A stretch of 64,000 nt of DNA from Mycobacteriales bacterium (GTDB lineage: Bacteria > Actinomycetota > Actinomycetes > Mycobacteriales > SCTD01). The stretch covers positions 5,228 to 69,227 of the forward strand of contig JAUYQP010000037.1 of NCBI GenBank assembly GCA_030697205.1, given 5' to 3'. Below, piece after piece: positions 1-64,000 of this stretch (the stretch's first letter is position 1; every line of letters starts with the position of its first letter). Both the position numbers and the translations under genes were made by a program. Under the pieces are notes generated by a model. That model ran no database searches. It was not told the DNA's origin and worked only from the letters and a program-made list of their open reading frames with translations.

Positions 1-203
1 GCCTCTACGTCGCGGCGCTGCGCGGCGAGCGGGTCTGGCGGCTGCGGACGAACTACGGCGCCTCGGTGGTGAGCGCCACGTCGATGTTCACCGGCACCTA
101 CGGTCGGGTGCGAGCCGTCATGCAGAACCCGAAGGACGGGTCGATGTGGCTGATGACGAGCAACAACAACGACCGGGTGCTGCGCTTCACCAGCTTCCCC
201 TAG
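1..203 (+). CDS. C-terminal fragment of a PQQ-dependent sugar dehydrogenase-like beta-propeller protein (5' end outside window)
   Basis: Frame open from the window edge to TAG 201-203. Translation LYVAALRGERVWRL...GRVRAVMQNPKDGSMWLMTSNNNDRVLRF resembles the last blade of soluble glucose/sorbosone dehydrogenases. It is absent from the ORF track because it has no start in the window. Confidence 0.5.
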   Translation, partial: LYVAALRGERVWRLRTNYGASVVSATSMFTGTYGRVRAVMQNPKDGSMWLMTSNNNDRVLRFTSFP

Positions 204-214
204 CGTCTCGCGGC

Positions 215-820
215 ATGGAGCTGATCCTCGTCCGCCATGCCCTGCCCGTCCGCGTCGACGCGACCCACGACGGCTCCCCTGCCGACCCCGGGCTGTCGGC
301 CCGCGGGATCGAGCAGGCGGAGCGGCTGGTCGGTGCGCTCGCCCACCACGACGTCGACGCCGTCTACACCTCCGCGGCCCGCCGCGCGGTCGAGACCGCC
401 GCACCGCTCGCGGCCGCCCTCGGAATCGCTCCGCTCGTCGAGCCGGGGCTCGCGGAGTTCGACGCCGGCCACTCCTCCTACGTGCCCGTCGAGGAGCTGC
501 GGGCCGCCGGCGACCCGCGTTGGGAAATGCTGCTGAAGGGCGACCTCTACGTCGCGGGCGTCGACCCTGACGACTTCCGGGCGACGGTCGTCGCGGCCGT
601 CGAGCGCATCGCCGCCGCGCACCCTGGAGGCCGGGCTGTGCTGGTCATGCACGCCGGCTCCATCAACGCCTGGGGCGGCCACGTCCTCGGTCAGTCGCGC
701 CCGCTGTGGTTCGGCCCGGCGTACTGCTCGGTGTCGCGCTTCGCCGCCGGCCGCGACGGCCGGCGCTCGGTGGTGTCTCTCAACGAGATCGGCCACGCGC
801 ACGACCTGCTACACCGGTGA
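215..820 (+). CDS. histidine phosphatase (phosphoglycerate mutase-like) family protein
   Basis: MELILVRHALP... carries the RHG-type motif (LVRHA), followed by LSARG and MHAGSI. ATG 215 lies 11 nt after the upstream stop. The track start at 146 (GTG) is inside the upstream gene. Confidence 0.85.
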   Translation: MELILVRHALPVRVDATHDGSPADPGLSARGIEQAERLVGALAHHDVDAVYTSAARRAVETAAPLAAALGIAPLVEPGLAEFDAGHSSYVPVEELRAAGDPRWEMLLKGDLYVAGVDPDDFRATVVAAVERIAAAHPGGRAVLVMHAGSINAWGGHVLGQSRPLWFGPAYCSVSRFAAGRDGRRSVVSLNEIGHAHDLLHR

Positions 821-950
821 ACCCACGTTGCCCTGCGCGGCCGGGTTCTTCCGATCCGATCGGCTTCCAGTCTGGGCACGCCGTGTCGCGGACCGCGCCC
901 CGCGACGCCTGCCCGCTCGGCGCGAGGTGGCGGACTGGAAGCAGTGCGGA

Positions 951-1718
951 TCAGTCTGAGCCGGTCGGGGGCGCGACGTCGCGGCTGAGGATGGGCAGGA
1001 CCGCGCGGTCCCGGAAGCCGAGCCGCTCGTAGAGGTGCCGCGGCCAGTCGTCGACGTCGGCCACGAGCAGCACCGTCGTCGCCCCCGCTGCCCGGGCCCG
1101 GGCGACACCGTCGAGGACGAGGGCGGTCGCGAGCCCACGGCCTCGGTGCGTCTCGTCGGTCATGACCTCCTCGACCTGCGCGATGCCGTCGTGGACGAAG
1201 ATGTCCGCCCGGGCCACGACGCGCCCGTCCGCGACGACGCCGAGGAAGGTCGTCTGGGCAACGGCCGTCGCCGTGACCGCGCGCCCACCGAGCTGCTGCC
1301 AGACCTCGGGGTCCGCGTCCGGCAGCTCCGCGCGCCAGCCGTCGACCGCCGCGGCCACCCGCTGCCCGAGGTCGAGCTCCACGACGACCGCGTCACCACC
1401 GTCGCGGGCGGGTTGGGCCGCGAGGGTCATGAGCAGGGTGTCCTCGCGGGTGTAGCCGGCCGCCTCGAGCCCCGCCACGAGGGCCGCCGAGTCTGAGCGC
1501 AGCTCGACCCTGCGGTGGGCCAGTCCCGCCAGGTGCTCCTCGGCCAGGTCAGCGAGCAGCGCACCGTCGTCACCCGCGAGCACCGACAGCTTGTTGTGGT
1601 CGTGCGCCGCCCAGAACGTGTCGTGGCGCAGCGCCAGACCGCCCGCGATCTCGACCCGGCTCGACGCCCGCCTGGCGTCGAGATCGTGCAGCCAGCGGGC
1701 CTCGGCCGACACCTCCAC
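951..1718 (-). CDS. GNAT family N-acetyltransferase
   Basis: The C-terminal half has the acetyl-CoA motif (HRGRGLATALV...AGATTVLLVAD...LYERLGF). I place the start at GTG 1718, 13 nt after the stop of the upstream gene. The 405-aa track ORF is an artefactual fusion. Confidence 0.8.
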   Translation of the reverse strand: MEVSAEARWLHDLDARRASSRVEIAGGLALRHDTFWAAHDHNKLSVLAGDDGALLADLAEEHLAGLAHRRVELRSDSAALVAGLEAAGYTREDTLLMTLAAQPARDGGDAVVVELDLGQRVAAAVDGWRAELPDADPEVWQQLGGRAVTATAVAQTTFLGVVADGRVVARADIFVHDGIAQVEEVMTDETHRGRGLATALVLDGVARARAAGATTVLLVADVDDWPRHLYERLGFRDRAVLPILSRDVAPPTGSD

Positions 1719-1731
1719 CGGGCGAGCCTGC

Positions 1732-2151
1732 TCAGGCGAAGACGCGGCGGGTGCCGGGGACGCCGAAGGGGTCCTCGAGCACGGGTCCTGGGACGTAGGG
1801 CACCAGCACGGTGAGGGCGTCGCCCTCGCGCGGCTCCAGGTCGAGCCGGATCGCGTCACTGTCGCGGTCGGCCAGCCGGACGTCGCTGCACAGCACGGTC
1901 GCCCGCAGGCCCTCACCCTCGCGGAGCGCGGCCACGAGCAGGTCGAGGACCTCCTCGGCGGCCGGGTGGTCACCGGTCGGCGTGATCTCCGGCGCGACGA
2001 GCTCACCGCTCGCGTCGACGGCGATCGCGAAGGGGTAGAACTCGCCGTTGGTCGACAGCAGCCGCGCCGCGGCCTCGATGGCAGCGCCGAGCAGCAGGTC
2101 GAGGTCGTCCGGCGGCGTGTCAGCGGCGGGCAGGTCGGTGGGCGACGGCAT
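1732..2151 (-). CDS. hypothetical protein (139 aa)
   Basis: The composition is coding-like and the ORF is tightly packed upstream of the GNAT gene. I do not recognise a family. Confidence 0.55.
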   Translation of the reverse strand: MPSPTDLPAADTPPDDLDLLLGAAIEAAARLLSTNGEFYPFAIAVDASGELVAPEITPTGDHPAAEEVLDLLVAALREGEGLRATVLCSDVRLADRDSDAIRLDLEPREGDALTVLVPYVPGPVLEDPFGVPGTRRVFA

Positions 2152-2235
2152 GCCGCAGAGCCTGCCACGCTCGCCGGGACTGGGACGCCCGGGTCAGCCG
2201 GGAAAGACCTGACCTGGGTCGAGCGTGGGTCCGGG

Positions 2236-2793
2236 TCAGCCGACGAAGACCTGGCCGAGGTCCAGCTCGACCGCGAACGGCTCGGTGAGGCGGACCACGC
2301 CGGTCTCGCCCACGTGGTGGGTCTCGACGTAGGTGCCGTCCACGAGCCGGAGCACCGTCAGGGTGCGGTGCTCGGGGTGCAGCAGGAGGTAGGTCCCGAC
2401 ACCGGTGCGCTCGTAGATCTCGCGCTTCTCCCCGAGGTCGCGGCGCTGGGTGCCCGGGGACTGCACCTCGACCACGAGCAGCGGTGGGTGGACGGTCCCC
2501 GCCCGCTCGACCCGGTCGCGGCTCACGACCGTGATGTCGGCCATCGTGTGGTTGCGGGTGTTGCCGCGCAAGCCGTCGTAGAAGTACTTGTAGCCCGAGC
2601 CCAGCACGGCGATGCCGGGCGGGCTGGCCAGCCGGAGCAGCACCAGCAGGCCAGCAGCGAAGTCCTCGTGGTCGAAGATCGGCGGGGCGTTCACGACGAG
2701 CGACCCGTCGAGGATCTCGTAGCGCAGCGACAGCTCCTCGAGCAGCACGAGCAGCTCCGCCGGGAGCCCGGTGTCACGGGCGACCGTGGTCAT
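2236..2793 (-). CDS. Uma2 (DUF820) family endonuclease
   Basis: VVEVQSPGT..RDLGEKREIYERTGVGTYLLL matches the PD-(D/E)xK core typical of Uma2. Start taken at ATG 2793 (MTTVARD). Confidence 0.8.
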   Translation of the reverse strand: MTTVARDTGLPAELLVLLEELSLRYEILDGSLVVNAPPIFDHEDFAAGLLVLLRLASPPGIAVLGSGYKYFYDGLRGNTRNHTMADITVVSRDRVERAGTVHPPLLVVEVQSPGTQRRDLGEKREIYERTGVGTYLLLHPEHRTLTVLRLVDGTYVETHHVGETGVVRLTEPFAVELDLGQVFVG

Positions 2794-2895
2794 GTCCAGC
2801 TCTTCCCATGCCTCAAGCACATCACGATCCTGCGACCGCAACGGCCGGCTGTCCACAGCCCCTGTGCGCGGGACGACGAGGGCTTTCCGGCGTAC

Positions 2896-4719
2896 TCAGC
2901 TCTTGGGCTTCTCCTCGCCGGTGGAGAGCGCGGCGATGAACGCCTCCTGGGGGACCTCGACGCGGCCGACCATCTTCATCCGCTTCTTGCCCTCCTTCTG
3001 CTTCTCCAGCAGCTTGCGCTTGCGGGTGATGTCACCGCCGTAGCACTTGGCGAGGACGTCCTTGCGGATCGCGCGGATGTTCTCGCGGGCGATGACGCGG
3101 GCGCCGATGGCGGCCTGGATCGGGACCTCGAAGTTCTGCCGCGGGATGAGCTCGCGCAGCTTCGAGGTCATCGAGGTGCCGTAGGCGAAGGCCTTGTCCT
3201 TGTGGACGATCGCGCTGAAGGCGTCGACCGGCTCGCCCTGCAGCAGGATGTCGACCTTGACGAGGTCGGAGGCCTGCTCGCCGGAGAGCTCGTAGTCGAG
3301 CGAGGCGTAGCCCTTGGTGCGCGACTTCAGCTGGTCGAAGAAGTCGAAGATGATCTCGCCCATCGGCAGCAGGTAGCGCAGCTCGACGCGGTCCTCCGAG
3401 AGGTACTCCATGCCCTGCAGGACACCGCGGCGGCCCTGGCACAGCTCCATCACGGTGCCGACGTAGTCGCTCGGGAGCAGCACCATCGCCTTGGCGACGG
3501 GCTCGAGGATCTCCGCGATCTTGCCGGTGTTGGGCCAGTCGCTCGGGTTGGTGACGACGACCTCCTCGCCGCTCTCGAGGATCACGCGGTAGACGACGTT
3601 GGGGGCGGTCGAGATGAGCGCGAGCCCGGCCTCGCGCTCGAGCCGCTCGCGCACGATCTCGAGGTGCAGCAGGCCGAGGAAGCCGACGCGGAAGCCGAAG
3701 CCGAGGGCGAGCGAGGTCTCCGGCTCGTAGGTGAGGGCGGCGTCGTTGAGGCGCAGCTTGTCGAGGGCCTCGCGCAGCGCGGGGTACTCGCTGCCCTCGA
3801 CCGGGTAGAGGCCGGAGAAGACCATCGGCTTGGGGTCGCGGTAGCCGCCGAGCGACTCGGTCGCGCTGTTGCGGACCGTGGTGAGGGTGTCGCCGACGCG
3901 GGCCTGGCGGACGTTCTTCACGCCCGGGATGACGTAGCCGACCTCGCCGGCGGACAAGAAGTCGGTCGCCTTCATCTCCGGCGAGACCACACCGACCTCG
4001 AGGATCTCGTGGGCGTTCTGCGACGACATCATGAGGCCGCGGTCCTTGGTGGACAGCTGGCCGTCGACGACGCGGACGTAGGTGATGACGCCGCGGTAGG
4101 AGTCGTAGACCGAGTCGAAGATCATCGCCCTGGCCGGCGCGTCGAGCGAGCCCATCGGCGGCGGGACGTCGCGCACGATCGCGTTGAGGACGTCGGGCAC
4201 GCCTTGGCCGGTCTTCGCGCTGATGCGCAGCACGTCATCGGGCTCGCAGCCGATGATCTTGGCGATCTCCTCGGCGTACTTGTCGGGCTGCGCGGCCGGC
4301 AGGTCGATCTTGTTGAGCACCGGGATGATGTGCAGGTCGTTCTCGAGCGCGAGGTAGAGGTTGGCCAGCGTCTGCGCCTCGATGCCCTGCGCGGCGTCGA
4401 CCAGCAGCAGGGTGCCCTCGCACGCGGCGAGCGACCGGGAGACCTCGTAGGTGAAGTCGACGTGGCCCGGGGTGTCGATCATGTGCAGGACGTAGTCCTT
4501 GCCGTCGTCGGCGGTCCACGGCAGCCGGACGTTCTGCGCCTTGATGGTGATGCCGCGCTCGCGCTCGATGTCCATCTTGTCGAGGTACTGCGCCCGCATC
4601 TGCCGCGCGTCGACCACGCCGGTCACCTCGAGCATCCGGTCCGCCAGCGTCGACTTGCCGTGGTCGATGTGGGCGATGATGCAGAAGTTGCGGATGCTGA
4701 GCTGGTCGGTCGTGGGCAC
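2896..4719 (-). CDS. lepA: elongation factor 4
   Basis: [28 protein letters not shown] and NKIDL GTPase motifs, full-length 607 aa, and the characteristic LepA C-terminus. Confidence 0.98.
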
Positions 4720-4734
4720 GCCCCATCCTAAGGA

Positions 4735-5580
4735 CTACGCGAGCCGGGTCACCTCGACGGCGACCGCGATGGACTGCGACCCCCCGCCGGAGTAGATGCC
4801 CTTGACCGGCGTGACGTCGCCGTAGTCGCGCCCGTGGGCCACCACGACGTGCCGCTCGCCCGCCGGGATGCCGTTGGTCGGGTCGTAGCCCCACCAGCTG
4901 CCGAGGTGCGCCTCGACCCAGGCGTGGCTCTCGCCCGGGACCGTCACACCGACCGGGGCGTCCTTCTTCGGGGCGAGGTATCCCGACACGTAGCGAGCCG
5001 GGACGCCGACGCTGCGCAGCATCGACAGCGTGACGTGGGCGATGTCCTGGCAGACGCCCTGGCCGAGCCGCCACGCCTCGTGCGCGTTGGTGCGCACCCC
5101 CGTGGAGCCGGGCACGTAGGCGACCCGCTGGCGCACCAGCGCCGCGATCTCGAGGACAGCGCCGTACGGCGTGGTCTGCGCGGCGATCGCCCGCGCGAGC
5201 TCGACCATCTCGTCCTCGGGCGCGGTGCGGTCGGTGACCCCGAGCAGCTCGACGTGCTTGTCGCGCAGGTCGCGGTCGGCGAGGTCCTCCCAGGTGACGA
5301 CCCCGTCCGGCACCGGGACCTCTGCGGAGGTGTCGACGACCGACGTCGCGACGACCTCGAGCTGGGAGTGCGGGACGTGGAGGTCGAAGACCGTGACCTG
5401 GGTGCCCCAGTAGTCCCAGTAGGTCTGCTGGCGGGTCGGCGGCTCGGTGACCACGCGGGCGTCCATGGCGACCTGCGACGGGTTGGTGACCGGCACGAGG
5501 CGGGCCTCGTTGTAGGACGCGGTCACCTCGGTGTCGTAGGTGTAGGTCGTCGTGTGGCGGATCCCGAGTCGCCAGCTCAT
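4735..5580 (-). CDS. transglutaminase-like family protein
   Basis: N-terminal bacterial transglutaminase-like domain (IRHTTTYTYD) and catalytic core GVCQD...SHAWVE...DPTN (Cys-His-Asp). Confidence 0.9.
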   Translation of the reverse strand: MSWRLGIRHTTTYTYDTEVTASYNEARLVPVTNPSQVAMDARVVTEPPTRQQTYWDYWGTQVTVFDLHVPHSQLEVVATSVVDTSAEVPVPDGVVTWEDLADRDLRDKHVELLGVTDRTAPEDEMVELARAIAAQTTPYGAVLEIAALVRQRVAYVPGSTGVRTNAHEAWRLGQGVCQDIAHVTLSMLRSVGVPARYVSGYLAPKKDAPVGVTVPGESHAWVEAHLGSWWGYDPTNGIPAGERHVVVAHGRDYGDVTPVKGIYSGGGSQSIAVAVEVTRLA

Positions 5581-5602
5581 GCAGGCCCCCTCATGCCGTC
5601 AC

Positions 5603-6538
5603 TCATGCAATGTCCGCCGCCCAGCTGATGGCGCCGTTGTGGTGGAAGTAGCGGCGGCTGACCGCGTCGCCCACGGCGTGGCAGGTCTGCTGCAGCGAGT
5701 CGAGCAGGTCGGGCAGCTGGTCGACGAGGTCGCTCGTGACCCGGAACTCGAGGTCGGTGCGGGCGCGTCCGAGCAACCGGCGCGCCTCGTCCTCGTAACC
5801 GCTGCGGCCGGCGCTCGGGTCGAGCTCGGTGAGGCACGCCTCGGCCTGCGCGAGCGCGGCGTAGACCGAGCGCGGGAAGAGCCGGTCGAGCACGAGGAAC
5901 TCCACGACCTTCTCCGCCTCGACCGCGGAGCGGTAGGTCCGCAGGTAGGCCTCGTGGGCGGAGCAGGACTTCAGCAGCCCCACCCAGCCGCCACTGCTGC
6001 CGGCCCGGCCGGCCCGCGCCCACAGCATCCGGGCGGTCATGTCGACCCGCTCCAGGGAGCGGCCGAGCACCAGGAAGCGCCAGCCGTCGTCGCGCGGCAT
6101 CGTGCCGTCGAGCAGTCCGCCGAAGACCGCGGCCCGCTCGCGGACGTAGCGGAAGAAGCCGTGCGGCCCGTGCCGGCTCGCCGCCGCCTCCTGCGCCGCG
6201 AGCGAGTGGTAGGTCGCGTTGAGGCACTCCCACAGCTCGCTCGACAGCGCCTCGCGCACACCGCGGGAGTTCTCACGGGCAGCGGCGAGCGCGCCGACGA
6301 TGGAGGACGTGTCACCGCGCCGGAACGCCAGCCGCTCCGTCGTACGCCTGGCGTCCACCACTCCCTCGGGCAGGTCGACCCCCATGACCGACAGGACGTC
6401 GCGGCAGGCGGCCGCCTCGTCGACCCAGGGGTCCTCGAGCAGCGCGTGGACGTGGACGTCGAGCAGGCGCGAGGTGTCCTCGGCGCGCTCGACGTAGCGC
6501 CCGGTCCAGTAGAGCGACTCGGCGACACGGCTCAGCAC
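5603..6538 (-). CDS. alpha-E domain-containing protein (DUF403)
   Basis: VLSRVAESLYWTGRYVERAED is the canonical alpha-E N-terminus. GTG 6538 lies 10 nt after the stop of the ATP-grasp gene. Confidence 0.9.
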   Translation of the reverse strand: MLSRVAESLYWTGRYVERAEDTSRLLDVHVHALLEDPWVDEAAACRDVLSVMGVDLPEGVVDARRTTERLAFRRGDTSSIVGALAAARENSRGVREALSSELWECLNATYHSLAAQEAAASRHGPHGFFRYVRERAAVFGGLLDGTMPRDDGWRFLVLGRSLERVDMTARMLWARAGRAGSSGGWVGLLKSCSAHEAYLRTYRSAVEAEKVVEFLVLDRLFPRSVYAALAQAEACLTELDPSAGRSGYEDEARRLLGRARTDLEFRVTSDLVDQLPDLLDSLQQTCHAVGDAVSRRYFHHNGAISWAADIA

Positions 6539-6548
6539 GGGGACCCCT

Positions 6549-8135
6549 TCACTGCTGCTGCTGGTCCTGGTAGGGCCCGCGGTCGAGCACGTGGGCACCG
6601 GCGTCGGGCGCGTGCTCGAGCAGCGGCGCGGTCTGCTCGCCCTCGGCGACGCCCTCCTCGCCCGCGAGCACCCAGGTGTCCTTGGAGCCGCCGCCCTGGC
6701 TGGAGTTGACGACGAGCGAGCCGGCGGGCAGGGCGACCCGGGTCAGGCCACCGGGCAGGACCCACACGTCCTCGCCATCGTTGACGGCGAAGGGCCGCAG
6801 GTCGACGTGGCGCGGGACCAGCCGGTCGCCGACCTGCGTCGGACTGGTCGACAGGCGTACGACGCGCTGCGCGATCCAGCCGCGCGGGTCACGCGTCACC
6901 GTGGCGCGCAGGGTCGCGAGCTCCTCGTCGGTGGCCTGCGGCCCGATGACGAGGCCCTTCCCGCCGGAGCCGTCCACCGGCTTGAGGACGAGCTCGTCGA
7001 GGCGGTCCACGACGTACTCCAGGACCCCCTCGTCCTCGAGGCGGTGGGTCGGCACGTTGTCGAGGATCGGCTCCTCACCGAGGTAGTAGCGGACCAGGTC
7101 GGGGACGTAGGTGTAGAGCAGCTTGTCGTCGGCGACGCCGTTGCCGATCGCGTTGGCGAGCGTCACGCGACCGCGGCGCGCGGCGTTGACGATGCCGGGG
7201 CAGCCGACGAGGGAGTCCGGACGGAAGTGCAGCGGGTCGAGGTACTCGTCGTCGATGCGGCGGTAGACGACGTCGACGCGCTGCTCCCCCGCGGTCGTCC
7301 GCATCCAGACCGTGCCGTCGCGGCAGACCAGGTCGCGGCCCTCGACGAGCTCGACGCCCATCATCCGGGCGAGCAGCGAGTGCTCGAAGTAGGCGCTGTT
7401 GTAGACGCCGGGGGTGAGCACGACGACGGTCGGGGCGTCGACGCCCTCGGGGGCGGCAGCGCGCAGGGCGTGCAGCAGCATCGCGGGGTAGTCGCTGACG
7501 GGCCGGACCCGGTGGGTCGTGAAGAGCTCGGGGAAGACCCGGGCCATCGCGCGGCGGTTCTCGATGACGTAGCTGACACCGCTCGGGGTGCGCAGGTTGT
7601 CCTCGAGGACCCGGAAGTGGCCCTCCTCGTCGCGGATGAGGTCGATACCGGAGACGTGGACGCGCACGCCGTTGGCCGGCTCGATGCCGTAAGCCGCGCG
7701 GCAGTGCGCGCTGCTGCTGGTGACCACCGACCGCGGCACGATGCGGTCGCGCAGCACCTGCTGCGGGCCGTAGACGTCGGCGAGGAACATCTCGAGGGTC
7801 CGCACCCGCTGGCGCACGCCCCGCTCGACGACCTCCCACTCCTGCGCGTCGACGACGCGCGGCACGAGGTCGAGCGGGAACGGCCGCTCCTCCCCCGACA
7901 GGCTGAAGGTGACGCCCTGGTCGCGGAACGCTCGGGCGAGCGCGCTCGACTTCCCGTCGAGCTCGTCGGCGGACAGCTCCTGCAGCGCCTCGTGCAGCGC
8001 CTGGCTCGGCGGGTGCGGCACGCCGTCGGCCGCGAAGACCTCGTCGTAGGCGCTCGGCAGCCCCCCACCCGCGGCGGCCTGGTCCCAGTAGCCGTCGAAG
8101 AGGTCACCCACCGGGCCACCGTAGGAGCGGCGCAT
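6549..8135 (-). CDS. circularly permuted type 2 ATP-grasp protein (DUF404/DUF407)
   Basis: 528 aa, recognised by family recall and by its conserved position upstream of the alpha-E and transglutaminase genes. Confidence 0.9.
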   Translation of the reverse strand: MRRSYGGPVGDLFDGYWDQAAAGGGLPSAYDEVFAADGVPHPPSQALHEALQELSADELDGKSSALARAFRDQGVTFSLSGEERPFPLDLVPRVVDAQEWEVVERGVRQRVRTLEMFLADVYGPQQVLRDRIVPRSVVTSSSAHCRAAYGIEPANGVRVHVSGIDLIRDEEGHFRVLEDNLRTPSGVSYVIENRRAMARVFPELFTTHRVRPVSDYPAMLLHALRAAAPEGVDAPTVVVLTPGVYNSAYFEHSLLARMMGVELVEGRDLVCRDGTVWMRTTAGEQRVDVVYRRIDDEYLDPLHFRPDSLVGCPGIVNAARRGRVTLANAIGNGVADDKLLYTYVPDLVRYYLGEEPILDNVPTHRLEDEGVLEYVVDRLDELVLKPVDGSGGKGLVIGPQATDEELATLRATVTRDPRGWIAQRVVRLSTSPTQVGDRLVPRHVDLRPFAVNDGEDVWVLPGGLTRVALPAGSLVVNSSQGGGSKDTWVLAGEEGVAEGEQTAPLLEHAPDAGAHVLDRGPYQDQQQQ

Positions 8136-8246
8136 GTCGGGAGTGTTGCACCACTGTGAACTGGGTCACGAGATGATCACCATCGAAGCGGCGGGTCGGC
8201 CTTCGTCAAGGCAGGCTCCGCCGAGGTCAACGCGCTGACACCGCAG

Positions 8247-8903
8247 ATGCACCGCCGCGAGGCCGCCCTCACGCCCCTGCTGCCGCCGGAGCTCGGCTGC
8301 GCCCGGCTGCTCGGCGTCGTCGACGAGGCGCCGTGGTTCGTCCTGGTCCTCCGCGTGGTCAAGGGGCGGGCGCCGCGGCCGCCGTGGACCGACCCCGAGC
8401 TCGACGCCGCGCTCGACCTGCTCACCCGGCTGCGCGGCGTCCAGGCCCCGCCGGGGCTGCCCGCTGCCGAGGAGCAGCTCGCCGACGACCTCGACCGGTG
8501 GCCGCTGCTGGTCGACGACGCCCGGCTCCCCGCGTGGGAGCAGCGCCACGCGGCCGGCCTGGCCGACCTGGAGTCCGGCTGGCGGGAGGCTGTCGCGGGC
8601 GACCGCCTGCTCCACCTCGACGTCCGGGCCGACAACCTGCTCGTCGGCCCCGACGGCAGCGCGGTCCTCGTCGACTGGCCGAGCGCCGCGGCCGGCGACC
8701 CCGTGCTCGACCTGCTCTCGTTCGCGCCGTCGGTCGCCCTCGACGGCGGGCCGCTCCCCGCAGCGCTGCTCACCCGCGCCGGGGTGCCCGTCGACGAGCG
8801 GGTGCCGGTGCTCGCCGCGGCGCTCACCGGGCTGTTCCGCTGGCGCTCCTTGCAGCCGCCTCCCCCGGGCATGCCGTCGGTGCGGGCGTTCCAGGCGGCC
8901 TAG
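8247..8903 (+). CDS. aminoglycoside/choline-kinase-like phosphotransferase, apparently N-terminally truncated
   Basis: LLHLDVRADNLLV..VLVDW matches the APH catalytic loop. Similarity (GGSAFVK) seems to continue upstream of the first start, back to a TGA at 8157. Confidence 0.55.
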   Translation: MHRREAALTPLLPPELGCARLLGVVDEAPWFVLVLRVVKGRAPRPPWTDPELDAALDLLTRLRGVQAPPGLPAAEEQLADDLDRWPLLVDDARLPAWEQRHAAGLADLESGWREAVAGDRLLHLDVRADNLLVGPDGSAVLVDWPSAAAGDPVLDLLSFAPSVALDGGPLPAALLTRAGVPVDERVPVLAAALTGLFRWRSLQPPPPGMPSVRAFQAA

Positions 8904-9058
8904 GCCGACGTCCTGGCAGACTGGCTCCCGGCGCTGACGGGCTGGTCGTGACGAGGCTCTCGCTACCCGGCGAGGCACTGTCCTGCTAACCTCTCACGAC
9001 CGCGTGCTGCGCGAACGCTGCCGCATGCCCACCCCGATCGACGAGGACTGCTCCAACC

Positions 9059-9328
9059 GTGGCCAACATCAAGTCGCAGATCAAGCGGATCAAGACCAAC
9101 GAGAAGGCGCGCCTGCGCAACAAGTCGGTCAAGAGCTCGCTCAAGACCGCCGTGCGCAAGTTCCGCGAGGCTGCGGACTCCGGCGACGTCGCCGCAGCGA
9201 CCACGCTGGCCCAGAGCGCCAACCGCGCCCTCGACAAGGCCGCCAGCAAGGGCGTCATCCACGCCAACCAGGCCGCCAACCGCAAGTCGGCGATCTCGAA
9301 GAAGGTCAGCGCCCTCTCCGGCAGCTAG
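9059..9328 (+). CDS. rpsT: 30S ribosomal protein S20
   Basis: (V)[22 protein letters not shown] is the canonical S20 N-terminus. GTG start. Confidence 0.97.
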
Positions 9329-9341
9329 CCCCCCGCCTCCA

Positions 9342-9375
9342 GACGGCGTCGCTCCCCTCGGGGAGCGGCGCCGTC
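9342..9375. terminator. GC-rich hairpin between convergent rpsT and the small membrane-protein gene
   Basis: GACGGCGTCGCTCCCC / GGGGAGCGGCGCCGTC arms with one mismatch. There is no U-tract, so this would be an I-shaped actinobacterial type terminator. Confidence 0.45.
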
Positions 9376-9392
9376 GGCGTTCCCAGGCCCGG

Positions 9393-9713
9393 TCAGGTGT
9401 TGTCGGCGGGCGGCTGCAGGACGCCGGCGACGACGTCATGGGCCTTGACGATCGCGGCGACCGCGACCGGCAGCGCGACCAGCGTCCAGAGCGACGCGAC
9501 GTCGGCGAGGCACAGCAGCGCGGCCACCCCGAAGGCACCCTCGCCGAGCGCGGCGCGCTGCCAGGCGTTGGGGTGGACGTTCTTGAGACGCAGCAGCCTC
9601 GGGTAGAGCGGCCGCTTCTCCGGGCGCGCGACCACCTGCGCGACGTCCTGCCCCGACGCCTGCTCGGACTCCTGACCAGGCTCCTGCTCGGTCGACGCCA
9701 CCGTCACCGTCAC
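9393..9713 (-). CDS. small membrane protein (106 aa)
   Basis: Two hydrophobic helices (FGVAALLCLADVASLWTLVALPVAVAAIV). GTG 9713 overlaps the holA stop (GTGA). Confidence 0.5.
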   Translation of the reverse strand: MTVTVASTEQEPGQESEQASGQDVAQVVARPEKRPLYPRLLRLKNVHPNAWQRAALGEGAFGVAALLCLADVASLWTLVALPVAVAAIVKAHDVVAGVLQPPADNT

Positions 9714-10696
9714 CGTCCTCCCCCTCGTGCCTGCACGACCGCGAGCAGCGCGCGCTCCACGGCGTAGTCCTGGTCGGCGGCGCCGCCCTTCACATCTCCG
9801 TCGGCCCGCGCGACCGCCTGCAGCGCGTCCGACAGCCCCTCCGGTCGCCAGCCGCGGGCCTGTCGCTGGGTCTTCTCGACCTTCCACGCCGGCATGCCGA
9901 GCTGCGAGGCGAGCTGGTAGCTGTTGACCTGCCGCCCCGCCGCCGCGACCTGCGCCATCGCGCGCAGCGTCGAGGCGAGCGAGCTCGTGACGAGCACGTG
10001 CGCGAGCCCGGTCGCCTGCCCCCAGCGGGCCAGCTCGAGCGCACCCGCGAGGTCGCCGTCGACGGCCCGGTCGGCGATCGCGAAGCCGCTCGCCTCTGCC
10101 TTGCCACGGTGGTAGCGGGCGACCTCCTCGGCGGTGACCGTGCCCTCGGTGTCGCTCAGCAGCTGGCTGCAGGCCGAGGCGAGCTCACGCAGGTCGTTGC
10201 CGACCGCCTCGAGCAGCGCGGTGACCGCGTCCTCCTCGACGGGGCGGCCGTCGGACTTCAACTCGGCCCGCACGAAGTCGCGCCGCTCCCCCGCCTTGGT
10301 GACCTTGGGCGCGTCGACCCGCGGCGCGCCGGTGGCGGCGAGCGCGGTGAGCAGCGCCTTGCCCTTGGCGCCGCCCGCGTGGTGGACGACGAGCACGACG
10401 TCGTCGAGGGCCTCGGTCGCGACGGCCGTCAGCTCGGCCGCGACGTCCTTGCCGAGGTCCTGCGCACCGCGCACCACGACCGCCTTGCGGTCGCCGAACA
10501 GCGACGGGCTCAGCAGCTCCGACAGGTCGCCGGGCGCGAGCGACGTCGCGTCGAGGTCGCGCACCTCGAGGTCGGGCTCCGCGGCGCGCGCGGCCCGCAC
10601 GACCCGGCTGACGGCGCGGGACACGAGCAGGTCCTCGTCGCCGACGACCAGCGTCAGGGGTGGCACGGGCTTCGGGGGCACGCGCGATCGTCCCAC
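9710..10696 (-). CDS. holA: DNA polymerase III subunit delta
   Basis: LTLVVGDEDLLVSRA... matches the delta N-terminal and clamp-loader folds. GTG 10696 is preceded by AGGAGGAGGAG. The longer track ORF (to 10957) has a Pro/Arg-rich non-homologous head. Confidence 0.88.
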   Translation of the reverse strand: MGRSRVPPKPVPPLTLVVGDEDLLVSRAVSRVVRAARAAEPDLEVRDLDATSLAPGDLSELLSPSLFGDRKAVVVRGAQDLGKDVAAELTAVATEALDDVVLVVHHAGGAKGKALLTALAATGAPRVDAPKVTKAGERRDFVRAELKSDGRPVEEDAVTALLEAVGNDLRELASACSQLLSDTEGTVTAEEVARYHRGKAEASGFAIADRAVDGDLAGALELARWGQATGLAHVLVTSSLASTLRAMAQVAAAGRQVNSYQLASQLGMPAWKVEKTQRQARGWRPEGLSDALQAVARADGDVKGGAADQDYAVERALLAVVQARGGGR

Positions 10697-13106
10697 GACT
10701 CCTCCTCCTGGCGGCAACGACCCGGCGTACGACGGAGCTGTCTGCGAGCCACGACGGCTCTCGGCCCGGGCCATCCCTGGCCACCACCTGCGGCCCGGCC
10801 TGCTCCCCCCGCCCGTCGGCGCCGACCGCGACGATCCCGCCGGCTCGCGCCGCCACCGCGACGGACCCGTCGAGGTCGGTGCGGAAGGAACGCGCCCCCT
10901 GGCCCAGCAGCTGCCCGAGGGTGTCGCGGGCCGGGTGGCCGTAGGTGTTGCCCTCACCGACCGAGGTCAGGGCCAGCCGAGGGCGGGCCTCGGCGACCAG
11001 GGCAGGGTCCTGGTGGTCGCTGCCGTGGTGGGGGACCTTGAGGACGTCGACCGGTTCGACGCCGGCCTCGACGAGGTCGGCCTGCGCCTCGGGCTCGACG
11101 TCGCCGGTGAGCAGCGCGGTCAGGCCGGGGGCGCGCAGCCGCAGGACGAGCGAGCTGTTGTTGGGGTCGGAGCGGGTCCCGCGGTAGCGCCGGCCCGGCG
11201 CCAGCACCGTCCACGCGACCTCGCCGATCGCTCGCTGCTCCCCCAGCCCCGCCTGGGCGACCGGGACCCCGGCCGCGCGCGCCCAGGCGAGGACCTGCTC
11301 GTGCTGGGCCTCCGGCTCGGCGAGCGGGCCCACCTCGACCAGCCCGACCGGGCGGCGCAGCACCCCGGGCAGCCCGAGCACGTGGTCGGCGTGCTGGTGG
11401 GTGAGTACGACCAGCGGCACCCGGTCGACGCCGAGCTGGTCAAGGCAGCGGTCGGCCGCCGCGGGGTCGGGCCCGGCGTCGATGACCAGCCCGCCGCGGA
11501 CCACCGTCATGTCGCCCTGTCCGACGTCGCAGACCGCCAGCACCCAGTCGCGAGGCGGCCACGCGGGCGCGACCGCGGCGAGCCCGAGACCGGTGACCAG
11601 CGACCCGGCGACCCCGGCAGCCAGGACCCTGCGCAGCACCCGCTGGCGCACCGCGAGCCAGCCGAGCAGCGTCGCCCCGGCGAGCAGGCCCGCGCCCTCG
11701 AGCCCGTCGGGCCAGCCGACCCCGGCACCGGGCACCGCTGCCCCTGCCCGCGCGATCCGCACCAGCCACGCCACCGGCAGGTAGCCCACCCACGCGACCA
11801 CCTGGGCCAGTGGGAGCCAGACCGGGGCGACAACGGCGGCGAGCACGCCGAGCACCGTCGCTGGCGCGACGGCGGGGATCGCAAGCAGGTTGGCCGGCAC
11901 CGACAGCAGCCCGAGCTGCCCGGAGATCGCGACCACGACGGGACCGCACGCGACCTGCGCCGCGGCCGGCACCGCGACCGCCTCGGCGAGCCAGCGCGGC
12001 ACCCGACGGGTCATCGCGTCGCGCCAGCCGGGTGCGAGCAGCAGCAGCCCCGCGGTCGCGAGCACCGACAGCGCGAAGCCGGGCGTCGCCGCGAGGTCGG
12101 GGTCGAGCAGCACCAGCCCGAGCGTCGCGGCGGCCAGCGCCGGCACCGCCGCGCGACGTCCCCCGGTGCCGAGCGCCACCAGCGCAACCGCCCCCATGAC
12201 GGCGGCGCGCAGCACCGAGGGCGATGGACGAGCGAGTACGACGAAGCCCGCCAGCGCGATCCCCGCTAGCACCGGTGCCCCGCGGATCCCCGCCCCCAGC
12301 CGGCGGGCGAGCAGCAGCACCGCCCCGCACAGGATCGCGACGTTGGTGCCGGACACAGCCGTGAGGTGGGTGAGGCCGGTGGTGCGGAAGTCCTCGCGCA
12401 GCTGCGGGTCGAGCCGGCTGGTGTCGCCGACAACGAGCCCGGGCAGCAGACCGGCCTCGGCGTCGGGCAGCGGGGCGACCGCGTCACGCAGGCCCTGCCG
12501 CAGCCGGCCGGCCGCGCGCTGCAGCGCCGACGGGTCGGACAGCACCTCCGGCGGGCCGCGGCCGCTCAGGACCGCGGCGACGTCGTCACCGTGCTCCGCC
12601 GGTCGCAGCCGCCCCTCGACACCGACCCGCTGCGACGGCAGCAGCGCGAGCCAGGCCGGGTCCGACGACAGCACGACGACCGGCACCCGCAGCCGGTGCT
12701 CGCGTCCGCCGGTGCGCAGCGACTCCACCCGCACCCGCGTCACCACCAGCTCCCGACCCGGACCGGGAGCGACCGACTGCGCCCGGCGCGGGTCGTCGGT
12801 GACGACCGCCTCGACGACGACGGCGGCCTCGCGACGGGCCGCGTCGGCAACCGGCTCGACGTCTCGCCCGGCGAGCCGCGCCGACGTCGCGAGCGCGGCC
12901 GCCGCCGAGCAGACCAGCACCCCCGCGAGCACCGCGCTGCCGCGTCGACGCACGAGCATCGTCGCCGCCACCCCTGCCAGGACCAGCGCGACGCCGACGA
13001 GCAGGGCGACCGGCAGCCACCGCCCGGTCCACGCCACCACCCACGCGGCCAATGCTGGCACCGCCAGCCGGAAGTCAGCGCGGTCGGGCGTGGCATCCCC
13101 GCTCAC
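10185..13106 (-). CDS. comEC: ComEC/Rec2 DNA internalisation channel protein; 3' end anomalous
   Basis: Polytopic competence domain plus metallo-beta-lactamase domain (VLTHQHADH ... VLKVPHHGS). Similarity ends near 10810, but the first in-frame stop is at 10185, inside holA. Confidence 0.85.
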   Translation of the reverse strand: MSGDATPDRADFRLAVPALAAWVVAWTGRWLPVALLVGVALVLAGVAATMLVRRRGSAVLAGVLVCSAAAALATSARLAGRDVEPVADAARREAAVVVEAVVTDDPRRAQSVAPGPGRELVVTRVRVESLRTGGREHRLRVPVVVLSSDPAWLALLPSQRVGVEGRLRPAEHGDDVAAVLSGRGPPEVLSDPSALQRAAGRLRQGLRDAVAPLPDAEAGLLPGLVVGDTSRLDPQLREDFRTTGLTHLTAVSGTNVAILCGAVLLLARRLGAGIRGAPVLAGIALAGFVVLARPSPSVLRAAVMGAVALVALGTGGRRAAVPALAAATLGLVLLDPDLAATPGFALSVLATAGLLLLAPGWRDAMTRRVPRWLAEAVAVPAAAQVACGPVVVAISGQLGLLSVPANLLAIPAVAPATVLGVLAAVVAPVWLPLAQVVAWVGYLPVAWLVRIARAGAAVPGAGVGWPDGLEGAGLLAGATLLGWLAVRQRVLRRVLAAGVAGSLVTGLGLAAVAPAWPPRDWVLAVCDVGQGDMTVVRGGLVIDAGPDPAAADRCLDQLGVDRVPLVVLTHQHADHVLGLPGVLRRPVGLVEVGPLAEPEAQHEQVLAWARAAGVPVAQAGLGEQRAIGEVAWTVLAPGRRYRGTRSDPNNSSLVLRLRAPGLTALLTGDVEPEAQADLVEAGVEPVDVLKVPHHGSDHQDPALVAEARPRLALTSVGEGNTYGHPARDTLGQLLGQGARSFRTDLDGSVAVAARAGGIVAVGADGRGEQAGPQVVARDGPGREPSWLADSSVVRRVVAARRRSRGTIARAPEARATPDAGRRRRGPARVPRRQPGRAGRARRGARPRGARPRRDVARARRPVGAAEPVAVRRPQGGRGARCAGPRQGRRGRADGRRDRGPRRRRARRPPRGRRQGQGAAHRARRHRRAAGRRAQGHQGGGAARLRAGRVEVRRPPRRGGRGHRAARGGRQRPA

Positions 13107-14095
13107 ACGCGGACCTTCGACTTCATCGAGGCGTACTTCGACTCCCCGATCCCGCTGACCTCACGCAGCTGGTCGACGCTCGCGAAGCGACCGTGCTCGG
13201 TGCGCCAGTCGACGATCCTCTCGGCCAGCACCGGACCGACCCCGGGCAGGTCGTCGAGCTGCTCGGCCGTCGCAGTGTTGAGGTCGAGCAGCCCGCCTGC
13301 GGCCGGAGCACCCGGCCCGCCCGGCGCCGCTTCGACCCCGACGAGGACCTGCTCGCCGTCGACAAGCCGCCGGGCCAGGTTGAGCAGCCCCGGGGACGCG
13401 CCCGGAGCAAGACCGCCCGCCGCCCGCACCGCGTCGTCGACCCGCGACCCGGCCGGCAGCCGCACGATCCCGGGCTTGCGCACCTTGCCCGCCACTGCCA
13501 CGACGACCTGTCCGTCCGCCGCCGCGCTCGCACCGGGCAGCGGGCCGCCCGAGGCCAGCACCGTCGGGGCGCTCACCTCCTGCGGCCGACCCCGCAGCAG
13601 CACCCCACCCGCGACCAGCGCTGCGACCACGGCGACCGCGACGAGCGCGAGGACCCCGGACCGCCCCGGGTCGACCCGCCCGCCGACCACCGACCTCGGC
13701 AGCAGCCCCCGCCACCCGGGCCCGGGCAGCGGCGCACCGCCCCTCGGCGACGGCTCCGGCTCCGGCTTTGGCGATGGCGATGGCGATGGCGATGGCTGCG
13801 ACAGCGGCTCGCGCTCTCGCACCACCTCGGGCATCGGCACTCGCAACGCGTCGGGCACCGGCATCGCATCGGGATCCGGCACCGGGTCGGGCAGCGGTCC
13901 TGGCGTGGGGTGGGACACCACCGGCGCTGCCGGCTCGAGTGCCGGGGGAAGAACCAGGGTCGGCGCCTCGTCGAGCGGCGGCGGCACCCAGCCCCCCAGT
14001 GCGGGCACACCAGCAGACCCGCCGAGCACCAACGCCAGCCGAGCGGTGGCGAGCTCGACGACGGCAGGGTCCGGGCGGCGGCGCACCGCACGCAC
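13103..14095 (-). CDS. comEA: ComEA family DNA-binding protein
   Basis: SLBB-like segment plus C-terminal helix-hairpin-helix (LDLNTATAEQLDDLPGVGPVLAERIVDWR). The stop overlaps the comEC GTG (GTGA). Confidence 0.9.
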   Translation of the reverse strand: MRAVRRRPDPAVVELATARLALVLGGSAGVPALGGWVPPPLDEAPTLVLPPALEPAAPVVSHPTPGPLPDPVPDPDAMPVPDALRVPMPEVVREREPLSQPSPSPSPSPKPEPEPSPRGGAPLPGPGWRGLLPRSVVGGRVDPGRSGVLALVAVAVVAALVAGGVLLRGRPQEVSAPTVLASGGPLPGASAAADGQVVVAVAGKVRKPGIVRLPAGSRVDDAVRAAGGLAPGASPGLLNLARRLVDGEQVLVGVEAAPGGPGAPAAGGLLDLNTATAEQLDDLPGVGPVLAERIVDWRTEHGRFASVDQLREVSGIGESKYASMKSKVRV

Positions 14096-14135
14096 GCTAG
14101 GAGCGCGCGACGCCCCGCGGGCCCGGCGTACCCCT

Positions 14136-14166
14136 GCCTGTGGACGCTGCCATCAGCCTGTGGACG
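14136..14166. promoter_or_regulatory. direct repeat GCCTGTGGACG x2 (20-bp period), 41-71 nt upstream of comEA
   Basis: Exact 11-mers at 14136-14146 and 14156-14166. The 8-mer core TGTGGACG recurs at 14369-14376. Confidence 0.25.
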
Positions 14167-14214
14167 GACCGCGAACCCGGCAGCGGCGCCGCGGCGATGG
14201 CCCGCGGAACCTGG

Positions 14215-14317
14215 GGTCGTGAAGATCGTCGTGTAGTGGCCTCGGGGGGCGAGAGCGTGAGAGCGCTGGTCAGGCGCCTGTCGCTGCGACACCTGTTTCA
14301 CGACGATCTTCACGACC
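14215..14317. repeat. perfect 19-bp inverted repeat (GGTCGTGAAGATCGTCGTG / CACGACGATCTTCACGACC) with a 65-nt spacer
   Basis: Read directly from the sequence. It lies in the 329-bp SGNH-comEA intergenic region, and the spacer contains further small palindromes. Confidence 0.9.
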
Positions 14318-14424
14318 GGTCGGATGCTGACGTGAGCACCACGCTGACCCACCGCGGGCGGCCGGTGATGTGGACGGCCCGCTTCCGCGGAAGCGCCTGA
14401 CGCGACGAGCGCCAGGTGCCCACG

Positions 14425-15168
14425 TCACCCTGCGGACGGGACGACCTTCAGCGTCTCGAGCGAGGCGGCGAGCAGGCGGCCGATCTTGAGGTGGCCGTCC
14501 GAGGTGGGCAGCCGGGTGCCGCCGTCGACGAGGCCGGCGGGGTCGGAGGCCGAGACCCAGGCCGACTCGAGCGGGTCGAAGAAGTGCAGGCTGGCGGCCT
14601 TGGCGGCGGTGCGCATCGCGTCGCGGACGGCGACGATCTCGTCGGAGGGCTCGGCGACGGGCGAGTAGGGACCGACGAGGACGAGCCGGGTCGCGAGGCC
14701 GTAGGACTCGCGCAGCGTCGCGGCGAGCTCGGCCACGGCGGCGCGGACCTCGGCGGGGGTGGCGGCGGTGTCGGACTCGCCGCCCTGCACGACGACGACG
14801 TCGGGCTTCGGCTCGTCGAGGTCGGCCGGCAGCAGCTCGGTGAGCCGGCGCGGGCCACCGACGGTGAGGCCGGCGCTCTGCCGGCCGTCGACCTCGGCGC
14901 GCCAGCCGAGCTGGACCGCGGCGACCTCCGCGAAGGTCGGAGTGCCGGGCGTCCGCGACGCACCGGCGACGACCGAGCCGCCGAAGAAGAGTGCCTGCAC
15001 CTGCTCGGTCATGTCGGGCGACGCCGACGGCACCGGTGCGAGCGAGTCGGCGGTCGCGGGCGCGTCGCGCAGGCCATAGCCGAGGCTCACCGCCACGGCC
15101 GCGGCCCCCACCACGACGGCGAGGAGCACCAGCAGTACGTCACCCAGCTTGGGCCAGACCCTGTCCAC
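14425..15168 (-). CDS. SGNH/GDSL hydrolase family protein (membrane-anchored)
   Basis: N-terminal TM helix, then the FFGGS block, VVQGGESD, and a C-terminal D..H pair (SDGHL). Confidence 0.78.
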   Translation of the reverse strand: MDRVWPKLGDVLLVLLAVVVGAAAVAVSLGYGLRDAPATADSLAPVPSASPDMTEQVQALFFGGSVVAGASRTPGTPTFAEVAAVQLGWRAEVDGRQSAGLTVGGPRRLTELLPADLDEPKPDVVVVQGGESDTAATPAEVRAAVAELAATLRESYGLATRLVLVGPYSPVAEPSDEIVAVRDAMRTAAKAASLHFFDPLESAWVSASDPAGLVDGGTRLPTSDGHLKIGRLLAASLETLKVVPSAG

Positions 15169-15177
15169 GCGCAGAAC

Positions 15178-15732
15178 CTAGTCGGTGCGACGCCACCTTC
15201 GCGCGAGGTTGTCCCTGTGGCGCACCAGCACGACCGCGGCGAGCAGCCCGGCCCACCAGCGGTCCTCGCCGGCGACGAGGGACACGACCAGCGCGGCGAG
15301 CGACGCGCACACCGACGCGAGGGCGATCCAGCGCGAGACCCCGATGACCACGACCCAGGTCAGCAGCACCACCGGCAACCACAGCGGGTGCGAGCCGAGG
15401 ATCGCCCCGGCCGCGGTCGCGACGCCCTTGCCACCTTTGCCGCGCAGGAAGGGCGAGCTGACGTGGCCGAGCACCGCAGCCAGCCCGGCGACGAGCCCGG
15501 CCTCGTGCTCGAGGGCACCGAAGGCGGCCGCGGGCACCGCGCCCTTGGCCACGTCGAGCACGGCGACGAGGACGCCGGTACGACGACCAAGAGCACGTCC
15601 CGCGTTGCTGGCGCCCGGGTTGCCGGAGCCGACCGCCCGCAGGTCGACCCCCTTGGCGCGGGCGACCAGGACGGCGGGCGAGACCGACCCCACCAGGTAG
15701 CCGACGGCCAGTGCCGCCGCGAGCAGCATCAC
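15178..15732 (-). CDS. plsY: glycerol-3-phosphate acyltransferase PlsY
   Basis: GSGNPGASN and FLRGKGGKGVAT motifs. The start overlaps the degV stop. Confidence 0.93.
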   Translation of the reverse strand: MMLLAAALAVGYLVGSVSPAVLVARAKGVDLRAVGSGNPGASNAGRALGRRTGVLVAVLDVAKGAVPAAAFGALEHEAGLVAGLAAVLGHVSSPFLRGKGGKGVATAAGAILGSHPLWLPVVLLTWVVVIGVSRWIALASVCASLAALVVSLVAGEDRWWAGLLAAVVLVRHRDNLARRWRRTD

Positions 15733-16577
15733 CGGCGCGAGACGACGACCCCGAGCAGCCCGGGGCCGGTGTGCGCGCCGACCACCGCACCGATCTCGGA
15801 CAGCAGCATCGTCTTGATACGGGGCAGGTGGGTACGCAGGTCCTCGGCCAGCAGCGCCGCCCGGTCGTCGGCGCCCAGGTGCTGGACCGCCACGTCGACG
15901 TCGCCGTCACGGGCCGCCTCGACGGCGAGCTCCTGCAGCCGCGCGAGCGCCTTCGACGCGGTGCGGACCTTCTCGAGCGGTCCGATGACGCCGTCCTTGA
16001 CCTGCAGGATCGGCTTGACCGCGAGCGCGGCCCCCACCAGCGCGCTGGCCGCACCGATGCGGCCGCCCTTGCGAAGGTGCTCGAGGGTGTCGACGAGGAA
16101 CAGCGTCGTCGTGCGCTCCGCGACCTCCCGGGCGCGGGCGGCGACCTGGGCGGCTGCGGCCCCACCGGCGGCGGCCTGGGCAGCGGCGAGCACCGCGAAG
16201 CCGAGACCCATCACCAGGGTGCGGCTGTCGACGACGGTGACCTCGATGCCCTCCGCGGCCACCTCCTCCCCCGCCAGCCGGGCGGCGTCGCAGGTGCCGG
16301 ACAGCTCCGACGACAGGTGCACCGACACCACTTGCGGCGCCCCGGCGCTGCGGTAGGCCGCAGCGAACTCCGCCGGGGTCGGCCGCGACGTCGACACCTC
16401 GGTGCGCTTCTCCACCAGCGCGGCTGCGACCTGGTCGGGCGTCACGTCGACGCCCTCCACACCTGTGCGGCCGCCGAGCACCACGTGCAGCGGCACGACC
16501 CCGATGCCGTGCTCGGCCGCCAGCCCGTCGGGCAGGTAGGCCGTGCTGTCGGTGACGACGGCGACGGAGCGGCTCAT
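15729..16577 (-). CDS. DegV family fatty-acid-binding protein
   Basis: VAVVTDSTAYLP ... STSRPTPAEF ... LRKGGRIG are typical DegV blocks. Confidence 0.92.
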   Translation of the reverse strand: MSRSVAVVTDSTAYLPDGLAAEHGIGVVPLHVVLGGRTGVEGVDVTPDQVAAALVEKRTEVSTSRPTPAEFAAAYRSAGAPQVVSVHLSSELSGTCDAARLAGEEVAAEGIEVTVVDSRTLVMGLGFAVLAAAQAAAGGAAAAQVAARAREVAERTTTLFLVDTLEHLRKGGRIGAASALVGAALAVKPILQVKDGVIGPLEKVRTASKALARLQELAVEAARDGDVDVAVQHLGADDRAALLAEDLRTHLPRIKTMLLSEIGAVVGAHTGPGLLGVVVSRR

Positions 16578-16603
16578 GGCGTCGGACCCTAGCGGTGCGC
16601 AGC

Positions 16604-19117
<2,514 letters not shown>

Positions 19118-19274
19118 GAGAAAGCCCCCGGCCACCTCGTCGGTGAGGGCCACGGGGGCGCCGCGCTGAGGTCGTGCCTGCTCAGCGCGGCCCGGGAAGG
19201 AGCAGCTGCCCCGTGATCTGCATGGCACGCACTCTACGCGGGTCCGCACGCCCCGGGAACGTAGGCTCGTCGGG

Positions 19275-20327
19275 ATGACCGGCACCCTGGACCCCCTGGT
19301 CGAGGACGCCGTGGAGCACGGTCGCGTCGAGTCGCCGTGGCGGGTCGGTGGCCCGCAGGCGAGGGCTCGGCGGCGGCGGTGGCTCCTCGGCGTACTCGTC
19401 GTCTTCGCTGCGGTCGGTGCCGTCTTCGGCTTCCCGACCGGTCGCGAGGTCGTCACCGGCTGGGTCCTGCTGCTGCTGCTGGCGGCCTGCGGCGGCGACT
19501 GGCGGCTGTGGCGGCGCGTCGTCTGGCGCGACTGGGCGCCGCTGATCGCGGTGCTGTTCGCCTACGACCTGCTGCGCGGCTTCGCCAACGAGGTCGGCGG
19601 CACGCTGTTCGACCTGCCCTCCTACCGCTCGTCGGTCTTCTTCCCGGAGAAGACGGCAAGGGCCCACCTCACCGAGCCGATCGAGGCCGACCGCGCGCTG
19701 TTCTTCGGGACGGTCCCGACGGAGTGGCTGCAGGAGCGGTACTACGACGCGGGCCAGGTGCAGTGGTACGACGTGGTCGCGTTCGTCACCTACTTCTCCC
19801 ACTTCCTGGTGTCCCTGGCCCTCGCGGTCGCGCTCTGGGCGCTGCGCTACTCGCTGTTCCGCCGCTACCTCGCCTCGCTCGTGACGCTGACCGCGATCAC
19901 CCTCGTGACCTACACCGTCTACCCCGCGGCGCCGCCCTGGATGGCCTCGCTCAACGGCGAGCTCGCGCCGGGCATCGCCCGCATCGCGCCGGAGACGCTT
20001 CGCGCCGTCGGCGGCCACACGGTCAACTCCGCGATCCAGCGCGGCGAGGCCTACAGCAACCCGGTCGCCGCGATCCCGTCGCTGCACGCCGCGATCCCGA
20101 TGCTGCTGCTGCTGTTCTGCTGGCCAGTCATCAACCGCTGGCTGCGTGGCGTCCTCGTCGCCTACAGCGCTCTCATGGCGTGGACGCTGGTTTACGGCGG
20201 CGAGCACTACGTCGTGGACGTGCTCATCGGCTGGGCCTACGCCGCGATCGCGGTCTACGGCGTGCGTGCGGTCATGACGCGACGCGACCGTCGACCAGGT
20301 GCAGCTCCAGGTCGCACTGCTCCGTGA
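19275..20327 (+). CDS. PAP2-superfamily membrane protein (inositolphosphotransferase-like)
   Basis: Polytopic protein with AIPSLHAA ... [13 protein letters not shown], which matches the PAP2 C2/C3 motifs. Confidence 0.78.
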
Positions 20328-20910
20328 CGTCGGGGTCGTGCGTCGCGAGCACGACGACCGCGCCCCGGTCAGCCTCGGCCCTCAAGGCGCGTACGACGAG
20401 GTCGCGCGTCGTGCTGTCGAGCTCGGAGGTCGGCTCGTCGGCGAGCACGACGGGGCTCGCGGTGACGAGCGCCCGGGCGACCGCGACCCGCTGCTGCTGA
20501 CCGCCCGACATCTCCTCGACCGGCCGGTCGCCGAGCTCGCCGAGGCCGACGCGGGCCAGGGCCTCCAGGGCGCGCGGCCCGACCTCGCGGCGGGCCACCC
20601 CGCGGGCCTGCAGGAGCAGCTCGACGTTCTCGGCCGCGGTGAGGACCGCGACCAGGCCGAGGCCCTGGAGCGTCAGGCCGACCTCGCGCAGCTGGGCTTC
20701 GTCACCGGCGCGGACCCGAGTGCCACCGCGCAGCACCTCACCGGCCGAGGTCGGCAGCGCGCCGGCGAGGGCCCACAGCAGCGTCGTCTTGCCGGCGCCC
20801 GAGGCACCCGTGACCGCCAGCAGCTGGCCGGGCTCGAGGTGGAAGGAGATGTCGTGCAGGACGGCGCCGCCGCCCCACCCGGCCGAGACCCCCGCAACGG
20901 TCAGCGTCAC
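20272..20910 (-). CDS. ABC transporter ATP-binding protein
   Basis: Walker A GASGAGKTT, signature MSGGQQQR, Walker B VVLADEPTS. Confidence 0.9.
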   Translation of the reverse strand: MTLTVAGVSAGWGGGAVLHDISFHLEPGQLLAVTGASGAGKTTLLWALAGALPTSAGEVLRGGTRVRAGDEAQLREVGLTLQGLGLVAVLTAAENVELLLQARGVARREVGPRALEALARVGLGELGDRPVEEMSGGQQQRVAVARALVTASPVVLADEPTSELDSTTRDLVVRALRAEADRGAVVVLATHDPDVTEQCDLELHLVDGRVAS

Positions 20911-21728
20911 GACGGGTCCTCCCGGGTCAGCCGCAGCGCCTCGTCACCGTCGCGGGCGACCTTCACCAGGGTGCCGGGCGGCCACGCCTCGAGCAGGTCC
21001 TCGGGCAGGTGCACCGAGCCGTCGCGACCGACGACCGCGAAGTCCTCGCCGCGCCGCCCCTCCGCACCGACCCGCCCGTCGCGCATCGTCACCGTGCGCC
21101 CCAGGGCCAGGCCCACCTCGGCGTCGTGGGTGACGACGACGACGGTCGTGCCGAACTCGCTGCCGACCCGCTCGAGCACCTGCAGCACCTGGTCGCGCGC
21201 GGCGGTGTCGAGCTGAGAGGTGGGCTCGTCGGCGAGCAGCAACCCCGGGCGGGTCGACTGCGCGACCGCCAGCGCGACCCGCTGCAGCTCCCCCGCCGAC
21301 AGCCGCGCGACGGGGGCGTCGTGGAGCTCGCCCGTGCCCAGCGCGTCGAGCAGCGCCTGCGGGTCGAGCGCGTCGCGGCGACGGGTGCCGCGCTGGGCGA
21401 AGCGGACGTTGTCAGCGACGGTGCCGTAGGGCAGCACGTTGCGGGACGCGCCCTGCAGGACGAGCCCGACGGTGCTCCCGCGCATCCTGCGCAGCTCGCG
21501 CTCGGTGGCGCGCGCGAGGTCGAGCTCGCCGACGCGCAGCCGTCCGGCCGAGGGGCGCAGCAGCCCGCCCAGCATCGAGAGCAGAGTCGACTTCCCGGAG
21601 CCTGACGGCCCGAGCAGGGCGACCTGCTCCCCGCTGTCGACGTCGAGGTCGACACCGCGTACGGCGACGACGTCCTCGCCCTCGCGGCGGTAGATGTGGA
21701 CGAGCCCCTCGCAGTGGACGGCGGTCAC
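20907..21728 (-). CDS. ABC transporter ATP-binding protein with C-terminal extension
   Basis: GPSGSGKST, LSAGELQR, LLLADEPTS, plus about 50 extra C-terminal residues. Confidence 0.9.
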   Translation of the reverse strand: MTAVHCEGLVHIYRREGEDVVAVRGVDLDVDSGEQVALLGPSGSGKSTLLSMLGGLLRPSAGRLRVGELDLARATERELRRMRGSTVGLVLQGASRNVLPYGTVADNVRFAQRGTRRRDALDPQALLDALGTGELHDAPVARLSAGELQRVALAVAQSTRPGLLLADEPTSQLDTAARDQVLQVLERVGSEFGTTVVVVTHDAEVGLALGRTVTMRDGRVGAEGRRGEDFAVVGRDGSVHLPEDLLEAWPPGTLVKVARDGDEALRLTREDPS

Positions 21729-24700
21729 GCGCGCCTGCCCAGGCCGGCGGAGCGGACCACGAGCCGCGCACTGACAACGGCCACGATCACGACGACCAGG
21801 GCGGTGCCGGCCAGCAGCGCGCCGAGCAGCGGCCAGGCCGGGTCGAGCACCGCCGGGGCCAGCCCGGACGCCTCGGCGGCGACGGGCAGTCGAGGCAGCG
21901 CGACCTGCACGGCTACCGCTCCCGCGACAGCGCCGAGGACGAGCCCCACGCCGAGCAGCGCCACCTGCTCGCGCACGCTGGCCCGCACGAGCTCCCTCCT
22001 GCCCACACCCAGGACGCGGAGGGACGCCAGCTCGGTGGCGCGGCCACGACCGGCGTCGTGCAGGACCGCGCTGACCGCGACGACCGACAGCACCAGTGCG
22101 GCGGCGGCCGCCACGAGGAAGAGCAGGAGCGCGAGAGCCGGGCCCTCCTGGTCGAGCTGGCGGTGGCGCTCGGCGAGCGACTCGACCGAGGCGACGGACA
22201 ACCCCTCGCCCTCGAGCGCGGCCGTGACCGCGGGGACGTCGGCACCCGCGGCCAGCCAGACCTGCGGCTCCCCCACCGGGGACGTGAGCCGGGAGAGGCG
22301 GTCGAGGACGGACAGGTCGGCGAGCGCCCCCGACAGCCCGGTGCGGGGCAGCACCTTCGCGGTCTGCTGCGGGTCGAGCAGGACCAGCGCGCCGTCGGGT
22401 GCGATGCCGAGCGCCCGGCTCTCGTCACCGCCGTAGGCGTTGAGGCGCACGTCCGGCCCGACCAGCACCGGAAGGGCCTCGGGCACGTCGGTGGTGGTCC
22501 AGGCGATCGGTGCCGAGCTGGTGCGGGAGTCGAAGGCGACCCGCAGGCCCTGCGGTCCGGCGGTGGTGCGCGGCTGCACCACGGTGGACGGGTCGAACAG
22601 CTCCACGCGGATCCCGCGCCAGGCCGTCGCCGACGTGAGAGGGACGTCGGCGCCGCGACCGTCGACCCGCACCGCCGAGATCACCACCTCACCGGCGACG
22701 CGCCCCGAGCTCGAGCGGTCGAGCCGGAAGCGGCGCACGGGACAACCGTCGGCGCACTCCGGTGGCAGGTCGGCGGCGTAGGTGGCGGCGCCCGGCCTCA
22801 GCACTCCGAGCTCCACGACCCGGTCCACCCCGCCGGACCGCACCTCGACCGCCAGCCGCGCAGGCTCCTCGGCGACCGACAGCGCCGCGGCGACGTCGAG
22901 CTCGAGCCGGCGGCCCTGCACGCGCACCGGTGCGATCCCCTGGGGTCGAAGGACGGCGGACTGGGCGTCGGCGTCCAGACCGGTCCAGGTGGTGGACCAG
23001 GCGCTCACGGCAGCGAGGCGGGTGGTGTCGACGGCAAGCAGCCGGTCGTAGGCGCTCTGCCCGCCCGGGACGCTCTCGATCGCCGCCAGCGCGGTGCGGC
23101 CCACCGGGTCGACGGCCTGCACCGCGGCGATGAGCTCGGGCACCGCGACCGGCGCGAGTCGCAGCACCGTGGGGGCGCCGACCTCCTGAGCCGCGCGCAG
23201 CTGGCGGTTGTCCCCCGCCACCCGCCACCCGTCCACCGCGAAGACCGCGAGCGCCACCGCGACGGCCAGCAGCACGACGACCCGCAGCAGCTGCGGACGC
23301 CGAGCGACCTGGCGCACCGCGAGGAAGGTGGCCGTCCGTGGGGCGTGACGGGTCCGGCGGACCAGCAGCCGGGCCAGCAGCGGCACCAGCCGGACGCCGA
23401 CGAGGCCGACCGCGAGAGCGAGCAGGGCCGGGGCGAGCAGCGCCAACCCACCGGCATCCGGCTCGGACAGCAGCTGGTAGGTGGCGGCACCGGCGAGCGC
23501 GACGACGACGGCCTCCGCCGCGGCGCCCCGCGCCCCGCCCGGACGCCCGCCCTCCTGCCTCAGCACCGTGAGGACCGGCGCGGTGAGCACCCGTCGACCG
23601 GCCACAGCGGCGGCGGCGGCACCGGCGAGGACGGCGACGACGACCGCTCCCAGCACAGCAGGGGTGAGCGTGACCCTGGTGCCGTCACGCAACGCCCCGC
23701 TGACGAGCAGCTGACCTGCCCCGAGCGCGAGCAGCAGCCCCGCGGGTGCGGCGATCAGCAGCAGGAGCAGCGGCTCGAGCAGCCCGGTCGCCGCCGTCCG
23801 TCCCGGTCCCGCGCCACGCAGCCGCGCCAGCGCCACCTCGCCCGCGCGGTCCTCGGTCGCGCCAGCGAGGACCAGCTGCAGGACGGCCGCCGCGAGCAGC
23901 AGCAGCTGAGCCGCCACGACCAGCGCGCCGGTGCGGACCTCGTCCTGCTCGTCACGGACGGACAGCAGCAGCTCGGGCAGCGTGGTCGTGACGGCCTGGC
24001 CCGAGCCGCCGCGCGCGCGCACGAGCGCGAGGACGTCGGCGCGCAGCGCGGCGGCGCTCCCGAGCTGGACGGTGTCGGGCAGCAGGGCGCGCTCCGCGCT
24101 GGCCGTGAGGCCGGCCGGGGCGATGACGTCGAAGCTGGCCCGCGACGCGAAGACGGTGTCCACCTTGGGTGGCGCCGCGTCACCGGGACGCGGCCCCGCG
24201 TCGAAGTAGTCGACCGAGAACCACGCCGGGTCGTCAGGGTTGATCGGCTCGTAGAGACCGACGACCCGCGGCGGCGACACCGCCGGCCCGCCGACGAGGC
24301 GCACCCGCAACGGGCCGAGACCGAGGCCCTGGCTGCTGGCGGCGCGGGCGCTCACCACGACCTCGCCGGGCGCCTCGGGGCAGCGCCCCTCGGTGAAGCG
24401 CAGCAGCGCGCACTGCCCCTCCCGCCAGGCCAGCCTCGCCACGGCGACAGGGGTGACGTTGCTGTCGCCGAGCAGCGGGAGGTCGGTCGTCAGCCGCAGC
24501 CCGGACCGGACGCCACCGAAGCTCCCGTCGACCGCGGGATCAGCCAGCGCAGACCGGGTCGCGTCGAGCAGCTGGGCTGCGGACAGAGGGCGCAGCGTCG
24601 TGGCGTTGCCGCGCACGGCCGTCAGCCCGGTGGCACCGACCGGCTCCTCGGCGAGCCGGTCGCGCAGTAACGACTCCTGCGCGGCGGTGGACCAGACCGG

Positions 24701-24802
24701 ACCGAGCGCGGCTGCGGCGACCGCCACGGTGGCGATGACCAGCACCACGGCGGACACGCCACGGCGGAACCACAGCGCGCGCAGCGCCAGGCGCAGTCCC
24801 AC
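21725..24802 (-). CDS. large FtsX-like ABC permease (about 1025 aa, two FtsX modules)
   Basis: Repeated TM bundles separated by long extracytoplasmic regions, with 4-nt overlaps to the ATPase genes. Start taken at GTG 24802 after GAGGGAG. Confidence 0.82.
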   Translation of the reverse strand: MGLRLALRALWFRRGVSAVVLVIATVAVAAAALGPVWSTAAQESLLRDRLAEEPVGATGLTAVRGNATTLRPLSAAQLLDATRSALADPAVDGSFGGVRSGLRLTTDLPLLGDSNVTPVAVARLAWREGQCALLRFTEGRCPEAPGEVVVSARAASSQGLGLGPLRVRLVGGPAVSPPRVVGLYEPINPDDPAWFSVDYFDAGPRPGDAAPPKVDTVFASRASFDVIAPAGLTASAERALLPDTVQLGSAAALRADVLALVRARGGSGQAVTTTLPELLLSVRDEQDEVRTGALVVAAQLLLLAAAVLQLVLAGATEDRAGEVALARLRGAGPGRTAATGLLEPLLLLLIAAPAGLLLALGAGQLLVSGALRDGTRVTLTPAVLGAVVVAVLAGAAAAAVAGRRVLTAPVLTVLRQEGGRPGGARGAAAEAVVVALAGAATYQLLSEPDAGGLALLAPALLALAVGLVGVRLVPLLARLLVRRTRHAPRTATFLAVRQVARRPQLLRVVVLLAVAVALAVFAVDGWRVAGDNRQLRAAQEVGAPTVLRLAPVAVPELIAAVQAVDPVGRTALAAIESVPGGQSAYDRLLAVDTTRLAAVSAWSTTWTGLDADAQSAVLRPQGIAPVRVQGRRLELDVAAALSVAEEPARLAVEVRSGGVDRVVELGVLRPGAATYAADLPPECADGCPVRRFRLDRSSSGRVAGEVVISAVRVDGRGADVPLTSATAWRGIRVELFDPSTVVQPRTTAGPQGLRVAFDSRTSSAPIAWTTTDVPEALPVLVGPDVRLNAYGGDESRALGIAPDGALVLLDPQQTAKVLPRTGLSGALADLSVLDRLSRLTSPVGEPQVWLAAGADVPAVTAALEGEGLSVASVESLAERHRQLDQEGPALALLLFLVAAAAALVLSVVAVSAVLHDAGRGRATELASLRVLGVGRRELVRASVREQVALLGVGLVLGAVAGAVAVQVALPRLPVAAEASGLAPAVLDPAWPLLGALLAGTALVVVIVAVVSARLVVRSAGLGRRA

Positions 24803-24892
24803 CACGACTCCCTCGGTGCTCAGTCCGTCACGCACCCACCCAACCAGACGGCGGGCGGTGCGCCCGGTCCCGTGACGTGGATGTGACCTCAG

Positions 24893-24932
24893 ATACCCCC
24901 CCTGGGTGTCTTGACACACCCCCGGGGGGTAT
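24893..24932. promoter_or_regulatory. two CsoR-type operator boxes (ATACCCCCCCTGGGTGT, ACACACCCCCGGGGGGTAT)
   Basis: GC-rich pseudo-palindromes with ATAC/GTAT ends, immediately upstream of csoR. Box centres are about 22 bp apart. Confidence 0.7.
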
Positions 24933-24939
24933 CTATGCT
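24911..24939 (+). promoter_or_regulatory. predicted csoR promoter (-35 TTGACA, 17-nt spacer, -10 TATGCT)
   Basis: Hexamers read directly. The -10 ends 7 nt before ATG 24946 and there is no SD sequence, which implies a leaderless mRNA. Confidence 0.45.
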
Positions 24940-24945
24940 GAGCCC

Positions 24946-25239
24946 ATGAGCGACGAGCAGCGCGGCTACAGCGACACCAAGGACGCCCACCTCAAGCGGC
25001 TGCGCCGCATCGAGGGGCAGGTCCGCGGCATCGCCCGCATGGTGGAGGACGACACCTACTGCATCGACGTCCTCACGCAAGTCAGCGCCGCCACCAAGGC
25101 GCTGCAGGCGGTCGCCCTCGGCCTGCTCGACGAGCACATGGCGCACTGCGTCGTCAACGCCGCGCGAGCCGGCGGCGAGGAGCAGGCGGCCAAGCTCCGC
25201 GAGGCCTCCGACGCCATCGCCCGCCTCGTCCGTTCCTGA
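24946..25239 (+). CDS. csoR: copper-sensing repressor CsoR
   Basis: DUF156 fold with ligand pattern Cys (TYCIDV) plus His-x3-Cys (EHMAHC), i.e. x-C-H-C. Confidence 0.92.
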   Translation: MSDEQRGYSDTKDAHLKRLRRIEGQVRGIARMVEDDTYCIDVLTQVSAATKALQAVALGLLDEHMAHCVVNAARAGGEEQAAKLREASDAIARLVRS

Positions 25240-25267
25240 CCCACCCCACCCCGAGGAGAGCCCCGAC

Positions 25268-25483
25268 ATGACCGCTGACTCGATCACTGCCACCTGGACC
25301 GTGACCGGCATGACCTGCGGCCACTGCGTCGCCTCCGTCACCGAGGAGGTCTCCGAGGTCCCGGGCGTCACCGACGTCGCGGTCGAGCTCGAGTCCGGCC
25401 TGCTCACCGTCACCTCCGACGCCCCCGTCGACGACGACGCCGTGCGCGCCGCCGTGGCGGAGGCCGGCTACGCGGTCTCCTGA
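25268..25483 (+). CDS. copZ: copper chaperone CopZ (HMA domain)
   Basis: GMTCGHC metal-binding loop, 71 aa. Confidence 0.93.
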   Translation: MTADSITATWTVTGMTCGHCVASVTEEVSEVPGVTDVAVELESGLLTVTSDAPVDDDAVRAAVAEAGYAVS

Positions 25484-26340
25484 TGCGCACCCCCGTGCGC
25501 CTCGGCCTGTTTGCCGCCGTGCTCGTCGCGGCCGGGTCCTCGGCCTACGCCGTCGGGACCGTGACCGGCACCGTGCTCCCCCAGCCGGCGCCGGCGCACG
25601 GCGGGGTGATGGACGACGGCCACGGCGGCGCCCCCGACTCCGAGGTCCCGCAGGGCGTCACCGGCCTGGCCGTGGCCGAGGACGGGCTGGTCCTGCGCCC
25701 CGAGCGCACGGTGCTCACGACGGGCACGCAGCCCTTCCGCTTCACGGTGGAGGACGACGCAGGGACGCCGCTCGCCGACTACGACGCCACCCACGAGCGC
25801 GACCTCCACCTGGTCGTCGTGCGCCGCGACCTCACCCGCTTCCAGCACCTCCACCCGGAGCGCGCCGCCGACGGCACCTGGGAGGTGCCGCTCACCCTCG
25901 ACGCCCCCGGCCCCTACCGCGTCTACGCCGACTTCGCTCCTGCCGGCCGTGCGGCCCGCGCCCTCGCGGTCGACGTGACGGTCCCGGGCTCCTACCTCCC
26001 CCAGCCCGTAGCCCCCGGTGAGCGGCGCACCTCCACCGGTGGCGGCTACTCCGTCACCGTCGACGGCGCCCTCGCGGCCGGGGAGCAGAGCCGACTGTCC
26101 TTCGTCGTACGACGCCAGGGCGCCGACGTCACCGGCGACCTCGACGACTACCTCGGCGCGAAGGGCCACCTCGTCGTGCTGCGCGAGGGCGACCTCGCCT
26201 ACCTCCACGTGCACCCCGAGGGCGAGGGCCTGTCGTTCGAGACCACGGTCCCGAGCCCCGGTCGCTACGCCGCTTTCCTCGGCACCAGCCACGACGGCGT
26301 CGTGCGCACCGCAGACCTGCGACTGGAGACCAGCTCATGA
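25483..26340 (+). CDS. secreted/anchored protein with two tandem homologous domains (H-x-H-P-E motifs), cop-operon associated
   Basis: Signal/TM segment followed by a His-rich stretch. The repeated blocks are [18 protein letters not shown]...[10 protein letters not shown] and [18 protein letters not shown]...[10 protein letters not shown]. It overlaps the copZ stop and the copA start. Confidence 0.75.
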
Positions 26341-28571
26341 GCACTCCCACCGCCACACCGACCAGCAGCGTCGACCTCGCCATCACCGGCATGACCTGCG
26401 CGTCGTGCGCCAACCGCATCGAGCGCAAGCTCAACAAGCTCGACGGCGTGACGGCCTCGGTCAACTACGCGACCGAGCAGGCCCACGTCGAGCACGACGG
26501 GACGGTCTCGACCGACGACCTGCTCGCCGCCGTGGCCGCCGCCGGCTACTCCGCGGCGCTGCCGCGCACGCAGACCGCAGGCGAGCCGGCCGAGGAGGTC
26601 GACCCGACCCGGGCCCTGCGCGACCGCCTCGTCGTGTCGGCGGTGCTGGGCCTGCCGGTCCTGCTGCTGTCGATGGTCCCGGCGCTGCAGTTCGAGCGCT
26701 GGCAGTGGCTCGCGCTGGTGCTCGCGTCACCGGTCGTCGTCTGGGGCGCCCTGCCCTTCCACCGCGCCGCCTGGACCAACCTGCGCCACGGCGCGGCCAC
26801 CATGGACACGCTGGTCAGCACGGGGACGATCGCGGCGTACCTCTGGTCGCTCTACGCGCTGTTCCTCGGCACCGCCGGCGAGCCCGGCATGACGATGGCC
26901 TTCGACCTCACCGTGCAGCGCAGCACCGAGGACGAGATCTACCTCGAGGTCGCCTCGGTCGTCACGGTCTTCCTGCTGGCCGGTCGCTTCTTCGAGGCTC
27001 GGGCCAAGCGCCGGGCGGGTGCCGCCCTGCGCGCACTGCTCGAGCTCGGCGCGAAGGACGTCGCGGTCCTGCGCGACGGTGCCGAGGTGCGGATCCCGGT
27101 CGAGGACCTGCGCGTCGGTGACCGCTTCGTGGTGCGTCCCGGCGAGAAGGTCGCCACCGACGGCGTCGTGGAGGAGGGCAGCAGCGCCGTCGACGCGAGC
27201 CTGCTCACCGGCGAGAGCGTGCCGGTCGAGGTGGCGCCCAGCGACCCCGTCGTCGGCGCGACGGTCAACGCCGGCGGGCGGCTCGTCGTGCGGGCGACCC
27301 GCGTCGGAGGAGACACCCAGCTCGCCCAGATCGGGCGCCTCGTCACCGAGGCCCAGAGCGGCAAGGCCGACGTGCAGCGCCTCGCCGACCGGGTCAGCGC
27401 CGTCTTCGTCCCGGTCGTGCTGGTCCTCACCGCGATCACCCTCGGCTTCTGGCTCGGCAGCGGGGAGGGCACCGCCGCGGCCTTCACCGCCGCCGTCGCC
27501 GTCCTCGTCATCGCCTGCCCGTGCGCCCTCGGGCTCGCGACCCCGACCGCGCTGCTGGTCGGGACCGGCCGCGGTGCCCAGCTCGGCCTGCTCATCAAGG
27601 GCCCGGAGGTGCTCGAGAGCACCCGTCGGGTCGACACCGTGGTGCTCGACAAGACCGGCACGGTGACCACCGGCACCATGACCCTGCAGGCCGTCGAGCT
27701 GCTCGGCGACACCACCGAGACCGAGCTCCTGCGGGTCGTCGGCGCGGTCGAGGAGGCCTCGGAGCACCCGGTCGGCCGGGCGATCGCCAAGGCAGCCGCG
27801 GAGGCCGGCCCCCTGCCCGCCGTCGAGTCCTTCGCGAGCCACCAGGGCCTCGGGGTGCAGGGCGTCGTCGAGGGCCTCGCCGTCGTCGCCGGGCGACCCG
27901 CCCTGCTCGCGGACTGGGGCGTCCCGCTCGACGCCACTGCCACCGACGCGCTGCGGCGCCAGCAGGAGCTCGGCCGCACCGCCGTCCTGGTCGCGTGGGA
28001 CGGCGCCCTGCGCGGTGTCGTCGCCGTCGCCGACACCGTCAAGCCCACCAGCGCGGAGGCGGTCACCCGGATGCGCGCTCTGGGGCTCACCCCCGTGCTG
28101 CTGACCGGCGACAACGAGGCGACGGCCCGCGCGGTCGCTGCCGCGGTCGGCATCGACGAGGTCGTCGCCGAGGTCCTTCCGGCCGACAAGGTCGCCCACG
28201 TGCGGCGCCTGCAGGAGCAGGGGCGCGTCGTGGCGATGGTGGGCGACGGCGTCAACGACGCCGCGGCCCTCGCGCAAGCCGACCTGGGCATGGCGATGGG
28301 TGCCGGCACCGACGTGGCGATCGAGGCGAGCGACCTCACGCTGGTCCGCGACGACCTGCGCTCGGTGCCCGACGCGATCCGGCTGGCCCGGCGCACGCTG
28401 TCGACCATCAAGGGCAACCTCGTGTGGGCCTTCGGCTACAACGTCGCAGCTATCCCCCTTGCGGCCCTCGGGCTGCTCGACCCGCTGATCGCCGGCGGGG
28501 CGATGGCGCTGTCGAGCGTCTTCGTGGTGAGCAACAGCCTGCGGCTGCGGGCCTTCAAGCCCAGCGCCTAA
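26337..28571 (+). CDS. copA: copper-translocating P1B-type ATPase
   Basis: N-terminal GMTCASC HMA domain, CPC in TM6, DKTGT, and GDGVNDA. Confidence 0.97.
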
Positions 28572-29206
28572 GAGCGCTGGGCGCCGATCAGCGCGGGGGT
28601 GACGAGGCGGTCGAGCAGCGCGTCGAGCTCGGCCGCCACCCGCGCTGTCTCCGGCTCCGGGCCGGCCGTCCCTGTCAGCGTCAGCACCTCGACGTCGGTG
28701 ATGCCGATGAAGCCGAGGATCGCCCGCAGGTAGCTGCTGCGGAAGTCGAGGCCCAGCGCCTCGTAGCGCAGCGCGTCACCGCCGCTGGTGGCGAGCACGA
28801 CGGCGCGCTTGCCGTGCACGAGCCCCACCGGGTTCGGTCCGTCGTAGCCGAAGGTCCGCCCGACTCGGACGACCTGGTCGACCCATGCCTTGAGCGAGGC
28901 GGGGATGCCGAAGTTGTACATCGGCGCGCCGATGACGAGGACATCCGCTGCCTCGAGCTCCGCGATCAGCTGGTCGCTGCGCGACAACGAGAAGGCCAGC
29001 GTGTGGTCGTGCTGGTCCGCAGGGGTGTAGGCCGCCGACACCCAGGTCTCGCTGACGAAGGGCAGCGGCTCGGCGTCGAGGTCGCGGTAGGTGAGGACGG
29101 CTCCCGGCTCGCGCCGGCTCCAGCCGAGCACGAGCCCGCGTCCGAGCCGGCGGGAGAACGAGCCGGCACCGGAGGCGCTGGAGTCGAGGTGCAGCAGGTG
29201 CGTCAC
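28568..29206 (-). CDS. azoR: FMN-dependent NADH-azoreductase
   Basis: LLHLDSSA ... [18 protein letters not shown] is the AzoR signature. GTG start after GAGGAGA. Confidence 0.9.
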
Positions 29207-29246
29207 GGGGGTCTCCTCGCAAAGGGGGCCGAGGGACAGGGGCCGC

Positions 29247-29366
29247 GGTCAGGTGAGTGGTCAGGTGAGTGGTCAGGTGAGTGGTCAGGTGAGTGGTCAG
29301 GTGAGTGGTCAGGTGAGTGGTCAGGTGAGTGGTCAGGTGAGTGGTCAGGTGAGTGGTCAGGTGAGC
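29247..29366. repeat. tandem repeat (GGTCAGGTGAGT) x10, the last unit ending in C
   Basis: Nine perfect copies plus one near-perfect copy, counted directly. Located in the azoR / qor divergent intergenic region. Confidence 0.98.
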
Positions 29367-29446
29367 GCACCGTAGGACCGCAGCCGGCCCGCAACTGTCG
29401 GCCAGCCGACTCCTAGGGTGGGCGGACCGACGCAGAGGAGACAGAC

Positions 29447-30406
29447 GTGCGCGCAGTGCAGGTGACCACGCTCGACGGACCGGAGGCCGTGCGGGTCGTG
29501 GACCTCCCCGAGCCGGACCCGGCCGGCAAGGTCGTGGTGGAGGTCCACGCAGCCGGCGTCAACTTCCCCGACGTGCTGCAGACGCGCGGGCTCTACCAGA
29601 TCAAGCCCGAGCTCCCGTTCGTGCCCGGCTCCGAGGTCGCGGGCACGGTCGTCAGCGGTGACGGCTTCACCGTGGGCCAGCGGGTCGCGGCCTTTCCCGG
29701 CTGGGGCGGCTACGCGGAGCGGGTCGCGGTCGACCCCGGCATGGTCTTCCCGCTCCCCGACCGGGTGTCCTTCGCCGCCGGCGCGGCCCTGCCGATGAAC
29801 TACCTGACCGTCGACTTCGCCCTCGTACGCCGGGCCGAGCTGCGGGCCGGCGAGACCGTCCTCGTGCACGGGGCGGCGGGCGGCATCGGGGTCGCGAGCA
29901 TCCAGCTGGCCAAGGTGCTCGGTGCCACCGTCGTCGCGGTGGTCAGCACCGAGGACAAGGCCGCGGTCGTGCGCGAGGCAGGCGCCGACCACGTCGTCGT
30001 CGGTGCGGAGGGCTTCCTCCCGCAGGTGAAGGAGCTCACCGGCGGGCGCGGCGTCGACGTCGTCGTCGACCCGGTCGGCGGGGACCGCTTCACCGACAGC
30101 CTGCGGTCGATGGCCCCCGAGGGCCGCCTGCTCGTCATCGGCTTCACCGCCGGCGCGATCCCCGAGGTGAAGGTCAACCGGCTGCTGCTCAACAACCTCT
30201 CCGTGGTCGGTGTCGGCTGGGGGGCGTTCTGGATGCGCGACCCCGCCTACCTGCAGGAGCAGTGGGCCCGGCTGCTGCTCTTCCTCGAGGACGGCCGGCT
30301 CGTGCCGCTGGTCGGCAGCACGCACCCGCTGGAGGACGCCGCGGCGGCGCTGCTCGAGCTCGACGAGCGCCGCGCCCGCGCGAAGGTCGTCCTCGCGCCG
30401 CGGTGA
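29447..30406 (+). CDS. NADPH:quinone oxidoreductase (zeta-crystallin/MDR family)
   Basis: AAGVNFPD..PFVPGSEVAG..VLVHGAAGGIG. GTG start after GAGGAG. Confidence 0.9.
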   Translation: MRAVQVTTLDGPEAVRVVDLPEPDPAGKVVVEVHAAGVNFPDVLQTRGLYQIKPELPFVPGSEVAGTVVSGDGFTVGQRVAAFPGWGGYAERVAVDPGMVFPLPDRVSFAAGAALPMNYLTVDFALVRRAELRAGETVLVHGAAGGIGVASIQLAKVLGATVVAVVSTEDKAAVVREAGADHVVVGAEGFLPQVKELTGGRGVDVVVDPVGGDRFTDSLRSMAPEGRLLVIGFTAGAIPEVKVNRLLLNNLSVVGVGWGAFWMRDPAYLQEQWARLLLFLEDGRLVPLVGSTHPLEDAAAALLELDERRARAKVVLAPR

Positions 30407-30424
30407 GCGCCGTAGGGTCGTGAG

Positions 30425-32053
30425 ATGCGACCGCAACGCAACACCCGGGCACTGACCCTGCTCGCCGTCGGGCTCGCGCTCGGCGGTGGCGCCACGATGG
30501 CCGTCGGGGCGCAGGCCGCGCCCTCGCGGGCCGCCGTCGTCGAGCCGTCGCTCGACCCCGTCCCGCGTCCCGACTGCGGCCCCGGCTCGGTCCCCGAGAC
30601 CGGCCTGCAGGGGCAGGTTCCGGCCGCGGACGTCGCGGCCGGCAAGGTGGCCGACGGCTTCCGCTGCAACGTCGAGGTGATCGGCCGCTCCGGCGTCTCC
30701 GGCGGGTACAAGGTCGAGAGGTACGTCGACACCGCCGGCCGCGAGTGCGCCTTCTACGACACGACGACGCTGTTCCCCAGCAACGTCGCGGGCCTGCCGG
30801 ACAACGCCACCGGAGTGGCGGTGCTCGACATGAGCGACCCGGCCAACCCGGTCCGCACCGCATCGCTCTCCACGCCCGCCATGCAGACCCCCCACGAGTC
30901 CCTGGTGGTCAGCCAGGCCTCCGGTCTCGTCGTCGCCGTCCTCGGCAACGCACTCGTCGGGCCCGGCCAGGTCGACGTCTACGACGCCAGCGCCGACTGC
31001 CGCGCCCCGGTCTTCCGGTCGTCACTCCCCCTCGGGGTCCTCGGCCACGAGAGCGGCTTCTCCCCCGACGGCCGCACCTTCTGGGCCGCGTCGCTCGGCG
31101 CTAACACCTTGGTCGCGATCGACCTCGACGACCCTGCTGCGCCGACCATCGCCTACGCCGGAGCATGGGCCACGCACGGCGTGCAGATCAGCGCCGACGG
31201 CAACCGCGCCTACCTCGCGGCGGGCGCCGGCTTCCCGCGCAACGAGCTCGGCCTCAACGCCACCGTGCAGGGCCTGCAGATCCTCGACATCAGCCAGGTC
31301 CAGGCCCGGGTGACCAACCCGGTCGTGACCGAGGTCGGCAGCGTCACCTGGCCCTCGATCACCATCCCGCAGACGGCCATCCCGGTGACCATCGGTGGCA
31401 AGCCCTACGTCGTCGAGGTGGACGAGTTCTCCAACGACTCCGGCGGACGGCTCGCCTTCAACGGCGAGCGCGTCGGGGCCGCGCGGATCATCGACATCAG
31501 CGACGAGACCGCCCCGGTGGTCGTCTCCAACATCCGGCTCGCCGTCAACAACCCGGAGAACCGCGCGTCGCTCGCCGACGACCCCGGGGCGACCAGCCCG
31601 GTCGGCGGCTACGCCGGCCACTACTGCAACGTGCCGACCCGCGTCGAGCCCGGGATCATGGCCTGCTCGTTCCTCGCCTCCGGCCTGCGCGTCTTCGACA
31701 TCCGCGACCCGCTCGCGCCCCGAGAGGCCGCCTACTTCGTGCGCCCCGTCCCCCCGGGTGGCGCTGCCAACGACGCCTTCGCGAGCCCGACCTTCGCCCC
31801 CGAGCGCGACGAGGTCTGGTACGCCGACGGCAGCTCCGGCTTCTGGGCTTTGCGGCTGACCAACGGCGCCTTCACCCGCGGTGCTGCCCCGGCCGCTCCC
31901 CCGGCAGCGCCGCCCGCTGCCCCTCCGGTCGTCACCCCGCCGGCCGCACCGTCGCCGCAGCTCCCGGCCACCGGCCTGGCGCTGCCGCTGGGCGCGGCCG
32001 CGCTGCTCGTCGGGACGGCCCTGCTGCTGCGTCGGCCGCGTCCGACGACCTGA
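30425..32053 (+). CDS. cell-wall-anchored beta-propeller protein (LVIVD-repeat-like) with LPXTG sorting signal
   Basis: Signal peptide, repeated propeller-like blades, a Pro/Ala linker, then LPATG, a hydrophobic helix and RRPR. Confidence 0.78.
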   Translation: MRPQRNTRALTLLAVGLALGGGATMAVGAQAAPSRAAVVEPSLDPVPRPDCGPGSVPETGLQGQVPAADVAAGKVADGFRCNVEVIGRSGVSGGYKVERYVDTAGRECAFYDTTTLFPSNVAGLPDNATGVAVLDMSDPANPVRTASLSTPAMQTPHESLVVSQASGLVVAVLGNALVGPGQVDVYDASADCRAPVFRSSLPLGVLGHESGFSPDGRTFWAASLGANTLVAIDLDDPAAPTIAYAGAWATHGVQISADGNRAYLAAGAGFPRNELGLNATVQGLQILDISQVQARVTNPVVTEVGSVTWPSITIPQTAIPVTIGGKPYVVEVDEFSNDSGGRLAFNGERVGAARIIDISDETAPVVVSNIRLAVNNPENRASLADDPGATSPVGGYAGHYCNVPTRVEPGIMACSFLASGLRVFDIRDPLAPREAAYFVRPVPPGGAANDAFASPTFAPERDEVWYADGSSGFWALRLTNGAFTRGAAPAAPPAAPPAAPPVVTPPAAPSPQLPATGLALPLGAAALLVGTALLLRRPRPTT

Positions 32054-32057
32054 CCGG

Positions 32058-32495
32058 TCATCGCTCCAGGAGCAGCAGCAGCTGCGCCCCCGCCTGCACG
32101 ACCTCGCGGTTGACGTGCAGGACGAGCGCCCAGAGCGGGTAGCGCTCGTCCATCGTCCCCGGCGGTCCCTGGTGGGCGCGCCTGAGCCGCACGTCGTCCG
32201 CCGACAGCACGCCGGAGTCCCAGTCGGCCCAGGCCTCGTCGAGCAGCAGCAACGCGTCGACGGCCGAGGCGGGCAGGGCGGGCAGCCGGTCGTCGGTGAG
32301 CGAGCGGTCGCCGAAGTGGAAGCTGGCCCGCTGCGCCAGCAGCGACGCGACCGACACCAGCCGCTCGCCGACGCGCGCATCGGTGAGGTCGGTGTCGGTG
32401 AGGCCCCCGAGGCCGGGTCGCAGCACCTGCTCCCACCACCAGCTGAGCTGCTCGTGCAGCTCGGCTGCGGTCGGTGACGGTGACGGTGACGTCAT
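32058..32495 (-). CDS. hypothetical protein (weak DinB-like four-helix features)
   Basis: 145-aa ORF with coding-like composition. The family assignment is uncertain. Confidence 0.5.
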   Translation of the reverse strand: MTSPSPSPTAAELHEQLSWWWEQVLRPGLGGLTDTDLTDARVGERLVSVASLLAQRASFHFGDRSLTDDRLPALPASAVDALLLLDEAWADWDSGVLSADDVRLRRAHQGPPGTMDERYPLWALVLHVNREVVQAGAQLLLLLER

Positions 32496-32550
32496 GGCAC
32501 CACTGTCCCCTGAGGTGGATCATGTGGCGCTGACGGGGTAGGAGGTCGTC

Positions 32551-33012
32551 ATGCGCATCGTGGTGGGTTACGAGAGCCAGGACCGATCGGGGCACGCGCT
32601 CGCCGCGGCCCACGACCTCGCCACCCGGCTGGGCGCGGGCCTGGTCGTGGTGCACGTGCGCGACGCCGTCGTGAGCGCCGTGCCGAGCAGCGCCGTGGGG
32701 CTTCCCCTGGAGCCGAGCGGTGCGGTGCTGTCGACGCCGCTCACCCCGGAGCACCTCGCCGAGGTGCGCCGCGACGTCGAGGCCGAGGTGTCGGCGGCGG
32801 GAGCCACCGGGTCGGAGGTCCGCGTCGAGCAGGGCTGGCCCCCGGACGCCCTGCAGGCGGTGGCCGACGAGGTCGACGCCTACCTCCTCGTCGTCGGCGG
32901 CCAGGCTCACGGCTTCGCGGCGTTCCTCGAGCACCTCGTCACCGGCTCGGTGGCGCACGAGCTCGAGCGCCGCGCCCGCCGGCCGCTGCTCGTCGTACCA
33001 GCTCCGTCCTGA
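32551..33012 (+). CDS. universal stress protein
   Basis: RIVVGY...VVVHV...LLVVG..GSVAHELERRARRPLLVV are the USP ATP-binding-type blocks. The RBS is GGTAGGAGG. Confidence 0.9.
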   Translation: MRIVVGYESQDRSGHALAAAHDLATRLGAGLVVVHVRDAVVSAVPSSAVGLPLEPSGAVLSTPLTPEHLAEVRRDVEAEVSAAGATGSEVRVEQGWPPDALQAVADEVDAYLLVVGGQAHGFAAFLEHLVTGSVAHELERRARRPLLVVPAPS

Positions 33013-33037
33013 GCCCGGCCGCTGGCATGCTGCCGCG

Positions 33038-34474
33038 GTGGATCCCGACACCGGCGCCGGCCTGCTCCATCGCCTGACGTCCTACACCCCCGACCGGCCG
33101 TGGGACGTGCGACCGGACGACCCGCGACTGCGCCACGAGCTCCTGCAGAACGACCCGTCGCTGCGCCCACCCCAGACCAAGGCGTACGCCGAGGGGCTCC
33201 CCGTGACGCCGCTCCCCCGCGACCTGCCCGACCCGGGTGTCGCCGCCACCGCCGTGCTCGCCGGCGCGCCCTCACCCGCCCGGGTCCTCGATGCCGCGCA
33301 GCTGGGGCGAGTGCTCTTCCTCGGCGCCGGAGTGGTGCGGACGGTGCAGCACGAGAGCGGACCGTTCCTCTTCCGCGCGTCGGGGTCGGCCGGCGCGCGC
33401 TTCCCACTGGAGGTCTACGCGAGCACGCGCGGGGTCGAGGGCGTGCCGGACGGCGTGCACTGGTACGACGCCCGCGAGCACGCCCTCCTGCAGATCGGGC
33501 CGGCGGCGGGCGGAGAGGTCACGACGCTGGTCGTGGCGGGTGTGCCGTGGCGCAGCGGGTGGCGCTACGCGGAACGGGCCTTCCGGCACGTCTACTGGGA
33601 CGCCGGGACCCTGCTCTCGCAGCTGGTCGCGGCCGCCGACAGCGCCGGCCTGCAGCCGCGACTGCGCACCCGCTTCCCGGACGCCGACGTCACTGCGCTG
33701 GTCGGTGCCGACGGCGTGCACGAGTTCCCGGTCACCCTGCTGTCACTGGGCGACGGCCTGCCCACGACCCTGGCCGGGGGCGCCGCGGTCACCGGCGACC
33801 TGCCGCAGGTGGAGCTGCCCCTCGCGACCACCGCGCAGCGGGCCGGCGACCGCGCCGAGCTCGGCGCGCCCTGGCCCGTGGGTCCGGTGCTCAAGGACGT
33901 CACGGCCTCGGACCCGCTCGACGTGGTGGTCCTGCGACGCGGGTCGCAGCGCCGGATGGACCGGTCGGCGACCCTGCCGCGCGCCCAGCTCGAGCAGGCC
34001 ATGGCTGCGGCGATGCGCGGGATCGAGGTGCCGCACTGGGTGGTCGCGCACGGCGTCGACGGCCTTGAGCCCGGCGTCTACCGGTGGCCCGACCTCGCGA
34101 CGCCGCTCGCGTCCGGCGACCTGCGGGCCGAGCTGGAGCGGATCTGCCTCGGGCAGTCCCTGGCTGCCGAGGCGGCGTACGTCGTCATCGGCGCGACCGA
34201 CGGCTCCGCGCTCGACGACCGCGGCTACCGCGACGCCCAGCTCGCCGCCGGACTCGTCGAGGGCCGGCTGCACCTGTCCGCCTACGCGTCCGGGGCGAGC
34301 GCCACCGGCATGACCTTCCTGGACTCCGACGTGCCCGCCCTGCTCGGCCAGCCCGACGACCTCGTCACGCTGCTGTTCACCTGCGTGGGAGTGCCGGAGT
34401 ACACCTCACGACCTGGTGGCGCTCCCGGCGCTCCCGCCGAGGTGCGGCTGGTGGCCTCGCGCGTCACGGACTGA
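33038..34474 (+). CDS. SagB/ThcOx-type double nitroreductase-fold protein
   Basis: RASGSAGARFPLEVY and a second nitroreductase-like half. GTG 33038 lies 26 nt after the USP stop. Confidence 0.82.
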   Translation: MDPDTGAGLLHRLTSYTPDRPWDVRPDDPRLRHELLQNDPSLRPPQTKAYAEGLPVTPLPRDLPDPGVAATAVLAGAPSPARVLDAAQLGRVLFLGAGVVRTVQHESGPFLFRASGSAGARFPLEVYASTRGVEGVPDGVHWYDAREHALLQIGPAAGGEVTTLVVAGVPWRSGWRYAERAFRHVYWDAGTLLSQLVAAADSAGLQPRLRTRFPDADVTALVGADGVHEFPVTLLSLGDGLPTTLAGGAAVTGDLPQVELPLATTAQRAGDRAELGAPWPVGPVLKDVTASDPLDVVVLRRGSQRRMDRSATLPRAQLEQAMAAAMRGIEVPHWVVAHGVDGLEPGVYRWPDLATPLASGDLRAELERICLGQSLAAEAAYVVIGATDGSALDDRGYRDAQLAAGLVEGRLHLSAYASGASATGMTFLDSDVPALLGQPDDLVTLLFTCVGVPEYTSRPGGAPGAPAEVRLVASRVTD

Positions 34475-34516
34475 GCGCGTCGATCTCCGGCGGTTCGCCT
34501 GCAGTCCAGTCTCTCC

Positions 34517-34957
34517 GTGGCCGATAGTCACTGCGTGAACCCGTTCGACCTGCCCGTGCACCCCGCGGTCGTCCACGCCCCCCTCGCGATGCTGGTCGCG
34601 GCGTGGGTGTGCGTCCTTCTCCAGCAGCGCACCGGAGCGACCGTGTGGGGCGAGCGCGTCCGGCTCTTCGAGCTCATCGGGGTGGTCGCCCTCGTGCCGA
34701 CGATCGTCGCCGGCTTCATCGACCTGCGGGGCTTCTCGGTCTTCACCGACCCCCGTTGGGACCAGCCCCTGATCTGGCACAGCCTCGCCGCGCTGCTCGG
34801 CGCGACGCTGTTCACGGCGCACTGGGTCTTCCGTCGCGCGTCCACGGACACCTCGCACGGCGGCGCGGCGGCGCTGGACGTGGGGCTGGCCACTGCCGGT
34901 GCGTGGGCCCTGCTCGCCGCCGGCGCGATCGCAGGAGAGATGGTCTACGCCGTATGA
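34517..34957 (+). CDS. DUF2231 domain membrane protein
   Basis: HPAVVHAPLAML plus four predicted TM helices. An alternative start is GTG 34535. Confidence 0.78.
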   Translation: MADSHCVNPFDLPVHPAVVHAPLAMLVAAWVCVLLQQRTGATVWGERVRLFELIGVVALVPTIVAGFIDLRGFSVFTDPRWDQPLIWHSLAALLGATLFTAHWVFRRASTDTSHGGAAALDVGLATAGAWALLAAGAIAGEMVYAV

Positions 34958-35895
34958 AGCGCTGGTTCGCTCTACCACTGCTCGCTGGGACAGCCCTCGT
35001 GGTGGCCCTGCCGGCGCACGCCGCCGTGACGAAGGTCTACGTCGGCAGCTTCTACTTCAGCACCACGTCCGGCGGGCCCTCCAACACCGCGATCGCGGTC
35101 GACAACGGAGACCAGCTCACCTTCATCGGCCAGGACAACGGGCACACGGTGGAGGTGCCGGGGCTCGGCATCTCGGAGTCGCTCGCCAAGGGCGAGACCT
35201 TCACGACCGGAGCCCTCATGAAGGCCGGCTCCTACTCGCTCTACTGCTCACCCCATGAGCAGCGAGGCCACAAGACGACACTCACCGTGCGTGCGGCGAC
35301 CGCGCCGGAGCCCGAGCCCACCCAGACGTCCGGATCGACGAGCGGGACCACGTCCGGGGGATCGACGTCAGGGTCCACCTCCGGCGGCTCCACGTCAGGC
35401 TCCACGTCCGGCGGCTCCACGACCGGGGGCTCCACGACGGGCGGGTCCACCACGTCAGGGTCCACGACCGGCGGGTCCACCACGTCAGGGTCGACTACGG
35501 GCGGGTCGACCACGGGCGGGTCCACGACCGGCGGCACCACGACAGGGTCCACGACCGGCGGCACGAGCACGAGCGGAACGACGGGCCCCGCTGCTGGGGT
35601 GACCGCATCCAGCCCCACCTCCCCCGTGACGTCCCCCACCGCGACACCGGACGGTGGGTCCACCGGAGACGGCAGCGCCGTGGCCGCCGGACGTGGCACC
35701 GCGGACGCCGGGGACGTCGACCTCCCTGCCGCCGAGGGTTCGCTCGAGGACCTGCTCGGTCGACCGGCAGCGCAGGACGGCTCGTGGACACGGTCGGTGC
35801 GCCTTGCACTGCTGGTGCTCCTGCCGATGCTCGCCCTCGCAGCCTGGTCCCTGGCCGGCGGTCGTCGTCGCAGAGCGACGTCAGCTCCGCAGTAG
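34954..35895 (+). CDS. cupredoxin-like copper protein with Gly/Ser/Thr linker and C-terminal membrane anchor
   Basis: Signal peptide, then GHTV...YCSPHEQRGH (His, Cys-x2-His-x4-His), an 88-aa G/S/T tract, and a C-terminal TM helix followed by RRRR. ATGA overlap with the DUF2231 gene. Confidence 0.8.
   Translation: MKRWFALPLLAGTALVVALPAHAAVTKVYVGSFYFSTTSGGPSNTAIAVDNGDQLTFIGQDNGHTVEVPGLGISESLAKGETFTTGALMKAGSYSLYCSPHEQRGHKTTLTVRAATAPEPEPTQTSGSTSGTTSGGSTSGSTSGGSTSGSTSGGSTTGGSTTGGSTTSGSTTGGSTTSGSTTGGSTTGGSTTGGTTTGSTTGGTSTSGTTGPAAGVTASSPTSPVTSPTATPDGGSTGDGSAVAAGRGTADAGDVDLPAAEGSLEDLLGRPAAQDGSWTRSVRLALLVLLPMLALAAWSLAGGRRRRATSAPQ
35323..35586 (+). repeat. in-frame degenerate nucleotide repeats encoding (GGST[ST])n
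   Basis: Repeated ggctccacg / gggtccacc units inside the cupredoxin CDS. Confidence 0.8.
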
Positions 35896-35930
35896 CCGCC
35901 CCCTACCGATGCCGTCCGTGCGACCCACGG

Positions 35931-38616
<2,686 letters not shown>

Positions 38617-38650
38617 GGAGCTCCTCGGGTCGTGGTGTGTGCCCATTGTG

Positions 38651-38689
38651 ATACCCCCGGGGGTACTTGTCAAATACCCCCTGGGGTAC
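38651..38689. promoter_or_regulatory. two CsoR-family operator boxes (ATACCCCCGGGGGTAC; ATACCCCCTGGGGTAC) inside back-to-back promoters
   Basis: Box A contains a perfect 14-bp palindrome, TACCCCCGGGGGTA. The overlapping -35 hexamers are TTGTCA(+) / TTGACA(-) at 38667-38673. The -10 elements are TAACCT (+, 38690-38695) and CACAAT (-, 38645-38650). Confidence 0.65.
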
Positions 38690-38702
38690 TAACCTCGCTG
38701 TC

Positions 38703-39101
38703 ATGGACATCGCCATCACCACCCGAACCTCCCTCGCCTTCGACGAGGCCGTCGAGCAGGTCCGTGAGGCTCTCGCCGAGCAGGGCTTCGGGGTAATCAC
38801 CGAGATCGACGTGCAGGCCACCATGAAGGCCAAGCTCGACGTCGACGTCGCGCCGTACCTCATCCTCGGTGCGTGCAACCCGCCCCTGGCGCACAGGGCT
38901 CTCGGCCTCGAGCCCGAGATCGGGCTGCTGCTCCCCTGCAACGTGACCGTGCGCGTCGACGGCGACACCACCGTCGTGCAGGCCATGGACCCGCAGCTGA
39001 TGGTCACCGTCGTGGACCGTCCGGGCCTGCAGGAGGTCGCCGACGAGGCCGGCGCCCGGCTGCGCCTGGCGCGCGACCGGCTCCCTCGGAGCGAGGCGTG
39101 A
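38703..39101 (+). CDS. DUF302 domain-containing protein
   Basis: FDEAVEQVREALAEQGFGVITEIDVQATMKAKL...YLILGACNP is the DUF302 signature. ATG 38703 lies 8 nt after the predicted -10 and has no SD sequence. Confidence 0.85.
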   Translation: MDIAITTRTSLAFDEAVEQVREALAEQGFGVITEIDVQATMKAKLDVDVAPYLILGACNPPLAHRALGLEPEIGLLLPCNVTVRVDGDTTVVQAMDPQLMVTVVDRPGLQEVADEAGARLRLARDRLPRSEA

Positions 39102-39493
39102 TCACGGCCAGCGTCCACCACGTCCGCGGCGACCGCTTCGCGATCGAGACCCGCGGCCACACCTTCTACATCGACCAGCCCGTCGATGCAGGGGGCGAGG
39201 ACACCGCACCGACACCGGTCGAGCTGCTCGTCGCGAGCCTGTCGTCCTGCGTGGCGCACTACGCCCACAGCTACCTGCGCCGCCACGGCCTGTCCGAGGA
39301 GGGCCTGGCCGTCCACGCGACGGCGGAGATGGCCGACCGTCCCGCCCGCGTTGGGTCGATCACCGTCGAGCTCACTCTCCCTCCGGGAGTCCCCGAGGAG
39401 CGTCGCGCCGCGCTGCTGGCCGTCGCGTCCCACTGCACCGTCCACAACACACTGCAGGCACCACCCGACGTGACGGTGCGCCTCGCACCCTGA
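39098..39493 (+). CDS. OsmC/Ohr family protein
   Basis: Both conserved Cys contexts are present (LSSCVAHY, ASHCTVHNTL). GTGA overlap with the DUF302 gene. Confidence 0.87.
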   Translation: MITASVHHVRGDRFAIETRGHTFYIDQPVDAGGEDTAPTPVELLVASLSSCVAHYAHSYLRRHGLSEEGLAVHATAEMADRPARVGSITVELTLPPGVPEERRAALLAVASHCTVHNTLQAPPDVTVRLAP

Positions 39494-39550
39494 GCCCCGA
39501 TGTCGTCTGCCTGACAGCGACGACGAGCCCACGCGTGCCACGGTCGCCAG

Positions 39551-41191
39551 GTGCGAGCTCTCAGAGGGATGTCCGTCGTCGCCGTACTACTGCTCGTGGG
39601 GGTGACGACCAGCGCGTCGGCCGCGCCTCGGTTGCGCCCTGAAGGGCCGCGGCCCTGCACCGACAGGGAGCACCCGGGTGGGAGCTGGACCGGGCTCAAC
39701 GCCGACCTCGGCAACTCGCGCACCCAGCCCGCGGAGACGACCATCGGCCCGGCCGAGGCCGGCGCCCTGCGCCCCGCCTGGTCCTTCGCGGCCGCCTCTG
39801 TGGGCGCCACCGGGGGCATGCGGTCGACGCCGGTCGTGGCCGGCGGGTGCGTCTACCTGACGTTCGGCCAGGGCTACCTCGGTGACCAGGGCGACGTCGT
39901 CGCCCTCGACGCCGACACGGGCGAGCTCGTCTGGCACCGCACACTCGACGGCTCGGTGCTCGGCCTCGCCGTCTCCGACGGCCTGGTCTTCGTGACTCCG
40001 AGCAAGGGCACCCGCGGCGAGGTCGCCCTGCCGGTGGTCACCGACACCTACCAGCCGGCCGGGAGCTTCGCAGTCGCGCTCGACGCCTCGACAGGTGCGG
40101 ATCGCTGGACCAGCGCGCGCCTCGATAACGGCGTCGCCGGCAACGGCACCTTCATCAACGCCAGCCCTGTCGTCTTCCGCGCCGGTGGCAAGCGGCTCGT
40201 CTTCGTGCCTCTCGCGGGCGGCTCCGGCGACGGTGCCCGCGTCCCGATGTACTTCCTCGACGCCAAGGACGGCACGACCGTGAAGCGCTCGCTGTCGCTC
40301 ACCGAGCAGGAGTACGCCGAGGGCTTCGGTGGGACGGGCATCTGGTCGACGGCGGCGTTCGACCCCCAGACCAACCACCTCTACGCGGGCACCGCCGACT
40401 CCGACGGCCGCTCTCGCCAGCACCCCTACAACAACGCGCTGCTGAGGATCGACGCCGACCCGCGCCGCTCCACCTTCGGCACGGTCGTCGGGGCCTACTC
40501 CGGGATCTCCGAGCACGCCGACCTCGACGACGTCATCGGCTACCCCAACAACCCCGCCTGCGGGGCGCTCGGCGACACGACGGGCACCGACCTGCCGACC
40601 TTCTTCGACACCTCCGCGGCGGCCGAGTGCGGCGAGCTCGACCTCGACTTCGGGGCGTCGCCCAACCTCTACCGTGCCTCCGACGGAAAGACTGTCGTCG
40701 CGGCGATGCAGAAGGCCGGCGTCTTCCACGCGGTCAGCACCGAGACGATGGCGGCGCGGTGGCGCATCTTCGCCGGCCCCGGCGGGCCCGCGATGCACTC
40801 GGCGACTGCCGCCGTCGACGAGACGGGCATCCACGTCGGCGCGTCCCCTGACCTCGTCCTCGACCTCGGCCGCGACACCGGCGACCTCGACTGGGCTTCC
40901 AGCACGGGGCTCGACGCCTTCGCCTACCAGCCGATCAGCGCCGCGCACGGCGTGCTCTACGCGCTGAACGACAGCGGCTCGCTGCTCGGCCTCGATGCGG
41001 AGAACGGTCTGCCTGTCCTGCAGCGCGATGTGGCCTCCGACGGTGGCTTCGGCAACTGCCTAGGCGTCGGCGCCGGCGTGGCCGTCGCCCACCACACGGT
41101 CTTCGCGCCCTGTGACGCCGGCGGCACCGTCGACCTCGCGGGGGTCCCCAGCAACCCGGGCGGCCTCGTCGCCTATCGGGTCGCGTCGTAG
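39551..41191 (+). CDS. secreted PQQ-like (BamB-type) beta-propeller repeat protein
   Basis: Signal peptide and repeated blades of the form V.ALDA.TGE..W. An alternative start is ATG 39569. Confidence 0.78.
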   Translation: MRALRGMSVVAVLLLVGVTTSASAAPRLRPEGPRPCTDREHPGGSWTGLNADLGNSRTQPAETTIGPAEAGALRPAWSFAAASVGATGGMRSTPVVAGGCVYLTFGQGYLGDQGDVVALDADTGELVWHRTLDGSVLGLAVSDGLVFVTPSKGTRGEVALPVVTDTYQPAGSFAVALDASTGADRWTSARLDNGVAGNGTFINASPVVFRAGGKRLVFVPLAGGSGDGARVPMYFLDAKDGTTVKRSLSLTEQEYAEGFGGTGIWSTAAFDPQTNHLYAGTADSDGRSRQHPYNNALLRIDADPRRSTFGTVVGAYSGISEHADLDDVIGYPNNPACGALGDTTGTDLPTFFDTSAAAECGELDLDFGASPNLYRASDGKTVVAAMQKAGVFHAVSTETMAARWRIFAGPGGPAMHSATAAVDETGIHVGASPDLVLDLGRDTGDLDWASSTGLDAFAYQPISAAHGVLYALNDSGSLLGLDAENGLPVLQRDVASDGGFGNCLGVGAGVAVAHHTVFAPCDAGGTVDLAGVPSNPGGLVAYRVAS

Positions 41192-41218
41192 AAAGCAGCG
41201 CGGCGGCGAACGACAGGG

Positions 41219-42004
41219 TCAGGCGTCGTCCGGCGTGAGGCCTGAGTCGACGACGTCCTGGGCGACCGTGCGGAGCTTGCGGTTGAGGTGCTGCGAGGAG
41301 CGCCGGAGCAGCTGGAAGGCCTGCTCCGCGGTGATCCGCTCCCGCTCCATCAGGATGCCCTGCGCCTGGCCGATCACCTCGCGGGACGACAGCGCCGCCT
41401 CGAGGTTCTCGATCCGCAGCTCGTCCTGCGCCTGCGCCTGCGCTAGCGCCAGCGCCAGGCCCGCAAGCGTGGCGAAGACCAGACCCTGCGCGCGTTCGTG
41501 GGCATTGAAGGCTCCGGGGAGGTATGCGAAGAGCTGGAGCGCTCCGACCGTCTCACCCTCAACGGACAGCCGGAACGCCAGCACGCTGCGCAGCCCGAGC
41601 TGAGCTGCCTCCGGCGAGAACAGCGACCACCGCTGGTCGTCGAACAGGTCGGGCACGTAGACCGTGTCGAGCCCGCCGAGCGTGTCGACGCACGGACCCT
41701 GGCCGGTCCGGCTCTGCAGCCCGTCGAGCGTGGCGATCAGGGGCGTGGGGACGCAGGGCGGGAATACCCCGCTGTCGCCGCACAGGCCGGCCTCGTCGCA
41801 GCTCTCGATGGCGCTGACGGCGACGGTCAGGACGCGCTGCGCGGTGGTGGCCGCACCGCGCGGACTCAGCAGGACCGAGGCGATGTCCACCAGGTTGCGC
41901 TCCAGCTCCGTGCGTCGCGACGGCGCGACGTCGGGCAGTTCACCCACGTCTGCGCCTGGCCTGTCGTGATCATTCACGGGACTGCTTTCGACGGAGAAGG
42001 CCAT
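41219..42004 (-). CDS. GAF and ANTAR domain-containing protein
   Basis: C-terminal ANTAR block (LSSREVIGQAQGILMERERITAEQAFQLLRRSSQHLNRKLRTVAQ) preceded by a GAF domain. The start is uncertain (ATG 42004 or GTG 42055). Confidence 0.85.
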   Translation of the reverse strand: MAFSVESSPVNDHDRPGADVGELPDVAPSRRTELERNLVDIASVLLSPRGAATTAQRVLTVAVSAIESCDEAGLCGDSGVFPPCVPTPLIATLDGLQSRTGQGPCVDTLGGLDTVYVPDLFDDQRWSLFSPEAAQLGLRSVLAFRLSVEGETVGALQLFAYLPGAFNAHERAQGLVFATLAGLALALAQAQAQDELRIENLEAALSSREVIGQAQGILMERERITAEQAFQLLRRSSQHLNRKLRTVAQDVVDSGLTPDDA

Positions 42005-42111
42005 GCGCGTAGAGTCGGCATCGTCTTCGACTCGTGAGGATACGACCCGCTCCACACGTCAGGCCCCTGCATGACCCGCCTCACGCCACACCCGCCCGCG
42101 AGCGCATTGCC

Positions 42112-43185
42112 ATGAACGCCACGCCGGCGTTCTCTGGGTCGATGCGCCTGAGCGACGGCGTCGCCCTCGTCATGCTCGCCGGGGAGATCGACGTCGAGGG
42201 CGCGGCGCTCGTGGGCACGCTGCTGCAGCAGGCCGTCGCGACCGGCGCGCCGTCCGTCATCGTCGACATGGCGCTGGTGTCGTTCTGCGACGCCAGGGGG
42301 CTCGGGCAGCTCGTGCACACCAGCAACGAGCTGCAGTCCCTCGACTCGCAGCTCTCGATCCGCGCTGCCTCGGCGAGCCTACGCAGGCTCTTCGCGCTCA
42401 CCGGGCTCACCGGAGCTCTCCATGTCGAGGCCAGCACCGCCGAGGAGGGTCGGCTCGCCACCGACCTGGCGACGGCCGCCCGCACCACCCTGACCCGCAG
42501 CCTGCTGGACGCCTCGCTCCGGCTCGTAGTTGTCATGAGCCAGGCCGTGATGAGAGGCGCAGACGGCGTCAGCATCACGCTCCCCCGTGACGGGGAGCTC
42601 CGCACGGTCGCTGCGAGCAACGACGTGGTGCTGCAGATGGACCACGACCAGTACGACACGGGCGAGGGTCCGTGCCTCGACGCGGCGACCCACGGGGAGC
42701 TGTTCAGCGCCAAGGACCTCGAGTCGGAGCCGCGGTGGCCGCTGTTCGTGCCCCGCGCCCGTTCCCACGGCATCGAGAGCATCATGTCGACGCCCCTGAT
42801 GTCGGGCGACCGTCCCCTCGGGGCCCTCAACGTCTACAGCCGCGCGCCGGACGCGCTGGCCTCGCACGAGCAGGAGTGGGCCACGCTGTTCGCCCAGGAG
42901 GCCTCGCGCGTCCTCCTCGCCGCCCATCCGACCGCGACCGTCGACTCCGTCGACGCGGATCTTCGCGAGGCGCTGCGCTCCCGTGAGGTCATCGCCCTTG
43001 CCCAGGGCATCATCATGGGCCGCCGACGACTGCAGCCCGACGAGGCGTACCGCGTCCTGACCGAGATCAGCAGGCAGACCAGCAAGCCGTTGCTCCACGT
43101 GTGCACGGAGGTCATCAGCACGACGGCACCGGACCCGGTGCAGCCCGACCCCGGTCCTGCCTACCAGCAGGGAGAAGGGTCGTGA
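42112..43185 (+). CDS. STAS-GAF-ANTAR three-domain protein
   Basis: N-terminal SpoIIAA-like STAS domain (VIVDMALVSFCDARGLG), a GAF domain, and ANTAR (LRSREVIALAQGIIMGRRRLQPDEAYRVL). Confidence 0.85.
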   Translation: MNATPAFSGSMRLSDGVALVMLAGEIDVEGAALVGTLLQQAVATGAPSVIVDMALVSFCDARGLGQLVHTSNELQSLDSQLSIRAASASLRRLFALTGLTGALHVEASTAEEGRLATDLATAARTTLTRSLLDASLRLVVVMSQAVMRGADGVSITLPRDGELRTVAASNDVVLQMDHDQYDTGEGPCLDAATHGELFSAKDLESEPRWPLFVPRARSHGIESIMSTPLMSGDRPLGALNVYSRAPDALASHEQEWATLFAQEASRVLLAAHPTATVDSVDADLREALRSREVIALAQGIIMGRRRLQPDEAYRVLTEISRQTSKPLLHVCTEVISTTAPDPVQPDPGPAYQQGEGS

Positions 43186-43427
43186 GCACCCCGGCTTCCG
43201 GTTCTCTCGACGCTGCACGGCAGGACGCCGGTCTCACCCAGCACGAGCTGTGGATGCGCTACTTCGCCCTCGGCGGCATGGCGCCCGCCTTGGAGCTCGA
43301 GGCCGTCTGCCACGGCGCGATGACCGCCACCGACCCGGAGCGCGACCGCATCGTCCACGCCCTCAACGAGCGCTTCACCGAGCTGGGGCGCAACCATCCG
43401 ATCCCCTACTCCGAGGACCCCGGGTAG
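43182..43427 (+). CDS. small hypothetical protein (81 aa) translationally coupled to the STAS-GAF-ANTAR gene
   Basis: GTG 43182 overlaps the upstream TGA (GTGA) and is preceded by GGAGAAGG. The composition is coding-like, but I recognise no family. Confidence 0.5.
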   Translation: MSTPASGSLDAARQDAGLTQHELWMRYFALGGMAPALELEAVCHGAMTATDPERDRIVHALNERFTELGRNHPIPYSEDPG

Positions 43428-43513
43428 GAGCGAGACAGACAGGTGCGCCGTGAGGACGCCCATCGCGCTGACTGCTCCGACTCACTCTGCCCGCCGTACG
43501 GCATGCTCGCGCG

Positions 43514-44389
43514 ATGAACGACTCCGCGCTCATCAGCGTCGGCCTGCCGATCGCCCTTGCCATCATCATGTTCGGCCTAGGCCTGTCCCTGACACCCGAC
43601 GACTTCCGCCGGGTGGCGCGGACACCGCGCGCGGTCGCCGTGGCGCTCGTGCTGCAGGTGCTGGTCCTCCCAGCGGTCGCGTTCGGCCTCGTCAAGGCCT
43701 TCGACCTCGACCCGCTGCTCGCCGTCGGCGTCATGTTGCTCGCAGCGTCACCCGGCGGGACGACCGCCAACCTCTTCAGCCACCTGTTCCGCGGGGACGT
43801 GGCTCTCAACATCACCCTCACGGCGATCAACTCGGTGCTCGCCGCCATCTCCATCCCGGTCATCACCAACCTGGCGATCTCGCACTTCGACGCCGAGGGC
43901 GACCTCGGCCTGCAACTCGGCAAGGTGCTCCAGGTCATCGCCATCGTGCTGGTCCCCGTAGCGGCCGGCATGGTCGTCCGCTCCCGCTCGGAGTCCTTCG
44001 CCAGCAAGGCCGACCGCCCCGTGAGGGTCTTCTCCATCGTCGTGCTGGCGCTGGTCTCCACGGGCGCGCTGCTCGGGGAGCGCGACAACCTCGTCGACTA
44101 CGCGCAGCAGGTCGGCCTCGTCACGGGGCTGTTCTGCGCGATCAGCCTGCTGCTCGGCTACACCGGAGCCCGTGTCATGCGGCTCGACGAGCGGCAGGCC
44201 ATCGCCTGCTCCATGGAGGTAGGCATCCACAACACGACGATCGCGCTGACCATCGCGCTGTCCGTGCTGGACAGCACGGAGGTGGCCATCCCCAGCGCGG
44301 TCTACTCCGTGGTGATGTACGTCCTCGCGACCGCCTTCGGCTACACGATCACCAGGGGGCGGCGGGCCAGCACGCTTGCTCAGGGCTGA
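43514..44389 (+). CDS. bile acid:sodium symporter (BASS/SBF) family transporter
   Basis: GLGLSLTPDDF ... ASPGGTTANLFS are typical SBF blocks. Confidence 0.9.
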   Translation: MNDSALISVGLPIALAIIMFGLGLSLTPDDFRRVARTPRAVAVALVLQVLVLPAVAFGLVKAFDLDPLLAVGVMLLAASPGGTTANLFSHLFRGDVALNITLTAINSVLAAISIPVITNLAISHFDAEGDLGLQLGKVLQVIAIVLVPVAAGMVVRSRSESFASKADRPVRVFSIVVLALVSTGALLGERDNLVDYAQQVGLVTGLFCAISLLLGYTGARVMRLDERQAIACSMEVGIHNTTIALTIALSVLDSTEVAIPSAVYSVVMYVLATAFGYTITRGRRASTLAQG

Positions 44390-44404
44390 CGTCGTCAGGC
44401 CTCG

Positions 44405-45322
44405 TCAGCCGTGCAGCGACGGGTCCACCCCGAGGAGGTCCGCCACCTCGTGCGCCTGTCGCACGTCGGAGCTCGTCGGGATGAGGTGCACCTCGTCGGC
44501 TCCCGCGTCCGCAAAGCGGAGCAGCACGTCCCGCAGCTGCGCCGCAGTCCCCGCGAAGCCGGTCGTCGGGGCCATCGCGTCGACCAGGGACAGCGGCAGC
44601 CAGTCCATGTAGTGCCGCAGGTGCCGGTGCACCTGAGCGCGCGCCCTCCCGTCCCCGTCGTCGAGGGCGAACCAGAAGGACGTCGTGAGCAGCGGCGCGG
44701 AGCGCCCCGCTTCCTGCCACGACGTCCTGGCCAGCGCGAAGAGGTCGGCCGCCGCGACGGTGTCGAGGTCCAGCGTCACGCCCGCCAATCCGTCCGCCCA
44801 GGAGCCGGCGTCGCGCAGCGTCCTGGGACCCATCGTCCCCACCAGCACGGGCGGTCCGCCGTGCTGGACCGGCGGTGGCCCGATGGGAGGCACGCCCTCC
44901 ACGAGGGAGCGGCCCGCCCACACCCCGCGCAGCTCGAGGACCCGCTCGCGCATGCCCCGGATCGTCTGCGTCGACGGGTCGGCGCCGGCCGCGAGGTAGT
45001 CCTGTTGGCGCCCGCCGACCCCGACGCCGACGGTGAGCCGCCCCGCGCAGAGCTGGTCAGCCGTCGCGAGCGCCTTGGCGAGCAGCGGTGCCTCGTGCAG
45101 CTGAGGCACCACCACCGTGAGGACCAGACGCGCACGGCGGGTCCACGCCGACACCGCGCCGAGCAGGGTCAGCGCGTCTGGGTTTGCGAAGGCGATTCGC
45201 TCGCCGAAGCACAGCGAGGAGAAGGGGCCGTCGTCCACGACCCGGGCCCACTCCTCGAGGGTCGCGCTCCCGCGGTCCCACAGGTCCGGCTCCATCACCG
45301 GCAGCGTCATCCCCACGTGCAT
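44405..45322 (-). CDS. LLM-class flavin-dependent (luciferase-like) oxidoreductase
   Basis: TIM-barrel LLM blocks (GRLTVGVGVGG; DEVHLIP). Start at ATG 45322; the upstream part of the track ORF is non-homologous. Confidence 0.85.
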   Translation of the reverse strand: MHVGMTLPVMEPDLWDRGSATLEEWARVVDDGPFSSLCFGERIAFANPDALTLLGAVSAWTRRARLVLTVVVPQLHEAPLLAKALATADQLCAGRLTVGVGVGGRQQDYLAAGADPSTQTIRGMRERVLELRGVWAGRSLVEGVPPIGPPPVQHGGPPVLVGTMGPRTLRDAGSWADGLAGVTLDLDTVAAADLFALARTSWQEAGRSAPLLTTSFWFALDDGDGRARAQVHRHLRHYMDWLPLSLVDAMAPTTGFAGTAAQLRDVLLRFADAGADEVHLIPTSSDVRQAHEVADLLGVDPSLHG

Positions 45323-45709
45323 GAGGCAACCTAGCCCCAGATCGTCGGGGAGCTCACCTCGGCGTGGGAGGAGTCGAGCACTACTCGGCCGGCCTGTCGC
45401 GGTTCCACCACCCGACCGGTCCCGGCTCCGCAGCGAAAACCGGAACGGAACCACGAAAGACTCAGGGCGCATGAGGTCGAGGTCACAGGCCCTGGTCACA
45501 CGGGTGAAGCTGAGGGGACGCGAACCTCTGACCCCCAGACTGCCAGGCGGGCTTGTCCGCAGAGTCTGGTGCTGTCGGGGCCTGAGCTCAAGCGTGATCC
45601 GCCATCCGTCGAACGGTCCGCGGATGTCTCGGGCTGTCGAGTGTTGGCGGTCCGGGCTACTTCGCGAGCTGACCTGACGACTCGCGCAGGTGCGAGGATC
45701 TGCCGCGCC

Positions 45710-46163
45710 TCAGACTGCGGCGGTCGGGAACCCCAGCGTCATCCAGTCGTGCAGCCCGCCCCGGTAGTACCGCAAGCGGTCAGGCTTCGACGCCCGCAGC
45801 CACCAGCGACCGCAGCGCATCGGGCGTCTGTGGGCACTGCGGTCCGTTGCAGAACAGCACGACCACGTCCGCTTGAAGCTCCCCACGGCGTTCGGCGACC
45901 TCGTCGTGCGGGACATTCACGGCACCTGGCAGCGACACCCCGCTGCGGGAATCCGGCACGCGGGAGTCGACCAGCAGAGCGCCGCCGTCCACCAAGGCAA
46001 TCAGCTCGAGCTCTCCGACGGCCACGACACCGGGCACCGGCTCCAGGGGCTGGACCTCGCCCCACGTGGTGTCCACGACCAAAAGGTCCGCTTTCCCCTC
46101 TGACCGCGGCACGTTCTGCGGGTCCTTTTGCCGCGTTCGAGCCGCTCGGCTGATGCTGGTCAT
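45710..46163 (-). pseudogene. rhodanese-domain sulfurtransferase interrupted by a +1 frameshift near its 3' end
   Basis: The 45780-46163 frame carries the active-site loop FCNGPQC and stops at ...AAGVEA*. The conserved C-terminus RLRYYRGGLHDWMTLGFP continues in the next frame to 45710. Confidence 0.62.
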
Positions 46164-46717
46164 GACGACGGCCTTCCCTCACCAGACCCTACCCACGCCT
46201 CCGCGCCGTGGCAGGGGTGCGGCGCCGCGGCAAAGATTCAGGGAGACCAGCGCCAACGTTCATCAGCACGGTGCACGCAGCCGAGTGTGTTGCTGCTCGA
46301 GCACCTGGTTGATCGCCGCGACGCGCGCGCCGGGCGGACGGGCGCGGCTGAGCGCGCACAGCCCGTGGACCAAGGCCTGCCCCGGCACGCCGAGCCCCGG
46401 AGCGAGCTCGGCCAGCCACTCCCGGATGCCGCGGCCCTGGGACACCAGGGGCCGCTCGGCCTCTCGAGCGCCGCGGTGCGCGTGGACGGACGACTGAGAC
46501 CGAAGGTGTGCGTCGGCCCCGCTACTACCAGCAGCGCAAGGCCCGCCGGCATGGTCGTCGGCGCGGACGAGACCTCGACTGCCTTGACGCCCACACCACG
46601 TCTCATTCCCTCGGCGATCGCGCAGGCGATCCGCTCTGTGCTGCCGAACATCGACTCGTAGACGACCAGTGCAGTACCCGACGCCGCAGTCCCGTTGCTG
46701 GACCTCGCTCCTGACAC
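46160..46717 (-). pseudogene. flavodoxin-like protein gene with multiple frameshifts
   Basis: The N-terminus (LVVYESMFGSTERIA...VVAGPTHTFGLSRPSTR) is in one frame. The GIREWLAEL...PPGARVAA segment is in a second frame and PES in a third. The tail returns to the first frame, ending in a TGA that overlaps the rhodanese ATG. Confidence 0.58.
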
Positions 46718-46738
46718 CGCAGGGAGATCAGGGGACGT

Positions 46739-48541
46739 CTACGGATGCTCACCGCCCGGGACAACGTCGACGGCCGCGTCCACGGCCCCGACACGAGTGC
46801 CGACACCGCCAAGGAGTGCGGCCTGCTCGAGGAGCTCTTCCGCATGCGCCTCGTCGTTCGGTGACTCAGGCAGCTCGTGGCGGTGCCGGGCGACGTGCTG
46901 GCGGGCGTGAGCCAGGGCCTCCGCGAGCGTCTCGAAGACGTGGTTGCGGGCCGCGACCGGCGCGAGCGTCCCGACGGCGTGGAGCAGCCGGGTGTGGTCG
47001 GGGCTGGCGCCCTTGAGCAGGACGGTGATCCCGCGTTCGTGGAGCTGCTCGGCGACCTCGCCGAGGGCGCGGGCACCGGTCGCGTCGAGCATGCCGACGC
47101 CGGACAGGCGCAGGATCACGACGCGGACATCGGCAACGGCCGTGATCTGGGCGAGGAAGCGGGCGGATGCGGCGAAGAACAGCGGCCCGTCGATGCGGTA
47201 CGTCAGCACGTGGGCAGCGAGAAGAGCGTGCTCGGCGGCGTCGTCGATCCCGTCGTCGGCGAGCGGCTCGGGGACTGCCTGGGCCGTCTCGGCGAGGTGG
47301 GCAAGGGCCAGGACGGCGGCGAGGGCGAGTCCGAGCACGATCGCCGCGATGAGGTCGAGCGCGATCGTGGCAACGGCGGTGAGGGCGAACACCGCGGTGT
47401 CGCCGCGGGTGGACCTCAGGACCGCCCGGACGTTGTGGCGTTCGACCATGCGCCAGGCCGTGACCATGAGGACGCCCGCGAGCGCGGCGAGTGGGATGCG
47501 GGAGACGAGCCCTGACCCGGCGTAGACGACGGCGGCCAGCACCAGCGCGCTCACGATCGCGGCGACGCGGGTGTGCGCGCCGGCGCGGGCGTTCACCGCG
47601 GTCCGGGCGATCGCGCCGGTCGCGGGCATCCCGCCGCACAGCCCTGACGCGACGTTGGCCAGTCCCTGGCCGAACAGCTCGCGATCCGGGTCGTGCCGGG
47701 GCGCGTCGCTCATGCCGTCCGCGACCTTGGCCGACAGCAGGCTCTCGAGCCCGGCGAGGAAGGCGACGACCACCGCCGGGCCGAGCAACGAGGCCAGGCC
47801 GGTCAGGTCGGGCAGGGCGGGCAGCGGAAGTGACGACGGGAGCGCGCCGATCCGGGCGGCGTCGACGCCGGCGGTCTCGGCGACAAAGGTGGCCACGACG
47901 ACCGCGATCAGGCTCGCCGGGAGCGACCGGTGCAGCCGAGGCAGCCCCGCGGTCACGAGGAGGGACAGCGCGAGCAGCCCCAGGACGGGCCAACGCGGGT
48001 CGTCGGCGAACCGCACTGCGGCGACGACCGCCGCGGAGGCGGCGTTGTCGACGTCGGGCTGGGCCACGCCCAGGGCGTTCGGGACCTGCTGCGCGGCGAT
48101 GACCACGGCGATCCCGACAGTGAACCCCTCGATCAGCGGCCACGGGATGTAGGCCAGGAGCCGCCCGAATCGCAGGGCCGCCGCCACGATGACGAACAGC
48201 CCAGCCAGCACCGCGACCGGGTAGACGACCTCGGGACCGCGGGAGGCCACCAGCGGCACCAGGACCACCGTCATCGCGCCCGTCGGACCCGAGACCTGCA
48301 GGTGCGAGCCGCCGAAGACTGCGGCGACCACCCCGGCGACGACAGCAGTGATGAGCCCGGCCGCTGCCCCGACGCCCGTCGCGACGCCGAATGCGAGGGC
48401 GAGCGGGAGCGCCACGATGCCGACGGTCAACCCCGCCGCCAGGTCGCGAGGCCACGACCGGCGCAGCCCGCGGTAGTCGGAGCAGCGTGGCAGCAGTGCG
48501 CGCAGCCGGCGCAGCGCGCGCCGGACCGCGGGCCGAGTCAC
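46739..48541 (-). CDS. SulP family inorganic anion transporter with C-terminal STAS domain
   Basis: DLAAGLTVGIVALPLALAF... SulP core followed by STAS (VVILRLSGVGMLDATG). GTGA overlap with the ArsR gene. Confidence 0.92.
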   Translation of the reverse strand: MTRPAVRRALRRLRALLPRCSDYRGLRRSWPRDLAAGLTVGIVALPLALAFGVATGVGAAAGLITAVVAGVVAAVFGGSHLQVSGPTGAMTVVLVPLVASRGPEVVYPVAVLAGLFVIVAAALRFGRLLAYIPWPLIEGFTVGIAVVIAAQQVPNALGVAQPDVDNAASAAVVAAVRFADDPRWPVLGLLALSLLVTAGLPRLHRSLPASLIAVVVATFVAETAGVDAARIGALPSSLPLPALPDLTGLASLLGPAVVVAFLAGLESLLSAKVADGMSDAPRHDPDRELFGQGLANVASGLCGGMPATGAIARTAVNARAGAHTRVAAIVSALVLAAVVYAGSGLVSRIPLAALAGVLMVTAWRMVERHNVRAVLRSTRGDTAVFALTAVATIALDLIAAIVLGLALAAVLALAHLAETAQAVPEPLADDGIDDAAEHALLAAHVLTYRIDGPLFFAASARFLAQITAVADVRVVILRLSGVGMLDATGARALGEVAEQLHERGITVLLKGASPDHTRLLHAVGTLAPVAARNHVFETLAEALAHARQHVARHRHELPESPNDEAHAEELLEQAALLGGVGTRVGAVDAAVDVVPGGEHP

Positions 48542-48912
48542 GGCAGGGCCCGCCCGGCGGCAGCCACTGCGTCGTCGGCGCCGTCGAGCGCCGCCAGTAG
48601 CGCCTGGCCGTGTCGGGCGTTCGCGCCGATGAGCCGACGAGCAACGGCCAGGAGCTCGGCGGTCTGCTGGTCCCGCAGCGAGCAGATCACCGTTGTGCGG
48701 ATCCGGTGGCTGTCGACGATCCCGGCGCGGCGTAGCACGCTCAGGTGTTGGGACAGGTGGCTGAGCTCGAGCCCGGCCTGCTCGGCGAGCTCACCGACAG
48801 TGCTGTCACCCTCCGCGAGCAGCTCCAGGACGCGGACCCGCGCCGGATGCGCCAAGGCCTTGAACAGCTCGGCCTTCGCATCGGTCAGGGGTCGTCCCGC
48901 GGTGAACGGCAT
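48538..48912 (-). CDS. ArsR/SmtB family transcriptional regulator
   Basis: ELFKALAHPARVRVLELLAEGDSTVGELAEQAGLELSHLSQHLSVLRRAGIV is a winged-HTH region. ATG 48912. Confidence 0.9.
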   Translation of the reverse strand: MPFTAGRPLTDAKAELFKALAHPARVRVLELLAEGDSTVGELAEQAGLELSHLSQHLSVLRRAGIVDSHRIRTTVICSLRDQQTAELLAVARRLIGANARHGQALLAALDGADDAVAAAGRALP

Positions 48913-48928
48913 GCGCTCACTGTCCTCG

Positions 48929-48952
48929 TTACTTGATAGATCTGTCAAATAA
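48929..48952. promoter_or_regulatory. AT-rich imperfect palindrome TTACTTGATAGATCTGTCAAATAA, 17 nt upstream of the ArsR gene
   Basis: 20 of 24 positions are self-complementary around AGA|TCT. It stands out against the GC-rich background. Confidence 0.45.
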
Positions 48953-48990
48953 CGAAGAAGCACCGGAAGCGGTGGGGCAATGGCCGCGGG

Positions 48991-49530
48991 TCAGATGAAC
49001 AACAGCTGAGCCCCTGCGGTCATCTCGATGAAGTCGGAGGCACTGATGATGCCCTCGACGTCGTCGCGCAGGTCGGCGTGGGTGAGCTTGTTCATGTCGG
49101 CCGACAGGCGACAGGCCCACAGGTGACCTCCGGCGGCGACGATCTGGTCCAGGAAGTCGGGGACCTCCGGGACGCCGATGTCGGCGATCTGCTTCTTCAG
49201 CATGTGGGTCGCCATCGCGGTCATGCCCGGCAGAGGTGCCAGGGCCTGCGGAAGGCGGGCGTCCATGCCGGGAAGGTGCATCGCGGCGTTGCCGGCGGGG
49301 CTGAACTGCAGGTCGTTCATCCGTGACTTCGTGATCATGTCGAAGCCCCAGAAGGTGAAGAACACCATGGTCTCGACGCCCTCGCCGAGCGCTGCGTTGG
49401 CGAGGATGAGGCCCGGGTAGGCCATGTCGAGGTTGCCCTTGGAGCAGATGATCGCGAGCTTGCGGTCGGTGCTGCTCTCGTCGTCGTCGAAGTTCGGGAC
49501 GATCGCGGTCGTGGTCTCGGTGATGGTCAT
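48991..49530 (-). CDS. DsrE/DsrF-like sulfur-relay family protein
   Basis: KLAIICSKGNLDMAYPGLILANAAL...FFTFWG. ATG 49530 after GAGGAGAA. Confidence 0.83.
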   Translation of the reverse strand: MTITETTTAIVPNFDDDESSTDRKLAIICSKGNLDMAYPGLILANAALGEGVETMVFFTFWGFDMITKSRMNDLQFSPAGNAAMHLPGMDARLPQALAPLPGMTAMATHMLKKQIADIGVPEVPDFLDQIVAAGGHLWACRLSADMNKLTHADLRDDVEGIISASDFIEMTAGAQLLFI

Positions 49531-49544
49531 GATCTCGTTCTCCT

Positions 49545-49859
49545 CTACACGCATCCGTGCGGCTTGGGCAGACCTGCGATGTAGGCCATCTTCTTGGCCG
49601 GCTTCTTCGGGAACAGCACGAACTGCTCCTTCACGGGAACACCGCCCACGGTCTGCACGCGGCGGGCCGTGGCGGTCTCTCCCTGCGTCGCGAAGTCCTC
49701 GCGCAGGAAGCGGATCACCTTCCAGTGCCCCTCCGTGAGGTCGATGCCGATCTGGTTGGCGAGGACCTTCGCGAGGTCCTCGTCCCACTCGGTGTACTCG
49801 GTCAAGAACCCTTCGTCGTCGACGTGGACCTGGTGACCGTTGAGCTCGGTGACAGGCAT
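49545..49859 (-). CDS. TusE/DsrC family sulfur-relay protein (single C-terminal Cys)
   Basis: EGFL..EWDE...HW.VI.FLR..F... and the C-terminus PKPHGCV. ATG 49859 after AAGGAGA. Confidence 0.87.
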   Translation of the reverse strand: MPVTELNGHQVHVDDEGFLTEYTEWDEDLAKVLANQIGIDLTEGHWKVIRFLREDFATQGETATARRVQTVGGVPVKEQFVLFPKKPAKKMAYIAGLPKPHGCV

Positions 49860-49870
49860 GCTCGTCTCCT

Positions 49871-51106
49871 TCACGTGTCGGTGTGCTTGCCGGCCATGGT
49901 CATCAGCGCCGGCAGCGGAATCGGACGACCGGGGAGCAGCAGGTGCCAGTACACGTGACGGAAGCCGAGCTTCCCCCAGTGGTTGGCGTGGCTCTCCTCG
50001 AGCAGGGTGAACGGCCCGATCCCGGGGACGGGGTACTTCCCGGTGAGGGGCTCGGTGTCGTAGTTGAAGTCGATGAGCAGGCCCTTGCCGTGCCCGGACT
50101 CGATGAAGCAGTTGGCGTGACCGTCGAACGGGTGCGTCATCGGCTCGCCCGCGACGTGCTGGAGGAAGTTCTCGACGAACAGCTCGACGGAGAAGTGCGC
50201 AACCGACCCAGCCTTGGAGGCTGGGATGTCGCTGGCGTCGCCGATCGCGAAGACGTTGTCATGCGCAGTGGACAGCAGGGTGTGCTTGTCGACCGGTACG
50301 TAGTTCAGCTCGTTCCCCAGCCCGGATCGGGCGATGACGTCTGCGCCCATGTTGAGGGGCACGGTCACCAGAAGGTCGAACGGGACCTCCCGCTCGTCCA
50401 TCGAGACCAAGGTCTTCGTGGTCGGATCGATCCGGTCGACCATGAAATCGCCCTCGAGCGCGATCTTGCGGTCTGCGAGCATCCCGCCGAGGTGCTGGGA
50501 CGCGATCGGCTTGGTGAACGCGCCTTCGAGCGGCGTCACGTAGGTGATGTCGACCTTGTCCCGCATCCCCTTCTCCTCGAAGAACGCGTCCGCGAGGAAC
50601 GCGAACTCCAGCGGTGCCACAGGGCACTTGATGGGCATCTCGACGATCTGCACCACCAGCCGACCGCCCGTCCAGCTGGCGAGCTTGTCGCGCAACGCCG
50701 TCGAGCCGTCCAAGGTGTAGAAGTCGAAGATGCTCTTGCGCCACTCAGCCTCTGCCATGCCTGGCGTCTGGTCCGGCCGCGGCGAGGTGCCTGTTGCGAT
50801 GACCAGGTAGTCGTACTCCAGCGTTCTGCCGTCCTGCAGCTGCACCTGGTTGGCCGCCGCGTCGATCCGGTCGACCTCGCTGAGGACCAGCTCGACGCCG
50901 TCCGGGATGAACCGCTGACGGGGCTTCACCAGCTCCTCTGGCGTGTAGACCCCGAACGGAAGAAGCAGGAGCCCGGGCTGGTAGAGGTGGTCACCGTCCT
51001 GGTCGACCACGATGATCTGCCAGTCGGACCGGTCCAGCCGGTGCCGAAGCTTGTTCACCGCCATGGTTCCGGCGGTGCCTGCTCCGAGAACGACGACCCT
51101 TCTCAT
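49871..51106 (-). CDS. sqr: sulfide:quinone oxidoreductase-like FAD-dependent oxidoreductase
   Basis: VVVLGAGTAG dinucleotide fold, IKCPVAPLEF, AIGDASDIP, about 411 aa. ATG 51106 after GGAGGAG. Confidence 0.88.
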   Translation of the reverse strand: MRRVVVLGAGTAGTMAVNKLRHRLDRSDWQIIVVDQDGDHLYQPGLLLLPFGVYTPEELVKPRQRFIPDGVELVLSEVDRIDAAANQVQLQDGRTLEYDYLVIATGTSPRPDQTPGMAEAEWRKSIFDFYTLDGSTALRDKLASWTGGRLVVQIVEMPIKCPVAPLEFAFLADAFFEEKGMRDKVDITYVTPLEGAFTKPIASQHLGGMLADRKIALEGDFMVDRIDPTTKTLVSMDEREVPFDLLVTVPLNMGADVIARSGLGNELNYVPVDKHTLLSTAHDNVFAIGDASDIPASKAGSVAHFSVELFVENFLQHVAGEPMTHPFDGHANCFIESGHGKGLLIDFNYDTEPLTGKYPVPGIGPFTLLEESHANHWGKLGFRHVYWHLLLPGRPIPLPALMTMAGKHTDT

Positions 51107-51308
51107 CACGACTCCTCCTCGAGATCTGCCTGTAGTCAGTCTCTCGATCCGTGCACCTGAACCACAGGGTCGAAGGTCCCCGCCCGCGGCGCATCGGTCC
51201 CTACACCGGGGGCAGAGTCAGCTCGACCGTCGGAGCGCGGGTGAGGGAGTTGTGCACCGGCGTACCGCCACACCACGCCACGAGCCTGGGGGCCGGTCGG
51301 ACTGCTGT

Positions 51309-51325
51309 TTCGGGACCAAGGACCC
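51309..51325. promoter_or_regulatory. DosR/DevR-box-like element TTCGGGACCAAGGACCC upstream of narK
   Basis: The left half-site TTCGGGAC matches the recalled DosR consensus (TTSGGGACTWWAGTCCCSAA), but the right half is degenerate. It lies 64 nt before the narK ATG. Confidence 0.25.
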
Positions 51326-51388
51326 TGCTGCCACAGACGCTGCGCGCTGACACTGTCGTGAGCCGCCTTCCGAAAACCGAGGTCTCCC

Positions 51389-52624
51389 ATGCCCGCCCCC
51401 GTGCCCTCCACCACCATCGCGAAGGGCACCGCCGCAGGCGCACGACCGGCGGTGATGCTCGGCATCGCGGTGCTCGGGTTCGCCGTCAATTTCTGGGCCT
51501 GGGCCCTGCTGAGCCCGCTCGCGATCCGCTTCGCGACCGAGCTGAAGCTCACGCCGTTCCAGCAGGCGCTGGTCGTTGCCGTACCGGTCATCGTCGGGGC
51601 GCTCGGACGCATTCCGGTCGGCGCCCTGACCGACCGCTTCGGAGGTCGGGTGATGTTCCCGATCGTCAGCCTGGCCACGGTCGTCCCGGTCCTCTACCTC
51701 GGGCTCGCTGGGCACACGTCCCTCGCCGGCTTGCTCGTGGGCGGGTTCTTTCTCGGGATCGGCGGGACGGCCTTCGCCATCGGAGTCCCTTTCGTCAACG
51801 CCTGGTTCCCCGCGGAGCGTCGCGGTTTCGCGATCGGCGTCTTCGGCGCCGGGATGGGCGGCACTGCCATCAGTGCGCTCACGACGGTGAAGCTCGCGAA
51901 GGCGTACGGCCTGCAGGCCCCGTTCCTCATCACCGCCGTCGCGCTGGTCGGCTACGCCGCCCTTGCCGCGGTGGTGCTGCGTGATGCGCCCGACCGGATC
52001 ACAAGCGTCGGCGGAACGCTGGCTCGGCTGCGCAACGCCGCAGCCCTCAAGATCACCTGGCAGGCCTCCGCTCTGTACGCGCTCGCCTTCGGCGGGTATG
52101 TCGCCTTCTCGGTCTACTTGCCCACCTACCTCAAGACGGCGTACGCACTCACACCTACGGACGCCGCCAACAAGATGGCCGGCTTCGTGCTGCTGGCAGT
52201 GCTGATGCGCCCAGTGGGCGGCTGGCTGTCCGACCGGGTCCACCCCACGTCCGTGCTGACGTGCGCCTTCATCGCCGTCACGGGTGGTGCCACTGTCCAG
52301 TCCTTCACCCCGCGGCTGTTCCCTATCGGGACGGCGGCCTTCCTGCTGATGGCCGCGGCGCTCGGTGCCGGCACCGGTGCGGTCTTTGCGCTGGTCGCGC
52401 AGCTGGCTCCACCCCAGCAGGTAGGGGCAGTGACCGGCATCGTCGGCGCGGCCGGAGGCCTCGGCGGGTTCGTCCCACCTCTCCTCATGGGCTCGATCTA
52501 CGGCAGCGCGGGCTCCTACGCCGTAGGGCTGCTCCTGCTGGCTGGGGTCGCAGCCGCCGCGCTGCTGTTCACTGCCACGGCGGTGCGACGCATGCAGACC
52601 GCAGGAAGGACACAGCCCGCGTGA
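51389..52624 (+). CDS. narK: NarK/NasA family nitrate/nitrite MFS transporter
   Basis: 12-TM MFS protein with NNP-type Gly-rich blocks (GAGMGGTA, GAAGGLGGF), positioned next to narG. Confidence 0.9.
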   Translation: MPAPVPSTTIAKGTAAGARPAVMLGIAVLGFAVNFWAWALLSPLAIRFATELKLTPFQQALVVAVPVIVGALGRIPVGALTDRFGGRVMFPIVSLATVVPVLYLGLAGHTSLAGLLVGGFFLGIGGTAFAIGVPFVNAWFPAERRGFAIGVFGAGMGGTAISALTTVKLAKAYGLQAPFLITAVALVGYAALAAVVLRDAPDRITSVGGTLARLRNAAALKITWQASALYALAFGGYVAFSVYLPTYLKTAYALTPTDAANKMAGFVLLAVLMRPVGGWLSDRVHPTSVLTCAFIAVTGGATVQSFTPRLFPIGTAAFLLMAAALGAGTGAVFALVAQLAPPQQVGAVTGIVGAAGGLGGFVPPLLMGSIYGSAGSYAVGLLLLAGVAAAALLFTATAVRRMQTAGRTQPA

Positions 52625-52670
52625 CGACACAGGGCTACTGTCCGGTTCATCCGGTGGAAGGAACTCTCCG

Positions 52671-53072
52671 ATGACGGACCGTCTTGACTCGCGGAACGCC
52701 ATCGACGACCTGCTCCTCGGGTTCTACGGAATCGCCGTGACAGATGAACTGCTCGGCCCGGTGTTCGCAGCCGCTCACCTCGACCTGGCGACGCACCTGC
52801 CGAGGATCGGCGACTTCTGGGAGCGCACGCTGCTCGGCACCGGGAGCTATGACGGTCAGCCGATGCTCGTCCACCGGGAGCTGCACCAGCTCGTCCCGCT
52901 GACGCCCGCGCTGTTCGACCGCTGGCTCGAGCTCTGGGCGGCAACGGTGGACGCGCATGCCACCGGGCCCGTCGCAGAGCAGGCCAAGGCGACCGCCCGT
53001 CGCGTGGCCGCTGCCTTCCAGCGCCAGCTGACAGGACCGAACGTCCTCCACATCGTGAGCCGGGCATCGTGA
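52671..53072 (+). CDS. truncated (group III-like) haemoglobin
   Basis: FY...D..LGPVF...HL..IGDFWE..LLG.G.Y.G.P...H..L..L....FDRWLELW matches my recall of the family pattern. The stop overlaps the narG GTG. Confidence 0.78.
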   Translation: MTDRLDSRNAIDDLLLGFYGIAVTDELLGPVFAAAHLDLATHLPRIGDFWERTLLGTGSYDGQPMLVHRELHQLVPLTPALFDRWLELWAATVDAHATGPVAEQAKATARRVAAAFQRQLTGPNVLHIVSRAS

Positions 53073-56000
53073 GAGGTCGCAGTTCACAGCCCGAGACCGT
53101 CCTTCACGGGGATCTCGCGGCGGCCCTGATCCGGGCGGGTCGGCACTTCCGCAAGGGCGAGGTCTCTGCGGACATCCGCGCGCTCTACCAGATCGGCGGA
53201 CGCCAGGCCGACAGCTTCTACCGGGACCGCTGGAGCCACGACAAGGTCGTCCGCTCCACCCATGGCGTGAACTGCACGGGCTCGTGCTCGTGGAAGGTCT
53301 ACGTCAAGGACGGGATCATCACCTGGGAGTCGCAGCAGACCGACTACCCCACGGTAGGCCCGGACAGCCCGGAGTACGAACCCCGCGGCTGCCCCCGGGG
53401 CGCCGCGTTCTCCTGGTACACCTACTCCCCCACCCGCGTCCGGTACCCCTACGTACGAGGCGTTCTGCTGCAGCTGTTCCGCGAGGCCAAGACCCGGCAC
53501 GGCGGCGACCCGGTGCTCGCCTGGGGCGACATCGTGACCAACCCCCTCCTGGCCAAGCAGTACAAGAGCGCGCGAGGCAAGGGCGGTCTGGTCCGGGCCA
53601 CCTGGGCCGAGGCGACCGAGATCGCCGCCGCCGCGCACGTCCACACCATCAAGGCCTTCGGGCCCGACCGAGTCGCCGGCTTCAGCCCAATCCCCGCCAT
53701 GAGCATGGTCAGCCACGCCGCCGGTGCCCGGTTCTACACGCTGCTCGGCGCGCCGCTGCTCTCCTTCTACGACTGGTACGCCGACCTGCCCGTTGCCTCC
53801 CCGCAGGTCTTCGGCGACCAGACCGACGTCCCCGAGTCCGGCGACTGGTGGGACGCGACCTATCTGATGCTCTGGGGCAGCAACGTCCCGGTGACCCGCA
53901 CGCCGGACGCGCACTGGATGGCCGAGGCCCGCTACCGGGGGCAGAAGGTGGTGGTCTGCTCCCCGGACTACTCCGACGCGACGAAGTTCGCCGACGAGTG
54001 GCTCGCGCCGTCACCCGGAACCGATGGGGCGCTGGCGATGGCCATGGGGCACGTGCTGCTGCGCGAGTTCTTCGTCGATCGCGTGACTCCCTACTTCGAC
54101 GGCTACGTGAAGCGCTTCACCGACCTGCCGTTCCTGATCAGCCTCTCGCAGCGTCCCGACGGTACGTACGTCCCTGGCAAGTTCCTCACAGCAGCCGACC
54201 TCGGCCAGGACGTCGAGCACGCGCAGTTCAAGACCGTCCTCATCGACAGCGCCACCGGTGAGGCGGTCGTGCCGAACGGCACCCTCGGCGACCGGTTCGG
54301 CCCCGACGGCGCCGGTCGCTGGAACCTCGAGCTCGGCGACACCGAGCCGCTGCTGACGCTGTACGGCTCCGATGCGGTTGTGGTCGCCCTGCCCCGGTTC
54401 GACAGCGCCGACGGGACGGGCAGCGTCATCGAGCGCGGTGTGCCGGTTCGCACCGTCGCCGGGCGGCTGGTCACCACGGTGTACGACCTGCTGCTCGCCT
54501 CCTACGGCGTCGGCCGCGACGGCCTGCCTGGTGTCTGGCCGACGGGCTACGACGACCCGACCTCCCCGTGCACCCCTGCCTGGCAGGAGGAGATCACCGG
54601 CGTGCCTGCGCACAAGGCCGAGCGGATCGGTCGGGAGTTCGCGCAGAACGCGGTCGACTCACAGGGCCGCTCGATGATCATCATGGGTGCGGGCACGAAT
54701 CACTACTTCCACTCTGACACGATCTACCGGGCTTTCCTGGCGCTGACGACCCTGACCGGGTGCCAGGGCGTGAACGGCGGCGGCTGGGCGCACTACGTCG
54801 GTCAGGAGAAGGTCCGGCCGCTCACAGGGCACCAGGTCCTCGCGATGTCCACCGACTGGCAGCGGCCACCACGGCAGATGATCGGCACCGCGTACTGGTA
54901 CCTGGCCACCGGGCAATGGCGGTACGACCCGTTCCAGGTCGACGTGTTCGCCTCACCCACCGCCGCTCCTGACTTCCAGGGCATGACGACCGCTGACGTG
55001 CTGGCGCAGTCCGCCCGGCTGGGATGGATGCCGTCGTACCCGACCTTCAACTGGAACCCACTGGACCTCGGCGATGCGATCAAGGGCTCGGGCCAGACAC
55101 CCGCGGAGTTCGTCACCCACGGCGTTGCCAACGGCCAGATCCGCTTCGCCGCAGAGGATCCCGACGCGCCGGAGAACTTCCCCCGGGTGCTCACCGTGTG
55201 GCGCGCGAACCTCCTCGGCTCCTCCGGCAAGGGCAACGAGTACTTCATGAAGCACCTGCTCGGCGCCGAGAGCTCACTGCGCGCAGAGGAGGCCCCCGAG
55301 GGCCTGCGCCCCCGCGACGTGACCTGGCGGGAGGAGGCGCCGGAGGGCAAGCTCGACCTGCTGCTCGCCCTGGACTTCCGGATGACTTCCACGACCCTGT
55401 TCGCCGACGTCGTGCTGCCGGCCGCCACCTGGTACGAGAAGCACGACCTGTCGAGCACCGACATGCACCCGTTCGTGCACGCGTTCAGCCCGGCCATCTC
55501 GCCGCCGTGGCAGACCCGCACCGACTTCGACATCTTCTTCGCCTTGGCCAAGGAGGTCAGCACGCAAGCGGCCGGCCACCTCGACACCCGCATGGACCTG
55601 GTGGCCTCACCGCTCGCCCACGACACCCCCGACGAGATGTCGCTGCCCTCCGGGATCGTGAGCGACTGGCGCGCCGACGGCACGGTGCCGGTGCCCGGCG
55701 TGAACTTCCCGAAGCTGACGCTGGTCGAGCGGGACTACACCCAGATCGCCGCCAAGATGGGCGCCCTCGGTCCGCTGGCCGACACCCTCGGCGCGACGAC
55801 AAAGGGCGTGACCTACGACCTGACCGCGCCGGTGGCCTACCTGAAGGCCAAGAACGGCGCGGTCCGTGGCGGCGTCGCCGACGGCCGACCCAGGCTCGAC
55901 CGGGACGTGCACATGTGCGAAGCGATCCTTGCTCTGGCGCCTACGACGAACGGACACCTTGCCGTACAGGGCTTCAAGACCCTGGAGAAGCGAACGGGGA

Positions 56001-56764
56001 CGGCCCTGCACGACCTGGCCGCCGAGCACGAGGGCAAGCAGATCACGTTCGCCGACACCCAAGCCCGACCCACCCCGGTGATCACGTCACCGGAGTGGTC
56101 CGGATCCGAGGCGGGCGGCCGCCGCTACTCACCGTTCGTCATCAACGTCGAGCGGTCCAAGCCCTGGCACACCCTCACCGGGCGGCAGCACTTCTTCGTC
56201 GAGCACGACTGGATGACCTCGTTCGGGGAGCAGCTCAACGTCTTCCGACCGCCGCTCGACATGCAGGGCTTGTTCGCCGAACCCCGTCTCGGGAGCATCG
56301 ACGAACTCGGGGTCACGGTCCGGTACCTGACGCCGCACTCGAAGTGGTCCATCCACTCCGAGTACCAGGACAACCTGTTCATGCTGAGCCTGTCCCGCGG
56401 CGGCCCGACCATCTGGATGAGCAACAAGGACGCGGACAAGGTCGGCATCGAGGACAACGACTGGATCGAAGCCGTCAACCGCAATGGCGTCGTCGTCGCG
56501 CGGGCAATCGTGAGCCACCGGATGCCCGAGGGCACGGTGTTCATGCACCACGCGCAGGAGCGGACGATCGACGTGCCGATCGCCGAGACCAGCGGCAAGC
56601 GCGGAGGCATCCACAACTCCCTGACGCGACTGCTGATGAAGCCGACCCACCTCGCCGGCGGGTACGCGCAGATCAGCTACGCGTTCAACTACCTCGGCCC
56701 CACCGGCAACCAGCGCGACGAGGTCACCAGGATCCGTAAGCGCTCGCAGCAGGTGGAGTACTGA
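53069..56764 (+). CDS. narG: respiratory nitrate reductase alpha subunit
   Basis: 1231 aa. N-terminal H/C-x3-C-x-C FeS0 motif (HGVNCTGSCSW) and Mo-bisMGD domains. Confidence 0.98.
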   Translation: MRGRSSQPETVLHGDLAAALIRAGRHFRKGEVSADIRALYQIGGRQADSFYRDRWSHDKVVRSTHGVNCTGSCSWKVYVKDGIITWESQQTDYPTVGPDSPEYEPRGCPRGAAFSWYTYSPTRVRYPYVRGVLLQLFREAKTRHGGDPVLAWGDIVTNPLLAKQYKSARGKGGLVRATWAEATEIAAAAHVHTIKAFGPDRVAGFSPIPAMSMVSHAAGARFYTLLGAPLLSFYDWYADLPVASPQVFGDQTDVPESGDWWDATYLMLWGSNVPVTRTPDAHWMAEARYRGQKVVVCSPDYSDATKFADEWLAPSPGTDGALAMAMGHVLLREFFVDRVTPYFDGYVKRFTDLPFLISLSQRPDGTYVPGKFLTAADLGQDVEHAQFKTVLIDSATGEAVVPNGTLGDRFGPDGAGRWNLELGDTEPLLTLYGSDAVVVALPRFDSADGTGSVIERGVPVRTVAGRLVTTVYDLLLASYGVGRDGLPGVWPTGYDDPTSPCTPAWQEEITGVPAHKAERIGREFAQNAVDSQGRSMIIMGAGTNHYFHSDTIYRAFLALTTLTGCQGVNGGGWAHYVGQEKVRPLTGHQVLAMSTDWQRPPRQMIGTAYWYLATGQWRYDPFQVDVFASPTAAPDFQGMTTADVLAQSARLGWMPSYPTFNWNPLDLGDAIKGSGQTPAEFVTHGVANGQIRFAAEDPDAPENFPRVLTVWRANLLGSSGKGNEYFMKHLLGAESSLRAEEAPEGLRPRDVTWREEAPEGKLDLLLALDFRMTSTTLFADVVLPAATWYEKHDLSSTDMHPFVHAFSPAISPPWQTRTDFDIFFALAKEVSTQAAGHLDTRMDLVASPLAHDTPDEMSLPSGIVSDWRADGTVPVPGVNFPKLTLVERDYTQIAAKMGALGPLADTLGATTKGVTYDLTAPVAYLKAKNGAVRGGVADGRPRLDRDVHMCEAILALAPTTNGHLAVQGFKTLEKRTGTALHDLAAEHEGKQITFADTQARPTPVITSPEWSGSEAGGRRYSPFVINVERSKPWHTLTGRQHFFVEHDWMTSFGEQLNVFRPPLDMQGLFAEPRLGSIDELGVTVRYLTPHSKWSIHSEYQDNLFMLSLSRGGPTIWMSNKDADKVGIEDNDWIEAVNRNGVVVARAIVSHRMPEGTVFMHHAQERTIDVPIAETSGKRGGIHNSLTRLLMKPTHLAGGYAQISYAFNYLGPTGNQRDEVTRIRKRSQQVEY

Positions 56765-56789
56765 TGAGGCGTCCGGCCGGAGGACGGCA

Positions 56790-58472
56790 ATGAGAGTCAT
56801 GGCCCAGATGGCGATGGTGATGAACCTCGACAAGTGCATCGGCTGCCACACCTGCTCGGTCACCTGCAAGCAGGCGTGGACCAACCGCAGCGGGGTCGAG
56901 TACGTCTGGTTCAACAACGTCGAGACGCGACCGGGCCAGGGCTACCCGCGGACCTACCAGGACCAGGAGCGCTGGCAGGGCGGCTGGACGCTGAACAAGC
57001 GCGGCCGACTGACCCTTCGTGCGGGCGGCCGGGTCAAGAAGCTGCTCAGCATCTTCTCCAACCCGCTGATGCCCTCCATCAACGACTACTACGAGCCGTG
57101 GACCTACGACTACGAGACCCTCACCAACGCCCCGGCGCAGCAGCACAGCCCGGTCGCGCGGCCGACGTCGCTGCTCTCGGGCAAGACCATGAAGGTCCAG
57201 TGGTCGGCGAACTGGGACGACGACCTGGGTGGCGGCCCGAAGCTCACCGAGGACGACCCGATCCTGCAGAAGATCAGCGAGAAGATCACCCTGGACTTCG
57301 AGCAGACGTTCATGTTCTACCTGCCCCGGATCTGCGAGCACTGCCTCAACCCGGCCTGCGCGGCGTCGTGCCCGTCGGGCGCGATCTACAAGCGCGCAGA
57401 GGACGGGATCGTCCTGGTGGACCAGGACAAGTGCCGGGGCTGGCGCATGTGCGTTACCGGCTGCCCCTACAAGAAGGTCTACTTCAACCACAAGACCGGC
57501 AAGGCCGAGAAGTGCACGTTCTGCTACCCCCGGATCGAGGTAGGGCTTCCGACGGTCTGTGCCGAGACCTGCGTGGGCCGACTGCGCTACATCGGTGCTG
57601 TGCTGTACGACGCTGACAAGGTGCTGGACGCGGCCAGTGTGCCCAACGAGCACGACCTCTACCAGGCTCAGCGCGAGGTGTTCCTGGACCCCTCGGACCC
57701 CGCGGTGCAGCAGGCGGCGGAGGATGCGGGCATCCCGCGGGACTGGGTCGACGCGGCCCAGCGGTCCCCGGTGTGGGCGCTGATCAACCGCTTCGAGGTG
57801 GCCCTGCCTCTGCACCCGGAGTACCGCACGTTGCCGATGGTCTGGTACATCCCGCCGCTGTCGCCGGTGGTCGACTCGCTGACCGACACCGGCCACGACG
57901 GCGAGAACGCCCCCAACCTGTTCGGCGCCATCGACACCCTTCGCATCCCGGTCGACTACCTCGCGGAGCTGTTCACCGCCGGGGATCCGACTCCGGTCCG
58001 CAACGTGCTGGCCCGGCTGGCCGCGATGCGCTCGTTCATGCGCGACATCAACCTCGGGCGGGAGCCCGACCTGTCGATCCCCGATGCCGTCGGGATGACC
58101 CCGGAGGACATCGAGGACATGCACCGGCTGCTGGCGATCGCGAAGTACGACGAGCGGTACGTGATCCCGACAGCTCACTCCGAGGACCGCGACCCGTTGC
58201 AGATGGCGCACTCCCTGGAGGAGCTTGCCACCGAGTGCTCCCTCGACTACGAGGACGGGCCGGGAATGGGTGGCTCAGGGCCGTTCGGCGAGTCCTCGGG
58301 CGGCGCCATTCCCGTTGCCGTCGAGAACTTCCACATGCTCAAGCAGCGGCAGCGCTCGGACACCTTCGTCGACCCGTCCGACGGCCGAGAGCGGATCAAC
58401 CTGCTGAACTGGGACGGCAACGGCGGGGCGTACCTGCCACCGACACGCGACCCGGATGAGCAGCCGACATGA
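56790..58472 (+). CDS. narH: respiratory nitrate reductase beta subunit
   Basis: MAQMAMVMNLDKCIGCHTCSVTCK and further ferredoxin-type Cys clusters. Confidence 0.98.
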   Translation: MRVMAQMAMVMNLDKCIGCHTCSVTCKQAWTNRSGVEYVWFNNVETRPGQGYPRTYQDQERWQGGWTLNKRGRLTLRAGGRVKKLLSIFSNPLMPSINDYYEPWTYDYETLTNAPAQQHSPVARPTSLLSGKTMKVQWSANWDDDLGGGPKLTEDDPILQKISEKITLDFEQTFMFYLPRICEHCLNPACAASCPSGAIYKRAEDGIVLVDQDKCRGWRMCVTGCPYKKVYFNHKTGKAEKCTFCYPRIEVGLPTVCAETCVGRLRYIGAVLYDADKVLDAASVPNEHDLYQAQREVFLDPSDPAVQQAAEDAGIPRDWVDAAQRSPVWALINRFEVALPLHPEYRTLPMVWYIPPLSPVVDSLTDTGHDGENAPNLFGAIDTLRIPVDYLAELFTAGDPTPVRNVLARLAAMRSFMRDINLGREPDLSIPDAVGMTPEDIEDMHRLLAIAKYDERYVIPTAHSEDRDPLQMAHSLEELATECSLDYEDGPGMGGSGPFGESSGGAIPVAVENFHMLKQRQRSDTFVDPSDGRERINLLNWDGNGGAYLPPTRDPDEQPT

Positions 58473-59113
58473 GCAGGCGGAAGAGCCCTTCGGCCGCCGA
58501 CCAGGTGATCGCGCTGCAGGCCGCCTCCCTGCTGCTCGGCTACCCCGACGCGGCGCTGTACGCGCAGCTCCCGCTGCTTCGTGAGGCGGCCGACGCTCTG
58601 CCCCAGGAGGCCGCCTCATCGTTGCGGCGGATGGTCGACCACCTCGAGGGCCTCGAGCAGCACCAGGCCGAGCAGGCGTACGTGGACCTGTTCGACCTGC
58701 GACGTAGGTGCTGTCTGTACCTCACGTACTTCGCGTTCGGCGACACCCGAAAGCGAGGGATGGCTCTGCTGAAGTTCACGCACGCCTACAAGGGCGCCGG
58801 GCGCGAGCTCATCGGTGATGAGCTCCCCGACCACCTGTCGGTCGTGTGCGAGTTCGCCGCCGCCGGTGACCTGGCTGCCGGGCTGACTCTGCTCGCGGAG
58901 AACCGCGCCGGGATCGAGCTGATCCGGCTCGCCCTCGCCGATGCCGGGTCGGCGTACGTCCACGCCCTCTGCCTGATTCGCGCGGTCCTGCCCGACCCTG
59001 CCCCGCAGGACCTGGAACGGGCCATGGACCTGGCGCGGACCGGCCCCCCCGAAGAGGAGGTCGGGCTCGAGCCGTTCGCCCCGCCCGAGTACATGGGGGC
59101 GACCCGCCGATGA
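58469..59113 (+). CDS. narJ: nitrate reductase molybdenum cofactor assembly chaperone
   Basis: Position between narH and narI with ATGA overlaps. YV.LFD......LYLT.. block. Confidence 0.92.
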   Translation: MSRRKSPSAADQVIALQAASLLLGYPDAALYAQLPLLREAADALPQEAASSLRRMVDHLEGLEQHQAEQAYVDLFDLRRRCCLYLTYFAFGDTRKRGMALLKFTHAYKGAGRELIGDELPDHLSVVCEFAAAGDLAAGLTLLAENRAGIELIRLALADAGSAYVHALCLIRAVLPDPAPQDLERAMDLARTGPPEEEVGLEPFAPPEYMGATRR

Positions 59114-59847
59114 GCCTCCTGCTGTGGGTGATCATCCCCTACGTCAGCATCGCCGTCTTCGTCGGCGGACACCTCTGGCGCTACCGCTACGACAAGTTCG
59201 GCTGGACCACCAGGTCCAGCCAGCTGTACGAGAAGCGCCTCCTTCGGCTCGGGTCGCCGCTGTTCCACTTCGGGATCCTGGGGGTCGCCGGCGGCCACGT
59301 CGTCGGCCTGCTCGTCCCCGAGACCTGGACGGACGCCGTGGGCGTCTCGGAGGGCCTCTACCACGGAGCGTCCCTTGCCCTCGGCACGATCGCGGGCCTG
59401 GCGACCGTCGTCGGGATGGCGATCCTCATCTACCGCCGACGCACGGTCGGACCGGTCTTCAGCGCCACCACCAAGAACGACAAGGCGATGTACGTGGTGC
59501 TTGGCGCGACCATCCTCGCCGGGCTGCTCACGACCGTCCTGTCCAACGCCCTCGGACATCCGCACGACTACCGGCAGACCGTCGCGCCCTGGTTTCGCTC
59601 GGTGCTGTCCTTCCGCCCCGACAGCACCCTGATCGAGGCAGCGCCCTGGGGCTTCCAGCTCCACGTCGAACTGGCCTGGCTGCTGTTCGCGTTCTGGCCC
59701 TTCACCCGTCTCGTGCACGTCTTCTCGGCCCCGCTCGGATACCTCACCCGTCCATACATCCCGTACCGCTCTCGCGTGGACACGCAGCTCGGCCTGCAAG
59801 GCAGCCGTCGCGGCTGGGAGCCTGTCGACTCCGGAGATCGCACATGA
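59110..59847 (+). CDS. narI: respiratory nitrate reductase gamma subunit
   Basis: Five TM helices with haem-ligating His residues (LFHFGIL, RLVHVFS). Confidence 0.95.
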   Translation: MSLLLWVIIPYVSIAVFVGGHLWRYRYDKFGWTTRSSQLYEKRLLRLGSPLFHFGILGVAGGHVVGLLVPETWTDAVGVSEGLYHGASLALGTIAGLATVVGMAILIYRRRTVGPVFSATTKNDKAMYVVLGATILAGLLTTVLSNALGHPHDYRQTVAPWFRSVLSFRPDSTLIEAAPWGFQLHVELAWLLFAFWPFTRLVHVFSAPLGYLTRPYIPYRSRVDTQLGLQGSRRGWEPVDSGDRT

Positions 59848-60185
59848 CGCACGCACCCGTCAACGACCTGACCGCCGTCAGCGCCGAGCTCCTCACCGTC
59901 GCCCGCGCGGCGAGCGGACGGGCCACCCGGACGCTGGTCGGTGAGCGCGGCCAGCCCATGCACCAGATGCTGGTCGCGCTGCTCGCCGAAGAGAGCCTCG
60001 CCGAGCACGGGAACCCTGGTCAAGCCTCAGTGCAGGTTCTGCACGGAGCTCTGACCGTGACCACAGATGGCCAGTCCTTGGCGGGGCAAGCGGGAAGCCT
60101 GATCACCATCCCTGACGAGCCCCACGCCGTGCGCGCCGACCAGGACACCGTCTTCCTCCTCACCGTCGCAACGCGACAAACGTGA
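59844..60185 (+). CDS. cupin-like small protein coupled to narI
   Basis: ATGA overlap with narI. The beta-rich segment SVQVLHGALTVT...GSLITIPDEPHAVRA resembles a cupin. Confidence 0.65.
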   Translation: MTHAPVNDLTAVSAELLTVARAASGRATRTLVGERGQPMHQMLVALLAEESLAEHGNPGQASVQVLHGALTVTTDGQSLAGQAGSLITIPDEPHAVRADQDTVFLLTVATRQT

Positions 60186-60248
60186 GTCGAGGCGAGCTCA
60201 AGGAGCGAGCCCACGGGCCCGACCCACCCTGAGTGCCGTGCTGTGGAC

Positions 60249-60280
60249 ACACAAAAGCAGCGGGGAACTGGCCCCGTTGC
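60249..60280 (-). terminator. rho-independent terminator downstream of the SHOCT gene
   Basis: The minus strand reads GCAACGGGG-CCAGTT-CCCCGCTGC followed by TTTTGTGTG. Confidence 0.55.
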
Positions 60281-60350
60281 CGCGCTCATCGCCAGCCTGC
60301 GCGCGATCACGGCGGAGACGGTCGTCCTCCTCGCCGCGGACATGTGTGGT

Positions 60351-60626
60351 TCAGCGACGGGCTGCCCCGGTATCCCTTTCGGCGAGCAGAGCACGTCGTA
60401 CGGTGAACTCCTCGGCGTCGATCTCGCCTCGAGCGAATCGCTCCTCCAGGATCTGCGCGGCCGCAGGCCGCGAAGGGGATGGAGGCGAGTTCGGGTCTCG
60501 GCGTTGTGGCGCACCCCGCATCCACCACGCGACGCCGACCACGACGAGAGCCCAGAAGATCAGCATCATCAGGCCCATCGCCCACCATGCGACCGAGTCC
60601 CCTCGTCCGCTGTCCCAGAACATCAT
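60351..60626 (-). CDS. SHOCT domain-containing membrane protein
   Basis: TM helix (WWAMGLMMLIFWALVVVGVAWW) followed by a SHOCT motif (ILEERFARGEIDAEEFTVRRALL). ATG 60626 after AGAGGTGG. Confidence 0.75.
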   Translation of the reverse strand: MMFWDSGRGDSVAWWAMGLMMLIFWALVVVGVAWWMRGAPQRRDPNSPPSPSRPAAAQILEERFARGEIDAEEFTVRRALLAERDTGAARR

Positions 60627-60913
60627 CCGAACCACCTCTTCACTACGTCCTGTTGCGAACCCTGCCCCTGCAGCCTCCGCGAGGGAAGGGGACAAGGTCC
60701 TGCGCACTCAGGACATCCGCCCCCCTGCCGCATGGGCTGCCCTGACCGTCGTCGCGGGTGTTCGGCGTGATGAAAGGGAGGGCTGGAAGCGAACCGCCGA
60801 CGAGGTCTCCCGGCAGGTCGGCGTACGGCCTCTGGTGCGTACCGTTACTGACAAGGACGGCGCGAGCCAGCCTGCTCGTGAGCCGAACCAGTTCTCGATG
60901 GCTGCCCGGTAAA

Positions 60914-61294
60914 GAGGCTCCAGAACTCACGCTCGCGGCTGCCGCGTTCTACCGGCGAGCCCTGGGCTTGGAGCAGGTGGAGAGCATCCCCGCGTATGCC
61001 GAGCTCCGATCGGCGGGGGCTAGGGCTCTACCAGCGTGCCGCCTACGCGCACAACACAGGGGCGGTCAGCCCACCTCCTGCGCCCGGCTTGCCGACAGCG
61101 ACGGAGCTGTACTTCGCCACCTCCGAGGTGGATGAGGCGTTGCACCGGGGCAGGCGGCGGGCGCCGCGCTGCTCTCGCCGTTGTCCCTTCGGGCCTGGGG
61201 AGACGAGGCCGCGTACCTGACCGATCCGGATGACCACGTCGTCGTCATGGCTCGCGCTCAGCAGGGGAAAGGTCTCAGTGCACGAGCTCCTTGA
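60914..61294 (+). pseudogene. VOC (glyoxalase/bleomycin-resistance) family gene remnant with at least two frameshifts
   Basis: The AAAFYRRALGLE..AELRSAG piece, the LGLYQ...ELYFATSEVDEAL piece and the AGAALLSP...WGDEAAYLTDPDDHVVVMA piece lie in three successive frames. The frame switches fall at G-runs near 61015 and 61147. Confidence 0.5.
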
Positions 61295-62690
61295 GCGCAG
61301 CGTTGATCGCTACGATCCCGACCTTCGCGTCGCAGAAGTACATACCGGTACGGGGGTTGACGTACAGCTCGTTGTCGATCCCGGCGTAGCCGTGCCCCAT
61401 GGACCGCTTGAGGACGACGACACTCCGGGCCTTGTCCACGTCGAGGATGGGCATCCCGTGGATAGCCGAATCGGGCCGACGGGCCGCCGGGTTCGTGACG
61501 TCGTTGGCACCGACGACCAGGGCGACGTCGGCGGTCGGGAGCTCGGCGTTGGACTCGTCGAGGTCCCGCATGAGCTCATACGGGACGTTGGCCTCGGCGA
61601 GCAGCACGTTCATGTGCCCCGGCATCCGACCTGCTACTGGATGGATCGCGTAGAGCACCTCGACACCGCGCGCGGTGAGCTGCGCTGCGAGCGCCGCCAT
61701 CTCGTGCTGCGCCTGGGCCGCCGCCAGGCCGTACCCAGGGACCACGACGACTTTGCTGGCGTAGGCCAGCGAGATCGCGACGTCGTCGGCCGTCGTCGAG
61801 CGGATCCCGGCGCCGGGCGAGGGAGCCATCGCGCCCGTCCCCGTGTCGGCGGTGCCGAAGCCGCCCAGAACGATGTGCAGAAGCGAGCGATTCATCGCCA
61901 CGGCCATCAGCCGAGTCAGGATGCCCCCGGAGGCACCGACCAGCGCTCCTGCGGTGATGAGTACGACGCTGTCCAACATGAAGCCAGCCATGGCCACCGC
62001 ACTGCCGGTGCAGGCGTTGAGCAGGCTGATGACAACGGGCATATCGGCGCCGCCGATGGGCAGCACCATCGTCACGCCGAGGCCCAGTGCCGCCACTCCG
62101 ATGGCCACGAGCGCGAGAGTCCCGCCGTTCCCGGCATACAGGACCCCACCCGCGACCACGACGACCGCCGCGAAGCCGCCTGACACGACCCGGATCCCTG
62201 GGAACATCACGGGGTTGCCGGAGATGACACCCTGCAGCTTCCCCGCGGCGATCAGCGAGCCGGACAGTGTGAGCGCGCCGATGGCGACATCCAAGATCGC
62301 TGCCAGCGCCACCGTCGAGGTCGACGGGACGTTCCCGTGGCGGTGCACGACGTCCACGAAGGCGACCAGTGCGGCAGCCCCACCGCCCGCGGCGTTGAAC
62401 AGGCTCACCAACTGGGGCATGTCCGTGAGCTGGACGACCCGGGCCCCCCAGGCGCCCGCGGCCGCACCCAGCAGCAGACCGGCCGAGAGCACGAGCACCC
62501 CCCGCGGGCGGATCGTGCCGTCCTGGACGAGCACTGCGGTCGTGGTGACCACGGCGACGCCCATGGCAGCGGCCGACAGCAGGTTGCCCCGCCTCGCGGT
62601 CCGGGGCGAGTTCATCAGATGCAGTCCGAGCACGAAGCACGCCGCCACCGCCAGGTAGACCAGGTGTGTGGCCGTGTGGAAGCCGCTCAC
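61275..62690 (-). CDS. pntB: NAD(P) transhydrogenase subunit beta
   Basis: FVLGLHLMNSPRTARRGN... membrane domain and the C-terminal dIII domain (VVVPGYGLAAAQAQ; GANDVTNPAA). GTGA overlap with pntAb. Confidence 0.95.
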   Translation of the reverse strand: MSGFHTATHLVYLAVAACFVLGLHLMNSPRTARRGNLLSAAAMGVAVVTTTAVLVQDGTIRPRGVLVLSAGLLLGAAAGAWGARVVQLTDMPQLVSLFNAAGGGAAALVAFVDVVHRHGNVPSTSTVALAAILDVAIGALTLSGSLIAAGKLQGVISGNPVMFPGIRVVSGGFAAVVVVAGGVLYAGNGGTLALVAIGVAALGLGVTMVLPIGGADMPVVISLLNACTGSAVAMAGFMLDSVVLITAGALVGASGGILTRLMAVAMNRSLLHIVLGGFGTADTGTGAMAPSPGAGIRSTTADDVAISLAYASKVVVVPGYGLAAAQAQHEMAALAAQLTARGVEVLYAIHPVAGRMPGHMNVLLAEANVPYELMRDLDESNAELPTADVALVVGANDVTNPAARRPDSAIHGMPILDVDKARSVVVLKRSMGHGYAGIDNELYVNPRTGMYFCDAKVGIVAINAALKELVH

Positions 62691-62989
62691 GGCCGGCGCT
62701 CCGGGGACGGGGGCCGACGGAACATCCCCAGCATCCGGTCGGTGACGACGTAGCCACCGACGACGTTGACCGCCGCGAGCAGGGCTGCCAGGAAGGCCAG
62801 CACATACCCCCACGTCGTGTCGGTGGCGGCGGCGACGAGCATCACGCCGACGACGACAACGCCGTGGATGGCGTTCCCGCCGGACATCAGGGGCGTGTGC
62901 AGGGTCGCGGGGACCTTGCCGATCACCTCGATGCCGATGAGCACCGCGAGGACGAACACGGCGATGTCAGTGAACAAGACCTGACTCAC
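62687..62989 (-). CDS. pntAb: NAD(P) transhydrogenase subunit alpha part 2
   Basis: VPATLHTPLMSGGNAIHG is the signature block. About 100 aa. Confidence 0.9.
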   Translation of the reverse strand: MSQVLFTDIAVFVLAVLIGIEVIGKVPATLHTPLMSGGNAIHGVVVVGVMLVAAATDTTWGYVLAFLAALLAAVNVVGGYVVTDRMLGMFRRPPSPERRP

Positions 62990-64000
62990 GATCTACCTCC
63001 CGATCCTGTCGTGCGCACAGCGCCGCTGTGCCCGGGTGGACGACACGACCGGCTTGGGTGATGACGATCGCTGCGCTCACCTCATCCTGAGGATCGAGGA
63101 CGAGGTGCCCCTCCGGGTAGAGGCTGGCGACCACCGCAAGGACGTTGCGGGCGTAGGCCGTCGAGGCCGCACGTGGCACCGCCGACGGCAGGTTGCCCGC
63201 GCCGATGATGATGACGCCGGACTCGGTCACGACCCTCTGGTCCGGGACGGAGCCCTCGACGTTTCCGCCCAGCCGGCCGGCGGCGAGGTCGACGACGACG
63301 GACCCGGCGCGCATCCGGTCGAGCGCCTGCGTCGTGACCAGGACGGGCGGGCGCCGGCCGGGGACCTGGGCAGTGGTGATGACGACGTCGTGGTGGCCGA
63401 TGGCGTCTTGCAGCGCGCAGCGCTGGGCCTTGGCCTCGGCGTCGGTGAGGGCGCGGGCGTACCCGCCCTCGCCCAGGGCGTTCAGGGCTGTGAGGGCGTT
63501 CACCTCCAGGTACCGGGCTCCGAGGGACTCGATCTCGCCTCTCGCCTCGGGGCGCACGTCGTACCCGCGCACCACCGCGCCGAGGCGTTTGGCCGTGCCG
63601 ATGGCCTGGAGCCCGGCGACCCCCGCCCCGAGCACGAGGACCTCCGCCGGTCGGACGGTGCCGGCGGCCGTCATGAGCATCGGGAAGTAGCCCGGGTAGG
63701 CGTCGGCCGCCACCAGCACCGCCTTGTAGCCCGCGACGTTCGCCTGCGAGGTGAGCGGGTCCATCGACTGGGCGCGGCTGAGAGTTCGCGGGACCTGATC
63801 CAGGCTGACCGCGATCACACCCCTGTCTGCGAGCTCTGCCATCAACTGCGGCTGCTCCAGCGGCGCGAGCATCCCGAGGAGCACCTGACCCTCGCTCAGG
63901 GTGCCGGGGTCTGGCACGTGCAGGCTCAGCAGCAGGTGCGCCGAGGCGAGCACCTCCCCCCGTGTCAGCACCTCGCCGCCGACGGCCAGGTAGTCGACGT
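62967..64000 (-). CDS. pntAa: NAD(P) transhydrogenase subunit alpha part 1 (5' end beyond window)
   Basis: Alanine-dehydrogenase-like dI domain (SQANVAGYKAV; VLVLGAGVAGLQAIGTAKRLGA). The reading frame stays open to the window edge. Confidence 0.9.
   Translation of the reverse strand, partial: VDYLAVGGEVLTRGEVLASAHLLLSLHVPDPGTLSEGQVLLGMLAPLEQPQLMAELADRGVIAVSLDQVPRTLSRAQSMDPLTSQANVAGYKAVLVAADAYPGYFPMLMTAAGTVRPAEVLVLGAGVAGLQAIGTAKRLGAVVRGYDVRPEARGEIESLGARYLEVNALTALNALGEGGYARALTDAEAKAQRCALQDAIGHHDVVITTAQVPGRRPPVLVTTQALDRMRAGSVVVDLAAGRLGGNVEGSVPDQRVVTESGVIIIGAGNLPSAVPRAASTAYARNVLAVVASLYPEGHLVLDPQDEVSAAIVITQAGRVVHPGTAALCARQDREVDRESGLVH

Follow-up and report, generated by a model that had tools for sequence, protein, structure and literature searches.

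How could two divergent operons be controlled from an intergenic gap of 86 nt, which leaves little room for other promoters? The locus that raises this question lies in the window, a 64,000-nucleotide stretch of a Mycobacteriales genome, where an MMPL-family transporter gene and a DUF302 gene are read away from each other. A first-pass annotation of this DNA had proposed that the gap holds back-to-back promoters with overlapping -35 hexamers, each spacer being filled by a palindromic box that a CsoR-family regulator could bind. The element appears to be a real and conserved regulatory cassette, and sequence comparison makes it probable that it is a dyad-symmetric bidirectional promoter-operator cassette, with two spacer operators for a CstR-like repressor that would be released by reactive sulfur.

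Results

Anatomy of the intergenic cassette

Reading the sequence from 38400 to 38950 revealed a symmetric stretch of 51 bp (38645-38695) between the two operons. At its centre is the heptamer TTGTCAA (38667-38673), common to both putative promoters: it reads as TTGTCA on the plus strand (38667-38672) and as TTGACA on the minus strand (38673-38668), a -35-like hexamer in each direction. Two 16-bp boxes of the form ATACC-N6-GGTAC, both of the TAC-N8-GTA operator type, flank the heptamer and are 23 bp apart. Box A, ATACCCCCGGGGGTAC (38651-38666), contains the perfect palindrome TACCCCCGGGGGTA and fills the 17-nt spacer between TTGACA and CACAAT (38645-38650, minus strand), the -10 hexamer of the predicted MMPL operon promoter. 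Box B, ATACCCCCTGGGGTAC (38674-38689), fills the 17-nt spacer between TTGTCA and TAACCT (38690-38695, plus strand), the -10 hexamer of the predicted DUF302 promoter. The first-pass annotation had placed all four hexamers and both exact 17-nt spacers correctly to the base, and reading 38651-38666 and 38674-38689 confirmed the perfect palindrome in box A and the presence of one box per spacer.

A repeat search returned two 17-nt copies, 23 bp apart and 94% identical, as well as a global inverted repeat (38652-38669 and 38671-38688, 89% complementary) with its dyad at base 38670. The arrangement had been called mirror-symmetric, which is borne out; strictly, it is a two-fold rotational symmetry about that base. 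The accompanying idea that the repressors would sit on the same face of the DNA is only approximately right, as 23 bp leaves the boxes about 69 degrees out of register on B-DNA.

The divergent operons

On the plus strand, the DUF302 gene (38703-39101; Pfam PF03625, E 8.6e-25; PDB 1J3M (TT1751), E 1e-28) begins with an ATG at 38703, 7 nt after the -10 hexamer and thus at the predicted transcription start. The 13 nt upstream of this ATG hold no GGAGG and no Shine-Dalgarno sequence, and the mRNA is predicted to be leaderless. The GTG of the following OsmC-like gene (39098-39493, plus strand; Pfam PF02566, E 2.8e-18) overlaps the DUF302 stop codon (GTGA), so both genes belong to one operon, and the same pairing recurs in a related locus, L091.

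The first gene of the minus operon encodes an MMPL-family (RND-type) membrane transporter (36457-38616; Pfam PF03176, E 3.9e-65). Its ATG at 38616 is preceded by the Shine-Dalgarno sequence GAGGAG (38621-38626, minus strand), in a leader predicted to span about 22 nt. An MMPL paralogue elsewhere in the genome, on contig C54, also has N8 boxes upstream. Next comes a small membrane ORF (36170-36439, minus strand) that weakly resembles YgaP-TM/DUF2892 (Pfam PF11127, E 0.006, below the curated cut-off); a similar small ORF adjoins the cstR-like gene in the related loci L042 and L091. The CsoR-family gene (35931-36194, minus strand; Pfam PF02583, E 5e-24) has an inferred GTG start at 36194 and carries a CstR-type fingerprint.

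The link between DUF302 and this regulator family extends beyond the cassette. Five related loci have DUF302 immediately after cstR-like genes, and in two it lies downstream of MMPL genes. Six further related loci have a single N8-type, ATACC-N6-GGTAT-like box at the DUF302 ribosome-binding site, and in L031 a TACCC-N4-GGGTA box lies about 50 nt upstream of the inferred DUF302 start.

Box counts and promoter scoring

With up to two mismatches allowed, TACCCC-N2-GGGGTA matched the window five times against 0.8 expected, a count that none of 100 shuffles reached, and boxes A and B are its only two perfect matches there. The pattern TACCC-N4-GGGTA occurs four times in the 4.02-Mb genome, and every one of these matches falls in a promoter region associated with CstR or MMPL genes; three control patterns gave 1, 0 and 2 matches in the same genome. 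At a lax setting of one mismatch the genome-wide count showed no excess (8 against 9 for the control), so the signal resides in the exact boxes and their positions.

In both directions the -35-like and -10-like hexamers are 17 nt apart, inside the range of 16-18 nt for a housekeeping sigma-70-type promoter. In a consensus scan the minus promoter, TTGACA-17-CACAAT, scored 10 of 12 consensus matches with 0.0 expected; the plus pair TTGTCA-17-TAACCT was not called under the E. coli-type threshold (a 4/6 rule, with 3/6 matches in this -10), but its -10 agrees with TANNNT, the actinobacterial form. Every other box in the genome likewise lies between -35-like and -10-like hexamers, at the csoR1 promoter (TTGACA-17-TATGCT, then 6 nt, then ATG), the MMPL2 promoter (TTGATA-18-TAGTGT) and the rhodanese promoter (CTGACA-18-TACCTT). 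No SigR/SigH-type promoter (GGAAT...GTT) was seen by eye in the intergenic sequence.

Conservation in related loci

Among 60 relatives searched at the DNA level, one genome aligns over the whole intergenic region: G014, a MAG labelled Frankiales from the same family as the window's genome. Scanning metagenomes added L091 and L105, which together with the window's own locus and G014/L042 make four loci with two N8 boxes (N8/N8). The central 9-mer CTTGTCAAA is identical in all four. The -10 hexamers are TAACCT, TACCGT, TAGGTT and TAGGAT on the plus side and CACAAT, CACTCT, TACACT and CATTCT on the minus side. They share the form nAnnnT (A2 and T6) at a spacer of 17-18 nt in 8/8 promoter views, against a background of 3-5% per view, whereas the other positions vary; as this agreement comes from one lineage, the four loci do not amount to four independent trials. 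The DUF302 ATG follows the plus-strand -10 by 6-7 nt, again with no Shine-Dalgarno sequence, and lies 29-30 nt from the -35 in all four loci. The cassette is unchanged in L091 even though the MMPL gene there has shifted to the plus operon, which argues that the promoter module is conserved independently of gene order.

This comparison favours several parts of the first-pass proposal. The shared A2/T6 positions and 17-18-nt spacers in the three related loci support two probable back-to-back promoters, and the constant distance from -10 to ATG supports the predicted leaderless DUF302 start. The predicted MMPL leader with its GAGGAG also gains support, with a length of about 22 nt.

Candidate repressors

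The genome encodes three CsoR-family proteins. The product of 35931-36194 matches PF02583 at 84.9 bits, against a curated cut-off of 22.8, and has the x-C-x-C fingerprint: Cys35, Gly60 and Cys64, with no His at the Cu(I) (Y) position. Its two cysteines are 29 residues apart, as in ScCsoR (Cys37/Cys66). A second copy on C54 (cstR3) is 78% identical to it and likewise has Cys-Gly-Cys and no His; its neighbours are a rhodanese, an MBL-rhodanese (CstB-like), a YgaP-like TM gene, an FAD oxidoreductase and the second MMPL gene. The third, CsoR1 (24946-25239), has C-H-C, the Cu(I) triad; copZ and a CopA-type ATPase gene come after it, and it lies 13.7 kb from the cassette. The regulator beside the cassette has MMPL, YgaP-like, DUF302 and OsmC genes as neighbours, with SulP, DsrE-like and SQR-like genes 8-12 kb away. 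The RLxR DNA-reading motif is common to all CsoR-family proteins compared, and in a PDB sequence search similarity to solved structures failed to separate the 35931-36194 product from CsoR or InrS.

Both boxes match the ScCsoR consensus ATACCn6GGTAT at 15/16 positions, and this consensus is the EMSA-proven site of the persulfide sensor ScCsoR of S. coelicolor (PMC7533328). Actinomycete x-C-x-C proteins are assigned to 'cluster 3' of the candidate persulfide sensors, most of which has yet to be characterised (PMC8643695; PMC11672702), ScCsoR being its one studied member; cluster-3 sensors lack the wedge Asn, and their oxidant profile may differ (PMC11672702). Box length, regulon content and sensor fingerprint together favour the C-G-C paralogues over CsoR1 and make the CstR-type copy in the minus operon, rather than the copper sensor, the most likely repressor of both promoters. 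The first-pass annotation had allowed either CsoR paralogue; its field is thereby narrowed to the CstR-like C-G-C protein or proteins. From the fingerprint and the neighbourhood we infer that the inducer would be a reactive sulfur species.

Operator length and regulator type

Box length appears to follow the type of regulator. In this genome the four TACCC-N4-GGGTA boxes, which are N8 boxes, occur at MMPL1/DUF302, at MMPL2/FAD-oxidoreductase and at rhodanese-cstR3, and N9 boxes occur in the csoR1-copZ promoter and upstream of a DUF4396 gene. Among the two-box loci fetched, TAC-N8-GTA goes with C-G-C regulators in 5/5 and TAC-N9-GTA with C-H-C copper regulators in 14/14, a tally in which the N8/N8 loci represent one lineage (four loci, regulators 80-98% identical) and several N9 contigs are near-duplicates. 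The proven copper CsoR operators of S. lividans are TAC-X9-GTA (PMC3902906). TTHA1953, a CsoR-family sulfur regulator of Thermus, loses affinity 10-15-fold when its half-sites are brought 1 nt closer together or moved 1 nt apart, and no cross-binding occurs between the two Thermus paralogues (PMC10318464). CsoR1 would thus be kept off the cassette boxes by the extra base pair of its own TAC-N9-GTA operators. The cst operator of the Firmicute S. mitis is also TAC-N9-GTA (PMC8643695), which indicates that N8 is a trait of the actinobacterial group and not of persulfide sensing as such. In the literature covered by our partial search we found no description of this N8/N9 split.

Distribution of the box-TTGWCAA-box layout

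The exact 21-mer core of the cassette is also present in a Gemmataceae (Planctomycetota) MAG (JAXMAZ010000013), there with N9 boxes; it is flanked by a Cys/His-rich ORF and a CusB-like gene on one side and by csoR-copZ-copA on the other. The 21-mer matches in Bacillota and Nitrososphaerales MAGs (two of four contigs) fall inside coding sequence and were set aside as chance.

We also fetched 80 metagenomic contigs with the pattern GGGTA-N-TTGWCAA-N-TACCC, which itself fixes the heptamer and the 9-bp gap and so gives no measure of a preference for that gap over others. Full boxes were present on both sides in 20 of the 80, distributed as 17 N9/N9, two N8/N8 and one N7/N7. A copper-type csoR, copA or copZ gene lies within 300 bp of the core in 16 of the 17 N9/N9 contigs; the exception, L077, has only a copZ-like match 2.2 kb away. 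Of the 15 copper-type loci examined, 14 have a -10-like TANNNT at spacer 17 on one side or both, L090 having one at spacer 15 only, and in several copper-type cassettes the -10 of one side lacks T6. In the N9 cassettes the gap is still 9 bp and the box centres are 24 bp apart, against 23 bp in the N8 form. Because the gap is kept while the centre spacing shifts, it is the promoter geometry that is invariant and not the helical phase of the repressors; the layout thus seems to be dictated by the architecture of the promoters, not by how the repressors are phased against each other. At MMPL2, in the window's own genome, the boxes are 43 bp apart. In a phylum sample of 400 genomes the layout was not found again, and the core pattern gave one chance coding match (GC 0.42). 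The layout is therefore rare in that sample, and overall recurrent but not common.

Discussion

Based on these comparisons we can present a proposal for the control of the two operons. The single heptamer TTGTCAA would serve as the -35 element of both divergent promoters, with TTGACA driving the MMPL/YgaP-like/cstR operon and TTGTCA the leaderless DUF302-OsmC operon; its central base pair would give the consensus -35 to the cstR operon and a 5/6 version to DUF302. Each spacer would consist almost entirely of operator, to which the CstR-like (x-C-x-C) product of the minus operon would bind, and the 78% identical paralogue on C54 probably binds these operators too. Reduced tetramers lying between -35 and -10 would deny RNA polymerase access to either promoter. 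Once persulfide or polysulfide had modified the Cys35/Cys64 pair, the repressor would leave the DNA and both operons would be turned on, and the position of the repressor gene in the minus operon would provide autoregulation. The first-pass annotation envisaged two repressor oligomers on the cassette, a number that is probably too low: each operator of a CsoR or CstR protein takes two tetramers (PMC3902906, PMC8643695, PMC10318464), and by analogy with the S. lividans CsoR data in particular (PMC3902906) the cassette may take up to four tetramers, two per box. A broader generalization, which we consider possible but offer tentatively, is that the cassette belongs to an undescribed and widespread type of CsoR-family divergon with a TTGWCAA dual -35 and operator spacers, in which N8 or N9 boxes separate the regulons of paralogous regulators.

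The boxes might instead be sites for CsoR1 (24946-25239), the copper sensor, acting by itself or jointly with the CstR-like proteins, which would make the operons copper-responsive. Their half-sites (ATACCC...GGGTA) are nearly the same as those at the csoR1 promoter 13.7 kb away, the RLxR motif is common to the whole family, and in vitro Cu(I) is also a possible ligand of CstR proteins (PMC8643695). However, the cassette boxes are N8, whereas operators of the CsoR1 type and the proven ones of S. lividans are N9 (PMC3902906). The association of N9 with C-H-C in 14/14 loci and of N8 with C-G-C in 5/5 points the same way, and the genes of the regulon appear to be sulfur or thiol related, not copper related. 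A 1-nt change of spacing costs a family member 10-15-fold in affinity, and neither the Thermus paralogues nor, reportedly, those of S. aureus show cross-talk. We therefore regard control by CsoR1 as very unlikely. Somewhat less improbable, although still unlikely, is that the boxes are operators but the hexamers are not both working promoters, with transcription in one direction only or from starts elsewhere subject to a roadblock. The plus -10, TAACCT, is weak by consensus, boxes elsewhere in the family are placed beyond the start or cover the ribosome-binding site, and one of the two sides lacks the -10 T6 in several copper-type cassettes. What speaks for two promoters is the intergenic distance of only 86 nt, the score of 10/12 for the minus promoter, the A2/T6 positions at spacer 17-18 in 8/8 N8/N8 views against 3-5% background, and the fixed 29-30 nt from -35 to a DUF302 ATG that has no Shine-Dalgarno sequence in any of the four loci.

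It is scarcely credible that the G/C-rich palindromes are structural or chance features, such as a hairpin or terminator, a repeat element or a cruciform, with no role in repression. The CCCCCGGGGG tracts could form hairpins, and the motif with one mismatch is no commoner in the genome than the control pattern, but the flanking genes diverge, leaving nothing to terminate, and no T-tract or terminator was found, which rules out a hairpin or terminator reading. In the promoter model neither transcript contains a box. Moreover, the four exact boxes in the genome are confined to promoter regions, they match an experimentally proven operator (PMC7533328), and the cognate regulator co-occurs with the boxes in every related locus. 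A pair of spacer operators for a CstR-like repressor thus remains the reading that we prefer.

If this is correct, it has consequences for how related regulators are kept apart. Copper- and persulfide-sensing CsoR-family paralogues coexist in many bacteria without cross-talk, which has so far been explained on the ligand side. The cassette and its copper twin 13.7 kb away suggest a simple and testable rule on the DNA side, 8 or 9 bp between TAC and GTA, by which a 1-bp difference in operator length would separate the persulfide and copper regulons in the same actinobacterial cell. The MMPL, DUF302 and OsmC genes would then join the reactive-sulfur response. Three poorly understood families would be tied to a redox or sulfur sensor, namely DUF302, MMPL proteins outside the mycolic-acid bacteria and the YgaP-like membrane protein, and this link would offer a starting condition for functional work on them. 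The cassette would also be a compact natural part, with two promoters and two operators in 51 bp and one central base pair setting the relative -35 quality of the two directions, well suited to the study of repression from within the spacer and of the balance between divergent promoters.

Comparison with known systems

The CsoR family already offers precedents for several features of the proposed cassette: a promoter with two sites, a divergent region that holds a shared one, and a bidirectional promoter under CsoR control of which one gene is leaderless. In the literature that our search covered, which was partial, we found no description of the back-to-back form with a shared -35 heptamer and an operator in each spacer. 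The same partial search found no link of CstR to MMPL, DUF302 or OsmC genes, and the papers joining CsoR and DUF302 were incidental co-mentions only. The S. aureus CstR is reportedly a persulfide-sensing CsoR paralogue without cross-talk with the copper CsoR of the same cell, and the cst operon is said to have two operators in the divergent cstR-tauE region. Unlike the cassette-side regulator, S. aureus CstR belongs to a Firmicute cluster with the wedge Asn.

ScCsoR of S. coelicolor (SCO0620) shares with our system the operator ATACC-N6-GGTAT and the two-Cys fingerprint with 29-residue spacing (PMC7533328; PMC8643695). Polysulfide releases it from its operators, of which the pdo promoter carries two and a divergent region a single shared one (PMC7533328), so that two operators in one promoter, a shared divergent-region operator and autoregulation are all points of likeness. 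However, its two sites are about 39 bp apart (-48 and -9) and do not flank a shared -35, and the genes under its control encode a persulfide dioxygenase, a rhodanese and TauE, whereas those proposed for the cassette are MMPL, YgaP-like, DUF302 and OsmC genes.

The other comparisons are with copper systems and with M. tuberculosis, whose cso operator, as quoted in PMC10318464, overlaps both -35 and -10. The S. lividans CsoR operators are also TAC/GTA inverted repeats around a G/C tract that take two tetramers each (PMC3902906), but they are 1 bp longer (TAC-X9-GTA), occur as single sites and answer to a copper sensor. In Bradyrhizobium liaoningense, csoR-cueA is likewise served by a bidirectional promoter under a CsoR-family regulator, with one gene leaderless (PMC5057107); there, in contrast, a single box covers overlapping -10 elements and the regulator is a copper sensor (C-H-C). 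Finally, the copper csoR/copA divergons of the Gemmataceae MAG and the metagenomic contigs have the same succession of box, N-TTGWCAA-N and box as the cassette, but with N9 boxes, a 24-bp centre spacing, C-H-C regulators and copA, copZ and cusB-like genes.

Related promoters elsewhere in the genome

The divergent cassette between the MMPL and DUF302 operons (38645-38695), in which two boxes flank a predicted shared -35 heptamer, has a sister layout at the promoter of csoR1, the gene for the copper-type CsoR regulator. There (24893-24948), ATACCCCCCCTGGGTGT and ACACCCCCGGGGGGTAT lie on either side of TTGACA (24911-24916), and ACACCCCCGGGGGGTAT occupies the 17-nt spacer between this hexamer and TATGCT. 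Both boxes are of the N9 type (TAC-N9-GTA), with the outer half-site degenerate in each, and the csoR1 ATG (24946) follows TATGCT by 6 nt, apparently a leaderless start. Only one N9 box in the genome is perfect: TACCCCCTGGGGGTA (contig C53, 135099; locus L157, about 200-748). It also runs into TATGCT, and the gene downstream of it, assigned to DUF4396 (Pfam, E = 1.3e-44), is likely a member of the copper CsoR1 regulon.

A second MMPL locus, in which an MMPL paralogue diverges from a gene for an FAD-dependent oxidoreductase (contig C54, 72060-72280; L006/L158, about 6100-6250), carries a perfect N8 box (TAC-N8-GTA), ATACCCCGGGGGGTAC, within TTGATA-18-TAGTGT, and a degenerate second box, ATACCCCCGTGGGTGT, 43 bp downstream of the first. 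This locus would belong to the same regulon as the MMPL/DUF302 cassette, with a different two-box geometry. Sulfur-handling genes are abundant in the window, with genes for a SulP/STAS sulfate permease, a DsrE-like protein and an SQR-like Pyr_redox_2 protein (Pfam) at 46739-51109 on the minus strand, 8-12 kb from the cassette; no N8 box was seen around them.

Variation of the cassette and conservation of the module

Among metagenome loci, the cassette on the low-GC contig Ga0116226_10319242 (GC 0.32; L116, about 1480-1560) has the same layout but boxes that are shorter still, TAC-N7-GTA on both sides (GATACCCAATGGGTA TTTGTCAAA TACCCATTGGGTATC), which may represent a third length class; no CsoR-family gene is present on this short contig. 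In the copper-type cassette of L089, a third box-like sequence, AATACCCCCAGGGGGCAT (about 6060-6080), lies about 30 bp past one -10 position, and some divergons may have three sites.

In the window's minus operon, the cstR-like regulator gene (35931-36194), with an inferred GTG start at 36194, shares 25 nt (36170-36194) with the YgaP-like ORF, whose stop is at 36170-36172; this overlap may reflect a wrongly placed boundary of one of them, or translational coupling between the pair. A cstR-like gene lies directly upstream of the DUF302 homologue in five relatives' loci (L012, L016, L018, L027, L029) and an MMPL gene in two (L013, L028), while in six further loci (L015, L017, L021, L022, L024, L025) a single ATACC-N6-GGTAT box lies over the DUF302 ribosome-binding site. 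Because DUF302 homologues in relatives adjoin cstR-like or MMPL genes, or carry a box, CstR, MMPL and DUF302 constitute a conserved module of variable layout.
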